From Squalus acanthias (lineage: Eukaryota): a stretch of DNA of 64,000 nucleotides. The stretch is from NCBI GenBank assembly GCA_030390025.1, contig CM059431.1, forward strand, positions 109,742,001 through 109,806,000, written 5' to 3'. Positions 1 through 64,000 of the stretch are shown piece by piece (position 1 is the first letter of the stretch; each line of letters starts with the position of its first letter). The notes under the pieces are model-generated. The model had not been told where the DNA came from. It saw nothing but the letters and a program-made list of their open reading frames with translations, and searched no databases. A program made the position numbers and the translations under genes.

Positions 1-61
1 ATTTTGGCTTCAACCAAGGTCCACAGGAACACAAGAATATTGGAATACACTTGGGGGGCCA

Positions 62-508
62 GCTAGTGGCTCAGTTGGTAGAACCCTCACCTCTGAGTCA
101 TGATGGTTGTGGGTTCAAGTCCCACTCCAGAGGCTTGAACACAAAAATCTAGGCTGACACTCCAGTACTGAGGGAGTGCTGCACTGTCAAGGTGCCGTCT
201 TTTGGGTGAGACGTCAAACCAAGGCCCTGTCTGCTCTCTCAGGTGGGCGTAAAAGATCCCACGGCCACTATTTCGAAGAAGAGCAGGGGAGTTCTCCCTG
301 GTGTCCTGGCCAATATTTATCCCTCAATCAACATCACTAAAAAACAGATTATCTGGTCATTATCACATTGTTGTTTGTGGGAGTTTGCTGCCACGTTTCC
401 TACATTACAACAGTGATTACACGTCAAAAAGTACTTCATTGGCTGTAAAGCGCTTTGGGACGTCCAGAGGTCGTGAAAGGCGCTATATAAATGCAAGTCT
501 TTCTTTCT
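62..508 (+). mobile_element. tRNA-derived DeuSINE (SacSINE1/AmnSINE1-like), near full length
   Basis: tRNA-like head with A box (GTGGCTCAGTTGG) and B box (GGTTCAAGTCC); Deu-type core (CCTGGCCAATATTTATCCCTCAA...TGTTTGTGGGAG); tail GGCGCTATATAAATGCAAGTCTTTCTTTC; many copies in window. Confidence 0.85.
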
Positions 509-1424
509 TGCTTGCTGTATCATGAAGTCTAATTATCATGGCGGATGTGATGCACATTGGTCTTACTCCAGCAGTTGCCCTCCAGAAAACGTCACGATGT
601 CACCATTCAGATCTACTTTAGCTGAGAGCCTTCTTAAGTGGACAACTAGTCCACCATCTGCTAACACTCTTGCTGATGTACCATTTCATCCTGTGGAGGG
701 AACCCCAATGAATAACGCTTCACAATACTCTTTATATAATGATGAACAATATCCTTCAATACGTGTCATGCCCAAAGTGTCTGTGAATTATTTTAAGTTA
801 CCGACCTCAAAAGTTTGCTATTTAATCTTTATTATGAAAAAAACCACAAAACAGGGAAACAAGAGGGAAGATACAGAGAAAACAGTAGAGTATGCAAGAA
901 AAATCTATCTAGATTTTGGAACACTGAAGTAACTACGAGTGAAAATACGTTTTATCAGACTCTACTGATTTACTACTTGGTAAAAATAGTACTATGAACT
1001 CAGTATTTCCATACTTTGTTGCATGCACTTTGATTTAGGGCAGTTCAGAAAAAAATACCAAGCAAAAAATAGTAAATCTGCGCAGAGGAATTTCTTGGCA
1101 AGATCCCAATCAGGAGCCTTACAGATGGAATAGTTTTTTTTGGATGAGCAGACTTGAATATAAAAGGAATAGTTATACCACTGTAGAATTTATCAGTAAC
1201 GATTGAAATATAGTAAGAATTTGGTTGCATACGCAATTTACTGTACAAATTTGCATAAGTGCGGATTTGAGTACTTGCACGTGACTACATGTGACCTTAC
1301 AAAGATAATGATTGTGCCAGTGTATAATTTTCAGGAGTACGTTCTTATTAAGATTTGTAATGTATTACTCTGGGAATATAAAGAGCTTTTTGTGCCTTTT
1401 ACACAAAAGACAAGACTGCAGAAT

Positions 1425-1570
1425 GTAACAATAAGTGACAGAATTAACGTTTCAGGTCGATGACCTTTCATCAGAGTTGAGTTCTGACCTCAGCTGCCTG
1501 ACCTGCTGAGTGTTTCCTGCATTTCCTGTTTTTATTTCAGATTTCCAGCATCCGCAGTATTTTGTTTTAG
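1425..1570. mobile_element. Degenerate Penelope-derived inverted mini-element with minus-strand hammerhead-like motif
   Basis: Minus strand ~1443-1474 reads CTGATGA-A-AGGTC-ATC-GACCT-GAAA-CGTT; followed by plus-strand tail GCTGCCTGACCTGCTGAG...ATTTCCAGCATCCGCAG homologous to 29601-29836. Confidence 0.7.
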
Positions 1571-1719
1571 TAACAATAAGTAACTTGACTAGGAAACACT
1601 TACTTAGCTCAGTACCTGTAGGGCAGAGTGAATAACCAGCCAACAGCCCGAGCATAGAATGATAGAATGTTACAGCACACAAACACCCCATTCAGCCAAT
1701 CAGATCCACGAGACACTAA

Positions 1720-2172
1720 AGAAAGAACTTGCTTTTATATAGCTCCTTTTACGACCTCAGGACATCCCAACGTTTTACAGCCTTTCAAAGTTTAGTCATC
1801 GTTGTAATGTGTGAAAGGCGACAGCTAGTTTGTGCACAGCAAGCTCTCACAAACAGCAATGTGACAATGACCAGCTAAACTGTTTTAGTAATATTGGTTG
1901 AGGAATAAATATTGGCCAGGACACCAGGGAGAACTCTCCTGCTCTTCTTCAAATAGTACCACGCGATTGTTTTACATCCACCTGAGAGAGCAGACGGGGC
2001 CTCGGTTTAACATCTCATCCGAAAGACGGCACCTCCGACAGTGCAGCACTCCCCTCAGCACTGCACTGGGAGCGTCAGCCTAGATTTCTGTGCTCAAGTC
2101 TCTGGAGTGGGACTTGAACCCACAACCTTCATGACTCAGAGGCAAGTGTGCTACCCACTGAGCCACGACTGA
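1720..2172 (-). mobile_element. DeuSINE (SacSINE1-like)
   Basis: Reverse complement of the 62-508 family. Confidence 0.85.
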
Positions 2173-2536
2173 TACACAGACACACTCTTCTGATCCCCCA
2201 TTTCTATTTGCTTCCTTTAACCTTTAATATTCCTTTTTTACAAGCAATTGTCTAATTCGCTTTTAAAAGAATTTAGAGAGTCTGCTTTAACAATGGCTTG
2301 TGGCAAAAAATGCTACCTTCTAACTACCCAATGTGCGAAGAAATTTTTCCTGTCCTCCCCTTTAATTCTTTTTATGATTATCTTAAATTCTATAAATTGT
2401 AATTAGATCAGATTTCGGGATTCCATTAGGGGATTCCCTTCGGAAATGATTAAAATCGATTTCTATTTTGTGATTGGAGGACCAGGCCCAAGGGATCCCA
2501 GGTATGCTTCGGCACTGCCTGCGTCCCCGGGATCAA

Positions 2537-2842
2537 CACGGTGGCATAGTGGTTAGCACTGTTGCCGCACAGCGCCAGGAATCCGGGTTTGAATCCGGCC
2601 TCGGGTGACTGTCTGTGTGGAGTTTGCACATTCTCCCTGTGTTTGCGTGGGTTTCCTCCGGGTGCTCCGGTTTCCTCCCACAGTCCAAAGATGTGCGGGT
2701 TAGGTTGATTTGGCTATGATAAATTGACCCTTAGTGTTAGGGGGATTAAATACGTGGGGTTACGGGGATAGGGTGGGATATGTGTCGGTGCAGGCTCGAT
2801 GGGCCAAAATGGCCTCTATCTGCATTGTGGGGATTCTGTGAT
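2537..2842 (+). mobile_element. V-SINE (HE1-like)
   Basis: tRNA head GGTGGCATAGTGGTTAGCAC...; V-domain TGTGTGGAGTTTGCACATTCTCCC...GGGTTTCCTCCGGGTGCTCCGGTTTCCTCCCACAGTCCAAAGATGTGC; CR1/HER1-like tail GGGCCAAAATGGCCTC...ATTCTGTGA. Confidence 0.88.
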
Positions 2843-3885
2843 CTGTAGGCCGTTACGCTGCCCTCCGGCTCACATCATCAGACCGCAAGTTTTCGCAGCC
2901 TCACCGCCATCAGGTAGGTGCGTATTCCTTTCAGTGGTCGGAGCCGTACTCCGGAGGTACGCCTTCGACCGCAATTTTTGGCCCCATGCTTTTGTAGAAG
3001 TTTAACATGACCTCTTTGCTTTCATATTCTATGCCTCTAGATACAAAAGCAAGGATTCTGCCTGCCTTTCTATGGCCTTATCTACTTGTGCTGCCACCTA
3101 TATTGACCTGTCTATTTCACACCAAGGTCCCTCTAATTCTCTACTCCATTTAAAATCTTACCATTTAAGATGCTTTTCCTTTCCCTAAAGGACAAGGTAC
3201 AGAAATGATTCTGCTCTTCCACGCATTCCTTCCTTTAGCTATTGAAAATGCCACAAAGTAGCTTCTTTACTTTGTTCCAAGTACAGAGGATTTTTTTTTC
3301 CCCCAGCAAATCATGAATTAGAATGTTTATGCAACACAATGCAAGATTGTCTTATAACTCCACCTAAATAGGATGTTCTCGTCCCAGAGCATAATCTGAC
3401 ATTTGTTTTATAAACTACACATATTTTCCTGCATATCTTTAATGCTTTTCTAGGCTTTCTTCCAAATGGCTGCAATATTGAAAACATATCAGGAAAGTAT
3501 GGTGTTATAAATTTCGGGTCTGCCTTAGATATTCTCTCAGGTCTCTGCTGTGAGACGGCCTCACATCCTTCATGATCAGGAGTTGGCTTTCACTACCCAA
3601 TCTCTAGACATACAATAGTGTGGTCAGAGGTCATAAAAATGAGATCCCCTTGCTATATGGACTAGGAATCGTAATCCTCTGCACATGTCCTCACCTGAGC
3701 TTCTCCAATCTTCTGAAAGGTGGACTGATTAGCATCTTAGTGAGAAAATGACAAATACCAATCATTAAGCTGCTTTATTTTACAGTCAGTAATTGCATGT
3801 ACAAACAAACAGTTGTAGCAAATCTCTCCTTACTTTAACTTAATGCCAGTCTCTTCTTGTATTAATGAAAATAATAAACCACATC

Positions 3886-3990
3886 ACGTTAACTCTGTTT
3901 CTCTCTCCACGGATGCTGCCTGGCCTGCTGAGTTTTTCCAGCGTTTTCTGTTGTTATTTTGGATTTCCAGCATCTGCAGTATTTTGCTAT
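3886..3990 (+). mobile_element. Penelope-derived tail fragment
   Basis: ACGTTAACTCTGTTTCTCTCTCCACGGATGCTGCCTGGCCTGCTGAG matches 62070-62116 and the right arm of the 29601-29836 element; hammerhead core absent. Confidence 0.75.
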
Positions 3991-4594
3991 TGTTTCATGT
4001 TGTTCCTTGTTAGTTTGCTAAGTGACACTTTTCATTTGGTCAACCCCAATGAGTGACCAAGGCTTGCTCTGGACCTGGTTGTCTCTTTTCTTAAAGCAGA
4101 CTGGCCTAAGCTCTTATCTGCCTCTTCAAAAAGAAGATTGGGAGAACCCCTGTGGAAATTCTCTCCCCATAACCTTTCAGAGCGCACAGCATAAGCAGAG
4201 GGTAGCCCACACAACAATGCCATGTAGAAGGAGCCTCATGACACACATACGAACTACATCAAGTTAGGTTCATTCGCAGTGTAAATATGATGTCACACCA
4301 TGGGCATCTTCTGTACATACATGTGTGGTTTGAGAATTGATGGTTTATCACAAAACTTCCCTTGAAAATGTATAAACATTTTTTTTGATTGACATTTTAG
4401 TATAGCTACTTTATTCCACTAACACTGAAGCAATGCAGCATTCAACACAGCCCATGAAGCAGTCGTCTTCACATTGTTGCTATTGCGTATTGCAAAGATT
4501 CTTTATGGTATCGCAAGATGTTCCACTAATGATGTTAAACCAATCACAGGGCCACTCTATATAATACATTGACTTGGGCTTTGATATAAGCTCT

Positions 4595-4918
4595 CTCGGA
4601 TGAGATGTTAAACCGAGGCCCCGTCTGCCCTCTCAGGTGGACGTAAAAAGATCCCATGGCACTATTTTGAAGAAGAGCAGGGGAGTTCTTCCCGGTGTCC
4701 TAGGCAATATTCATCCATCAATCAATATCACTAAGTCAGATTATCTGGTCATTGTCTCATTGCTGTTTGTGGGAGCTTGCTGTGTGCAAATTGGCTGCCA
4801 CGTTTCCTACATTACAACAGTGACTACACTTCAAAAAAGTACTTCATCGATTGCAAAGCACTTTGGGACGTCCTGAGGTCGTGGAAGGCATTGTATAAAT
4901 GCAAGTCTTTCTTTCTTT
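4595..4918 (+). mobile_element. DeuSINE, 5'-truncated
   Basis: Deu core and tail as at 62-508. Confidence 0.85.
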
Positions 4919-6159
4919 TCTCTCGAGATACCAGCACATTGTAGAAAAAACAAACGCCAAAAGCAAGTGCAAATACTTTCTTTATGCAACTTTTCATTTG
5001 CGAATTTATACCTCTTCGAAGAAATAATCGAAACAGCATTAAGAGACATAAAGTAACATAAATTGGTGGATCAGAGAGCGGTAAGCAGGGAATTAGAACG
5101 GAATACAAGAGTATTGTTCTATTACAACTCTGCCCTCCTTTGAGATGATTGGGAAATTAGCATCGTAAGCTTTACAGTGCTGGCAGCACGATGACATCAG
5201 CGGCAGCCTGCTGCAGTCACATGCCACGTACGGAGAATCACTGCAGGACTGTCAGAATTGCCTTATTAATGGACATGCCTCACACTGCTAGTGCCTGGCA
5301 GCTCATATGAAAGGTCTTCTTTGCCAGGGCCCTGAAATCCCAGTGACAGCCCAGTTTTGTGCATCACTGTCATAAATCAATACCCGGAGACATCTGAAAG
5401 TCAATAATCCACACGTGTTGGACAGCAGATGATTAATTTGTACATTTTGAAAGTATAATGAGATGCACTGATAGAAAAGCTTGCCTACATTTTTCTTTTT
5501 TCTTCTTCCAGCTTGTTTGGACATTTATTAATTAATAACCGCTGTAACAGTAACAATAACTAGTACCATTATAGTACATTGTTTCCTAGTATTGCATTTT
5601 TGTCACCTTGGAACACTGTCAGCTGTTGGAAACCAACACTTTGCGTCTGCACTACCAGACCCAAAGAAATGCTGCTTAATTCAAATAACACAGGATTCTG
5701 TGGCACTTCCATTTATGAATATATTACACACTTTGGATACCTGCACCAGGTACCTCAGGCAATGGATTTCTGGCACACAGATTGCCTATAAATCTGCCAT
5801 TCAAACTGTATATTTAATTAAATCTGCACTGTGATTACATGCTGTACAATCTTGTATTGTAATGATTCCTGAATTTTTAAATACTGACAGAATATTCCAA
5901 AGTTTTCTTTTGAATTCTTTTAACCTCTCCTGTCATCGCTGCCTCACAGAAGCTGACAGAAAGCGATAATAGGAGATAATCAGATAGCAATTTCAAAATG
6001 CAAGACATTCTTTTGTCAACTTGTAGTTGCTTGCGAGTGGAGATTTTTTTTTTAAAGTTCGAATATTCTGATTTGTAGGTATTTTAGACAGTTATCTTAT
6101 CATAAGATGTAGTATTTTATAGTAATCCTGTCAAGAAGTTAAAACAACCAATTATCACA

Positions 6160-6600
6160 TAGGAAGATTTATATAGTACCTTTCACATTCTCAGGACCTC
6201 TCAAAGTGCATTGCAGACAATGAATTGCTTTCGAAGTGTTTTGCAGGCAAATGTGATAGCCAAATTACACACAGCAAGGTCCTGCTAAGAAATTAGATAA
6301 ATGACCAGATAATTCTTTTTGAGGGTGTTGGTTGAGGAATGAATGCTAGGCGAGACATCAAGAGGATTCCCGCTCTCTTCTTCAGTTCCTACCATGGGAT
6401 CTTTTATATCCACCTGAGTAGGTACATGGGGCCTCGGTTTAACATATCACCTGAAAGATAGCACTCCTGATGCTGCTGGGCTCCCTTAGTGCTGCACTGA
6501 AGTGTCAGTGTAGATTATGTGCTCAAAGTCTCTGGAGTGGGCCTTGAGCCCACAACCTCCTGACTCAAAGACAAGAGTACTTCCACTGAGCTAAGGATTA
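6160..6600 (-). mobile_element. Diverged DeuSINE
   Basis: Degenerate reverse-complement match to the 62-508 family. Confidence 0.7.
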
Positions 6601-7019
6601 CATTTACAGGCTTGCATTTCTAGAATGAGTAAATGAGGCACTTCTCCCTTTCACGGTCACTGGACAGGAATTACAGAGCCAGAGCTGAATCAGAAAATAG
6701 CACCACGAAACAAGAAGGTGGATCTCACTGACCGGGGTAGCGGTTTTGGCCCTTGATGGTGGAGGAGGCTATGACCAGGAGACCTGCAGTATTTGGGATT
6801 GGCCTCTATTGTTTCCAACCCATCCAATAGGAGAGAGGCCTGGAAGTAGATTCCACAGCATGGGAACATAATCTCCAGGAACAGAAGTACATGGAAGGAT
6901 GTCTGTAAACAGTTGATTGCGAATGATGAATTAGAAAAGCATAGAATTAAATATTACACTCAACCACCAAGTGAATAAGATGTACACCAATTGTAGGACA
7001 TTTTAGATGCAGAGAAGAT

Positions 7020-7397
7020 CTACTTGGAGCTCCGACACGGCAAGAGAGCCCCAGGTGGGCAGAGAAAATGCTTCAAGGACACCCTCAAAGCCTTCTCGAA
7101 AAAGTGCAACATCTCCACCGACACCTGGGAATCCCTGGCCCAAGACCGCACAAAGTGGAGGAGAAGCATCCGGGAAGGCGCCGAACGCCTCGAGTCTCTT
7201 CGCCGGGAGCAAGCGGAAGCCAAGCGCAAGCAGCACAAGGAGTGCACGTCAACCCAAGCACCCACCCACCGTCTGCCCCATCTGTGACAGAGACTGTAGG
7301 TCCTGCATTGGACTCATCAGTCACCTGAGAACTCATTTTTAATGTGGAAGCAAGTCATCCTTGGTTCCGAGGGATTGCCTAAGAGAGAGAGAGAGAG
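7020..7397 (+). mobile_element. RTE-clade LINE 3' end, 5'-truncated
   Basis: ELRHGKRAPGGQRKCFKDTLK...WESLAQDRTKWRRSIREG and C-terminal CPICDRDCRSCIGLISHLRTH typical of RTE ORF ends; (AG)n tail; candidate TSD AGAGAAGAT at 7011-7019 and 7398-7406. Confidence 0.85.
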
Positions 7398-7591
7398 AGA
7401 GAAGATACACAGGGTGTAGTGGTGCCTCCATTTCTGACTTTGGTAAGGATCTTACCTTTTCTATCATGTGTAAGGAGGTGAGATTTCAGTGTCAGCTGAT
7501 CCAAGAACTTCCAATTCAACTGTAGAATGCTGCTAGATATGATTTTTTTTTAAATCGACCAAGTTCTAGATTTTCCAATCAGTGTTATTAT

Positions 7592-7820
7592 AACATACGA
7601 ACAATGACGGACAGGTAAAGACCCTCTGGTCCATCCAGCCTGTCCCACACAATTGTAATACCTTGTGTATCACAACATATACACTCCCCCACCCCACCCC
7701 AAACCATGTGATCTCCGGGGGGAGGCAAAAAAAGATAAAAATCACAGGCCAATTTGCAGAAAAAAAAATATCTGGGCAATTCCTCTCCGACCCATCGAGG
7801 CGATCGAAACTAGTCCAGGA
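7592..7820 (-). mobile_element. 3' UTR fragment of a long-UTR CR1 subfamily
   Basis: Homologous to 43205-43435, which is contiguous with a CR1 ORF2 end. Confidence 0.7.
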
Positions 7821-8489
7821 TGGACAATAACTGCTGGCCTTGCTCCAGAAAGTGGGAATTGTGCAAATACAAATATATGGGGGTGAGTTTAAACTAATTC
7901 TCCAGGGGATTGGGCACCTTAAGGCTGGCGTTAACCTATTTAAAATAAATGAGTTAACAGTGGCATAAAGCAAACTAGCCTTATCTCTAGCCCGTTTCAT
8001 GTGGAGCCTTTGTAAAGCAGCCAGAGGGAAGGGTAATTATTCTGGTGATGCACCTCTAGCTCTGTGCTCATAACTTGGCTTTAAAACAAGCTGCCAATAA
8101 TACTGAACACATTATTTAACATTAATGCACCACTAAAAATGTACACCTTTTAACAAGAATAGTCTACAAATATAGAGCTAAGTTATCCCTGCCTCACCTG
8201 ACTTCAGAATTTGGCATCTATTACTGGAACAAGACAGCAGAAATGCTGATGCCATCTATTATGTTACACAGTAACTGTCAATGCATAAACATCCACATTA
8301 CTTCGATGTTGTTATGAAGACACCATGATACATCTCTCCACAGATGAGCTGGGACCATCTCAAGCCCAAGGGAGCGCAGCAAATGCATTTTGGGGCGGGG
8401 AAGGTTCTAAGGTAAGGAGACAGTGAAGCAATTGGGTTCGGGAGGCATGAAGTATACGGGCAAGGGTGCAAAACGGGCGGCTGATCTGA

Positions 8490-9022
8490 TCCCGTCTTTT
8501 TATTCTAGGAAAGATGTGATTGCACTAGAGAGGGTACAGAGTAGATTTACGAGGATGTTGCCAAGACTGAAGAATTTTAGCTATGAGGAACGATTGGATA
8601 GGCTGGGGTTGTTTTCTTTGGAACAGAGGAGGCTGAAGGGAGATTTAATTGAGGTGTATAAAATTACAAGGGACCTAGATAGAGTGGATAGGAAGGACCT
8701 ATTTCCCTTAGCAGAGAGGTCAATAACCAAGGGGCATAGAGTTAAAGTAATTGGTCGGAGGTTTAGAGGGGAGTTGAGGAGAAATCTTTTCACCCAGAGG
8801 GTGGTGGAGTTCTGGAACTCACTGCCTGAAAGGGTGGTAGAGGCAGAAATCCTCATCACATTTAAAAATTACTTGGATATGCACTTGAAGTGCTGCAACC
8901 TACAGGGCTACAGACCAAGAGCTGGAAAGTGGGATTGGGCTGGATTGCTCTTTATTGGCTGCACAGACACGATGGGCTGAATGGCCTCCTACTGTGGCAT
9001 AAATTTCTATGATTCTATAATT
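8490..9022 (+). mobile_element. CR1/HER1 LINE 3' fragment
   Basis: ALERVQSRFTRMLP...LEQRRLKGDLIEVYK...FTQRVVEFWNSLP; tail GGGCTGAATGGCCTCC...(ATTCTATG)-like repeats. Confidence 0.9.
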
Positions 9023-9328
9023 CTTTCCCGCTGGGAGGGGTAGGTTAAAATTACCCCCTTGGGAGTTATTTACTTCATTTTCTCATTCTTTGTCAGAATG
9101 CTGTTTGGAGCGTGCCTCTTAAATAATACAGTGCATCTCCCATGATGTTGCTCAGGGCTACACCAGCAGACCATAAAGTAGCCACAACCACAGCAAGAGC
9201 ACAGGCTATAATCCTCGGCCAACGGCAAAGATTAGGCCTCATGCTCCAAAGCGTAACAGCCTAATTTCCAACAGGGGCTGGCCAATCTCATGGGCAAGTC
9301 AAAGTAACTTTCACTAATTATTTATGCT

Positions 9329-9550
9329 TGTGGCGGATCGCCACCTAAACGGGCATAATCCACTCTTCCGTCCGTGGACAAATATCCAGCACCTTCCCTT
9401 TAAGGCAGGAGTGGGCGGGGCCTCAGGTTTTTCCCAGAGAATTCTGGGAGCTTTCTGTTCAGCCATTTTACCATGCAGTTGCATTAAAAAAGCCTTTTGT
9501 TTTCCACACATGGATTCAGCCTCCATTCGTGTTTCGCGGCAGCCTCAACA
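9329..9550 (+). repeat. 5' LTR (222 bp)
   Basis: TGTGGCGGATCGCCAC...GCCTCAACA; direct repeat of 13419-13656. Confidence 0.95.
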
Positions 9551-9551
9551 T

Positions 9552-9565
9552 TGGTGACCCCGACG
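9552..9565 (+). promoter_or_regulatory. Primer-binding site for tRNA-Trp
   Basis: TGGTGACCCCGACG 1 nt after the LTR; matches the first 14 nt of the known tRNA-Trp PBS (TGGTGACCCCGACGTGAT). Confidence 0.9.
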
Positions 9566-9590
9566 CTCAGAACGTATTCCGAGCACTGCA

Positions 9591-12500
9591 ATGGCGGACA
9601 CGAACGCAGTTTCCGTGAAACTGCCGGAGTTTTGGGAAAACTAGCCCGAAGCCTGGTTTCTCCAAGCTGAATCTCGCTTCGGCTGCGAAAGATCACCACA
9701 GATCGGAAACAGTATGACTACCTCGTCACATCACTCGGTAGCACCACAGTTTCCAAGGTTTGGACAGCGCTGCAGAACCCACCAGAGGAAGGCAAGTACG
9801 CACATCTCAAGACAGCGCTCCTTAAAAAATTACGGCCTCGGCATACCAGCGAAACTGCCACCTCCTCGACCTTCCAGGCCTCGGTGATGCCTCACCGTCA
9901 GACCTCCTCTCCCACATGCTCTCCCTCACCGACGAGAGCCCACCCGGATCCCTCTTCCGCACGCTGTTCATCCGCCAGCTCCCTCTCAGCATCCGCCTAG
10001 CGATCGTGGCGTCCGGCCTCACGAACCTGGAAGCCCTGGCCGATGAGGCCGACAAGCTGCTGTCCGCTCACTCCAGCCGCAACGTCACTCCGGACCTGGC
10101 AGCCAATGCCTGGGCGCGCCCCTCACCGGCCACCACGCAGCCACAAGGGCCTGCCACCAGGCCCACGGGGCCTTCACGCCCCAGTAACCCGGGCCACTGT
10201 TACTACCACGCACGGTTCGGCGCCAGGGCACAACGGTGCACACCTCCCTGCTCTTTCAAGTCCGCCCCCGTACCAGCTCCCGCGATGGCCGTGGGCCACG
10301 CGGGCTCCCTGCTGTTCGTCACGGATGACAAAACCGGCCGCCGGTTCCTGTGCGACACTGGGGCTCAGCACAGCATCATCCCGGCCTCCTCCCTCGACAT
10401 CCAAAAGGGCGAACGAGGACCGGCGCTGGCTGCTGCTAACAGCTCAGAGATCCGGACGTATGGCACCCGGACAGTCACCCTCGACCTCGCTGGTCGCCGC
10501 TACCGATGGGAGTTCATCACTGCCAAGGTGCTCTCCCCTCTCATCGGTGCAGATTTCCTGTGCGCCCACGGCCTACTGGTAGACATCCCCCGTCACCGCC
10601 TCATGGACATGAACACCATGTCCCCCATCCTGGGCGCCATGGCCCCCCGTCAACCCGCCGACATGGCGTCACAGTGCCACGCCCGGGCCACGGATGACTA
10701 CTCGGCACTCCTGGCCGAATTCCCGGCCCTTACCAATCCGACCTTCTCCGCGGAGGCCGCCAAACACGGGGTGGAACACTTCATCCCCACCACAGGCCCC
10801 CCAGTGTACGCCCATGCCCGCAGGCTGGACCCGACCAAACTGGAGATCGCGCGGACCGAGTTTGCCACCATGGAACAGCTCGGCATCATCCGCCGCTCCA
10901 ACAGTCCCTGGGCCTCCCCACTCCACATCGCCCCCAAACCAGGCGGAGGTTGGCGCCCCTGCGGGGATTACCGCCGCCTCAACGATGCCACCACCCCTGA
11001 TCGGTACCCCGTGCCGCACATTCAGGACTTCTCGGCTAGACTGGCCGGCCGTTCAGTCTTTTCCAAGGTCGACCTGGTGCGCGGCTACCACCAAGACCCG
11101 TCCACCCCGCGGACGTCCCCAAGACGGCCGTAATCACCCCCTTCGGCCTGTTCGAGTTCCTGCGGATGCCCTTCGGCCTCAAAAACGCGGCCCAGGCATT
11201 CCAACGGCTCATGGACTCGGTCCTTCGGGACCTGAAGTTCCTGTTCGTCTACCTGGACGGCATCCTGGTAGCCAGTTCCTCCAAGCAGGAACACCTCGAA
11301 CACCTTCGCATCCTGTTCGGGCGCCTCAGCGACCACGGGCTCATCCTCAGCCCAGCCAAATGCCAGTTCGGCCTGGACAAGATCGACTTCCTCGGCCACC
11401 ACATCACCCATGCTGGGGCCATTCCCCTGCCCACCAAGGTGCAGGCCGTCCAACAATTCCCCGCCCCACCACCATCAAAGGCCTCCAGGAGTTACTCGGG
11501 ATGGTGAATTTCTATAACCGCTGCATCCCCAAAGCGGCGTCCCTCATGAGGCCCCTGTATGAAGCCCTCCAGGGCAGGAGCGGCAAGATGGCGGTCGAAT
11601 GGACGGCAGACGCGTCCGCCGCCTTCGACTCCACCAAGACAGCGCTCGCCAATGCCACCCTGCTCGCGCACCCACGGCCCAATGCCAGGGTAGCGCTCAC
11701 CACGGACGCCTCCGACCACGCGGTCGGCGCCGTGTATGAGCAGTGGGTCGACGGCGCCTGGCAACCACTTGCCTTCTTCAGCCGCCAACTACGCTCCCGG
11801 AGGTCAAGTACAGCACCTTCGACCGCAAGCTCCTCGCGCTGTTCCTGGCGGTCCGCCATTTCCGGTTTTTGCTTGAGGGCCACCCCTTCACTGCGTTTGT
11901 CGACCACAAGCCCCTGACATTTGCAATGGCAAAGACAACCGACCCCTGGTCCGCCAGGCAGCAGCGCCAGCTCGCGGCAGTGTCCGAGTTCACCACGGAC
12001 ATCCAACACGTCTCCGGCCGAGACAATGTGGTAGCCGACTGCCTCTCCCGCCCCGCCATCCACGCCGCACACCTGGCAGTCGACTACGCTCAACTTGCAG
12101 CAGACCAGATCACCGACCCTGATCTGTTCTCCGCACCCACCAACCTACCAGGGCTACGCCTGGCCGACGTCGCCTGTGGCCCGACCGCAGTCACGGTCAA
12201 GTGCGACATATCCCTATGTCAACCTCGGCCCGTCGTCCCAGCGTCCTGGCGCCGCCGGGTATTCGACATTCTCCACAACCTCTCCCACCCCGGCGCCCGT
12301 GCATCCATCAAATTGTTAGCCAACCGCTTCGTCTGGCGCGGCCTTCGCAAGGATGTGCGCACTTGGGCCAACTCCTGCCTAGCCTGCCAACGGGCCAAGG
12401 TACAGCAACACACGAAAGCACCCCTCGAGGAGTTTACCGTACCCTCGCGGAGATTCGACCACATCCACGTGGACATCGTCGGGCCCCTGCCGCCGTCGCA

Positions 12501-13398
12501 AGGCCACACGCACTTGCTGACCATCGTTGACCACACCACATGCTGGCCCGAGGCAATTCCACTGACCTCTACCACCACCGCCGACATCGCCAGAGCCTTC
12601 GTCAGCACCTGGGTCGCACGGTTCGGCATCCCCTCCGACATGACATCGGACAGAGGTCCGCAATTTACCTCTGAACTCTGGACCGCCGTCGCACGCAATC
12701 TCGGGGTGACCATTCACCGCACCACAGCGTACCACCCCCAAGCCAACGGACTGTGTGAGCGGTTCCACAGATCCTTGAAGGCATCTCTTCGAGCCAGCCT
12801 CCAGGACGGCGCCTGGACCGACCGACTTCCGTGGGTCCTCCTCGGTCTGCGCACCGCGGTTAAAGAAGACCTCCACGCATCGGCAGCAGAGCTCGTGCAC
12901 GGTCAGCCGCTGCGCGTACCCGGCGAGTTCCTGCCCACCGCCACGACACCCTGGTCAGCCGACCAGCAACGCCACGACTTCGCCTCACCGGCGCTGCAGT
13001 TCGCCCCGGTGCCCATTGCCCGACACGGCGAATCCACCTCACATGTCCCACTAAGCCTGCACCAGGCACGGTTTGTTTTCATCTGGCACGACGCCCACCG
13101 CGGACCCCTTCAGCCCCTGTACGACGGGCCCTACAAGGTGCTACAGGCTGGGGACAAATTTTTCACCCTGCAAGTGGGCGACAGGACCGAAAAAGTGTCG
13201 GTTGACCGACTCAAGCCAGCACACTCGGAGCCCGGTGAGCAGGTCCCTGTAGCTCGTCCACCTCCACGCGGCCGACCTGCCCTCAAGTCGGTTCACCCGG
13301 CTGCTCCACGCCCGGCCGTTCCACGTCCACCGGCATCCTCCAAGAGCCGCTCCGGCCGGCCCATCAGACCGCCGCACCGTCTCGTCCACACCTCCTAA
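9591..13398 (+). pseudogene. Disrupted gag-pol polyprotein (Gag with CHCC knuckle, aspartic protease, RT, RNase H, integrase)
   Basis: MADTNAVSVKLPEFW start with TAG at 9642-9644; CX2HX9CX3C at 10198-10251; protease LCDTGA; RT WASPLH/CGDYRRLN/MPFGLKNA with YLDD changed to YLDG (11250-11261); RNase H TDAS; integrase H..SH..C..C, HVD/SDRG/CER triad and GPY motif; frameshifts near 9685, 9830-9840, 11095, 11460, 11795. Confidence 0.93.
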
Positions 13399-13407
13399 GC
13401 GGATTCT

Positions 13408-13415
13408 GGGGGGAG
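13408..13415 (+). promoter_or_regulatory. Polypurine tract
   Basis: GGGGGGAG just upstream of the 3' LTR. Confidence 0.8.
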
Positions 13416-13418
13416 CTG

Positions 13419-13656
13419 TGTGGCGGATCGCCACCTAAACGGGCATAATCCACTCTTCCGTCCGTGGACAAATATCCAGCACCTTCCCTTTAAGGCACCT
13501 TACCTTTAAGGCAGGAGTGGGCGGGGCCTCAGGTTTTTCCCAGAGAATTCTGGGAGCTTTCTGTTCAGCCATTTTACCATGCAGTTGCATTAAAAAAGCC
13601 TTTTGTTTTCCACACATGGATTCAGCCTTAATTCGTGTTTCGCGGCAGCCTCAACA
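13419..13656 (+). repeat. 3' LTR (238 bp)
   Basis: Same as the 5' LTR except a 16-nt duplication-like insert (ACCTTACCTTTAAGGC) and CC>TA near the 3' end. Confidence 0.95.
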
Positions 13657-13714
13657 TGCTTCTACATGTCTGTATGTTACAATTGGATTCGTTACCTGTT
13701 TTGTGATTGGCGCT

Positions 13715-14530
13715 TTTTTTATTTGTTTATGGGATCAGGACGTCGCTGGCAATGCCAGCATTTATTGCCCATCCCTAGTTGCCCTTGAGAAGGTGGTGAT
13801 GAGCCACCTTCTTGAACCGCTGCAGTCCGTGTGGTGATGGTACTCCCACAGTGCTGTTAGGTAGGGAGTTCCAGGATTTTGACCCAGCGACGATGAAGGA
13901 TCGGCGATATACTTCTAAGTCAGGATGGTATGTGACTTGGAGGGGAACTTGGAGGGGGTGGTGTTCCCATGCGCCTGCTGCCCTTGTCCTTCTAGGTGGA
14001 AGAGGTCGCGGGTTTGGGAGGTGTTGCCGAAGAAGCCTTGGCGAGTTGCTGCAGTGCATCTTGTAGATGGTACACACTGCAGCCACGGTACGCCCGTGGT
14101 GGAGGGAGTGAATGTTTAAGGTGGTGGATGGGGTGCCAATCGAGCAGGCTGCTTTGTCCTGGATGGTGTCGAGCTTCTTGAGTGTTGTTGGAGCTGCACT
14201 CATCCAGGCAAGTAGAGAGTATTCCATCACGCTCCTTACTTGTGCCTTATAGATGGTGGAAAGGCTTTGGGAAGTCAGGAGGTGAGACACTCACCGCAGA
14301 ATACCCAGCCTCTGACCTGCTCTTGTTGCCACAGTATTTAAGTGGCTGGTCCAGTTAAGTTTCTGGTTAATGGTGACCCCCAGGATGTTGATGGTGGGGG
14401 ATTCGGCGATGGTAATGCCATTGAATGTCAAGGGGAGGTGGTTAGACTCTCGCTTGTTGGAGATAGTCATCGCCTGGCACTTCTGTGGCTCGAATGTTAC
14501 CTGCCACTTATCAGCCCAAGCCTGAACGTC
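13715..14530 (-). mobile_element. CR1-group (Zenon-like) LINE 3' fragment
   Basis: TIYKAQVRSVMEYSLLAW...LDTIQDKA...SLHHGRTVAAVCTIYK...SWNSLP; 3' UTR GGGCAACTAGGGATGGGCAATAAATGCTGG then A-rich tail; clade label tentative. Confidence 0.8.
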
Positions 14531-17389
14531 TGAGCAAAAGATATTGGCTGCACTACTTTCAAAAATGATTCAGAGCGATGACTTTAATTCCACTTCTGCA
14601 TCCTTACCATTGACAGCTGGCTTTTGAGTGGAGGTTTTCTGAAATTTCTGATTGTTAATTTTAACTCCCATTCGCTATGTGTTGATTGGCACACTCTGGA
14701 CCGCTTCAGTTGTGATTATCACTATTCCATACATATGAACTTTCAGCTGCACAAGGACATCCCATGACGGGTTGCCCTTGCTCACATTGCTTGGCAGTGC
14801 TTAGCACGTGGCAGTAAATCCAACAGTAGTGACATTTTTAGTGTAAAATTAAGTGGCAGTCATTGAAACTGCTGCCCGTGCCATACTGTACAGACAAAAA
14901 TATCATGTTCCGTATAACTGAGCAGAATAGTAGTCGGGGATGTTCTGTTCTCCCTGACACTTTAGGGAGTCTCATGTTTGCAGAATTAGGACCTGCTCGT
15001 CAGCGTGTCAATTTGCCATTTTCCTGACCTCATGAGGTCTGAAGCAGAATCTGAAGCGAAACCCAGGAAATAATCCCAAACGCTTACGCTTAACAGGCCT
15101 TTAACTAAAGCCGCAATTTTAACTCTGGACGCGCTCTGGGCAGGTGTGGTACGAGGCGATGAGAGTTGTACGTGAGGTCCGGGCTATTTTAACTCTCGGG
15201 CCTCATCAGCATTTGGCAGCGCTGTCTCCTGCCCAAAACCGGCCAGGATTGATGCGCCGTTGACAGCATTAGCCAGTTACGACTCTACAAACTAAATTGT
15301 CTCATGTGCACTTTAGGCACCAGACTAAAACAATCTGGCTGAATTTCTTCAAGAGAGGGTTGATGACTGGTGGTGGTATATTCCCTTGCTGTATCATCAA
15401 AATGAACAAGATTAGTTGGCTCGCTACCAGTTCATTTGCATCCAGCTGGATGGTGACATTTGCTTAAGTAAGGTCAGTGATATAATCGAGGCCATCATTA
15501 GAATTAGCCCTGGAACTGGAGTGATTTGAAGTAGCCAGCTATCAGAATTTCTAACCATCATGTCAAACAAAACGCACCTGCTGCATTGTGGCACTTGGTC
15601 AACATGAGACTGAATTAACTGGAGGCAGGCGAGGTGCAACGGGTCAATTTATTAGCCAGACATTAGAGCTGACCAATTGTTGAAAAAAAAAATGATCATG
15701 AAGACATCTCCAGGAAGTAGCCCAAGCAAAGGCACCACTACAAATGCAGTTAGGTTGTAGGATGTTGGTGATGAAATTCATTAATGCCACAGCAGGACAA
15801 AGATGTCGACTGTGCTACTTAAGACACCAACCTGCCTGAGCTGATCTGAGAACAATGGGGTAGAAATTGTGGTCTCCGTGGCGACGTACGCCCAAATCTG
15901 TCAGAATAGCGCCGCAACTTCCGGGTTTCCGCATACACGAAACCCGGAACTTGAGATCTGTCAACGTACGCCTTATAGTTCTTGTTCATCAGATCACATC
16001 AACAATTGAGAGCTTGTTTTACTTGTTATATTCAGTATTTATTCAATCTAACGGCTTTAATTACTTAGCTATAGGCACGTTGTTAGAGTTAGACAACTGA
16101 TAGTTATCTACAATATGTTTCAGGAAGAAGGGTAGAACTTTTTAACTTCGGCCGGGCGTAAAACTAACGTTATTGGATCAGCCACCCGTCAAAGAAGCAA
16201 TGGTTGTTTCCCTTCACCTTGAGCAAAAATAAAGAATAGGATTAGGAGTAAGTCAACCGTGGCCATGTGTTATACTTACGGTCTGCACTGGAGATTAGTG
16301 AATTGTTGAGATGTAAGCAATTGGATGCATCTGCTTGTGCTGGCTCAATCCATGTGTACGGTTAAACCCATCCAGCATCTGAACTGATGGCAGCACAATT
16401 CTGTCAGGTGCTCCACATCGAAGTGAATAACCTGACTTTATTTGTGATTCAATAAACAATTTTTCTGGAGAGCGCAGCTGTGTGTTAATGAAGGTTGGTG
16501 GGGGGCGGGGGGGGGGAAGGAAGAGGAAGAGAACATCACAGTGGTTCAGTAAGATTAATGGCTTCCCGAAACATCGAATAGAGATGCATGTTACATCATC
16601 ACACCTGAGATGCTGTTGATGTAGCATTCATTGTGGATGGTGTCGCAGATCTTGTGTCACTTCCATTTCACAAAGGAAAGAGGAAATAACTCACAAAATG
16701 GTAGAGTCATGAATTAGATATGAAATGTTTTAATTAAAAGCAGCTCTTCATTCAGTGTCCTTGCTAAGTAGGGAATATCATATTTATTTTATTTTTTTGC
16801 ATGTCTTAATGAAGCCAGGATTGCCTCCGTACTAAAGTAAACTGGGGAAACTAAGTACTGATGGAAGTATCTGCCATAAAACTTTCCATCAGCACTTAGA
16901 TAGTTTACTTAAGTTATCACCATATGGTAATCCCCAAGATAGTAAAATGGAGCATTTTACCCCAAGTCTCTTTAGCAGATTACAATATTTGATGCAAGAG
17001 AACTCCAGGGCACTACATGAATTTCTACTTAATGTTCATTTTATTCAGTAGCTTTAAAATATTAATGATAATGTCTTGGAGATGTTAATGTTGCCTTTTT
17101 AAAACTTTAGAAAAATGTTACATTAAAGCTGAATGAGACCTGTCCTGACTATAAACTATAGCTTTTTAATGCATACAGTAGTTATTTTCCCAGTTTATTC
17201 TACTGCACCCCATCTCAATTGTCTTATTAGTTCCTCCTTTTTGGAATCGAGTGATTGACACTGAGGCAAAGTTCCATGGTCACTGAGAGTTTTCCAGTAC
17301 CTCATCCAAGTGACCATTTTTCATATAAGTGCTGAGCCCGTGAGTCCCAGCAGGCTATTTGTCCAGTACAGCATGACAGCTGAGCTTTA

Positions 17390-17717
17390 CATCTTTCGGA
17401 TGAGACGTTAAACGGAGGCCCCGTCTGCTCTCAGGTGGACGTAAAAGATCCCACTGCACTATTTCGAAGAAGAGCAGGGGAGTTATCCCCGGTGTCCTGG
17501 CCAATATTTATCCCTCAATCAACATCACAAAAACAGATTATCTGGTCATTATCACATTGCTGTTTGTGGGAGCTTGCTGTGCGCAAATTGGCTGCCGCGT
17601 TTCCCACATTACAACAATGACTACACTCCAAAAAAAGTACTTCATTGGCTGTAAAGCGCTTTGAGACGTCCGGTGGTTGTGAAAGGCGCTATATAAATGT
17701 AAGTCTTTTTTCTTTCT
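17390..17717 (+). mobile_element. DeuSINE, 5'-truncated
   Basis: Deu core and tail. Confidence 0.85.
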
Positions 17718-17861
17718 TAATCTTGTCCTGACCCAATGCCCTTACACACCCACTTCCAAAGAGGATCAATGGATAGAAACCAGCAGCGGGAGCCCTGGTG
17801 ACTTTTTTTCTCCTTCTTATTCTAGGGACACTAATGTCAATTGTAACATGGTGACCGCTGC

Positions 17862-18437
17862 ACAAAATTACACAGAATTACATTGAATTATATAGAATTT
17901 ACAGCACAGAAACAGGCCATTTGGACCAACTGGTCTATGCTGGTGTTTATGCTCCACCCGAGCCTCCTCCCACCCTATTTCTTATAATCCTATCAGCATA
18001 TCCTTCTATTCCTTTCTCCCTCATGTACTTATCTAGCTTCCCCTTAAATGCATCTACGCTAGTCGCCTCAACCGCTCCCTATGGTAGCGAGTTCCACATT
18101 CTAACCAATCCATGGGTAAAGAAGTTTCTCCTCAATTACTTATTGGATTTATTAGTGGCCATCTTATATTTATGACCCCTAGTTTTGCACTCCCCACAAG
18201 GGGAAACATCTTCTCTACGTCTACCTTATCGAACCCCTTCATAATTTTAAAGACCTGTTAGGTCACCCCTCAGCCTTCTCTTTTCTAGAGAAAAGAGCCC
18301 CAGCCTGTTTGGTCTTTCCTGATAGGTATAACCTTTCAGCTCTGGTATCATCCTTGTAAATCTTTTATGCATCTTCTCAAGTGCCTCTATATCCATTTGG
18401 TAACACAGAGACCAGGACTGTACACAGTACTCCAAGT
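17862..18437 (-). mobile_element. CR1/HER1 LINE 3' fragment
   Basis: EYCVQSWS...ALEKMHKRFTRMIP...LEKRRLRGDL on minus strand. Confidence 0.88.
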
Positions 18438-19974
18438 ACTTATATTTTCTTATTCAAACGTTATTTTAAATCTTATGCAGTGCTCTTATATCATGATTAG
18501 ATTTTTCCTGTAAATCATGCTTTTTCCCTAGATTTGTCGATTTATCTTGTATATTTTTCTGTGTAAGTGCAGATGAGACTGCAATAGGAAAATGACTGAA
18601 AATAAATATCCTTTTCTTTTTTTTCCCTTCTTGTCTGTGTGTAATTCTTTTAAAATTGAAGATTAAATCTGACTTCCTGTATATTCTCCCACTGATTCTC
18701 CTGTCAATCTCTATCCTCTTTGCTGTCTTTTTTCTTGCTTGACTCTTTTTTTCTCCTGAAGTTTATTTTTCCCTCTGCTCTTACCTTCTCTCTTTCTTTT
18801 TTTTTATGTTTCCTTCTTATGCTGCTCTGTTTCTTTCATTCATCTTTTACTGTTTCGTTTATTCCTGGATTATTTTCAGTCTTCCACCAAGATGTCTGTG
18901 AAAATCAAGACTTCCCCACAGTTATGGAACCATTAGCTGCATGCTTTCCTTTCATTTTAATGAAATCTAATCCAAAGGAATGTTAATGTACTTCCCACGA
19001 CCCAATATATTTATCAAAATAAAGTTTCCAATAAAGATGGAGACCTCAAACGTTTTTTTGACGGTGGGCTGTGCCTTCATTGTGCTTCTGAAACAAAAAT
19101 ACTTACAAAAACATCATCAGACTAATCATTTCTGATGTAGCCCATGGCAAAACTGCAGCGTTGAAAAAGCCTCATTGATTGGCACAAAGACCTTGGTTAT
19201 TTTGCCTAGCACCTTTGAGTTTTATTGTCTGCATAATCATTGAGATTTTGTATGTGTCAAAGTTTTATCTCTGTAAAGGTCGAGTGACACGGATAGGATA
19301 TCTGCATAATTTAATAATACTTCACAAAGAGCCATTTTGGACATTTCTAATCTCAGTGATTCAATTGATTAACCCATGTGTACAGATGAGAGATTGTGTG
19401 GACTTAATTGACTGAATAGGTCCAAATTGGGGAAACTTGAAAATATCAGAGCGGATCAACCAATTCAGATTATGATTTGGATCAACTTCAGCTGTCAACC
19501 CAGTGAGGAAGAAAAAGTGAATTCACCTTATTACTGGCTAATCCACACAGTACCATGGAGAACTGCAACTATACACTTGCATAATAGACCTGCAAAATAA
19601 AAGGGCCTTCAATTTTTTGTCGTGCATTAGCCTATTTATTTTAAATGGTTCAATGCCTCTGCTAAGATATAGGACAAAGAAAAGCATTCAGCATTCATCT
19701 GCTAATATCACCAACTGTTCATTCTTGGGTATAATCTATAAAGTATATGAAAAGTATTCAAACAACATGAATACATAGGATCAGAAATGCATGACTCATT
19801 TGCTAATAAACATCAGCTTCTTTTACATATTGGCTTCTGAAGCAAAACAGGAATTTGTAAGTTAACAATACAAAAAGATTTATGTAGATGTTGAAAAATA
19901 ATTGTATTTTTCTAGTGCTGCTTGGGATTAAGGGGTGTGTCAGCACTGACAGAACCAAAAATACAATTATATAT

Positions 19975-20170
19975 TGTAGTCGAAGCGAATAGCATAGATG
20001 CATTTAAGGAGCTGTTAAATAAGTACATGAGGGAGAAAGGAATTGAAGGATATTCTGATAGTGTTAGATGAAGTAGGGTTGGGAGGAGGCTCTTGTGGGG
20101 CATAAACACCGACATAGACCAGTTGGGCTGAATGGCCTGTTTCTGTGCTGTGCATTCTATGTAATTCTAC
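19975..20170 (+). mobile_element. CR1 3' end fragment
   Basis: GCATTTAAGGAGCTGTTAAATAAGTACATGAGG...GGGCTGAATGGCCTGTTTCTGTGCTG tail, matching the 17862-18437 family. Confidence 0.75.
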
Positions 20171-20529
20171 GTGTATTTACTGAGGTAATATAAAATGATG
20201 CATTGACATTAGACAAAAAAAAATGGATGTATTGCATTACCCCGAGGGCTGAATGGGCTAATTTTCCAAATGCTCACTGCCCAGTGGAAATCTTGCCTAC
20301 TGATAGAGCATATTGGAAAATCATGGGCAGCCCTCCTGTGATTCTCCAATGTCCATTGCTGGTGGGTGTTTCAAACTCGGAAGATTACCCCGAGTGAATA
20401 GTCCCATGTTTGTGGTGAGTTAGCTGGTCTGAGCTGGAGCAGTGTTAGGAAGGAAAGGGAGGGAGGAATTGCATTTGTTTGTTTGAAGGTGCCACCCTAA
20501 AGGAGCACCGTCAAAACCGTATAATTTGA

Positions 20530-20930
20530 GCTGTGTTAAAGACTTGACTTAAAGAGGAGTGCAGAGCAAAAGTGTCTGACCTGACAAAGGTTCCCCATGG
20601 CTCCCTGGAATGAGCCTGCATCGTAAAAATTGCGAGCGGCGCTCCCTTTCTGGGCCACAGAGAGAGCCGTCCGCCCTGTGAACCTTGGTTGCAGATCTGG
20701 CTGCAGCAGCAAACACAGCTCCTCCAAAGCTTCATGACTGAAGCCCAGCCTCCTGAGATAGAGTTCTTGAGTGATCTCAGAAAGCGCGCCTAGGCCTAGA
20801 GGACGGGTGGTGCTGGGATGGTCAGGCTCTCCTCTGGTGCCCACCTGATTAATCTGGCTTCCCTTACCGCCTCCTTCTGCTCCTCTTCCTCCACCATTTC
20901 AATCATGTAAAATGAGATTCCCATCGGGAA
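20530..20930 (-). pseudogene. Decayed PIF/Harbinger (HARBI1-like) transposase N-terminal part
   Basis: YLRRLGFSHEALEELCLLLQPDLQPRFTGRTALSVA...FYDAGSFQGAMGNLCQ resembles the HARBI1-family N-terminal region. Confidence 0.65.
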
Positions 20931-22282
20931 GCCCATTGAGCAGCCCTACGATCCTAGCTCAGTAATTCTCTTGAAATAAAATGTTTTTCGAGGGTAATGC
21001 AGAAAGTAGGGGAAAGCTTCCTGAGTATAAGAGTGAAAACACTCTTTTTTTTGCAATACCTACAGTGAGTCCCACTATGTAACCAAAAGTCTCCCACAAG
21101 CAACCACAGCTAGAACTGTTCCTGTAACAAAGTACTTCCACCTTGATGCATGGGTTCTGGCAAACCGTGCCTTTTAAACAGTGGCATTTTCAAGTGGCTG
21201 CCACTATGAGGGCAGAAGCTTCTTCAACTCATCCTGAAACTGAACGGAATTTCTTTCGGGGTGCTTCCCTCGCAGAACCCCTGCGTAAATCAACCCCATC
21301 GAAAATTACTGGCCCCGCAAAGGTGCAAATCCAGGAATTTCAGGGCCTATAGCTTTAAACATTGCAAGTAAAAGAGTATCAATTGAGTGCAAGACACATA
21401 GTTGGAGCAAAACATTTTTATATGCTTGCAAATGTACTGTGGAATAACTAGAGCATCGGACTATCAATGGAGGATTAATTGTGTGCCTTCATTTGTCTTC
21501 AAAACAGATCATCAGTAGTTTCTGTGACACTGTGGAATGTTTGTAAGCTCTTTGGTGGTGCAGGAATTGGTAAACACATTTGCAGGTGAGCGATCTTCAA
21601 AAGCAAATCGTTACAAAACTTCACCGTCTAAAACATAAAACTCGACTGAAATACTAAATGTCTCGGCACTAATGTTAAAGACAGCAACAATATTGAAAAT
21701 ATCCACACCAAACAATAAGTCTAAGTACAGTATATGCATTACCTGCCTAATTAGAATATGGCACAACAGGCACTTTCTAAGAAGGTGCATTATTCATATA
21801 CAGTCCTCCTTCATGATAACAGTCCTCAAGAACCAACCAAGTATGCACTATTACCAACAAACTCATTGAAGGTTTGCACAAAATTTCTATGCTATTTTAA
21901 TAAAAGTACTAATCCATTTTAAACAGATTAGTTAAAACAGCAGACAGAGGATTTCATACAGTCACATGTTTCTTATTAATATTGCACCGTGTGATTTTAA
22001 CTCATAAGTATGATGACCATTATGCACAGTGCGTCCTACAATAAAAGTCTTGTAATTCTAACATGCACGAGCCAGGAACCAAGGTTCACTATGAAATAAC
22101 TACAACTGGGGTAAATATTCACCTTTTGACTTGACTGTGATGCTGCATAACTTTCTCATTAGTAACTTTAACAACCAAAATTTGGCTTCCTCCCCACCCC
22201 CAACCCCACCCATTTTTCACATATTTGTTAATCCATTTTTGGAGGGGTAGGAATAGCTAGAGTAGCATTAAATAGAGATGAA

Positions 22283-23127
22283 GGGCTGGATTTTGTCAAT
22301 GGGAAGCTTTTGGAGGCGGGACTGCTGCTTGCCGGCTTTCAATCCCGCCTCCATCAGCTTCTGGCCAACCAGCGGGATTTTCCCCTGATTGACTTTGTTC
22401 AGCCCGCCCAGCGGGCTCAGCAGGCCAATTAGGGGGAAGTCAGTGACAGAGCACGTCAACGTCTGACGTGCCATCTGTCAAGATTTCTTGAAAGAAGAAA
22501 TGTCAGCGTTTGACAGTTCTGTGAAGCTGCCAAACACTGACATTCTGTGTAGTTTGATGAGTCTTTTTGTTCAGGACTCATCAAACCTTTCAACTTTGCA
22601 GAAATCACCTGGCTGTTGGTTTGGAGGATCCAACAGCCAGTCTGTGAAATCTACAATGAAGATGTCGGGACTCCGGATCCACAGCGGCTGAAGGCTGTAG
22701 GCAGAAACAAAGGTAAGTGAACATTTTATAACACTTAACACTCACCTTACATACTTACCACTCCACACTTGCACCCATCACTCACCTCTACATCTCACTT
22801 TCAGACCCCTCCGACCCCAGCAGACCCCCTTCTCGTCTCCTACACCCTGGTGGGGTTCTCCGAGGTTGGGAAGCCTGCACTTCGGAGTTAAAAATAGGGC
22901 TAATCCTATTTTCTGCCTGTTAACTACCTGTTAACAGGCAGTTAATAGGTTTTATTCCCTTTCCCGCCTCGAGGAGACGGGACCCGGGGCAGGATGGCTT
23001 CCCGGCTCCTGGCAAGAGGGCACGGAGGCGGGTTGGGGGCGGGTTTGCCAGCCGCCCCCAAATCCTGAAACTTTACCGGCAGTCCCGCCTCCATACCCGC
23101 CTCCTCGGGGCTGGTAAAATCCAGCCC
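22283..23127. mobile_element. PIF/Harbinger-type non-autonomous element (MITE)
   Basis: TIRs GGGCTGGATTTT...AAAATCCAGCCC; 3-bp TSD GAA/GAA. Confidence 0.85.
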
Positions 23128-23634
23128 GAAGAGTGTGTTAGTTCTTTCAACCTTGCATCTTTTTTTCTGCATGTCTATTTCTTGACTAAAATTAGCAAAG
23201 GCAAAATTTTTGGTCCCAAAGTGAACAAAACCACTCAAAAGCACATTAACCCTCAATGCGTCAAGACAAACCAACAAGATATATCTGCACAATAAATGTT
23301 TAAAATGCTCGTTCCGTCCTGCATCTACAAATGGACCTGCAAGCATCCGTTACAAGGGAAACCTACAGAGCTCTAATCTGTATCAAGATGTACAGAGTTT
23401 ACACTGTTTGAATTTGTTATCTTGTGATACTTTATTGCCTACTCGCACTGGGCAATTGAATGGATTGGGTTAATCAGGCAGTATTCTACAACTGTTTTTA
23501 AGAAACTTTAGAATATTAAAAAAATATTTTTTTTTTAAATGATGAAGAGTAGAGTTACTTCTGCTGTTCCTGAACTCATGTTTATCAACCATCTTTCAGT
23601 AACTTAAGTTATTTGTACTGAGACGCTACCATAC

Positions 23635-23795
23635 TTCAAAAGGGAATTGGATAAATACTTGGAGGAGAAAAAATTGCAGGGATATGGGGAAAGAGCGGGA
23701 GAGTGGGAAAGACTAGATTGCTCTTCAAAAGAGCCGCCACAGACTCGATGGGCCGAACAGCCTCCTTCTGTGCTGTACTATTCTATGATTCTATA
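23635..23795 (+). mobile_element. CR1 3' end fragment
   Basis: TTCAAAAGGGAATTGGATAAATACTTG...ATTCTATGATTCTA tail. Confidence 0.8.
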
Positions 23796-24482
23796 GCTAC
23801 CCTGTCAATCTTTGCATTATCCTGTAAAACCGACAGTGAAGAAAACGCTGCTTGTGCCAATTATAATGCATTTTCAATTGAACTTCAATTTAAGGTTTGT
23901 ACTTTCATGTTATCTCTCACAGCTGTAAATCACCCTTCACTCACCAATTTAACTACCATCACCAATATCTTTCCTCGCCATATGTATTTGTTTTTTCTCT
24001 GCAGCTTTGTGCAAATCATGCATCCTCAATTTTGTGAATATCAGCAAATCATGGTAGAATTATACTAATGTACCAATTGGTGGAGGCAGTATAATAACTT
24101 ATTGATGTCTGTGCACTTGTATGAAGAGCAAAATGGTGAGGAAAATGCCAGCTCTCAAAATGTGCTACCCGATAAAGAAGTGGTATTAGTGATTGCAGAG
24201 TCTAAGTTTTGTACGGAGATCAAAAGATATGTATTTTTTCGGTGAATCTTGTGGGCTAGATTTTCTGATCAGCGTTATTTTACTGCCAGCAATAACCCAT
24301 TTAAAATAAGATTTAATTTCGCCAGAAAAGAGCCAGTAGAGACATGATGGGCCAAATGGCCTCCTTCTGTGCTGTAAACTGCTGTGGTTCTAAATTACAT
24401 TAAAATAATGTGGATCAGGATAATCTAGGTTGTGATAGTAGTGATGGGTATTGGGGCAACTTTTCACTTCCTACACTCCATA

Positions 24483-24957
24483 GTCAGCTGTGGCTCAGTG
24501 GGTAGCACCCTCATGTTCTGAATCAGTAATGGTTGTGGGTTCAAGTCCCACTCTCAGAGACTTGAGCACAAAAATCTAGGCTGACATTCCAGTCCAGAAC
24601 TGAGGGAGTGCTGCACTGTCAGAGGTGCCGTCTTTCAGATGAGATGTTAGACTGAGGCTCCATCTGCTCACTCAGGTGGACGTAAAAGATCCCAGGGCAC
24701 TATTTTGAAGAAGAGCAGGGGAGTTCTCCCCAGTGTCCTGGCCAATATTTATCCCTCAATCAACATAACAAAAAACGATTATCTTGTCTTTATCATATTG
24801 CTGTTTGTGGGATCTTGCTGTGTTCAAGTTGGCTGCCGCATTTCCGACATTACAACAGTGACTACACTTCAAAAGTACTTCATTGGCTGTAAAGCACTTT
24901 GGGACGTCTGGTGGTTGTGAAAGGCGCTATATAAATGCAAGTCTTTCTTTTTTCTTT
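24483..24957 (+). mobile_element. DeuSINE, full length
   Basis: A/B boxes, Deu core, tail. Confidence 0.88.
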
Positions 24958-25278
24958 CTCAGGGCACGTATAACACAAGTTCAGTACATCATAAAACTCC
25001 ACTTTACTGTGTTCCCCACACCAGCATGATATATCATTTTTTAATAGGAAATTTGAAATGAAAAGTTACATTTTTGAACCAAATATGGATTATTTCTTCT
25101 GGAAACTAATTCAAAATCGATTGTGCAAACTGGGAAAAATTACTTTTCATTGAAATCTTTTGACTTTTTAGGGTAAAACTTCCTGCTATGGGAGACCCTG
25201 CTGACCTATCTTGTAAAGCTATTCCGGTCAGGACTTTTGGGCTTGCAACTAATTATATAAACACAACGAGCTTCTATC

Positions 25279-26020
25279 CACACAACTGGCTACCTACAGG
25301 AGCTAGCACACCTCTGGTTCTCTATGCAGGAGTCCTCCCCTTTTCCATTGGGGATTTGGCGTGGAGAGTGTTGCACAGAGCAGTACCGTGCAATAAATTT
25401 TTAAGCAGGTTCACGGACTCCCAGGCTGCCTGTAACCTGCGGCCTGAATGAGTCCGTGTTTCATGTATATGTGGAGTGTGAGAGGTTGCAGCCCCATTCT
25501 GCTATTTGAAAGGGCTGTTCCTCAATTTTTGGCTGCACTTCAGTCCCACGCTCCTGATCTTTGGCCAGCCGGCGCGGAGGGGAGCGGGCAAGTCGGAGGA
25601 CCTCCTCGTAGGACTGCTCCGGGGCCTGGCCAAGGTGGCCATCAACAGGTCCAGGCAGCGGGCAGTCAAAGGGGTCGTTCGGCCCGACCGCCTGCATCTC
25701 TTCTGTGGCTATGTTCATGCCCGGGAGTCCCTGGAGAGGGAGCATGCAGTGTCTACTGGTACGCTTGAGACCTTGAGTGACCTGTGGGCACCGGAGGGAC
25801 TGGAGTGCATCCCTGGGACCAAATTTTAATTTAATTTGTAAAGTTTCATTTAAAATTGGTTTAATTTAGTTTATTGGTTGTGCCCCTTTAAGAAGGGGGC
25901 ACTTGTTAACTCTCATTGTTGATGACGATTGTCATCCTAATTGGTAATTGAAGAGTGAGCACACCTCTGGCTACGTACAGGAGCTAGCACACAGCTGATT
26001 ACCTACATGAGCGAGCACAC
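25279..26020 (+). repeat. ~28-bp degenerate tandem repeat interrupted by the Tx1-like insertion
   Basis: Units CACAC-NN-CTGGCTACCTACAGGAGCTAG at 25279, 25307/25960 (split) and 25988, partial at 26016. Confidence 0.7.
25318..25957 (+). mobile_element. Tx1/L1-group non-LTR retrotransposon 3' end
   Basis: GDLAWRVLHRAVPCN...AACNL..(E)SVFHVYVEC zinc-knuckle-like region then FWLHFSPTLLIFG...LAKVAI; T-rich 3' UTR; 13-bp TSD AGCACACCTCTGG (25305-25317, 25958-25970). Confidence 0.8.
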
Positions 26021-26100
26021 GGAGTCGAATCTCATCACACTGCTGCAGTAATTTGAAGGGCTGCAGCAATTTGAACGGCTGCATTGTCGGTTCAGCAGGG

Positions 26101-26567
26101 AAAAAAGAAAGACTTGCATTTCTATAGCACCTTTCACAACTTCAAGAGGTCCCAAAGCGCTTTACAGCCAATGAAGTACTTTTTGGAAGTGTTGTCACTG
26201 TTGTAATGTAGGAAATGCGGCAGCCAATTTGCACACAGCAAGATCCCACAAACAGCAATGTGATAATGACCAGATAATCTGTTTTTGTTATGTGATGTTG
26301 GTTGAGGGATAAATATTGGCCAGGACACTGGAGATAACTCCCCTGCTCTTCTTCGAAATAAGGCTTCGGGATCTTTTACGTCCACCTGAGAGAGCAGACG
26401 GGGCCTCAGTTTAATGTCTTATTCAAAAGGCGGCACCTCCGACAGTGCAGCATTCCTCAGCACTGTACTGGAGTGACAGCCAAGATTTTTGTGCTCATGT
26501 CTTTGGAGTGGGACTTGAACCCACAACCTTCTGACTCAGAGGAGGTAGTGCTAGCGCTGAGCCACGG
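26101..26567 (-). mobile_element. DeuSINE
   Basis: Reverse-complement family match. Confidence 0.87.
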
Positions 26568-26750
26568 TTAGGCTTTGTACAGTGAAGGCACAGAGTTGCT
26601 GCAAACGCTGTACTCAAAAGGATGCACTCCAAGGCTCATGGATGCAGCAGTCGAGGTAATGCTACATTGAGTGAGTCAAAAAAAAGGACGATTTTGTTAG
26701 CAATCTATGGAATCCTCCCCAGAGGAGACATATTCAAAATGCCTGATTGT

Positions 26751-27170
26751 AAAAAAGAAAGACTTGCATTTTTATACAGCGCCTTTCACGGCCACCGGAC
26801 GTCTCAAAGCACTTTACAGCCAATGAAGTACTACTTGAAGTGTAGTCACTGTTGTAGTGTAGGAAACGCAGCAGCCAATTTGCACACAGCAAGCTCCCAC
26901 AAACAGCAATGTGATAATGACCAGATCATCTGTTTTTGTTATGTTGGTTGGGGGGAAAATATTGGTCAGGACACCGGGGATAACTCCCCCTGCTCTTCAA
27001 AAATAGTGCCATGGGATCTTTTTCATCCACTTGAGAGAGCAGATGGGGCCTCAGTTTAACGTATCATCCCAAAGACGCAACCTCTGACAGTGCAGCACTC
27101 CCTCAGTACTTAAACCCACAACCTTCTGACTCAGAGGCGAGAGTGCTACCCACTGAGCCACAGCTGACAC
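26751..27170 (-). mobile_element. DeuSINE with internal deletion
   Basis: Reverse-complement family match. Confidence 0.85.
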
Positions 27171-27649
27171 TTGAGGTGGGCCATCAAGAGGTCAAATGCT
27201 GCGTCCAACGTCTGGAGCACATTCATCAAAATGAGAAAGAAGATGGCAGATCTGGGGAAAGCCGCCAAAGTGAAGTTGGCCAACAGTTTCTTTTACTGTG
27301 TCTCAGGGAGCTGAGGCACTTTAATAGGAATCTGGCCAGTCTAACACATATTCAGATGAGTGCGACTGATAAACAAATTTTATTTGCCACTGAAATAATT
27401 GTATCCAGTTGGTCACACCATCAAAACCATCCACAAAGACTGATGGAAAATAGACATTTTCACAACAAACTAAAATTCACAGATATTTAACATTACCTAA
27501 AAATGATTTCCATGTTTAGAGAGACAAAATATAATGGTCTGAACAAAATTAACACAAATTATAATACTTTCCAAAGACAATAAATAAAATGGGTCTTACC
27601 TATGTAAACCCAACAAAAAGACTGATGTATCAGACTAGAGGGTGGATTT

Positions 27650-27808
27650 AGAATCATAGAATGGTTACAGCACAGAAGGAGGCTATTCAGCTCGTCGAGC
27701 CCGTGCCGGCTCTCTCTGCAAGAGCACTTCAGCTAGTCCCACTCCCCCGCCCTTTCCCCGTAGCCCTGCAAATTTTTTTCCTTCAGGTACTTATCCAATT
27801 CCCTTTTA
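27650..27808 (-). mobile_element. CR1 3' end fragment
   Basis: TAGAATCATAGAATGGTTACAGCACAG tail; matches 41422-41590. Confidence 0.8.
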
Positions 27809-28599
27809 TAGGAAGAAAATAAATGCTCCACTTTATGTACCGTGTCTGAATGGAAGATTTTGTCTATAGTCCATTCCTGCTTACTTGTTCTGATGGTACA
27901 ATTCTTCCAGGAGTTTGATCTTTTAAGTTAACCCTAACTCTGCTGTTCTTGCTTTTGCATTCAAGTGAACATCAATATATGTGAATGAGAAATTCAACTA
28001 TCTCAATCACTCAGAACACATCACAAATTAAACAAGCCATTTCTTTTCCTCTTTCTATAGAATTTCAAATGCAAGGTTTCACTTGTCACATTGACAGATA
28101 TCCCAAGTGTCCATGCCACAAAATGTTCACACTTTCACTGCTACCCCATGCAAAGTACTCAGACAACCTTACAGTTCTTTGAATGCTTACCACGCATCCA
28201 TGCACAGCCATATTACAGCAGGGTGCACATTCAAGCTGTATCTCTTGCTATATTGACATCTTAAAAAGGGCTACACACCAAAACCCTTCTAACAAAACCC
28301 AGCCACATGATGCATCTTTACTGATTTATAAACACAGTGCAAGATGGTCACTTGGGTGCCACTCTATGTGTTCTTGAAACTCCCAACTTCTCAACATTAC
28401 TTTCTGCTGGACAAGATGGCTCATAATAGGAGGAAGCAGACTCACGTGGAAGGACGGCCCGTGACTACATTCAAATAGGTCCTAAGGGACATTATTGATG
28501 TTGAGAGCACTGTAGTGGAGGAGGATGGAGTCAGAGACAAAGCTCGGCGCCAGAAGGAATAAAGACAAAAAAATACCCTACTATCTTTACCAACCCGTG

Positions 28600-29008
28600 G
28601 GTCCCACTCCAGGGATTTGAGCAGACAAATCTAGGCTGACACTCCAGTGCAGTACTGAAGGAGTTCTGCACTGTCGGAGGTGCCGTCTTTCGGATGAGAC
28701 GTTAAAGCAAGGCCCCGTCTGCTCTCCCAGGTGGACGTAAAAGATCCCTTGGCACTATTTCGAAGAAGAGCAGGGGAGTTATCCCCGGTGTCCTGGCCAA
28801 TATTTATCCCCAACCAACATCACTAAAACAGATTATCTGGTCATTATCACAGTGCTGTTTGTGGGAGCTTGCTGTGCGCAAATTGGCTGCCGCGTTTCCC
28901 ACATTACAACAGTGACTATACTCCAAAAAGTACTTCATTGGCTGTAAAGCGCTTTGGGATGCCCGGTGGTCGTGAAAGGCGCTATATAAATGCAAGTGTT
29001 TCTTTCTT
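28600..29008 (+). mobile_element. DeuSINE, head truncated
   Basis: Family match. Confidence 0.87.
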
Positions 29009-29698
29009 TAACTGAGCCAATAGGGCGTTCTAAACAATTTAATCTCATTGTCAAAGTGATGTTAAGAGGAAATGGGCCCTAAATGACTCTTAAGCATTTA
29101 GGAAAGATGCCAATGTCAACAACAACCCCCCAAAATTGCACAACCAGACATGTATTAAAGAATTGTGGCAAATGACTTTTCAGCCCGTCTATTAAGGTAA
29201 TTTATTTTTTTAAACTTTCTATTGACAACTTATTTGATTTCCACTTGGCTTTGAGAAACTTGCCCAAGTTTCAGGCATGTATCAGATAACTTGTGTCTCT
29301 TCCCTCATGTTATAAGAAAAGCTGTATATGTGCAAGGTTGAAACAAGGAATCACCTCTATTTCTGCACCATTTCAGTCAAAATGTATGGTATTTGTAATA
29401 ACAAGGAACTTCTATCTCCTCATCTTTTAGGTCAATATATGTAGTGCAGATTGTACTGGAAAGCCACCCTTGTCACTGGCCAGTTATATTCCAAAAGTAC
29501 AGTGCGTTCTGTATGGAAAAATCGACCATAATTAAGTTCAAAATGTATATTGTACTAGTTAGGGTCATCTCAATAACTGAACTAACAAGTAGTTACTGAA
29601 CAAAAAGAAAATACCGCAGATGCTGGAAATCTGAAATAAAAACAGAAAATGCTGGAGATACTCAGCAGGTCAGGCAGCATCTGTGAAGAGAGAAACAG

Positions 29699-29735
29699 AG
29701 TTAACGTTTCAAGTCGATGACCTTTCGTCAGAACT
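29699..29735 (-). ncRNA. Minimal type I hammerhead ribozyme motif, minus strand
   Basis: AGTT-CTGACGA-A-AGGTC-ATC-GACTT-GAAA-CG-TT-AACT; the single arm mismatch gives a G-U wobble in stem II. Confidence 0.75.
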
Positions 29736-29771
29736 GTTCTGACGAAAGGTCATCGACCTGAAACGTTAACT
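29736..29771 (+). ncRNA. Minimal type I hammerhead ribozyme motif (Penelope type)
   Basis: GTT-CTGACGA-A-AGGTC-ATC-GACCT-GAAA-CG-TT-AAC: catalytic core, 5-bp stem II, palindromic ACGT in place of stem III, short stem I. Confidence 0.75.
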
Positions 29772-30597
29772 CTGTTTCTCTCTTCACAGATGCTGCCTGA
29801 CCTGCTGAGTATCTCCAGCATTTTCTGTTTTTATATAAGTAGTTACTGAAACTTTAGCTTGGGAACTATTTGCAAGTCCCTTTCCAAAATTAGAACTTTT
29901 TCAGATTTTGTGAGATGCAGTCTATATGAAACTGCCCTAAAGATGTTGTGATCAATTACGTTCCCTGTGATCTAATGCTGCAGGAATCAGATGACATTTT
30001 CTCACCTAAATTACATTACACAAATTCAAACAGCGATCAAACATCAGTTTCATGCATCAGAGGGGTACAGGAATCAGCATATATTCAGCATTACTCAGGA
30101 TGACCCACATAACTTGTCCTTTTATAACGTTCAGTGTTGTAATGGAGTGTGGTTAATTGAACATGGGCAGTTTATATAGTTGTCTCTTGTGATAACTTCA
30201 TGTTGTCATAATTACATTATAATCACAATATTAAAAAGGGCTATTTGTGAAGAAAGCATTCCAGACAGTTGCTTTTAAATTAGATTACACAGTGGAGATA
30301 TTCAAAGAGCTATTTAGTGGAAAATGCACATGACCTTAGTAAGGACATCAAATACGATGGAGTTGATTTATGATTAGATAGCAAAGTGTCACATGTCTAA
30401 AGAGCAAAATAAACGTCTTTGAAAATTACATTTGTACATTTGTAATCAAGTAACAAGTAGCTCAACCAGAAAAAACCAGAGCCGCAGCTTCCAGACATTT
30501 TAAATGCCACAGCTTAACATACTTGGCGAGGTTGTGCATTTTTGAACCATAAATTAAAGTTATGACGTAAATGCAAGATCTTGCTGATTACATCTAA

Positions 30598-30733
30598 AAA
30601 GCAAAATAAAACGGCAAAGACTGGAAATCTAAAAAGAAAAATAGCAAACTCTGAAAATACACACCTGGCTAGTCAGCATCTGGAGAGAGACAAGACAGAT
30701 CGATAGTTTGGGTGGAACTCTATTTCAGAACTA
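30598..30733 (-). mobile_element. Old degenerate copy of the Penelope-derived tail
   Basis: CTGGAAATCTAAAAAGAAAATAGCAAACTCTG...CAGCATCTGGAGAGAGAC...TCAGAACT parallels the left arm at 29601-29734. Confidence 0.55.
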
Positions 30734-30794
30734 AAAATATGAAAGGTAAACACGCACATTAATAGAATCAGAAAGGAAAGAGACAGGGAGAGGA

Positions 30795-31155
30795 ATTTTT
30801 TTTTTATTCGTTTGTGGGATGTGGGCGTCGCTGGCAAGGCCACCATTTATTGCCCATCCCTAATTTGCCCTCGAGAAGGTGGTGGTGAGCCGCCTTCTTG
30901 AACCGCCGCAGTCTGTGTGGTGAAGATACTGCCACAGTGCTGTTAAGGGAGGGAGTTCCAGGATTTTGACCCAGCGACAATGAAGGATCAGCGATAAACT
31001 TCTAAGTCAGGATGGTGTGTGACTTGCAGGGGAACTTAGAGGTGGTGGTGTTCCCATGCGCCTGCTGCCCTTGTCCTTCTAGGTGGAAGAGGTCGCGGGT
31101 TTGGGAGGTGCTGCCGAAGAAGCCTTGGCGAGTTGCTGCAGTGCATCCTGTAGAT
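30795..31155 (-). mobile_element. CR1-group (Zenon-like) LINE 3' fragment
   Basis: Closely matches 13715-14070. Confidence 0.85.
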
Positions 31156-31653
31156 GCTACAGATATAACAGATACTCCAATCACTCGTTCAGGAAGGGAG
31201 GCTCTGTGTATCTAAGAGTTCTATACCTGAGCTGGGTACCCAGAATGAAAAGTGTTTTGTTCTGTAGCACTAACATCCTTCACGCTGATGAACTTCAAAT
31301 TCACACCAAAATAAAAGTCGTAAAACGTATTCAAGGACTCTACAATGTAAACGTTTTTGAAATTTATTTTATTTGAAAATTAAACAAGAATATTAAAAAT
31401 GTCAGGAATGAGAAAAAGTCATTGGACCAATTGAAATTCTTCTCTGTAGTACATTGACACTCCTATTGTGACATATAATTTTGATCGACCCCAATGTTTT
31501 TGCTCTTAACTTGATCGGCAGCTAATTCCCAACACCTATCAAACTTTGATATTTCTTTTAAAATTGCCTTTCACCAATTTCCACTTACAGCCTCTTGACT
31601 TACTTTGAAGCAACAGAGATTATTGCTTTGAAGTTTACCATTTAATATTCTAC

Positions 31654-32877
31654 GGGGGAGAAATTCAGTATCGCCCCATTTGGGGCGCAATTATCGGCCG
31701 GGCGCAAAGTTTAGCGCCTGGCGCTAATTATCGCCTCCGACTGCAAACTTGGCTTCTATCGCCCCTGGAGGTGATTGAAGCGCTCTATCAGGTGCTACAC
31801 ACCTCTCTTAAGGCGCTACGGCCAAGGAGCGAGGCGCTACCTCAGAGCGCTGGCGAACCTAATGTGATGTCAGTCAGCAATGGAACACAGACACACTGGC
31901 GCCGGCCAGTTCTTAAAGGGGAGGGTCGATCTTGCTCTCCATCCACATCCTGCTCATTGCAGCCTTGAATCTCGGCCTGGAGAGACCTGTACATCAAATC
32001 TGCTGGAAAGAACAATGGAGAGGCCCAGGGAAAGAGCTCAGAGTGCAACCCCCAAAGTCTCTTCTAAATTGATGCAAGGAAGGTCAAATCAAAATGAACC
32101 TGCAAAGTGCTACTCAGTACCCAAAACTCCTTCACACAGCGTTGAATCTCTCCAGAAGTCTCTCTCTCTCTCTCAGAATGCGTGGTGCAAAAATGTCGCC
32201 GACAAAAAAAGGCAGGAAGCGGCCGCCTTTAAATAGCACTCCCCCAGTCCCTTCCCAACTGCAAAACGCTCCCCTCAACCTGTTGTTCCTAGCGGCAGGC
32301 GGTAAGGCAGGGGCGTCACTCAATATCCGGTCCGGGGCGTTGCACGCTCGACTGACATCACTGCAGGTCTCCCTCCCCTGATTAAAGGGGAGGGGCCTAG
32401 TGCAGCCCTGCTGGACCACCGGGGAGCGGGGTGCCGGCAAAAGAGCTCGGCACTCAAGACTCAAGAGGAGTGCCGTGCTGACCGATCGCGGCCGGCACCC
32501 CGCAGGAGGAGGCCAGAGGGGGCAGGTGCTGGCAGGCGGCCCCAAAAAAATGGCTGCCCGGCACCTGCCCTTTAATTATCACCGCCCCGGCCACAAAAAC
32601 GCCCCCCTGACCCTGTCGGACATAACGTCCGGCGGTAGGTCAGGGGGCGCGAGCTAAGTTTGCGGCCGGGGTGTGAGTGGGGCGCTGTGCACGGCGGTGA
32701 CGTCATTGCTGTAGGCGCAGCGCCGTGGGACGCTATCGGCTACCGCCGCTGCTAATCTCCCGCTGAATTTCGTGGGAGGCGTTAGCAGCGTCACGCCCGG
32801 GCATTAATTGCTTTGTGCCACATTAGCACCCCCTCTGGGCGCTAACGGGAGGCGCAAAGCAACCAAATTTTTCCCCC
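31654..32877. mobile_element. PIF/Harbinger-type non-autonomous element
   Basis: TIRs GGGGGAGAAATT...AATTTTTCCCCC; flanks TAC/TAA; homologous to 58108-58906; CpG-rich. Confidence 0.8.
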
Positions 32878-33480
32878 TAAGCATAAATCCCATAAATAAA
32901 GAAGATCGCCTAATGACAGACAAGGGGAATGAAAGCCATTCAAACCTTGGATACTCCCGAGGTGACTTGCAAAGGGAATTGTTATTCATGCCGCGGAGTG
33001 TAAGGATAAGGAAACCCACAACCATAGAAACAGCTCCGTAATATAAATGAGCAGGTATCTGATGGCCTCCAATATAAATGCAGCACTAGACTATTTCTAT
33101 TCACAATATCAATAATATATTGAATATTGATAACAATTTATGAAAAGGAAAGGTCCCAGGACTGATTTTTGAAATTTATCACTGTTCACAGATGTCTAAT
33201 TAACATTAATAAGTACCCTCTGTTTTCTATTATCCAGCTAATAAATTTAAAACTTTTTCTATGATTCCACAAGCTTGTTCTTTAAGTCATAAATCTCCCG
33301 TGAGGCACCTTATTAAATACTTTCTGAAAGTAAGATGTGTAGTATCCACCATGTTCATTCTTAGTAATGACCTGCCTTTCATAAATTCACTTTGGTCTAG
33401 ATTTATTGCCTCGACTCCCACTAGATGTTCTCAAATTGCTTTTTTGTAATCAGATCATACACTTCCCCATTATTAATGGG

Positions 33481-33678
33481 AAATGCTGGAAACTCACAGC
33501 TGGTCAATCAACATCTGTAAAGAGAAAAGACATGTTAACATTTTGGGTCATTATCCTTCATCAGAACTGAAAACTTCTCTTAATGTTAACTTGTCCTTCC
33601 ATTTACAAATACTGACTGCGGATTTCCAACATCTCCAGTGTTGTTTTAGATTTCCGGCATTTGCAGTTTTTCTGCTTC
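33481..33678. mobile_element. Old degenerate palindromic Penelope-derived mini-element
   Basis: Left arm ATGCTGGAAACTCACAGC...GTTAAC...CCTTCATCAGAACT and right arm GTTAAC...GATTTCCGGCATTTGCAG. Confidence 0.6.
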
Positions 33679-34027
33679 CTTCATTATCTAACTCTGGGTA
33701 ACATGCTTTCTTTTAACAATTAGAATCCCACTTGCTGCTTTTCAGTTACTCTGGCTTTCCGACTGCATCCGAAGCATTTTCACAAGATTTGTGCCAATCC
33801 ACTCTCACTTCTAGCCTGCCCCTGTGTGCTGGTGCTTTATAAACCTACAAGTGCACCAGCTTTGTTTAATGACTATGAGGTAGACTTAAAATAAGGCCAG
33901 ACTTTGGGCGGACGTGGGGAGGAGCGCTTGGCTACCCGCTCAAAATCCCCAGGGAGATGCCCGAGCCCTTTTGAGGGCCAGGGCTCATTTCCAAAACCTT
34001 GGTGAGCTGCGAGCGCTGTCATGGGGA

Positions 34028-34403
34028 TAGGGTTGCCAACTCGGGTGGGACAAATTCCTGGAGGTCTCATGCCATGGCCTCCCACCTCCACGTTCCAGCC
34101 ATTGGTTGCCTGACACGCCAATCCTTGTGGCGCCCCGCCTTCCGACGGCCAATCAGAAAGCGAACAAACTCCTCACCACCCGATTGGATGATTCTTGACT
34201 GTGAGTCAAACAGCTTTTTTCCCCCCAGCTCCAATACTTTTTATAACTGAAAAAACAGAAGTATTGTCAGAAAATGGGGGAAAAAAACACTTTTTTTTAA
34301 TGCTCCTTTGATTTTTCTGCCAGGTTGCTCGCAGCAGTGTCCTGGAGATTGCTCTTTAAATTCCTGGAATCTCCGGGACAATCCTGGAGGGTTGGCAACC
34401 CAA
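34028..34403. mobile_element. hAT-type MITE
   Basis: TIRs TAGGGTTGCCAAC...GTTGGCAACCCAA; 8-bp TSD CATGGGGA/TATGGGGA (1 mismatch). Confidence 0.82.
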
Positions 34404-34704
34404 TATGGGGAGCAGGAGTACCAGCTGCACCATCACAGAGCCGAGGTGGAAATCTTCTCCGAGAGAGAGAGAGAGAAGGTTGGGGGAGACAATCACGGGG
34501 GAGAGCGCGGGGACAGTCTGGCAACAGGCCGGAAGATTGCTGTGGGACCAGGAGGAACATTCCTACGCCTCCTGGCCCCACAAAAATCCTTAAAAAAAAA
34601 CAAAAGCATACCTTTTACTTAGCAGCCGGCAGTGGTCCCTTTAAGGACCTTTGGTTAGGCTGCGCAATGCCTGGTACCAACGGGCAAAGAGCCCACACCC
34701 TTCT

Positions 34705-37355
34705 AGCAAATAATATAAAAACAGACAGTTAGAGCTTCTACAGGTATATAAAAAGGAAGAGAGTAGCTAAAGTAAATGTTGGTCCCTTAGAGGATGAGAC
34801 TGGGGAATTAATAATGGGAAATAGAGAAATGGCAGAGACTCTAAACAATTATTTTGGATCAGTCTTCACGGTAGAAGACTGCTAAAAACATCCCAATAAT
34901 AATAGATAATCAAGGGGCTATAGGGAGGGAGGAACTTAAAACAATCTCTATCACTAGAGAAAAAGTATTAGGCAAACTAATGGGGCTAAAGACCGACAAG
35001 TCCCCTGGACCTGATGGCCTGCATCCTAGGGTCTTAAAAGAAGTGGCTGCAGAGATAATGGATGCGTTGGTTGTAATCTACCAAAATTCCCTGCATTCTG
35101 GAGAGGTCCCAGCGATTGGAAAACCGCAAATGTAACGCCACTATTCAAGAAAGGAGGGAGACAGAAAGCAGGAAACTATAGGCCAGTTAGCCTAACATCT
35201 GTCATTGGGAAAATGCTGGAATCCATTATTAAGGAGGACATTTAGAAAAACATAAGTCAATCAAGCAGAGTCAACATGGTTTTATGAAAGGGAAATCGTG
35301 TTTGACAAATTTACTCGAGTTCTTTGAGGATGTAACAAACAGGGTGGATAAAGGGAAGCAGTAGATGTAGTGTATTTGGAATTCCAGAAGGCATTCGATA
35401 AGGTGCCACATAAAAGATTACTGCACAAGATAAGAGCGCACAGGGTTGGGGGTGATATATTGGCATGGATAGGCGATTGGCTAACTAACAGAAAACAGAG
35501 AGTCGGGATAAATGGGTAATTTTCCGGTTGGCAACCAGTAACTAGTGGGGTGCCACAGGGATCAGTGCTGGGGGGCCTCAACTATTTACAATCTATGTTA
35601 ATGACTTGGATGAAGGGACCGAGTGTACTGTAGCCAAATTTGCTGATGATACAAAGATAGGTGGGTTAGCAAGATGTGAGGAGGACACAAAGAGCTGGAT
35701 TTTGTCTTGGGGTCGGGTTGGGGTCGTGTAATCCGCATTTCGTGTTTCCCCCCCGACTCCAGATTAATGTGGATGAATGATGCAATTTTCACTTAATTGG
35801 GCAATTGAGTTCCAGCATGTGGGAACCCATGAACCAATTAATGGTTTCAGTCTGAAAGTCGCCTCTGATGATGTCATCATTGCTGACTGCCTAGTCTCAG
35901 AGACTGTTGGTGAGAGAGGACCTGCCTGGCTTGCTTTTGATGTGAGTGGACCTGGATGCAAAATATGGGGGGGGGGGAGAGAGAGAGAGAGAGAGAGAGA
36001 GAATTTTTTTTGCATCCAAGTCCTCTCACAGCAAAGGCCAGGCAGTCTCTGAACACATTCAATGCAGCAGCGGCGACTTTCAGACCTAATACTACTACTA
36101 CCTTCATCACATCTCCATTGTAATAGTGGACCTGCAGCTGATAGTCAGCTGTCCACTTGTGCTCCCGCCAGGTTTCACTGGCGTGTTTCACACCAGGCGT
36201 ACTTCACGTCAGAAAAGGGTTAAACTAGCTAAAACGTTTCAAGATGGCATTACAGAGCCAATTTAGAGCTTGTTAAGGGCTTTAATGGCCTCTCCCACCT
36301 CTTGGAGGCGGGACGGAGTCGGGAACCCCGCGACTGATTTTGTCAAAATTGCGTGGAGGCGGGATGGAGTCGGGATGGGGTCGGAAACCCCGACCCCACA
36401 AATTTAACCCCCCACACGCCTCTAAACCCGACTCCATGGGTCATTCAAAATCCAGCCCAAAGAGTCTGCAAACGGATATAGATAGGTTAAGTGAGTGGGC
36501 AAAAATTTGGCAGATGGAGTATAATGTGGGAAAATGTGAGGTTATCCACTTTGGAAGGAAGAATGAAAAAGCAAATTATTATTTAAATGGAGTGAGACTA
36601 CAAAATGTTGCAGTACAAAGTGATCTGGGGATCCTAGTAAATGAAACACAAAAAGTTAGCATGCAGGTACAGCAAGTAATTAGGAAGGCAAATGGAATGT
36701 TGGCCTTTATTGCAAGGGGTATGGAGTATAAAAGTAGGGAAGTTTTGATACAACTTTACAGGGCGCTGGTGAGACCGCACCTGGAGTACTGCGTACAGTT
36801 TTGGTCTCCATATTTAAGGAGGGATATACTTGCATTGGAGGCAGTGCAGAGAAGGTTCACTAGGTTGATTCCTGGGATGAAGGGGTTGACGTATGATGAA
36901 AGGTTGAGCAGGTTGGGCCTATACTCATTGGAGTTTAGAAGAATGAGAGGTGATCTTATTGAAACATATAAGATTCTGAGGGGGATTGACAGGGTGGATG
37001 CTGAGAGAATGTTTCCCCTAGTGGGGGTATCTAGAACCAGGGGGCATAGTTTCAGAATAAGGGGTCGCACATTTAAGATGGAGATGAGGAGGAATTTCTT
37101 CTCTCAGAGGGTCGTGAATGTTTGCAATTCTCTACCCCAGAGAGCTGTGGAGGCGGAGTCATTAAATATATTCAAGGCGGAGATTGACAGACATTTGAAC
37201 TACAAGGGAGTCAAGGGGTATGGGGAGAGAGTGGGAAAGTGGTGTTGAGGCCAGGATTGGATCAGCCATGATCTTATTGAATGGCGGAGCAGGCTCGAGG
37301 GTCCGATTGGCCAACTCCTGCTCCTCTTTCTTATGTTCTCTTATGTTCTTATGTT
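34705..37355 (+). mobile_element. CR1/HER1 LINE ORF2 (RT) 3' portion interrupted by a MITE
   Basis: KSPGPDGLHPRVLK, GVPQGSVL, FADDTK RT motifs; continues after 36459 as SLQTDIDRLSEWA...[13 protein letters not shown]...; tail repeats at ~37330-37355. Confidence 0.92.
35692..36458. mobile_element. PIF/Harbinger-type MITE nested in CR1
   Basis: TIRs GAGCTGGATTTTG...CAAAATCCAGCCC; 3-bp TSD AAA; removing it restores the CR1 sequence GAGGACACAAAGAGTCTG. Confidence 0.87.
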
Positions 37356-38049
37356 CTGACTCAGAGACGAACATGCTACGAGCTGAGCAAAGCTGACACA
37401 AGCAGTTCGCTGGTACATCAACAATCCTATGCCAGGTTCCACATTTGCTGATCAAAATTCCAGAGCAGTGACATACCACTGAATTATATAACGCATAGCT
37501 GCATGACATCATGTCACAGGACTAGACTAGATTGCCTGGTGTTTTTTCATCTCCCAACATCAACCAAACCACAAAATTCTAACCAAAGCCCTCACTTATG
37601 CATGACACAGATGACAGCATGTTGGAAGATGACAGTGAAAATTGTTTATCATTTTCTGGAATGTTGTAACATTCTTTCCACTTCTTTCTCCCCTCCGCCC
37701 ACCCCCACCCCCCCATCTTTTCTTGGGTTTGGGGGCATCAGCAATGTCCGAGATGTTTGGAGTGCATTTACCAGCGGCTCTTCAAAGGAATGTTAATACG
37801 CAGGGCGCTTGGAGCTATAGTTAGAACATGAACAGTCTCACAGTGAAATCTGCTTTTCTGTCTCAGTCACTGCTCGTTGTGCTCCAGTCACGCCTGACTT
37901 GCAATGTTTTATTTAACATCTGGAAAGTCAATTGCAATCAGCGCAAATCTTTGTTCTTAAAAAGAAACAGCACTCTAAGTCGACTGCATTAGGAAAGTTA
38001 TACAAGACGGGTGCAGTTGATTTTGTTCTGTCCCTATATTACAAGATGT

Positions 38050-39205
38050 CATAGAAACATAGAAAACATAGAAAAATAGGAGCAGGAGTAGGCCATTCGG
38101 CCCTTCGAGCCTGCTCCGCCATTCAATATGATCATGGCTGATCCTCTATCTCAATACCATATTCCCGCTCTCTCCCCATACCCCTTGATGTCTTTTGTGT
38201 CTAGAAATCTATCTATTTCCTTCTTAAATATATTCAGTGACTTGGCCTCCACAGCCTTCTATGGTAGAGAATTCCACAGGTTCACCACCCTCTGAGTGAA
38301 GAAATTTCTCCTCATCTCAGTCCTAAATGTCCTACCCCATATCCTGAGACTGTGACCATTCGTTCTAGACCCCCCAGCCAGGGGAAACATCCTCCCTGCA
38401 TCCAGTCTGTCTAGCCCTGTCAGAATTTTATACGTTTCAATGAGATCCCCTCTCATTCTTCTAAACTCTAGTGAATACAGGCCTAGTCGACCCAATCTCT
38501 CCTCATATGACAGTCCTGCCATCCCAGGAATCAGTCTGGTGAGCCTTCGCTGCACTCCCTCTATGGCAAGTATATCCTTTCTTAGGTAAGGAGACCAAAA
38601 CTACACACAGTACTCCAGGTGTGGTCTCACCAAGGCCCTGTATAACTGTAGTAAGACATCCTTGCTCCTGTACTCAAATCCTCTTACAATGAAGGCCAAC
38701 ATACCATTTGCCTTCCTAACTGCCTGCTGCACCTGCATGTTTGCTTTCAGTGAATGGTGTACAAGGACACCCAGGTCCCTCTGTACATCAGCATTTCCCA
38801 ATCTATCACCGTTTAAATAATACTCTACCTTTCCGTTTTTCCTACTAACTTCACCTTTATCCACATTATACTGCATCTGCCATGTATTTGCCCATTCACT
38901 CAACTTGTCTAAATCGCCTTGAAGTCTCTTTGCATCCTCCTCACAACTCACAATCCCACCTAGTTTTGTGTCTTCAGCAAACTTGGAAATATTACATTTG
39001 GTTCCCTCATCCAAATCATTGATATATATTGTGAGTAGCTGGGGCCCAAGCACTGATCCCTGCGGTACCCCCACTAGTCACCGCTGCCACCCGGAAAAAG
39101 ACCCATTTATTCCTACTCTCTGTTTCCTGTCTGTTAACCAATTTTCAATCCATGCTAGTATATTACCCCCAATCCCATGTGCTTTAATTTTGCACACTAA
39201 CCTCT
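38050..39205 (-). mobile_element. CR1/HER1 LINE 3' fragment
   Basis: GVPQGSVLGP...FAEDTK...RPHLEYCV; CATAGAAA-type tail. Confidence 0.92.
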
Positions 39206-39379
39206 ATGTCATTGTGTTAACCATTCCAGCACACCACACAGGTCTGTTGAACACTGGTTACGTTTATAACTTACTTATACTTATTATATGGGATAAAAGA
39301 ATTCCTTGTGTCTATGAGATGGTTAATGTAATGATGGACTGTTGTAAAGGATGCCATTATAGTACAGGTACTGTTTTAA

Positions 39380-39750
39380 GACATAAGAAATAGGAGCAGG
39401 AGTAGGCCATTTGGCCCCTCGAGCCTGCTCCGCCATTCAATAAGATCATGGCTGATCTTCTACCTCATCTCCACTTTCCTGCACTATCCCCATATCCCAT
39501 GATTCCCTTAATATTCAAAAATCTATCGATCTCTGTCTTGAATATACTCAACGACTGAGCCTCCACAGCCCTCTGGGGTAGAGAATTCCAAAGATTCACC
39601 ACCCACTGAGTGAAGAAATTCCTCCTCATCTCAGTCCTAAATGGCCGATCCCTTATTCTGAGACTGTGACCCCTGGTTCTAGACTCCCTAGCCAGGGGAA
39701 ACATCCTCCCTGCATCTACCCTGTCAAGCCCTGTAAGAATTTTGTATGTT
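39380..39750 (-). mobile_element. CR1 3' fragment
   Basis: MFPLARESRTRGHSLRI...WNSLP. Confidence 0.88.
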
Positions 39751-39894
39751 TTGAGACCACTTCTTTACTAGAGCAACATAGGGGGTGGTTTTAACCTAAT
39801 CCGCCCATTGGGAAACTGGCAGGGTCGGGTGCAACACTGATTTTACACGCTGCCCAATTTTACTCTCCGTTGACATCGACGGAGAGCTACAGTT

Positions 39895-40333
39895 AAAGAA
39901 AAAAGAAAGACTTGCATTTATATAGCGCCTTCCACTGATCACCGGACATCCCAAAGCACTTTACAGCCAATGAAGTACTTTTTGAAGTGTAGTCACTGTT
40001 GTAATGTAGGCAACGCGGCAGCCAATTTGCGCACAGCAAGCTCCCACAAAACAGCAATGTGATAATGACCAAATAATCCGTTTTAGTGATGTTGGTTGAG
40101 GGATAAGTACTGGCCAGGACACCGGGGATAACTCCCCTGCTCTTCTTCAAAATAGTGGCCATGGGATCTTTCACATCGGGGCCTCGGTTTAACGTCTCAT
40201 CCGAAAGACGGCACCTCCGACAGTGCAGCACTCCCTCAGCACTGCACTGGAGTGTCAGCCTAGATTTGTGTGCTCAAGTCCCTGGAGTGGGACTCAGAGG
40301 CGAGTGTGCTACCGACTGAGCCATGGCTGACAC
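39895..40333 (-). mobile_element. DeuSINE
   Basis: Family match. Confidence 0.87.
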
Positions 40334-40369
40334 AGTTATTAACATTATCAATTTTACAAGCAGCTGGAA

Positions 40370-40870
40370 GGTGTGCTGCATTTCTTCAGGGTGGCTATGT
40401 TCCCAAGAATATTAGGCCTGATTGATGAAACCAATGGGGTCATACAGGCTCCTTTCAAAAATGCTATGGCTGTCGTGAATGGGAAGAGATTTCATTTGAT
40501 GAATGTACAGGTTGTATGTGCCCATCGGCATCAAATCATGCAGTTGGATGGCAGACAGATTGGAAGCCACCAGTACACATTTATCTTACAACTGTTTTCC
40601 GTGCCAACATTATTTAATGCAATATCCAAACTAGACAACAAGATCCTGGGGTCAAGGGATACTCTGCTGAGCCTTGGCTTATGAAACCAATATCCAAAAT
40701 TCATGAAGCACAGCTGAAAGAAAATACACCTCCGCAGGGATACAAATGGGGCACACCACAGTCAAGCTGTCGGAAAGATTCTGCTGCTTGGACCAGTCCT
40801 GGGGATGTCACATTATACAGCTACAAAAACAGGGATCCAGAATGTTAGCACGATGCACAAACTGCTCTCG
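40370..40870 (+). pseudogene. Decayed PIF/Harbinger DDE transposase core
   Basis: FPRILGLIDET...VNGKRFHLMNVQVVC...GSHQYTFIL then KGY..WLM.P and RFCCLDQS in shifted frames; parallels HARBI1-family motifs (GAIDGTH, NRKGFHSINVQ, GS.HDAFIL, GDKGYPL). Confidence 0.75.
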
Positions 40871-41421
40871 GAAGAGAAATCGTGCAGCAGGTGGAAAAGA
40901 AGAGCGTCAGGCAGACCCTTAAGAAGACAATGAGAATGAGCCAGAGGCTGAAGACTTTTCAGTTGTGCTGGAGCTGCAGCAAAGGAGATAAATCCAGCGG
41001 AGTTCAATCAATAATAATTGAAATTTAAGATCAAAGTCACCCCAGTACAAACATTGCTGATTACATGCTCTCAACTCCATGCCCACCAGCATCGTATACT
41101 TGAACTCAGCCACTACATATGCCCATTTTTTTTAATTCTTGCTGCAGAAAACTGTCCCAGTATAAATGGATTCTCTGCACAAGATGGAAATGTCCAATAA
41201 TTTATTACCTTGATAACATTTGATGTGTTGTAAATTAGTGTTTTTGTTCCCCCACAGTACTTCCCTTTTGTGACTTTATATAGTAAATATATCCTACGAC
41301 CTAATCGAGTGCTTTCTCTACCTGCTACCCATAATCGGAGAAGTAAGATAGCTGGCCATTGGATGTCATTGAGTTGCTTCTGGATATAATGGAGTTGCAC
41401 CTCAGATGGGAAGTGGTTCCT

Positions 41422-42070
41422 TAGAATCATAGAATCATAGAATGGTTACAGCACGGAAGAAGGCCATTGGGCCCATCGAGCCCGTGCCGGCTCTCTGCAA
41501 GAGCACTTCAGCTCGTCCTACCCCCCCGCCCTTTCCCCGTAGCCCTGCAAATTTCTTTCCTTCAGATACTTATCCAACTCCCTTTTGAAAGCCGTGATTG
41601 AATCTGCCTCCACCACCCTTTCAGGCAGTGCATTCCAGATCCTAAACACTCACTGCGTAAAAAAGTTTTTTCTTACGTCGCCTTTGGTTCTTTTGCCAAT
41701 CACCTTAAATCTGTGTCCTCTGGTTCTCGACCCTTCCGCCAATGGGAACAGATTCCCTCTATCTAATCTGTCCAGACCCCTCACGATTTCGAACACCTCG
41801 ATCAAATCTCCTCTCAATCTTCTCTGCTCCAAGCAGAACAACCCAAGCTTCTCCAGTCTATCAACGTAACTGAAGTCCCTCATTCCTGGAATCATTCTCG
41901 TAAATCTTTTCTACACCCTCTCTAAGGCCTTCACATCCTTCCTAAGGTGCGGTGCCCAGAGTTGGACACAGTACTCCAGTTGGGGCCGAACTAGTGTTTT
42001 ATACAGGTTCATCATAATTTTCACACTTTTATACTTTATGCCTCTATTCATGAAGCCCAGGATCCTGTAA
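41422..42070 (-). mobile_element. CR1 3' fragment
   Basis: MIPGMRDFSYVDRLEKLGLF...RRLRGDLIEVF. Confidence 0.9.
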
Positions 42071-42082
42071 GGTTCCTTACCT

Positions 42083-42385
42083 CTAATCTAAGGATAAGGG
42101 GTAAGCCATGTAGGACAGAAATGAGGAAGAATTTCTTCACCCAGAGAGTGGTGAACCTGTGGAATTCTCTACCACAGAAGGTAGTTGAGGCCAAGTCATT
42201 AAATATATTCAAGAATGAGTTAGATATATTTCTTAAAGCTAAAGGTATCAAGGGATATGGGGAGAAGGCAGGTACAGGGTACTGAGTTTGGATGATCAGC
42301 CATGATCTCATCGAATGGCGGAGCAGGCTCGAGGGGCCGAATGGCCTACTCTTGCTCCTATCTTCTATGTTTCTATGTTTCTATG
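42083..42385 (+). mobile_element. CR1 3' fragment
   Basis: Near-identical to the reverse complement of 63238-63520. Confidence 0.9.
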
Positions 42386-42559
42386 TTGGGCCCTGCACTG
42401 CTGGTGCTTGTTGAACCCTGGGCCTACCCTCTTTCTGGATCAGCACGGGCCCTTTGAGTTGGATAACTGGGTGGCATGGCTGTTGAGTTCCCTGGAAGAC
42501 CTCTCTTATCCATCCCATCTCCTGCTATGCTCCTGCAGCAGGCCACTCCCTCAGCATGT

Positions 42560-43050
42560 CAACAACAACAACAACTTGTATTTAGATAGTGCCTTTAACG
42601 TAGTAAAACGTCCCAAGGCGCTGCACAGGAGTATTATAAGACAATAAAATTTGACACCGAGCCACATAAGGAGAAATTAGGGCAGGTGACCGAAAGCTTG
42701 GTCAAAGAGGTAGGTTTTAAGGAGGGTCTTAAAGGAGGAAAGAGAGGTAGCGAGGCGGAGAGGTTTAGGGAGGGAATTCCAGAGCTTAGGGCCGAGGCAA
42801 CAGAAGGCACGGCCACCAATAGTTGAGCGATTAGAATCAGGGATGCTCAAGAGGGCAGAATTAGAGGAGCGCAGATATCTCGGGGGGTTGTGGGGCTGAA
42901 GGAGATTACAGAGATAGGAAGAGGCGAGGCCATGGAGGGATTTGAAAACAAGGATGAGAATTTTGAAATCAAGGCGCTGCTTAACCGGGAGCCAATGTAG
43001 GTCAGCGAGCACAGGGGAGATGGGCGAACGGGACTTGGTGCGAGTTGTGA
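42560..43050 (-). mobile_element. L2 LINE 3' end
   Basis: ISPVLADLHWLPVKQRLDFKIL...GGRAF...LWNSLP...FKTLLKTYLF; (TTG)n tail. Confidence 0.9.
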
Positions 43051-43204
43051 TATGCATGCGAGCAGACCACAGAGTTGCAATATGGTTGTTGAAACTACGG
43101 TATTGTCTAGTCAATTGCCCAACAAGGTGAATCTAGACCAGGACAGTCATTGTAGTCCAAGGTCTCTATATCATCATTGCTGAGAGAACCGACATCTTTG
43201 CTTA

Positions 43205-43740
43205 GTACGAACATACGGACAATGACGGGCAGGAAAAGACTCTCTCATCCACTCAGCTTGTCCCACACAATTGCGATATCTTGTGTATCACAATAAATAC
43301 ACTTCACCCCACCCAAAAGCCATGTGGCCTCCTGGGGGAGACAATAAAACAGATAAAGGCCCAGGCTAATCTGGAGGGAAAAATCTGGGAAATTCCTCTC
43401 CGACCCATCTAGGCGATCGAAACTAGTCCAGGAGATCACTCTGGCCCTGAATCCCCTGCAGTACCTACCCATTGTAAGAGGTGATGTCCGCCTCAGCCAG
43501 AAGCAGGTCCAGCTCTCGCTTGAAGGAACTTAGTGAATCGGCGTCCACCACACAAGACGGCAGCCTGTTCCAGAGGTTTACTATTCTCTAGGAAAAGAAC
43601 CACCTCCTGACATCAAACTTAGATCTGGCCCTCACTAACCTATTTAATTGGAACAAACTGTCAGCTGGAACACAATCTATTCCGGTCATCATCTAACAAA
43701 CCTCAATCAGATCACCCCTAAGTCTACGCTGCTCTAAGGT
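43205..43740 (-). mobile_element. CR1 subfamily with long 3' UTR
   Basis: Minus strand DVRRWFFS.RIVNLWNRLPSCVVDADSLSSFKRELD followed by a UTR shared with 7592-7820. Confidence 0.8.
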
Positions 43741-43949
43741 ACCTATGTTAAGAGTGGGGGCGGGGTGCTCCAATACAGATGCCCTGGAGGTACCAAGTAG
43801 CTGAGGTGGCCTGGAGCTGGCCCTCTGGCCAGGTCATTCCTGTTCCTCTGCTGCCTCCTACACTTGCTCCTCTTGACTCACCCAGTGCTCCTTCCTTCAA
43901 TTATAAATCTGAATTCCCTGAGTGGATGCTCCTCTGGTGGTGCTTGCGA

Positions 43950-44960
43950 CAGATAGAGTTAAGTGCCGGTCTGTGCAGTGAGGTGATAATCGTCCTCAAC
44001 ATTTTAAACATTAGACATTTGTGCCATTGGCTTTCACCTGCACTGTCCTCTCATGCCAGAGAACAGACTATCCAAAGATGGCCACCATCCTTTGCTGTAC
44101 CTCCCTTAGCATCACCTCCAGGACTCTCTCTGTAAAAAGGGGCAGTGCTCACTCCCTGGGCTTTTGCAATACCCTCGGCCATCTGTTTCAATGTACTCTA
44201 TACGACTGCGCTTGCTGAAAACTTTCTGGGGATGGTTTATGTATTGCTACCACCCCGTTTGTACTTCAGAGCCTGGCTGCAGCAAGTATGGTTGTAGTGC
44301 CGATTATGGCTTGGTTTCCACCCGTTCGTATTTTCAGACAGACCTTGACCTAAGTGGCTCCCAGTAGGAAACAAGAAGAAGCCTTGTGAATTGGAGCCAG
44401 ATGATGTAGTTATGACCCCCACCCCACCCCGCGCCCCCAACACCATTTCAGTCTCTGCCCGCACTGTTACCGACAGTTCCTGCTACCCGACAGGCATGGG
44501 CAGTACAAGTCGAGAAGTGGCCATTTTTAATGATATTCGAAGGAATCCACATCGTCCCTTAGCTAAAACTGTAGAAAGTTTTTGGGAGCTATTTTGCTCA
44601 CATTGGGCAGTGTTTTTTTTTTGCTACGTAAATGATCTCAATGGGGTTGTGGTTGCTGCAGAACATTCCGAATTCTTAAGGGGCTTCTGGCATTGGACTT
44701 TCTTTTTTCTTCATGGGGGTCCTTCTGTCATCCGTGACCTGGTGAATGTAGTAGGGTCACTGCCGACTCTGGCAGGAGGAGGAGCAGCAGATGGAGCTGC
44801 AACTGGAGGGAGACCAAGCAGAACAAGGTGTGCTCGCAGGAATCCTTACCCTCCCACGCCAATCCTTTCGGGCGGAGGCAGTGCTCGACTTACGCTGGAA
44901 ATGAAAATCACCCTGCCACACGTTGAAACTGTGTTTGCACCTTTAAGGCCATGATGGCAG
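43950..44960. mobile_element. Highly decayed Harbinger element with Myb-like (minus) and transposase-like (plus) remnants
   Basis: Minus ~44000-44165 reads PRE..LFTERVLEVMLREVQQRMVAIFG (Myb/SANT-like); plus ~44820-44880 RRNPYPP resembles the start of the HARBI1-like transposase region. Confidence 0.45.
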
Positions 44961-45429
44961 CTCTTTAAAACTGCTTCTGTACCAAATATCCTGCTGTCAC
45001 AGCCTGCACGTAACCCATGCCATGTTGGGAACACTGAATAATTACTTAAATGGGCACACACCTCGCAAACCCTCCATGTGCTTCTGACGTGAATCACACT
45101 CGTGCACTTCTGGGTGCTCTGTCACGGTGTCCTTGTCGTAAATTGGTCCTCATATTGGTCATTTTGAAGATATGAGAAGCAAGACTTATTTTGGGCAATC
45201 TTAAAGGGGCAGGGTCATCGGGAACTTCACCATGTGAGATAATGTCACTTCTGATGCGATGATGTCGTCATGTGGCTAATGCCTGTAGGAAATTTTTTCT
45301 GATGTAACTGCCCAACACAGAAAACAAAAAAAAACCAAGCTCCATGGTGAATGTGGAATCGGGTACAGAGCAGACTCTACGGAGCAATTGGCTCAACTGT
45401 TAGCTGAACTTTTGAAGCATACTATAGAA

Positions 45430-46046
45430 TAGAAACATAGAAAAATAGAAACATAGGAGCAGGAGTAGGCCATTCAGCCCTTCGAGCCTGCTCCGCCATT
45501 CAATTTGATCAGGGCTGATCCTCTATCTCAATACCATATTCCCGCTCTCTCCCCATCCCCCTTGATGCCTTTTGTGTCTAGAAATCTATCTATCTCCTTC
45601 TTAAATATATTCAGTGACTTGGCCTCCACAGCCTTCTGTGGTAGAGAATTCCACAGGTTCACCACCCTCTGAGTGAAGAAATTTCTCCTCATCTCAGTCC
45701 TAAATGTCCTACCCCGTATCCTGAGACTGTGACCCCTCGTTCTCGACCCCCCAGCCAGGGGAAACATCCTCCCTGCATCCAGTCTGTCTAGCCCTGTCAG
45801 AATTTATACATTTCAATGAGATCCCCTCTCATTCTTCTAAACACTAGTGAATACAGGCCTAGTCAACCCAATCACTCCTCATACGACAGTCCTGCCATCC
45901 CAGGAATCAGTATGGTGAACCTTTTACTGCACTCCCTCTATGGCAAGTATATCCTTTCTTAGGTAAGGAGACCAAAACTGCACACAGTACTCCAGGTGTG
46001 ATCTCACCAAGGCCCTGTATAACTATAGTAAGACATCCTTGCTCCT
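45430..46046 (-). mobile_element. CR1 3' fragment
   Basis: Near-identical to 38050-38670. Confidence 0.92.
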
Positions 46047-46054
46047 ATTCTGCT

Positions 46055-46521
46055 GTGTCAGCCGTGTCTCAGTGAGTAACACTCCCCGCCTCTGAATCAG
46101 AAGGTCGTGGGTTCAAGTCCTCACTCAGAGACTTGAGTACAAAAATCAAGGCTGACACTCCAGTGCAGTACTAAGGGAGTGCTGCACTGTCGGAGGTGCC
46201 GTCTTTCGGATGAGACATTAAACCGAGGCCCCGTCTGCTCTCTCAGGTGGATGTAAAAGATCCCGTGATAATATTTCGAGGAAGAGCAGGGGAGCTATCT
46301 CCGGTGTCCTGGCCAATATTTATCCCTCAAGCAACATCACGTAAAAAAACAGCTTATCTGGTCATTATTTCGTTGCTGTTTGTGGGAGCTTGCTGTGCGC
46401 CAATCGGCTGCCCCGTTGCTTACATTACAACAGTGACTGCACTTCAACTTCAATGGCTGTAAAGCGCTTTGGGAAGACCGGTGGTTGTAAAAGGCGTTAT
46501 ATAAATGCAAGTCTTTCTTTG
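46055..46521 (+). mobile_element. DeuSINE, full length
   Basis: Family match. Confidence 0.88.
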
Positions 46522-47041
46522 TAAGATCGCTTTAAGAGAAGTTGGCTACATTGTAATAGTGGAACTATTTTTATGGTTGCTTTGAGTCACATTTATACAT
46601 GTACTGCAGAATGTGTGCGTGTATGTAGGCATCCATATAGGACTGGCTACCTAGTTAGCTGCCGCACTATTTATCCTTTGTTAAATGTCCCTCAATATAG
46701 TGATGATTGCAGTGCGCTTACTAATCTTTCCCTTTGTCTGGATAACGTATTCTCCTTTGAACAAGCGATGCTCTTTGTTTCTCCTCATGGAATTGTTTTT
46801 TGTTGTTGACCTATTTATGGTTACCATGATGTGCAATTGTTTAACAGGAAGACAACAGCTAAGAGTATTATGTGCAGAAGAGCAGATGGATATGGGAGAA
46901 TAACATACTACTGATGGGAAAACATAACCCACAAAGGTAACGTCAGGAGCACAAACCGCTTCCAGTACCACTCTGCACTTCCCAGTTGTTGTGCCATTTA
47001 TAGCCATACATTTTATAAAAAGTAAAATAGACAGCGCTGCC

Positions 47042-49110
47042 TGGGTTGACAACCCCTTTGTCAACCCTGCAGGACTGGCCTGGAGTCTCCAGGAATTAAC
47101 GGTTAATCTCCGGGGCATTGCTGCCAGCAAACACCGGGAATAAAATCACAGGGGCATTAAAAAAAAATTGTACGTTGTTTTAATTTTCTTGGAGCACTTT
47201 CATTTATTAGTTGTAAAAATATTGGAGAGGGGAAAATTGGCTGTTTGACTGACAATCAAGAGTCACCCAATCAAGTAAAAAAGGCCGGGATTTTCCACAC
47301 CTCAGCAGGTCCGGGTCGGGCGATGTCGGTGGCGGGTCACGGCCCCGCTGCTGGCTTCATGCCGCTCTGGAAAATGAATTTATGTTGATTGGGTTTGTTA
47401 AGCCCGCCCAGCGTGTTTCCTGGTCCAATTAGAAGGAGTGACTCTGGTGACGTCATTCATGACGCGTCATCAGCCGGTTTCCTTAAAGGGACCATGGCCA
47501 CCTTACTTTTGACGTTTGTGCTGTCAGTGTTCTACAGCATTGAGGTGCTGCAAACACTGACAAGCACTGCACAGAGGTGCACGGCTGCACCCAGGCTCTC
47601 CCCTGACTTATGTCATATATGCTTATGGAGGGAGTCACAGCACGCAGGGAGGTCCTCTTCCCTTCCCATGGGCGGAAGAGACCCCAGGAGACCAACACAG
47701 CCTGGTTGCACATTGCAGAGGAGGTCACAAGCAGGGATGTGGTCAGGAGGACCTGGGTGCAGTGCCGCATTAGATCACGAAACGTTAGTACAAAGTCACA
47801 CTCACCTTCATCCTGCTGTGCCTCTCATCACATCCCCTCACTCTGCCTTCCCTACCCTACTCCTGCACATCCTTACTCACACCAACTTACCTTGAACCTC
47901 CACCCATCCCTCTCTCTCTCTATCTACATTATCACATCCCCATCTCACTAGCCACCCCTCAAACTCACCCTCATCCTAGTGCAATCATACCAACTAACAA
48001 CACACAAGAGTAGTCACTTGGATGTTTTATCCAATGTTCATGTAAAGTTTCTGTTAATATGCTGTCAAACATTGAAACCCTTATTTTCAACACTTTGCGT
48101 TCTTGGACAGATTTGTGTGCAGCTTTGGAAGTGGCTTAGTGAGCTGCAGTGAATGGTGAGACATAATGGTACCCCCGCAATGGTGATGAGTGTGAAAGGA
48201 ATGGCTTGGGCATTGTAGGGATGCTTTATGGGGTGGTGCCAACCTGGCGCATCATGTGGCATCCAGGGTGTACAGCGTCAAGTGAAGTAAATCTGGCCAT
48301 GGTTAGGCCATCCCTGGCCTCCCGGGCAGCAATGTGCTCGGGTGCTGACGCCCTGTGTCTTGTGCAGCATCAGGTGATTGCAGAGAAGGTTGGTGTTGTT
48401 GTTGGTGCTGCTGGTGTGCCTGGTGCTGCTGGTGTTGGGGCTGATCGTGGTGGGATACTGAGGACCAAGGTGAGACAGTATAAAGGGCACCCATGTTGAT
48501 GGAATAGATGGCAGGTGAAATAGAGATGACAGAAACGATCTGTCAATGGTGAGAGAGTTCTTCCAATGAGGTAAGAGTGGATGGAGAGTGGAAAGTGGAA
48601 ATCCTTCAGAATCTGTGCTGGAAATGGACTGAGAAACAGCTTGTGGCTGATGATCTGTCAGGTGGAAGCTTTTACTGTACATTTGAAGCTGTCAATTAAT
48701 CAGCTGGAGCAATGGCCACTGAACTCCCGCAGTTGTGGTCCCCAAACAGTGTGGTTCCCGTGGTCATGAGTTAAAGTCAAAAGGTAAGTTTAAAAAGCCT
48801 GTTAAGCATCTGTCAACTAGATGCTAATGATTTTAATTGTAGCGCCCACCGCTGCCAGTCGGGTCTGCTCAGCGCCGACAGACCCGACATTGGGAAAGGC
48901 GCGATGCGGCGGGTTCCTGACCCGCTGTCAAAAATAAAAATTCCCACCCGATCCGCCACCGATCCGGCCCGCTGACGCCATGAAAAATCTCGGCCAAAGA
49001 GTCTGTTCGCTTTACACTTGGGGAAGGCAAAGCGTCGCAATGATGGACGTGTTAGGCGACCAATGGCAGGAGTGTGGGGCCAGGCAAGGTGATTGGAGGC
49101 GAGAGAATAA
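47042..49110. mobile_element. hAT-type MITE relative of 34028-34403 (inverted), split by a Harbinger insertion
   Basis: 47042-47282 and 48996-49110 are reverse-complement homologous to 34028-34403. Confidence 0.65.
47283..48995. mobile_element. PIF/Harbinger deletion derivative carrying a Myb/SANT-like remnant
   Basis: TIRs GGCCGGGATTTTCC...GAAAAATCTCGGCC; TSD AAA/AAA; plus ~47580-47775 APRLS...LMEGVTARREVLFPSHGRKRPQETNTAWLHIAEEVTSRDVVRRTWVQCR. Confidence 0.8.
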
Positions 49111-49210
49111 AGTTTAGTGTCCCTTTTTATGTTACTACACTCACACTCCAGGTGGCGTACGTCGAACTCAGAATCTTCAGTAAGAGTGCAGCCGAATGGT
49201 TGACTGGGTT

Positions 49211-49760
49211 TCATAGAATCATAGAATAGTACAGGACAGAAAGAGGCCATTCGGCTCATCGAGTCTGCGCCAGCTCTTTCGAAGAACAATCCAGTTAGTC
49301 CCACTGCCCCCTTTTTCCTGTAATTTTTTCTCCTTCAAGTATTTATCCAATTCCCTTTTGAAGGCTACTATTGAATCTGTATCCACCACCCTATCAGGCA
49401 GTGCATTCCAAATCCTAACCACTCGTTGCGTAAAAAAGTTTTTCCTCATGTCACCTCTGGTTCTTTTGCCAATCACCTTAAATCTGTGCCCTCTGGTTAT
49501 CGACCCTTCAGCCATTGGAAACAGTTTCTCTTTATTTACTCTATCTAAGCCCTTCATGATTTTGAACACCTCTATCAAATCTCCGCTTAACCTTCTCTGC
49601 TTCAAGGAGAACAACCCCAGCTTCTCTAGTCTATCCACGTAACTGTATTCCCTCATCCATGGAACCATTCTCGTAAATCTCTTCGGTACCCTATCCAAAG
49701 CCTTCACGCCCTCCTAAAGTGTGCTGCCCAGAATTGGACACAGTACTCCAGCTAGGGCCG
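49211..49760 (-). mobile_element. CR1 3' fragment
   Basis: KALDRVPKRFTRMVP...FTQRVVRIWNALP. Confidence 0.9.
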
Positions 49761-52700
49761 AAAGTTTGTGTCTTCTGTTTCACTCCCTTTGCATGGAATG
49801 ACCTCCTCCTCTCACCCAGTGCCTCGATCTCCTTCCTCCTTTCCATTATATTGTTCTTTCTTCTACCCCGCCTCCCACTCCCTGCATTTATTTACCCTTG
49901 GGACATAGCAACAGCTGTGGCCAAAGGCCCTTGTCTTATGTGATTTACTTGGTCTTCTGGGGGTTCCTCTGATCCCTTGCTCACCTACTTAACTCCAGAA
50001 CCTATTCCCTCACCTTGCTAACTTGCTTCTGTACCTGCAATATTTGTTTTTATCATGTCGTTGATTGATTTATCATGCAATGTGTAATTAATATGCTCAA
50101 ATACCTGCTCTACTCTATACTTCAATTTGCTTCTCTATTGTCTTTTAATGTTTGACATTTCAAAAAAAAACACTGGCAAAGTTCATGATCTCAGGTAAAC
50201 TGAGGTCATGTGACACCATTGATATTATTTCCAATTCACAAAAAGCATAACTGACTCTCAGACTATACGTGAAATAACGAGATTAATATATGCTGATACA
50301 CTATGACATCATGACAGTCCTGCTCCCGCTATTAATCATTTCAAATATCACTACTAACTACATTTACAAAGCACTTGAATGTCATATTCAGCCATTAGAA
50401 TTTAGATTGAAAGGTGCAGCACAGCAGTATTATAACCGCATAGTTTACATAGAGAGCTTATTATCATTAGTGCTATTTAGCGTAATAATAAATTAGAGAT
50501 AGCAAGATATCTTGTAACATAGAGAAATATCCAGCCTTTCTTTGTACTATAAACTTAAAATTGTTTTCACAAATAGGCTATAGCTTTTCCACTGATCAAA
50601 AATTAATTCTAATTTTATTAAATCCTGAACTAGCAATGCTGCCAGCGTTCCAGCTAAGTCTGTAACATGAGAAAAAAATTGGTGTGCACCCAGTTTAATG
50701 ACTGCAGCATTTTATTTTATACCTTGTGTACAAAACTGGGTATTGTTTGTATCCGATTCATTTGTGTTAAGTGACCTTTTATCTTTGATGTTCAGAGATA
50801 TTTCAGCTTTCTTAATGTTGTTTTCAGAACCGCGCTGACCTTTATCGGGTAACAGTGAGATTCGACTAGCCGCCAGAGTCTGCCCATGTGGGATACATAT
50901 GCTGAGCATTACTGGTGTGTGCAGTAGTGGTAAGTGAAGTATTTACAAAAATTTGAGTTGACACATTTTATCAAATGTGGAAAGATGAAGACAAAACAGC
51001 TGCTATCCCTGTCGTAAGCAATCTTCTGATGATTGAATAAAAGTGTCAAGAAAATGGCTGGTTGATAGTCTTTTGTTCCCCACCATCTAGTTTGATGTTA
51101 GTTTGAGCTGTCAGTTACGTATCACAGTAGCGTGATTTATCAATAGAGAGAATGACCTTGTGGTTTCACTTCAAGTAAAGCTAGAAGACAGCACCCTCTA
51201 CTGAAGTTTACAGCTGCCAAGGAGATTGGCTTCAATGATCAAGTTTCTACTTAACTGACCTTTATTATTTGCTGATCACACTGCTAACTTTGTAAGTGAG
51301 CTGTGACATTGAAAGAAATTTCCAATAAGTACTGTACGGATTAATTGAAAGGTCTGGCAGGGCGGCGGGGGGCGGGGGTGACGTCCATCTTAAAAGCCAC
51401 TTGTGGGAAGTATGACACTGGGTTAACATGCGAGATCTTTCCATTACAAACTATCAAAACCATTCTTGCTGTTTTCGAGGAGCCTTTATTAAGGAGAAGC
51501 TAGCAAATGAAACTCAGTTAATTCCCGAAGCTCGGGCTTAGAGCACATAGCATTAAGTAATAAAATTGCCCTTAAATGCTGCAGTTGATTGGCAGCGTGC
51601 TTTTCAAAGAAGGCTGATGACTTTAATTGTGAAGGTGCCCCTTTGTTTGGATTTCAACAACTTCAGAACCAAGTAAAAAACCACAGCTGCTTCTTATTAG
51701 ATGCTTAACATCTGATCACAAGCCATTTAATATTTAGATAATATTCTTCTGCTGGTTAGATTGATTTGATAGAACTTGTGGCTTGTTTGAAATTTTTTAA
51801 ACCAAAGACATTTTTTTTTAATAGACTTCAAAGGGGTTTAAGAACTAAATGATTAGTGTGTTTATATTGCTATTCAGAACCAAAAATAATAGCATTGCTG
51901 GAAAAATAATAAAAAGGGCTTAATATTCTCATATGGCGATTTAAGATAAATAATTACTTTAGTTTCCTGTTCCACAGCAGTCTGAGGAACTAAACAGAGA
52001 ATAATGAATGCGGTAATAGATCATAGGTATGCAACTAATATTTATTTAAATCAACAGTAATAAGCTACACATTTGTATAATTAGTTCACTGGAAACATTT
52101 TTTCCATTTATCTTGTTTCTAATAGCTTGTGACTTACAGGTTTTTTTATGGTTCCTGATCATTAGCGGCAATACCACTGATATACTGGAATCTTACACAC
52201 AGTAGCCGAGTGGTTTCAATGCCTGCTGAATACAGCTGTGCTTGAAAGGCACCAGGAACAAAAGCTTGACCCATTGGGAAAGTCAAGGAAATGTTGGCAG
52301 AGTACGGATCAGTGTGCATGGATACAAAAGCATACCGCAGAATATACAGTGCAGCAAATGCACAGAATGTTAAAAGATTGCTCTCTACGTTGCCCTATCG
52401 CGGAGAGTGCAGACATTTTCTTTGCGTGAGGAGCACGCGTGAAACATGAGTTGGTGTACGTCAAGGGTTAGGGTAACACACTTGCAACTTTTGCACTGGT
52501 CTCCCAGCTGAAAGACATTGCATAACTTGCACCTTTCTGTTCACAAGTCATAAAAGTCTCAATTAATCTGTAATGCATGCTGGGCTTATGGGAAATAGAA
52601 CATCCAATATGCAAGAATGCTACAGTATTTGTTAATTTTTTTTTGTTGCAATGTCGCTAAATGGACCAAGCAGGGGGTATTTACTCACTCTCCCTCTTCC

Positions 52701-52991
52701 CCTTCCCCAGAACTGGATGTACAAATGTTGTTTCCACCCCACCCCGCCCCATAGTTTGAGATGGAAACTCCATAATAGCACCAGCTGGGCACAAACGACC
52801 ACTTCTGTGCTGAAATTTCTACGATTATATTTTCTGGGCGATTCCAGCTTTCTTCATTTACTGTGCATTATCAGGGTGGAATAGAGATTTTTTTTTTAAA
52901 ACAGAAACAGTGTGGAATTGTGATTGAAAACATTAGTTAATGTTGAGGACTGTTCGCTGAAGTACAACGATATGTTAGTGCTTCATGCATT

Positions 52992-54390
52992 TGTAAAATT
53001 CGCAAATTATCGCGATTCAAAAATAACGAGAGAGAGATACAGTTTCGTTCAAGTAGTTTTATTTCAGCGAAATGCTGTCATGTTTCAAAACGGACACAAG
53101 AAGCCTGTAAAATGGCCGCCGCGCCTCGTGGCAGAAGCTTCCAGAATTTTCAGTGGGCAGACAAGATGGCGTTCGAATAAACATTTCAGTATAAGATTGG
53201 TTAATACGCAGCCAACATTGGTAAAGACAGGATGCAACCTGTCTGCATTCGACACAATAGCAAAGATATAAGTGCTGAGAAGTTTGAGCGCCAAGATTTT
53301 ACAAAAGATGAACATTAAGATTGGGCGGGAGATAAGGGAACCGAGTACTATAACTATAGACAACAAACGTCCATCGCTCTCTTATCCTTTCATTCGCTTG
53401 GAATCGACTCTCGGCTCTTATCCCGGACGACCGTTATTCTCTCTTGTTCCGCTGATCCCTTTTGGGGTTGACCTCGTGGCGTGCTGCGAAATCGGGTGCA
53501 CCATCCTGAAGGTCGGTAAATGGTGTCTGGACCCGAAGGCCCGAGGAGATGGGATGAGATGAGAAGAGAAGAAGAAGAATCCACGTGCCGCCGCGGTCAG
53601 TAAACCCCGACCGCGCCCGTAAATATAAAGACCATTTTTGAACTCTATCAGGTTACTGCATGAACTGGTCAAAGACTTTTCTTTGAATTCTATCGACAAC
53701 CGGTGTCAATACAGGAAGACTCTTCTTTGAATTTTACCGGTTAAGTGGTGTCGGTCCAGAAAGACTTTTCTTTGAGTTCTACAGCCGGGCCCGAGCACTG
53801 TCGAGTTCTTCATGACAACGGGGAGCCCAGCCTGCTAGCTGGAGCAGAGAAGATAAACAAGTGGGGTACAGAGACCCCTTCCACCACGTGACAGTCAGGT
53901 GTTGCAGCGAAACAAGCCGAGTGCCTTATTTTAAAATTCTCCGAAGTATCACGAGTGGTGAGCATGTTTCCTCAATCCTACAAATCTAGATTAGTGTAGG
54001 TATTGATAGGGGAGGGTGATTTTATTAAGGATAAATATAATGTGTTCCCCTTTTTACGATGTGCCGTGCGTTCCTCATTACCCTAAACCTAGTTTTATAA
54101 ATGTATGTAAGCTTGTACTGTCATTAATCTGTGCTTATGACATGTATTTCTTAATTTTGAACAATATGCAATAAAGATTTCCATTTCGTACTATTCAACC
54201 GGGTCTACCTGAGTTTTCTCTGCATTACTGCTCTCGCACCTAAGTCCAGTGTCAGAACCGTAAGGGCGAGTGGGTCGAACCACTCACAGGTGCTTATTGC
54301 AACAAGGCTGGCCGGAGACCAGAGCAAGCAATAGTATTAGGCAACGAAGGCCTAACCCCGCACAAGCACCCTGAACCGAAACCCCTTACA
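52992..54390 (+). mobile_element. Solo LTR (~1.4 kb, Gypsy or ERV-like)
   Basis: TGTAA...TTACA termini; 4-bp TSD CATT (52988-52991, 54391-54394); AATAAA at 54170-54175; no adjacent PBS or internal sequence; related copy at 60585-61977. Confidence 0.85.
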
Positions 54391-55917
54391 CATTCTGTGA
54401 AATCAGAAAGATGTGTTGGATAAACCAGTTGGAAAATGGAATGTCAGGAGAAAAAAAAATAGGCCAGAGTGTTTTGAGTTCAACAAAGGAAGTGCAAAGT
54501 ACCTCAGTGGAAGATCTGGAGCTACCTCACAGTGCACTCACAATGCCTCCACATACCCAATAGCAAAGCGTATACCCACTCGCTTCAGTTGCATTAATGT
54601 GTTGCTTGTGTAATGATCTCTTTTGATGTGCGTTGAAAGCTAATTACTGAGGTGTAACTGATACTGCAATACGAGGAGACAGATTAGTAAGGCTTGCTGC
54701 TCTACCGCAAATAATGCTTTTCCTCGGTAATTATTTTATCTGCGGTGCATGGCTTTATTTTGTTCATGCATTAACCGCTGTGATAGAACTGGCTGCCTGC
54801 TCTCAAATAAAACATGCAGGATTGTTACCTTTATTCAGCAAATGGCATGAAGGAATTAATATCATATCGTTTTGAAATCCACTCAATAGTGTTCTGCATT
54901 AGAAATGTTCAGAAACGCCATTTTGCGCACATTGTACGAAGGAACACTTTTCTATTTTCAAATTAACAGATGAGTGTATAATTAACCTGAGGTATCAGAG
55001 TTCGGTTCCCCCATTCAAGGCCCTTTGCCTTCGCTTGCTGACGATTAGTTGATGGCTTGATCCCTGCTGCTCCACTCACACACTGCTCCTCTTCCCCCTA
55101 CCCCCCCCCGACCCCCGACCCCACAACACCACCCCCACCCTCCACCCTGCCTTCCTGCACCAAGAGTAGTGTCAAAGTCCCTGCTGGTTTGATTCTCATC
55201 TTTCGCCTAATTAACAGGAAGATGCAAGCACTGGTATACAGGGGTATTGTCGTTGATCTGCATATAAATCATGATGTGGTGATTCTATCCAGTTGATGGA
55301 TTCCATTTATAGATTTGTACTGTGTAGAACAAAAGTAGTACATGTCACGAGGGGTGCCCACATATCAGGATAGGTAGAAGCGGAAAATGGTGAACAAGTG
55401 AATGTCAATTCAATGACTTAAATCTCATCTTCCTGTTTCTCTTTAAATGTAAGCACCCCATTACATGTAATTTCAAATATAAGTGATATTTGTAGTTGGG
55501 AGAGTATTTTATACCACACTGAATGTTAAATATTAAATAAATGGTTTATGGTTATTAATTATAACATCTCTAACATTACTGTGTATGTGATACCTTGGCA
55601 GGAAAGTCAATTATATGTAAAGTTGGATGAAATTCGTTTCAAATCCCTTTTTGCACAGGTTTTTTTTTCCCCGGCATCTAATTTTTCTCCTCCCAGATCG
55701 ACAGCTCTGAATTTGACTGAAATAACACATCCATAGTCATTCATAAATATTACATTTAGACTGTAACAACACCATTAGCCAGGGTGGGGCTTAAATTACT
55801 AGTGCTTTTCATACAAAATGTTAATATTTCCCTCAAAATGTAAATTTCTCTCAAGTTGATTTGGGGGGTGGGGGGCGGGGGGGAAGTGTTCTGTGCGTTC
55901 AGTCTGACAATATATAA

Positions 55918-56595
55918 AAACAACAACAAATTGCATGTATATAACGCCTTTAACATAGTAAAATGTCCCAGGGCACTTCACAAGTGCGTTATCAAACAAA
56001 TCGGGAATGGTAGCATAGTGGGCTAGTAATCCAGAGACGTGAGTTCAAATCCCACCATGGCAGCTGGGGAATTTAAATTCAGTTAATTAAATAAATCTGG
56101 AATAAAAAGTTAGTATCAGTTATGGTAACCATGAAACTATCGGATTGTCATAAAAACCCAACTGGTTCACTAATGTCCTTTAGGGAAGGAAATCTGCCAT
56201 CTTTACCCGGTCTGGCCGATATGTGACTCCAGACCCACAGCAATGTGGTTGACTCTTAACTGCCCTCTGAAATGGCCTAGCTAACCGTTCACCACACGGA
56301 CGGCAGCAGTTCAAGAAGGCAGCTCACCACCACCTTCTCAAGGGCAACTAGGGATGGGCAATAAATGCTGGCCTTGCCAGCGATGCCCAGAACCCAGAAG
56401 CAAAAAAAATTAAATTTTGACACCGAGCCACATAAGGAGCTATTAGGGCAGATGACCAAAAGCTTGGTCAAAAGAGGTAGGTTTTAAGGAGGGGAGAGAG
56501 GTTTAGGGAGGGAATTCCAGAGCTTAGGGCCTAGGCAGCTGAAGGCACGGCCACCAATGGTGGAGTGATGAAAATTGGGGATGCGCAAGAGGCAG
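55918..56595 (-). mobile_element. L2 3' end, split by a SINE insertion
   Basis: 55918-56001 plus 56410-56595 match 42560-42855. Confidence 0.82.
56003..56409 (+). mobile_element. tRNA-derived SINE (tentatively MetaSINE type) with a Zenon-like LINE tail
   Basis: Head GGTAGCATAGTGG...GAGTTCAAATCC; core CTGGTTCACTAATGTCCTTTAGGGAAGGAAATCTGCC; last ~110 nt match the LINE end at 13730-13840; poly-A. Confidence 0.78.
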
Positions 56596-57171
56596 ACAAT
56601 ACCATAAGTATACAATAAAATTGTGGTGTTACGAGACAGTAACATGTTGATGGGTTCAGGTGATGGCATAAATCTCCAATAAAAAGCTCAAATGGTTAAT
56701 CAGTAGCATCTAAACCCGGAGGTCTGCTACAACCTTAAAACACAGGTCAACCTGTTCTTGTTTATAAGGAGTAATTTTGCAAGACTGCACTGCAGGTGGA
56801 GAACCTCACCCACAGACACCACAGGTCAGGAATTCGGGCGAGTGCTGCCCGTGATTTTCAGAAGAATATTTACAGTCGGAAAACTGTGGGATGTGGTGCA
56901 CAAGCTTCTGAAATGTGCTCCCAATGGGCAAGGTTCCCCACCAGCAATGCAAACTACAAATATAACTATATAACACATTTAACGTAGAAAAATGTCCCAA
57001 AATTCCCCCCCCCTTAATGTATAAACACATAATTATTTAATTTTCAGCAAGTATTATTTTTGCTGGCACTATTATGACATGAACCAGTGATATTGAACAC
57101 TTGATTTCAATTATTGAGTTTATTTCACTGCATGTTACTGGGCAATATCGTATTCTGCATATATTGCTATT

Positions 57172-57530
57172 AAGTGTTAGCTTGACTCAATTGATTGCAT
57201 TCTCACCTCTGTCTCAGAAGGTTGTGCACTGAAGTCCCGCTCCAGGTCTTGAGCACATAATCTATACAATGCAGTGTAGTATTGATGGAGTGCTGCAATG
57301 TCGGTGATGACAACCTTCAGATGAGTTGTTAAGCCAAAACCCAGTCTGCCTGCTCAGGTGAATATTAAAGATGCCATGGTACTCTTTTGAAGACGAGCAG
57401 AGCATTCTCCCAGTGACCTACCAACATTCCTCACTCAAACAGCACAAAACGTCGATTAACTGGTTATTCATCTTTTTGCATTTTGTGGTATTTTGCTGTG
57501 TGTAAAATGGCTGCCATTTTTTGCCCATGT
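57172..57530 (+). mobile_element. Old diverged DeuSINE
   Basis: Degenerate family match. Confidence 0.7.
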
Positions 57531-58107
57531 AAGTGGCCATGCTTTAACAGGTGGAGACATTTATTTGCCTTCTTTTTAAACTGTTTTGGTTTAATGTTGT
57601 TGTTCAATTACGGTTATTAGTTTGGTTTGTTTAAAAAACTAGTTTATGTGAACCATCCTTCCAAGAGCTTTTAGTGATGTTGCCCTTTAAGAGGAAGCAA
57701 TTAAGATATCCCAGTATTATTGGATAGTTCCACAGTCACTGCAGCCTGGTTTAAAATTGAACCCAGGAGACAGTGGCTTCAACTTAATTAATTTAAGTTT
57801 TAGATAGTCTTATTTTTTTCCCCTCTTGAATTTGTCCCACGGCTGGCTTATTTAAATGCTTCGATCCAAACTCTGGCTCTGGGTCTGAGCATAAACACAG
57901 ATAGTAGAACAGTACCACAAAGTTTTGTGCTTGTAATACTGAAAGATCCTCAGAGGTAGAAGCATAATGAAAGTTTTTTTGTTAAACTGGTCATGAGATT
58001 ATTTGTTAACAGTATATGTGTAGCAGCCCCATGATACTCTCCAACAAACCACTCCCGTACTTGTACATGGCAAAGAATTATATGCTTCAATTAGCAGAAA
58101 AATATAT

Positions 58108-58906
58108 GGGAGGAAAAATTGGGTATCGCCCATTTTGGGGCGCTAATATAGGCCGGGCGCAAAGTTTAGTGCCCAGCGTTAATTATCACCTCCGACTGCA
58201 AAATTCGCCTCTATTGCCCCTGGAGGTGATTTGCGTGGTAAATCAGGCGCTTCACACCTCTCTTAAGGCGCAAACATCAGGGAGCGAGGCGCTACCTCAG
58301 AGCGCTACCGAAGCTCAGGTGATGCCAATTACCATGGAAGCCAGACAGACTGGCGCCGTCCAGTTCTTAAAGGGGAGGGGCCATCTTGCTGGCCAGCCAC
58401 ACCCTGCTCATTGCAGCCTTGAATCTCGGCCTGGAGAGACCGCGAAAGCAATTGTGTTGGAAGCACTAATGGATAGGCCCAGGGAAAGAGCTCGGCGCTT
58501 AGGAACCTCAAAAGTGGTGCTGAGGGCCAAAACTCCTTAGGACAACGTTAAAACCAAAAATTTTGCCGACAAGAAAAGGCAGGTAGCGCCCGCCTTTAAA
58601 TAGCGCTCCCCCCAGCCCCTTCCCAACTTGAAAACGGTCCCCTCTACCTGTCGTTCCTAGCGTCAGGCGCTAAGGCAGGGGGCGCGACTCAATATCCGGT
58701 CCGGGGCGCTACCGGGGCGTTGCACGCTTGACTGACGTCACGATCTGTGGGCACAGAGGATCGTGGCGGTAGTATTTAGCAAAACGACTGGTCAATTTCG
58801 TGAGCGGTGCTAAAATCGCCGCGCTCAGGCGCTAAGTTCCTAGTGCCCTGTTAGCGCCCCCCGGAGGCGCTAATGGGAGGCGCTAAACAACCACATTTTT
58901 TCCCCC
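58108..58906. mobile_element. PIF/Harbinger-type non-autonomous element, shorter relative of 31654-32877
   Basis: TIRs GGGAGGAAAAAT...ATTTTTTCCCCC; TSD TAT/TAT. Confidence 0.82.
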
Positions 58907-60584
58907 TATATGTATAGGTTGTTTGGTAGTGTAACAACAGGCATTGAATATGTTACAGATGTATTGTAAATTATTAATCATGGTAACTGAAGAATTAAAG
59001 TAAGGAAAGATAAAAAAGAAAAGGTCCACTTTTTAATTAAACATCAGAGATGTAATTCAGATTACAAGGTACTAGTTTAGTAGCAACAAAGGATTGCACT
59101 GAATATTTAATATTGCACTGAGAAAAATAATAGCATACATGGAAATCCACTTCACTTCAAAAAATATAATGCATAATGTAAATGCTCTCATAGACTCCTC
59201 TTTCATACCCACAAGAGGTGTGCTGCACATGTTTAACAGAAATGGCTAAGTAGTAACATTGTTCACTGAGGCTCGTGGGGGTGTTGGAGTATTATTGTTG
59301 CTTTTGTGGTTTGGAAAACACAGGCCTGAGGTCAGTGTGGCCCTAATAGCATTCCTGCTAATATCTCTGTCAATGCTTCTCCCATCAGCTGGGGTAAAAG
59401 TGAATCTGCTCATCATTCATGCTCCTTGTCACATTCCTTGTACTGCTGCCCTCGCTTGATGTATGCCTTCTGTTCATGTTGCTCAACCTGGATAAAACAT
59501 TATCTGTAGCTTTATTGTATCTCAAATACTTGCTGCTGCGTTTTCCCTAATTTCCCCCATCCTGTGCCTGTTTGCCTTTGTGCATAATGAAGCACATCAT
59601 AGCAGTAAGTGTGCTTGACAGGTATTGGTGCCGACTGCTATTTAAAAAAAAATCTGCATATTATCATCATTATTATTATACTTATCACATGTTACAGCTG
59701 AGCAATTCGTAATAGTTTATTTCCCAATAGGCAACACACGCTTTATTACAGTCGTTTTCCCATGAAATAGTATCAGATAGACGTTATTCACTGGATGGTA
59801 CTCACATCCTTCACTATTACACTTGTAAATGTCAAACTGGGGCACATTATTATAGGGCAAGTACATTGGAATTAAAGTGAGGTCGCACAATATTGAAAAC
59901 CAGTTCCACCAATCGAATGAAATATTCATTTTCCATATGGGTCATCAATTGCTAATAAAATGTTTGCTTTTCAGTAAGGGGTTGTAAAGGTAATGACTGA
60001 CATAAGATCATGGAAGTGACATTGTATGACTCCTGACTTATGTAAATATGGTTAATGTAGCTGTTTGGAGAAATACCTAGCACTGTAATAACAGTCTTGA
60101 TAAGGCTACATCTCTACAATCAGTATTGTTTCACAACATCGCAAAGGAAGCCAAATGTAATGGTTTCCACTTCCATATACCATGACGTAATAATCCCACC
60201 AAATAATTCTGCTAGCGTTAAGCGATTCGCCCACCAATGAATAAAGCAGTCTGAATACCCCCAAAAAATTCTAACGTGAAACCCTAGGATTATAATCTCC
60301 GTTCAGTCCGTAAGGGGGACCCCGAGCTTCCGGTCGCCTGTCACTTTAATTCTCCGCTTCACTCCCACTCTGATCTCTCTGTCCTCGGCCTCTTACACTG
60401 TTCCAATGAAGCTCAACGTAAGCTCGAGGAACAGCACCTCATCTTTCGATTCGGCACTTTACAGCCTTCTGGACCCAAAACTGAGTTCAGCAATTTCAGA
60501 CTGTTGATGATTCTGCCATCCCCATTTGCAACATTTAATCTCTCCTGCCTCCTACCCTAGCACAGAATGTTCCTTCCTCCCCTC

Positions 60585-61977
60585 TGTAAGGGGTTTCGGT
60601 TCAGGGTGCTTGTGCGGGGTTAGGCCTTCGTTGCCTAATACTATTGCTTGCTCTGGTCTCCAGCCAGCCTTATTGCAATAAGCACCTGTGAGTGGTTCGA
60701 CCCACTCGCCCTTACGGTTCTAACACTGGACTTAGGTGCGAGAGCAGTAATGCAGAGAAAAACTCAAATAGACCCGGTTGAATAGTACGAAATGGAAATC
60801 TTTATTGCATAACGTCCAAAATCATGAAGTACATGTCATAGGCACAAATTAATGACAGTACAAGTATACATACATTCATAAAACTTGGTCTAGGGTAATG
60901 AGGAACGCACGGCACATCGTAAAAAGGGGAACACATTATATTTATCCTTAATAAAACCACCCTCCCCTATCAATACCTACACTAATCTAGATTTGTAGGA
61001 TCGGGAAACATGCTCACCACTCGTGATACTTCGGAGAATTTTAAAGTAAGGCACTCGGCTTGTTTTGCTGCAGCATCTGACTGTCACGTGTTTGGAGGGG
61101 TCTCTGTACCCCACTTGTTTATCTTCGCTGCTGCGACAAGCAGGCCCGACTCCCTGTTGTCATGAAGAACTCGACAGAACTTGGACACGGTTGTAGAAGT
61201 CCAGAGAGACAATCAAAAGCTCACCAGTCAAGCGAGTCCATGAAGCGGCAAGCGAATAAGAGTTCAGCAGTCATCAGCCAGATAAGACCGTTAAGAGTTC
61301 AGCCCGAGTCAAGAGTCAGCAGAGATAAGAGTCGAATCCAGAGAATAAGCCCCTCGATGGACATTTGTTCACTATAGTTATAGTGCTGTGTTCCCTTATC
61401 TCCCGCTCAAATCTTAATGTTTGTCCTTTGTGAAATGCTGGTGCACAAAACTCCCAGCATGGGGCAATTCTTTCCTTTAATTGGTATTGGTAGCACCTGA
61501 AACTGGCCAACTATCCGTTAATGTTTTCCCCATTGTCGAACCGGCTAGCAGTCTCCCTGACTGGGTTTGGGGCGTTCTCGAATACTGACTTAATCACCCG
61601 TGAATGGCTCTCTCATTGTAGAGCCGTGGGGAATTTGCGTATTGATGTATCAGGATGGGCCTCCGATTGCCCAGTACAATGGTCCTTACTTGTGCATGGA
61701 AAACAATTCCAGCACTTATCTCTTGCTATTGTGTCGAATGCAGACAGGTTGCATCCTGTCTTTATCAGTGTTTGCTGCGTATTACTTATAAATGTTTATT
61801 CGAACGCCATTTTGTCTGCCCACTGAAAATTCTGGAAGCTTCTGCCACGAGGCACGGCGGCCATTTTACAGGCTTCTGTGTCCTGTTTAATCATGACAGC
61901 ATTTCGTTGAAATAAAACTGATGAAACGAATCTGCTTTATCTCGTTATTTCGAATCGCGATAATTGCGAATTTTACA
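60585..61977 (-). mobile_element. Solo LTR, same family as 52992-54390
   Basis: TGTAA...TTACA termini; 4-bp TSD CCTC (60581-60584, 61978-61981); TTTATT at 60801-60806. Confidence 0.85.
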
Positions 61978-62041
61978 CCTCCCCTCCCCCTTTCGCTGCC
62001 TCTGCACCTGCTTAAAATCTGTTGCATTGCTAGCCTTTTCC

Positions 62042-62078
62042 AGTTCTGATGAAGGGTCCCAGACCTGAAACGTTAACT
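62042..62078 (+). ncRNA. Minimal hammerhead ribozyme motif in the Penelope 3' repeat
   Basis: AGTT-CTGATGA-A-GGGTC-CCA-GACCT-GAAA-CG-TT-AACT. Confidence 0.78.
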
Positions 62079-62439
62079 CTGTTTCTCTCTCCACGGATGC
62101 TGCCTGGCCTGCTGAGTGCTGCCAGCATTTTCTGTTGTTACCTATGATTATATTATTAGGAACTCAAATCAATTAGAAGCACACATCAATTCAGTTCACA
62201 AATTTGATATTCAATCTTATATCTTATGTAACCCATAAACTCAGCTGCTGAGGTACTCGAAGAGCTCATCGGTTGACTGGCCCAATAAAATGTACCCAAA
62301 GCTATTCACAAAATTGCAAAATAGGTTTTGAGGAAGAAGGCTCTTCAGCCCATTTGATACCATCCTTTGAAGACTAAACCTATTGGCTTCCTATGAATCC
62401 AGGCTGCAATACCTTTTTTCTCCATTACATTACAACAAT

Positions 62440-62547
62440 CCTACATTACAACAGTGACTACACTTCAAAAGTACTTCATTGGCTGTAAAGCACTTTGGGA
62501 CGCTCTGAAGTCATGAAAGGCGCTGTAGGAATGCAAGTCTTTCTTTC
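62440..62547 (+). mobile_element. DeuSINE tail fragment
   Basis: CTACATTACAACAGTGACTACACTTCAAAAGTAC...GCAAGTCTTTCTTTC. Confidence 0.8.
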
Positions 62548-62662
62548 ACAAAAATCGTCTCAGGCAAAATTTCAACATTTTGTTAAACAGAACAATGAAT
62601 AGGGCGATTCTAGGTTAACAACAGTTGGTGATTGAGAGTATATTTCATTGATTATAGACAAT

Positions 62663-63886
62663 GGCCCGTAATTTGCGGTCAGCGGTGAAGCAAAGGCGTT
62701 CGCCACTGGCCCCGAAGTAAGCTTCCCACAAGGATCTTGCGATCTCTGCGACGAGAAGTTCGGCTTTTCCGACGTGCAGCTGAGATCAGCGCAAGTTAAT
62801 GGGGAATCCCTGACGCCAGCTGCTGTGACCGCAACAAGCTGTCCAAGCAGCCAATCACAATGCAGAATTCTCACAGACAGCGAACCAGGAAGTGGGTAAG
62901 CTCCTTTGATTCTAACTTTTAAAAAATGTTAGAGAGAGCAAAAACAAAGATTGGGGGCTCTCGCATTGGGGAAAAGGCAATGCTGAAATAAAGATGGACA
63001 AACTTCTAAAAAAAAATTTAAATTAGTTTTTCAGGGCCATAACCTTTGTTGAGCAGTCAATATGCTGTTAAAACCCCAGTTACACCTAATCCAAAAGGGT
63101 TTAACTTTTAATGGGGTATTTAACAGCGATATTACCGTGGAAGAGCTGATGTTTCCATCTGTGCAGTCTGTGGAGGAGCAGTGAATGACAGACCGCAACT
63201 TCAGGATACCTGCGTTAGGCTGCACATGTGCTAAATCACATAGAAACATAGATGACAGGAGCAGGAGTAGGCCATTCGGCCCCTCGAGCCTGCTCCGCCA
63301 TTCGATGAGATCATGGCTGATCATCCAAACTCAGTACCCTGTACCTGCCTTCTCCCCATATCCCTTGATACCTTTAGCTTTAAGAAATATATCTAACTCA
63401 TTCTTGAATATATTTAATGACTTGGCCTCAACTACCTTCTGTGGTAGAGAATTCCACAGGTTCACCACTCTCTGGGTGAAGAAATTCTTCCTCATTTCTG
63501 TCCTAAATGGCTTACCCCCTATCCGTAGATTATGACCCCTGGTTCTGGACTCACCGACCATCGGGAACATTCTTCCTGCATCTAGTTTGTCCAGACCTGT
63601 CAGAATTTTAGATGTTTCGATGAGATCCCCTCTCATTCTTCTATACTCCAGCGAGTATAAGCCCAATTGACCCAATCTCTCCACATATGTCATTCCTGCC
63701 ATCCCAGGTATCAGCCTTGTGAATCTTCGCTGAACTCCTTCCATGGCAAGAACATCCTTCCTCAGATAAGGCGACCAAAACTGCACACAATACTCAAGGT
63801 GTATCCTGAAGTTGCGGTCAGTTTCAAAGGCGAAATGACGGCGAACGCTGCCGGTTTGCCGTCATCAGGACCGCAGGTTCCAGGCC
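62663..63886. mobile_element. PIF/Harbinger-type MITE containing a CR1 insertion
   Basis: Imperfect TIRs GGCCCGTAATTTGCGGTC...GACCGCAGGTTCCAGGCC; TSD AAT/AAT. Confidence 0.75.
63238..63800 (-). mobile_element. CR1 3' fragment
   Basis: [26 protein letters not shown]...WNSLP. Confidence 0.92.
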
Positions 63887-64000
63887 AATGTTACTCAATG
63901 CTAGCAGACATATCTGATCAGCATCAAGCCTCAAAAAGAAAGTCAGTAAACTTAGTTCTTAGCGAAAATCTACCAACACCAAGGAAAAGGATTGTGAACC

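Follow-up and report, generated by a model that had tools for sequence, protein, structure and literature searches.

A 236-bp palindromic unit with two opposed hammerhead motifs in Squalus acanthias: probable one-off insertion of a Penelope-like element with an inverted end

Does a 236-bp palindromic unit carrying one hammerhead motif on each strand, located at 29601-29836 of a 64,000-nucleotide stretch of Squalus acanthias DNA (the window), belong to a family of hairpins that spreads as a unit, or was it built in a single insertion event? The analysis presented here favours the second answer. We consider it highly probable that the unit is a one-off, heavily 5'-truncated insertion of a Penelope-like element (PLE), made in trans, whose inverted end was probably generated by cDNA copy-back.

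Contigs of four public runs (X3, X5, X7 and X9; 40,086 to 75,916 contigs aligned per run) were aligned to positions 29150-30350 at 85% likeness. Run X3 represents organism A and is possibly the source sample, while run X9 represents organism D. The unit and its immediate borders are composed of the following parts:

29587-29600: left target duplication, 14 bp, AT-rich; exact repeat, present in the left piece of X9 contig 25
29601-29635, minus strand: one-sided extension of 35 nt, on one arm only; matches the PLE "tail" (distal 3' end)
29636-29734, minus strand: long arm, representing the 3' part of a presumed PLE terminal repeat (pLTR); the hammerhead sense is that of the minus strand
29603-29734, minus strand: open frame of 44 codons; weak by itself, no family match
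29735: spacer of 1 nt (T) at the inversion centre
29736-29834, plus strand: short arm; an inverted, tailless copy whose end lies no more than 2 nt from the proximal 3' end of the family
29835-29836: two additional bases, separating the short arm from the right target duplication
29837-29850: right target duplication, 14 bp; exact repeat, right junction without differences in X3 contig 8

Over 99 nt, the mirror arms (29636-29734 and 29736-29834) pair at every position except one (29712/29758), a mismatch situated 23 nt off the centre. This alignment confirms the 99-bp arms, the single mismatch and the 1-nt spacer claimed in the preliminary description of the locus. Its term "236-bp palindromic" is correct as to the length of the unit, but the palindrome covers only 199 of the 236 bp because of the one-sided 35-nt extension on the left and the two extra nucleotides at the right end. 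In the predicted fold of the minus-strand hairpin, the tail remains outside the duplex. The arms overlap the family sequence by one base (G29736), and the match of the long arm to the upstream sequence of the family, represented by the upstream loose-end consensus, extends to 29736. Both arms carry the same two minority letters at positions where the family has a different majority letter (29657/29813 and 29686/29784; majority 84-88% of X3 depth), and it is therefore likely that they derive from one template or were homogenised.

The 14-bp direct repeat, AAGTAGTTACTGAA, is exact, cannot be extended and has no other occurrence in the 64-kb window. At the local base composition, the probability of such a repeat arising by chance is approximately 1e-8 per offset, or 5e-6 over 400 offset pairs. 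Both junctions of the unit are contained in run X3, the left one in contig 1 (with one difference) and the right one in contig 8. Contig 25 of run X9, of single-copy depth, matches the window in two blocks, 29229-29601 and 29882-30350; these are separated by 29 letters in the contig and by 280 in the window. The difference of 251 letters may be set against the 250 expected for the loss of the element plus one target copy. Since this contig from another organism lacks about 250 bp at the site, the direct repeat is a true target duplication, and the perfect 14-bp target site duplication (TSD) proposed earlier is upheld both by the exact repeat and by the empty site. The empty site was clear in one of the three other runs (X9); X5 gave no cover at the junction flanks, and in X7 the match of the right-flank contig stops at 29852, followed by 81 unplaced letters, which is compatible with an empty site. 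The earlier view that the unit is a product of retrotransposition rather than a MITE is likewise supported.

A Pfam scan of 124 open frames of at least 42 aa at 24.5-35.5 kb (the window has 748 in total) yielded one weak RVT_1 match (35352-35516) and no host exon around the insertion, and for this reason no host gene could be placed there. The wider neighbourhood contains several other repeats. A GC-rich (60-65%) LTR retrotransposon with long pol frames occupies 9329-13657; its terminal direct repeats (9329-9551 and 13419-13657) are 92% alike, and from its motifs we take it to be Gypsy-like. A common short repeat is present in two opposed copies at 24763-26293, parts of which are 82-92% complementary; it matches at least 11 further places in the window, one of them (28598-29014) just to the left of the focal unit. 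Two inverted LINE fragments, presumably CR1-like, are present at 36551-38848 (699 nt, 76% complementarity, 900 nt apart).

The arm itself is a very abundant repeat. Its summed depth amounted to 3e5-1e6 times the flank depth, a ratio which is not a copy number, and six loci in the window carry it; as an order of magnitude only, 10^5 copies may be assumed. In all four runs, loose ends of contigs formed piles at 29600 (225-492 contigs), 29608 (449-718) and 29634/29635 (234-454). The first two piles mark the long end, that at 29608 reflecting a one-base difference between the focal copy and the family, and the third marks the short end. The family has two such 3' ends, about 35 nt apart, and its copies are mostly variable at the 5' end with fixed 3' ends; in the focal unit, the end of the long arm coincides with the long-end site, and that of the short arm is no more than 2 nt away from the short-end site. 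The pile at 29736, where the mirror starts, was the largest in each run among the best 24 of 1637 loose ends. The contigs that depart from the reference at this position (796, 562, 789 and 892 in the four runs) have a common, non-mirror upstream consensus ending ...CTCTAACTTTTTCCA. The palindrome is not the normal form of the family.

Besides the focal unit, the following copies were identified in the window:

1437-1569 (with flanks 1425-1581): second head-to-head copy; exact 12-bp direct repeat, centre different from that of the focal unit
33481-33673: older inverted pair, separated by a spacer; roughly 70% identical to the focal arm, direct repeat not evident
62036-62140: single arm; intact minimal hammerhead, starting about 10 nt upstream of the core
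3886-3985: single arm, starting 5 nt upstream of the predicted cleavage site
30596-30740: single arm

In the copy at 1437-1569, the short arm (about 38 nt) ends just past the predicted cleavage site and the long arm has an internal deletion. Several of the copies in the window begin no more than about 11 nt from the core, and a truncation hot spot at this place is possible.

The junctions between arms also varied among the contigs. Nineteen distinct left-to-right junctions were counted among 27 joint rows (the best 15 of 949 and the best 12 of 696), a count which leaves out two opposite-strand and two backward rows. Where the letters between the two parts were known (the best 12 of 696), ten rows ran from left to right and represented nine distinct junctions. 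Joints ending at 29736/29737 or starting at 29656 are alignment limits and not true junctions. The centre of the focal unit was crossed by two other contigs, X3 record 7 (29660-29765) and X9 record 31 (29707-29819), each with fewer than 31 letters on one side. Joints at about 25-30 times the flank depth were also found (29707>29741 in X7, depth 347; 29699>29736 in X5, depth 305), and some junctions may therefore have been amplified. Left-to-right joints could, in addition, be later deletions across the centre of fixed hairpins.

These data allow us to weigh the possibility that the unit belongs to a non-autonomous, fixed-centre hairpin subfamily whose members would be transcribed and then re-inserted whole by a PLE acting in trans. 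The unit does retain both 3' end sites, with the tail outside the duplex of the minus-strand hairpin, and pLTR sequences of rotifer elements are described as sufficient for mobilisation in trans (PMC3846280). The two contigs crossing the same centre (both under the 31-letter rule), the copy at 1437-1569, which turns within a few nucleotides of the focal turning place, and the high depth of a few junction contigs point in the same direction. However, the largest pile among the loose ends listed runs into non-mirror sequence, the junctions are many and different, and the three head-to-head copies of the window differ from one another in centre, spacer and arm length. Moreover, the 99-bp duplex, with a predicted energy of about -187 kcal/mol, would make a poor template. 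We therefore consider this explanation improbable. The preliminary description, which had suggested a hairpin family propagating as a unit, regarded differing breakpoints between copies as the sign of one-off inversions, and this is largely what was found, both in the 19 junctions among the 27 rows listed and in the second hairpin of the window, with its other centre and arm length. A minor fixed-centre subfamily is possible. There is likewise little probability in a combined version, with a turn-back hot spot of the PLE reverse transcriptase (RT) just upstream of the core and re-mobilisation of some of the resulting 200-250-bp hairpins with both 3' start sites.

The two opposed ribozyme motifs of the unit are as follows:

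29699-29735, minus strand: minimal hammerhead; stem I of 4 bp, CUGACGA, extra A, stem II of 5 bp, GAAAC-GUU
29736-29770, plus strand: minimal hammerhead; same boxes, stem I of only 3 bp, shortened by the junction

The hammerhead cores begin 4 nt from the centre (29739 on the plus strand, 29731 on the minus strand), and the single mismatch between the arms results in one G-U pair in stem II of the minus-strand motif. According to hammerhead numbering, the minus-strand cut would fall between 29703 and 29702, and the plus-strand cut is predicted between 29767 and 29768. A descriptor composed after the motif had been seen (core boxes, stem II of at least 4 bp, stem I of at least 3 bp) matched the window three times, always within the focal repeat family; 60 simulated 64-kb first-order Markov sequences contained no match. 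Both motifs share with the metazoan PLE minimal hammerheads described by Cervera and De la Pena (2014, PMC4209133) the conserved core boxes, the absence of a helix III loop (loop 3), the palindromic positions 15.2/16.2, the extra base between 9 and 10.1, and a short helix I; the helix I length of 4-5 bp applies to the minus-strand motif (4 bp), the plus-strand motif having only 3 bp. The descriptor and this published description together bear out the claim of one minimal PLE-type hammerhead per strand. Rfam, which has no hammerhead model fitting these motifs, gave no hammerhead match in 27000-32500 at E<=5; the only matches there were to 23S-methyl, which were below the gathering score and were caused by the hairpin.

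The motifs also differ in some respects from those described in PMC4209133. The highly conserved G10.1-C11.1 pair, typical of these ribozymes and placed outside the published descriptor, is absent; stem II is closed by A-U in both focal motifs, and the copy at 62046 has G-U in this position. The stem is 5 bp long, and the focal cores start only 8 nt apart, whereas the dual minimal hammerheads on opposite strands noted in 2014 were separated by 100-700 bp (PMC4209133).

Each strand carries only one hammerhead core, and consequently the two motifs cannot dimerise within one transcript. Formation of stems I and II would cost 47-53 kcal/mol in the full hairpin, compared with 1.8-3.7 kcal/mol in an isolated arm, which agrees with the earlier prediction that a hairpin transcript sequesters the ribozymes. 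Read-through of either strand would produce the antisense arm first, and the ribozyme is predicted never to fold. Cofolding of two isolated motifs produced an extended duplex and no clear hammerhead dimer, with an energy model that does not score the core. No pile was present at the predicted cleavage site among the best 24 of 1637 loose ends. Minimal hammerheads are described as inactive as monomers and weak as dimers (PMC4209133), and the work of Lunse et al. (2016/2017) on dimer cleavage is cited in a review (PMC6765202). In the case of PAc, a Poseidon-type PLE of Anolis carolinensis, the ribozyme is described as cleaving only with protein present, and hammerhead cleavage as dispensable for insertion in vitro (PMC11167929). 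The two hammerheads are likely to be inert passengers of the focal unit.

A separate observation concerns the joint 29699>29736, found in X5 and X7, in which an arm starting exactly at the predicted cut is joined to the 5' strand of stem I via a 3-nt microhomology; one X5 contig accounts for the depth of 305. This joint could reflect a cleaved template or merely the complementarity of stem I.

The statement that the unit has no coding sequence was nearly right, the exception being the long arm, which in the hammerhead sense is an open frame of 44 codons. A search for longer relatives of the 44-aa frame found none. In a representative library the frame gave 16 matches at E<=1e-3, none of them with an RT or GIY-YIG domain; 15 of the 16 resemble stray translations of diverged repeat copies, and the remaining one belongs to a repetitive protein that is unrelated. 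The peptide of this frame occurs twice in a predicted PIP5K-like protein (P0007), which is probably a gene-model artefact or a case of exonisation. It was also observed that the arm includes two pyrimidine-rich stretches ending in CAG, which are splice-acceptor-like, and that other arm copies have an ATG inside the hammerhead core, an arrangement reminiscent of PAc, in which stem II marks the start of the ORF (PMC11167929). The comparison of the PAc ORF with the open hammerhead-sense frame of the focal unit is one of architecture, not of sequence.

Four architectural features of endonuclease-positive (EN+) PLE insertions were found at this locus: an AT-rich target site duplication (14 bp, with an empty site), a tail at one end only with two alternative 3' ends (in all four runs), an inverted 5'-truncated copy at the 5' end (in the focal unit, 1437-1569 and 33481-33673), and a minimal hammerhead in the terminal repeat. 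Membership of the PLEs is very likely, an identification based on architecture; the searches with the 44-aa frame found no RT/GIY-YIG gene tied to the arm. The EN+ PLE insertion units described by Arkhipova et al. (2013, PMC3846280), Craig et al. (2021, PMC8557442) and Schostak et al. (2008, PMC2377424) resemble the focal one in their head-to-head, inverted 5'-truncated end, their 30-40-nt tail at one end, the palindrome at the junction and the target duplication surrounding the whole unit. The focal unit differs in being only 236 bp long, with neither an ORF nor a second direct pLTR, and its 14-bp duplication is longer than the 8-10-bp TSDs described for the inverted-pLTR units of rotifer PLEs (PMC3846280).

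PAc offers a further parallel, since its hammerhead lies about 100-135 nt upstream of two tail-defining 3' ends and its target is AT-rich, as in the focal unit (PMC11167929). The inverted 5'-truncated copy and the one-sided tail of 30-40 bp are set out in PMC8557442, and the earlier statement that PLEs often have inverted terminal copies corresponds to a published feature (PMC3846280, PMC8557442). Inverted end copies, tails, TSDs and opposite-strand hammerhead pairs are therefore already published features of PLEs. A literature search that did not extend to Repbase, Dfam and most subscription journals brought up no study dealing specifically with short palindromic stumps of PLEs in sharks, and the repeat family may already be catalogued in repeat databases. 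Exact-pattern scans of viral and metagenome contigs and of prokaryote genomes, collections not expected to hold such DNA, found no copies of the family.

How could such an insertion have been produced? All of the enzymatic steps proposed here are inferred. A PLE RT/GIY-YIG protein would nick both strands of the AT-rich target, 14 nt apart, and cDNA synthesis would be primed at the distal start site (the end of the tail) and would stop about 5 nt upstream of the hammerhead core. Copy-back of the nascent cDNA on itself would follow and would account for the near-perfect centre and the identity of the arms; resolution at the proximal end site would leave the copied arm without a tail. Gap filling would finally create the 14-bp duplication. 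The hairpin would be rebuilt anew at each insertion, and would not itself spread.

Several published observations are related to these steps. PAc cuts and extends both target strands, and two RT start sites define the PLE tail (Frangieh et al. 2024, PMC11167929). Self-priming was inferred from junction palindromes by Arkhipova et al. (2013, PMC3846280), and endonuclease resolution has been suggested for the tail (PMC8557442). Within our preferred reading, copy-back is reasonably probable, because a centre symmetric to one base would be expected from it, while two cDNAs truncated independently should seldom end at an identical position. Priming a second time at the other nick, followed by end-joining of two cDNAs, is the more doubtful route. 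The short arm, ending at the proximal family end, would fit either endonuclease resolution at this site or second priming. A loop of 1 nt is tighter than a simple priming hairpin would allow, and the copy-back step would therefore require slippage or trimming.

Short inverted duplications are known to arise via template switching, and a single-arm PLE insertion might have been made palindromic later, by host repair or a replication template switch. Such an event is in keeping with the 99% identity of the arms and their common minority variants, yet it would not be expected to respect both the 3' end site and the target copies; the inverted arm ends at the second 3' end of the family, the whole unit lies between the target copies, and head-to-head pairs recur. 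We consider this origin very unlikely. A MITE or other derivative of a DNA transposon with a captured hammerhead-like sequence is hardly credible, and MITE identity is largely refuted: the unit is a short, non-coding inverted repeat flanked by a direct repeat, but MITEs are defined by terminal inverted repeats at both ends and by uniform size and TSD length, whereas here a 35-nt overhang keeps the inverted repeats from being terminal, the direct repeat varies by copy (14 and 12 bp), and the family copies are of variable length, mostly differing at the 5' end with fixed 3' ends.

Identification as a non-LTR retrozyme was also rejected. These elements (Li, Clavereau, Pollet 2026, preprint, 10.64898/2026.07.22.740005) are, like the focal unit, non-coding and PLE-related and carry a type I hammerhead, and they are reported in the one chondrichthyan sampled in that work. 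They are, however, described as head-to-tail tandems with two ribozymes on the same strand (at least two same-strand hammerheads), whereas the focal unit is arranged head to head, with one core per strand. Unlike the retrozymes, it cannot release a monomer.

To conclude, the one-off PLE insertion identified in this study is a clean, small example of a known PLE insertion anatomy, accompanied by an empty site in another species. The way in which PLEs make inverted ends and tails is still an open question (PMC8557442, PMC11167929), and the very large number of such stumps in one genome allows copy-back and two-ended priming to be weighed against each other statistically. If a fixed-centre hairpin did spread as a unit, it would represent a new sort of non-autonomous, MITE-like retroelement, and a genome-wide source of dsRNA, with 99 bp of dsRNA formed wherever a copy was read through. 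As far as genome annotation is concerned, palindromes of this kind should not be filed as MITEs.
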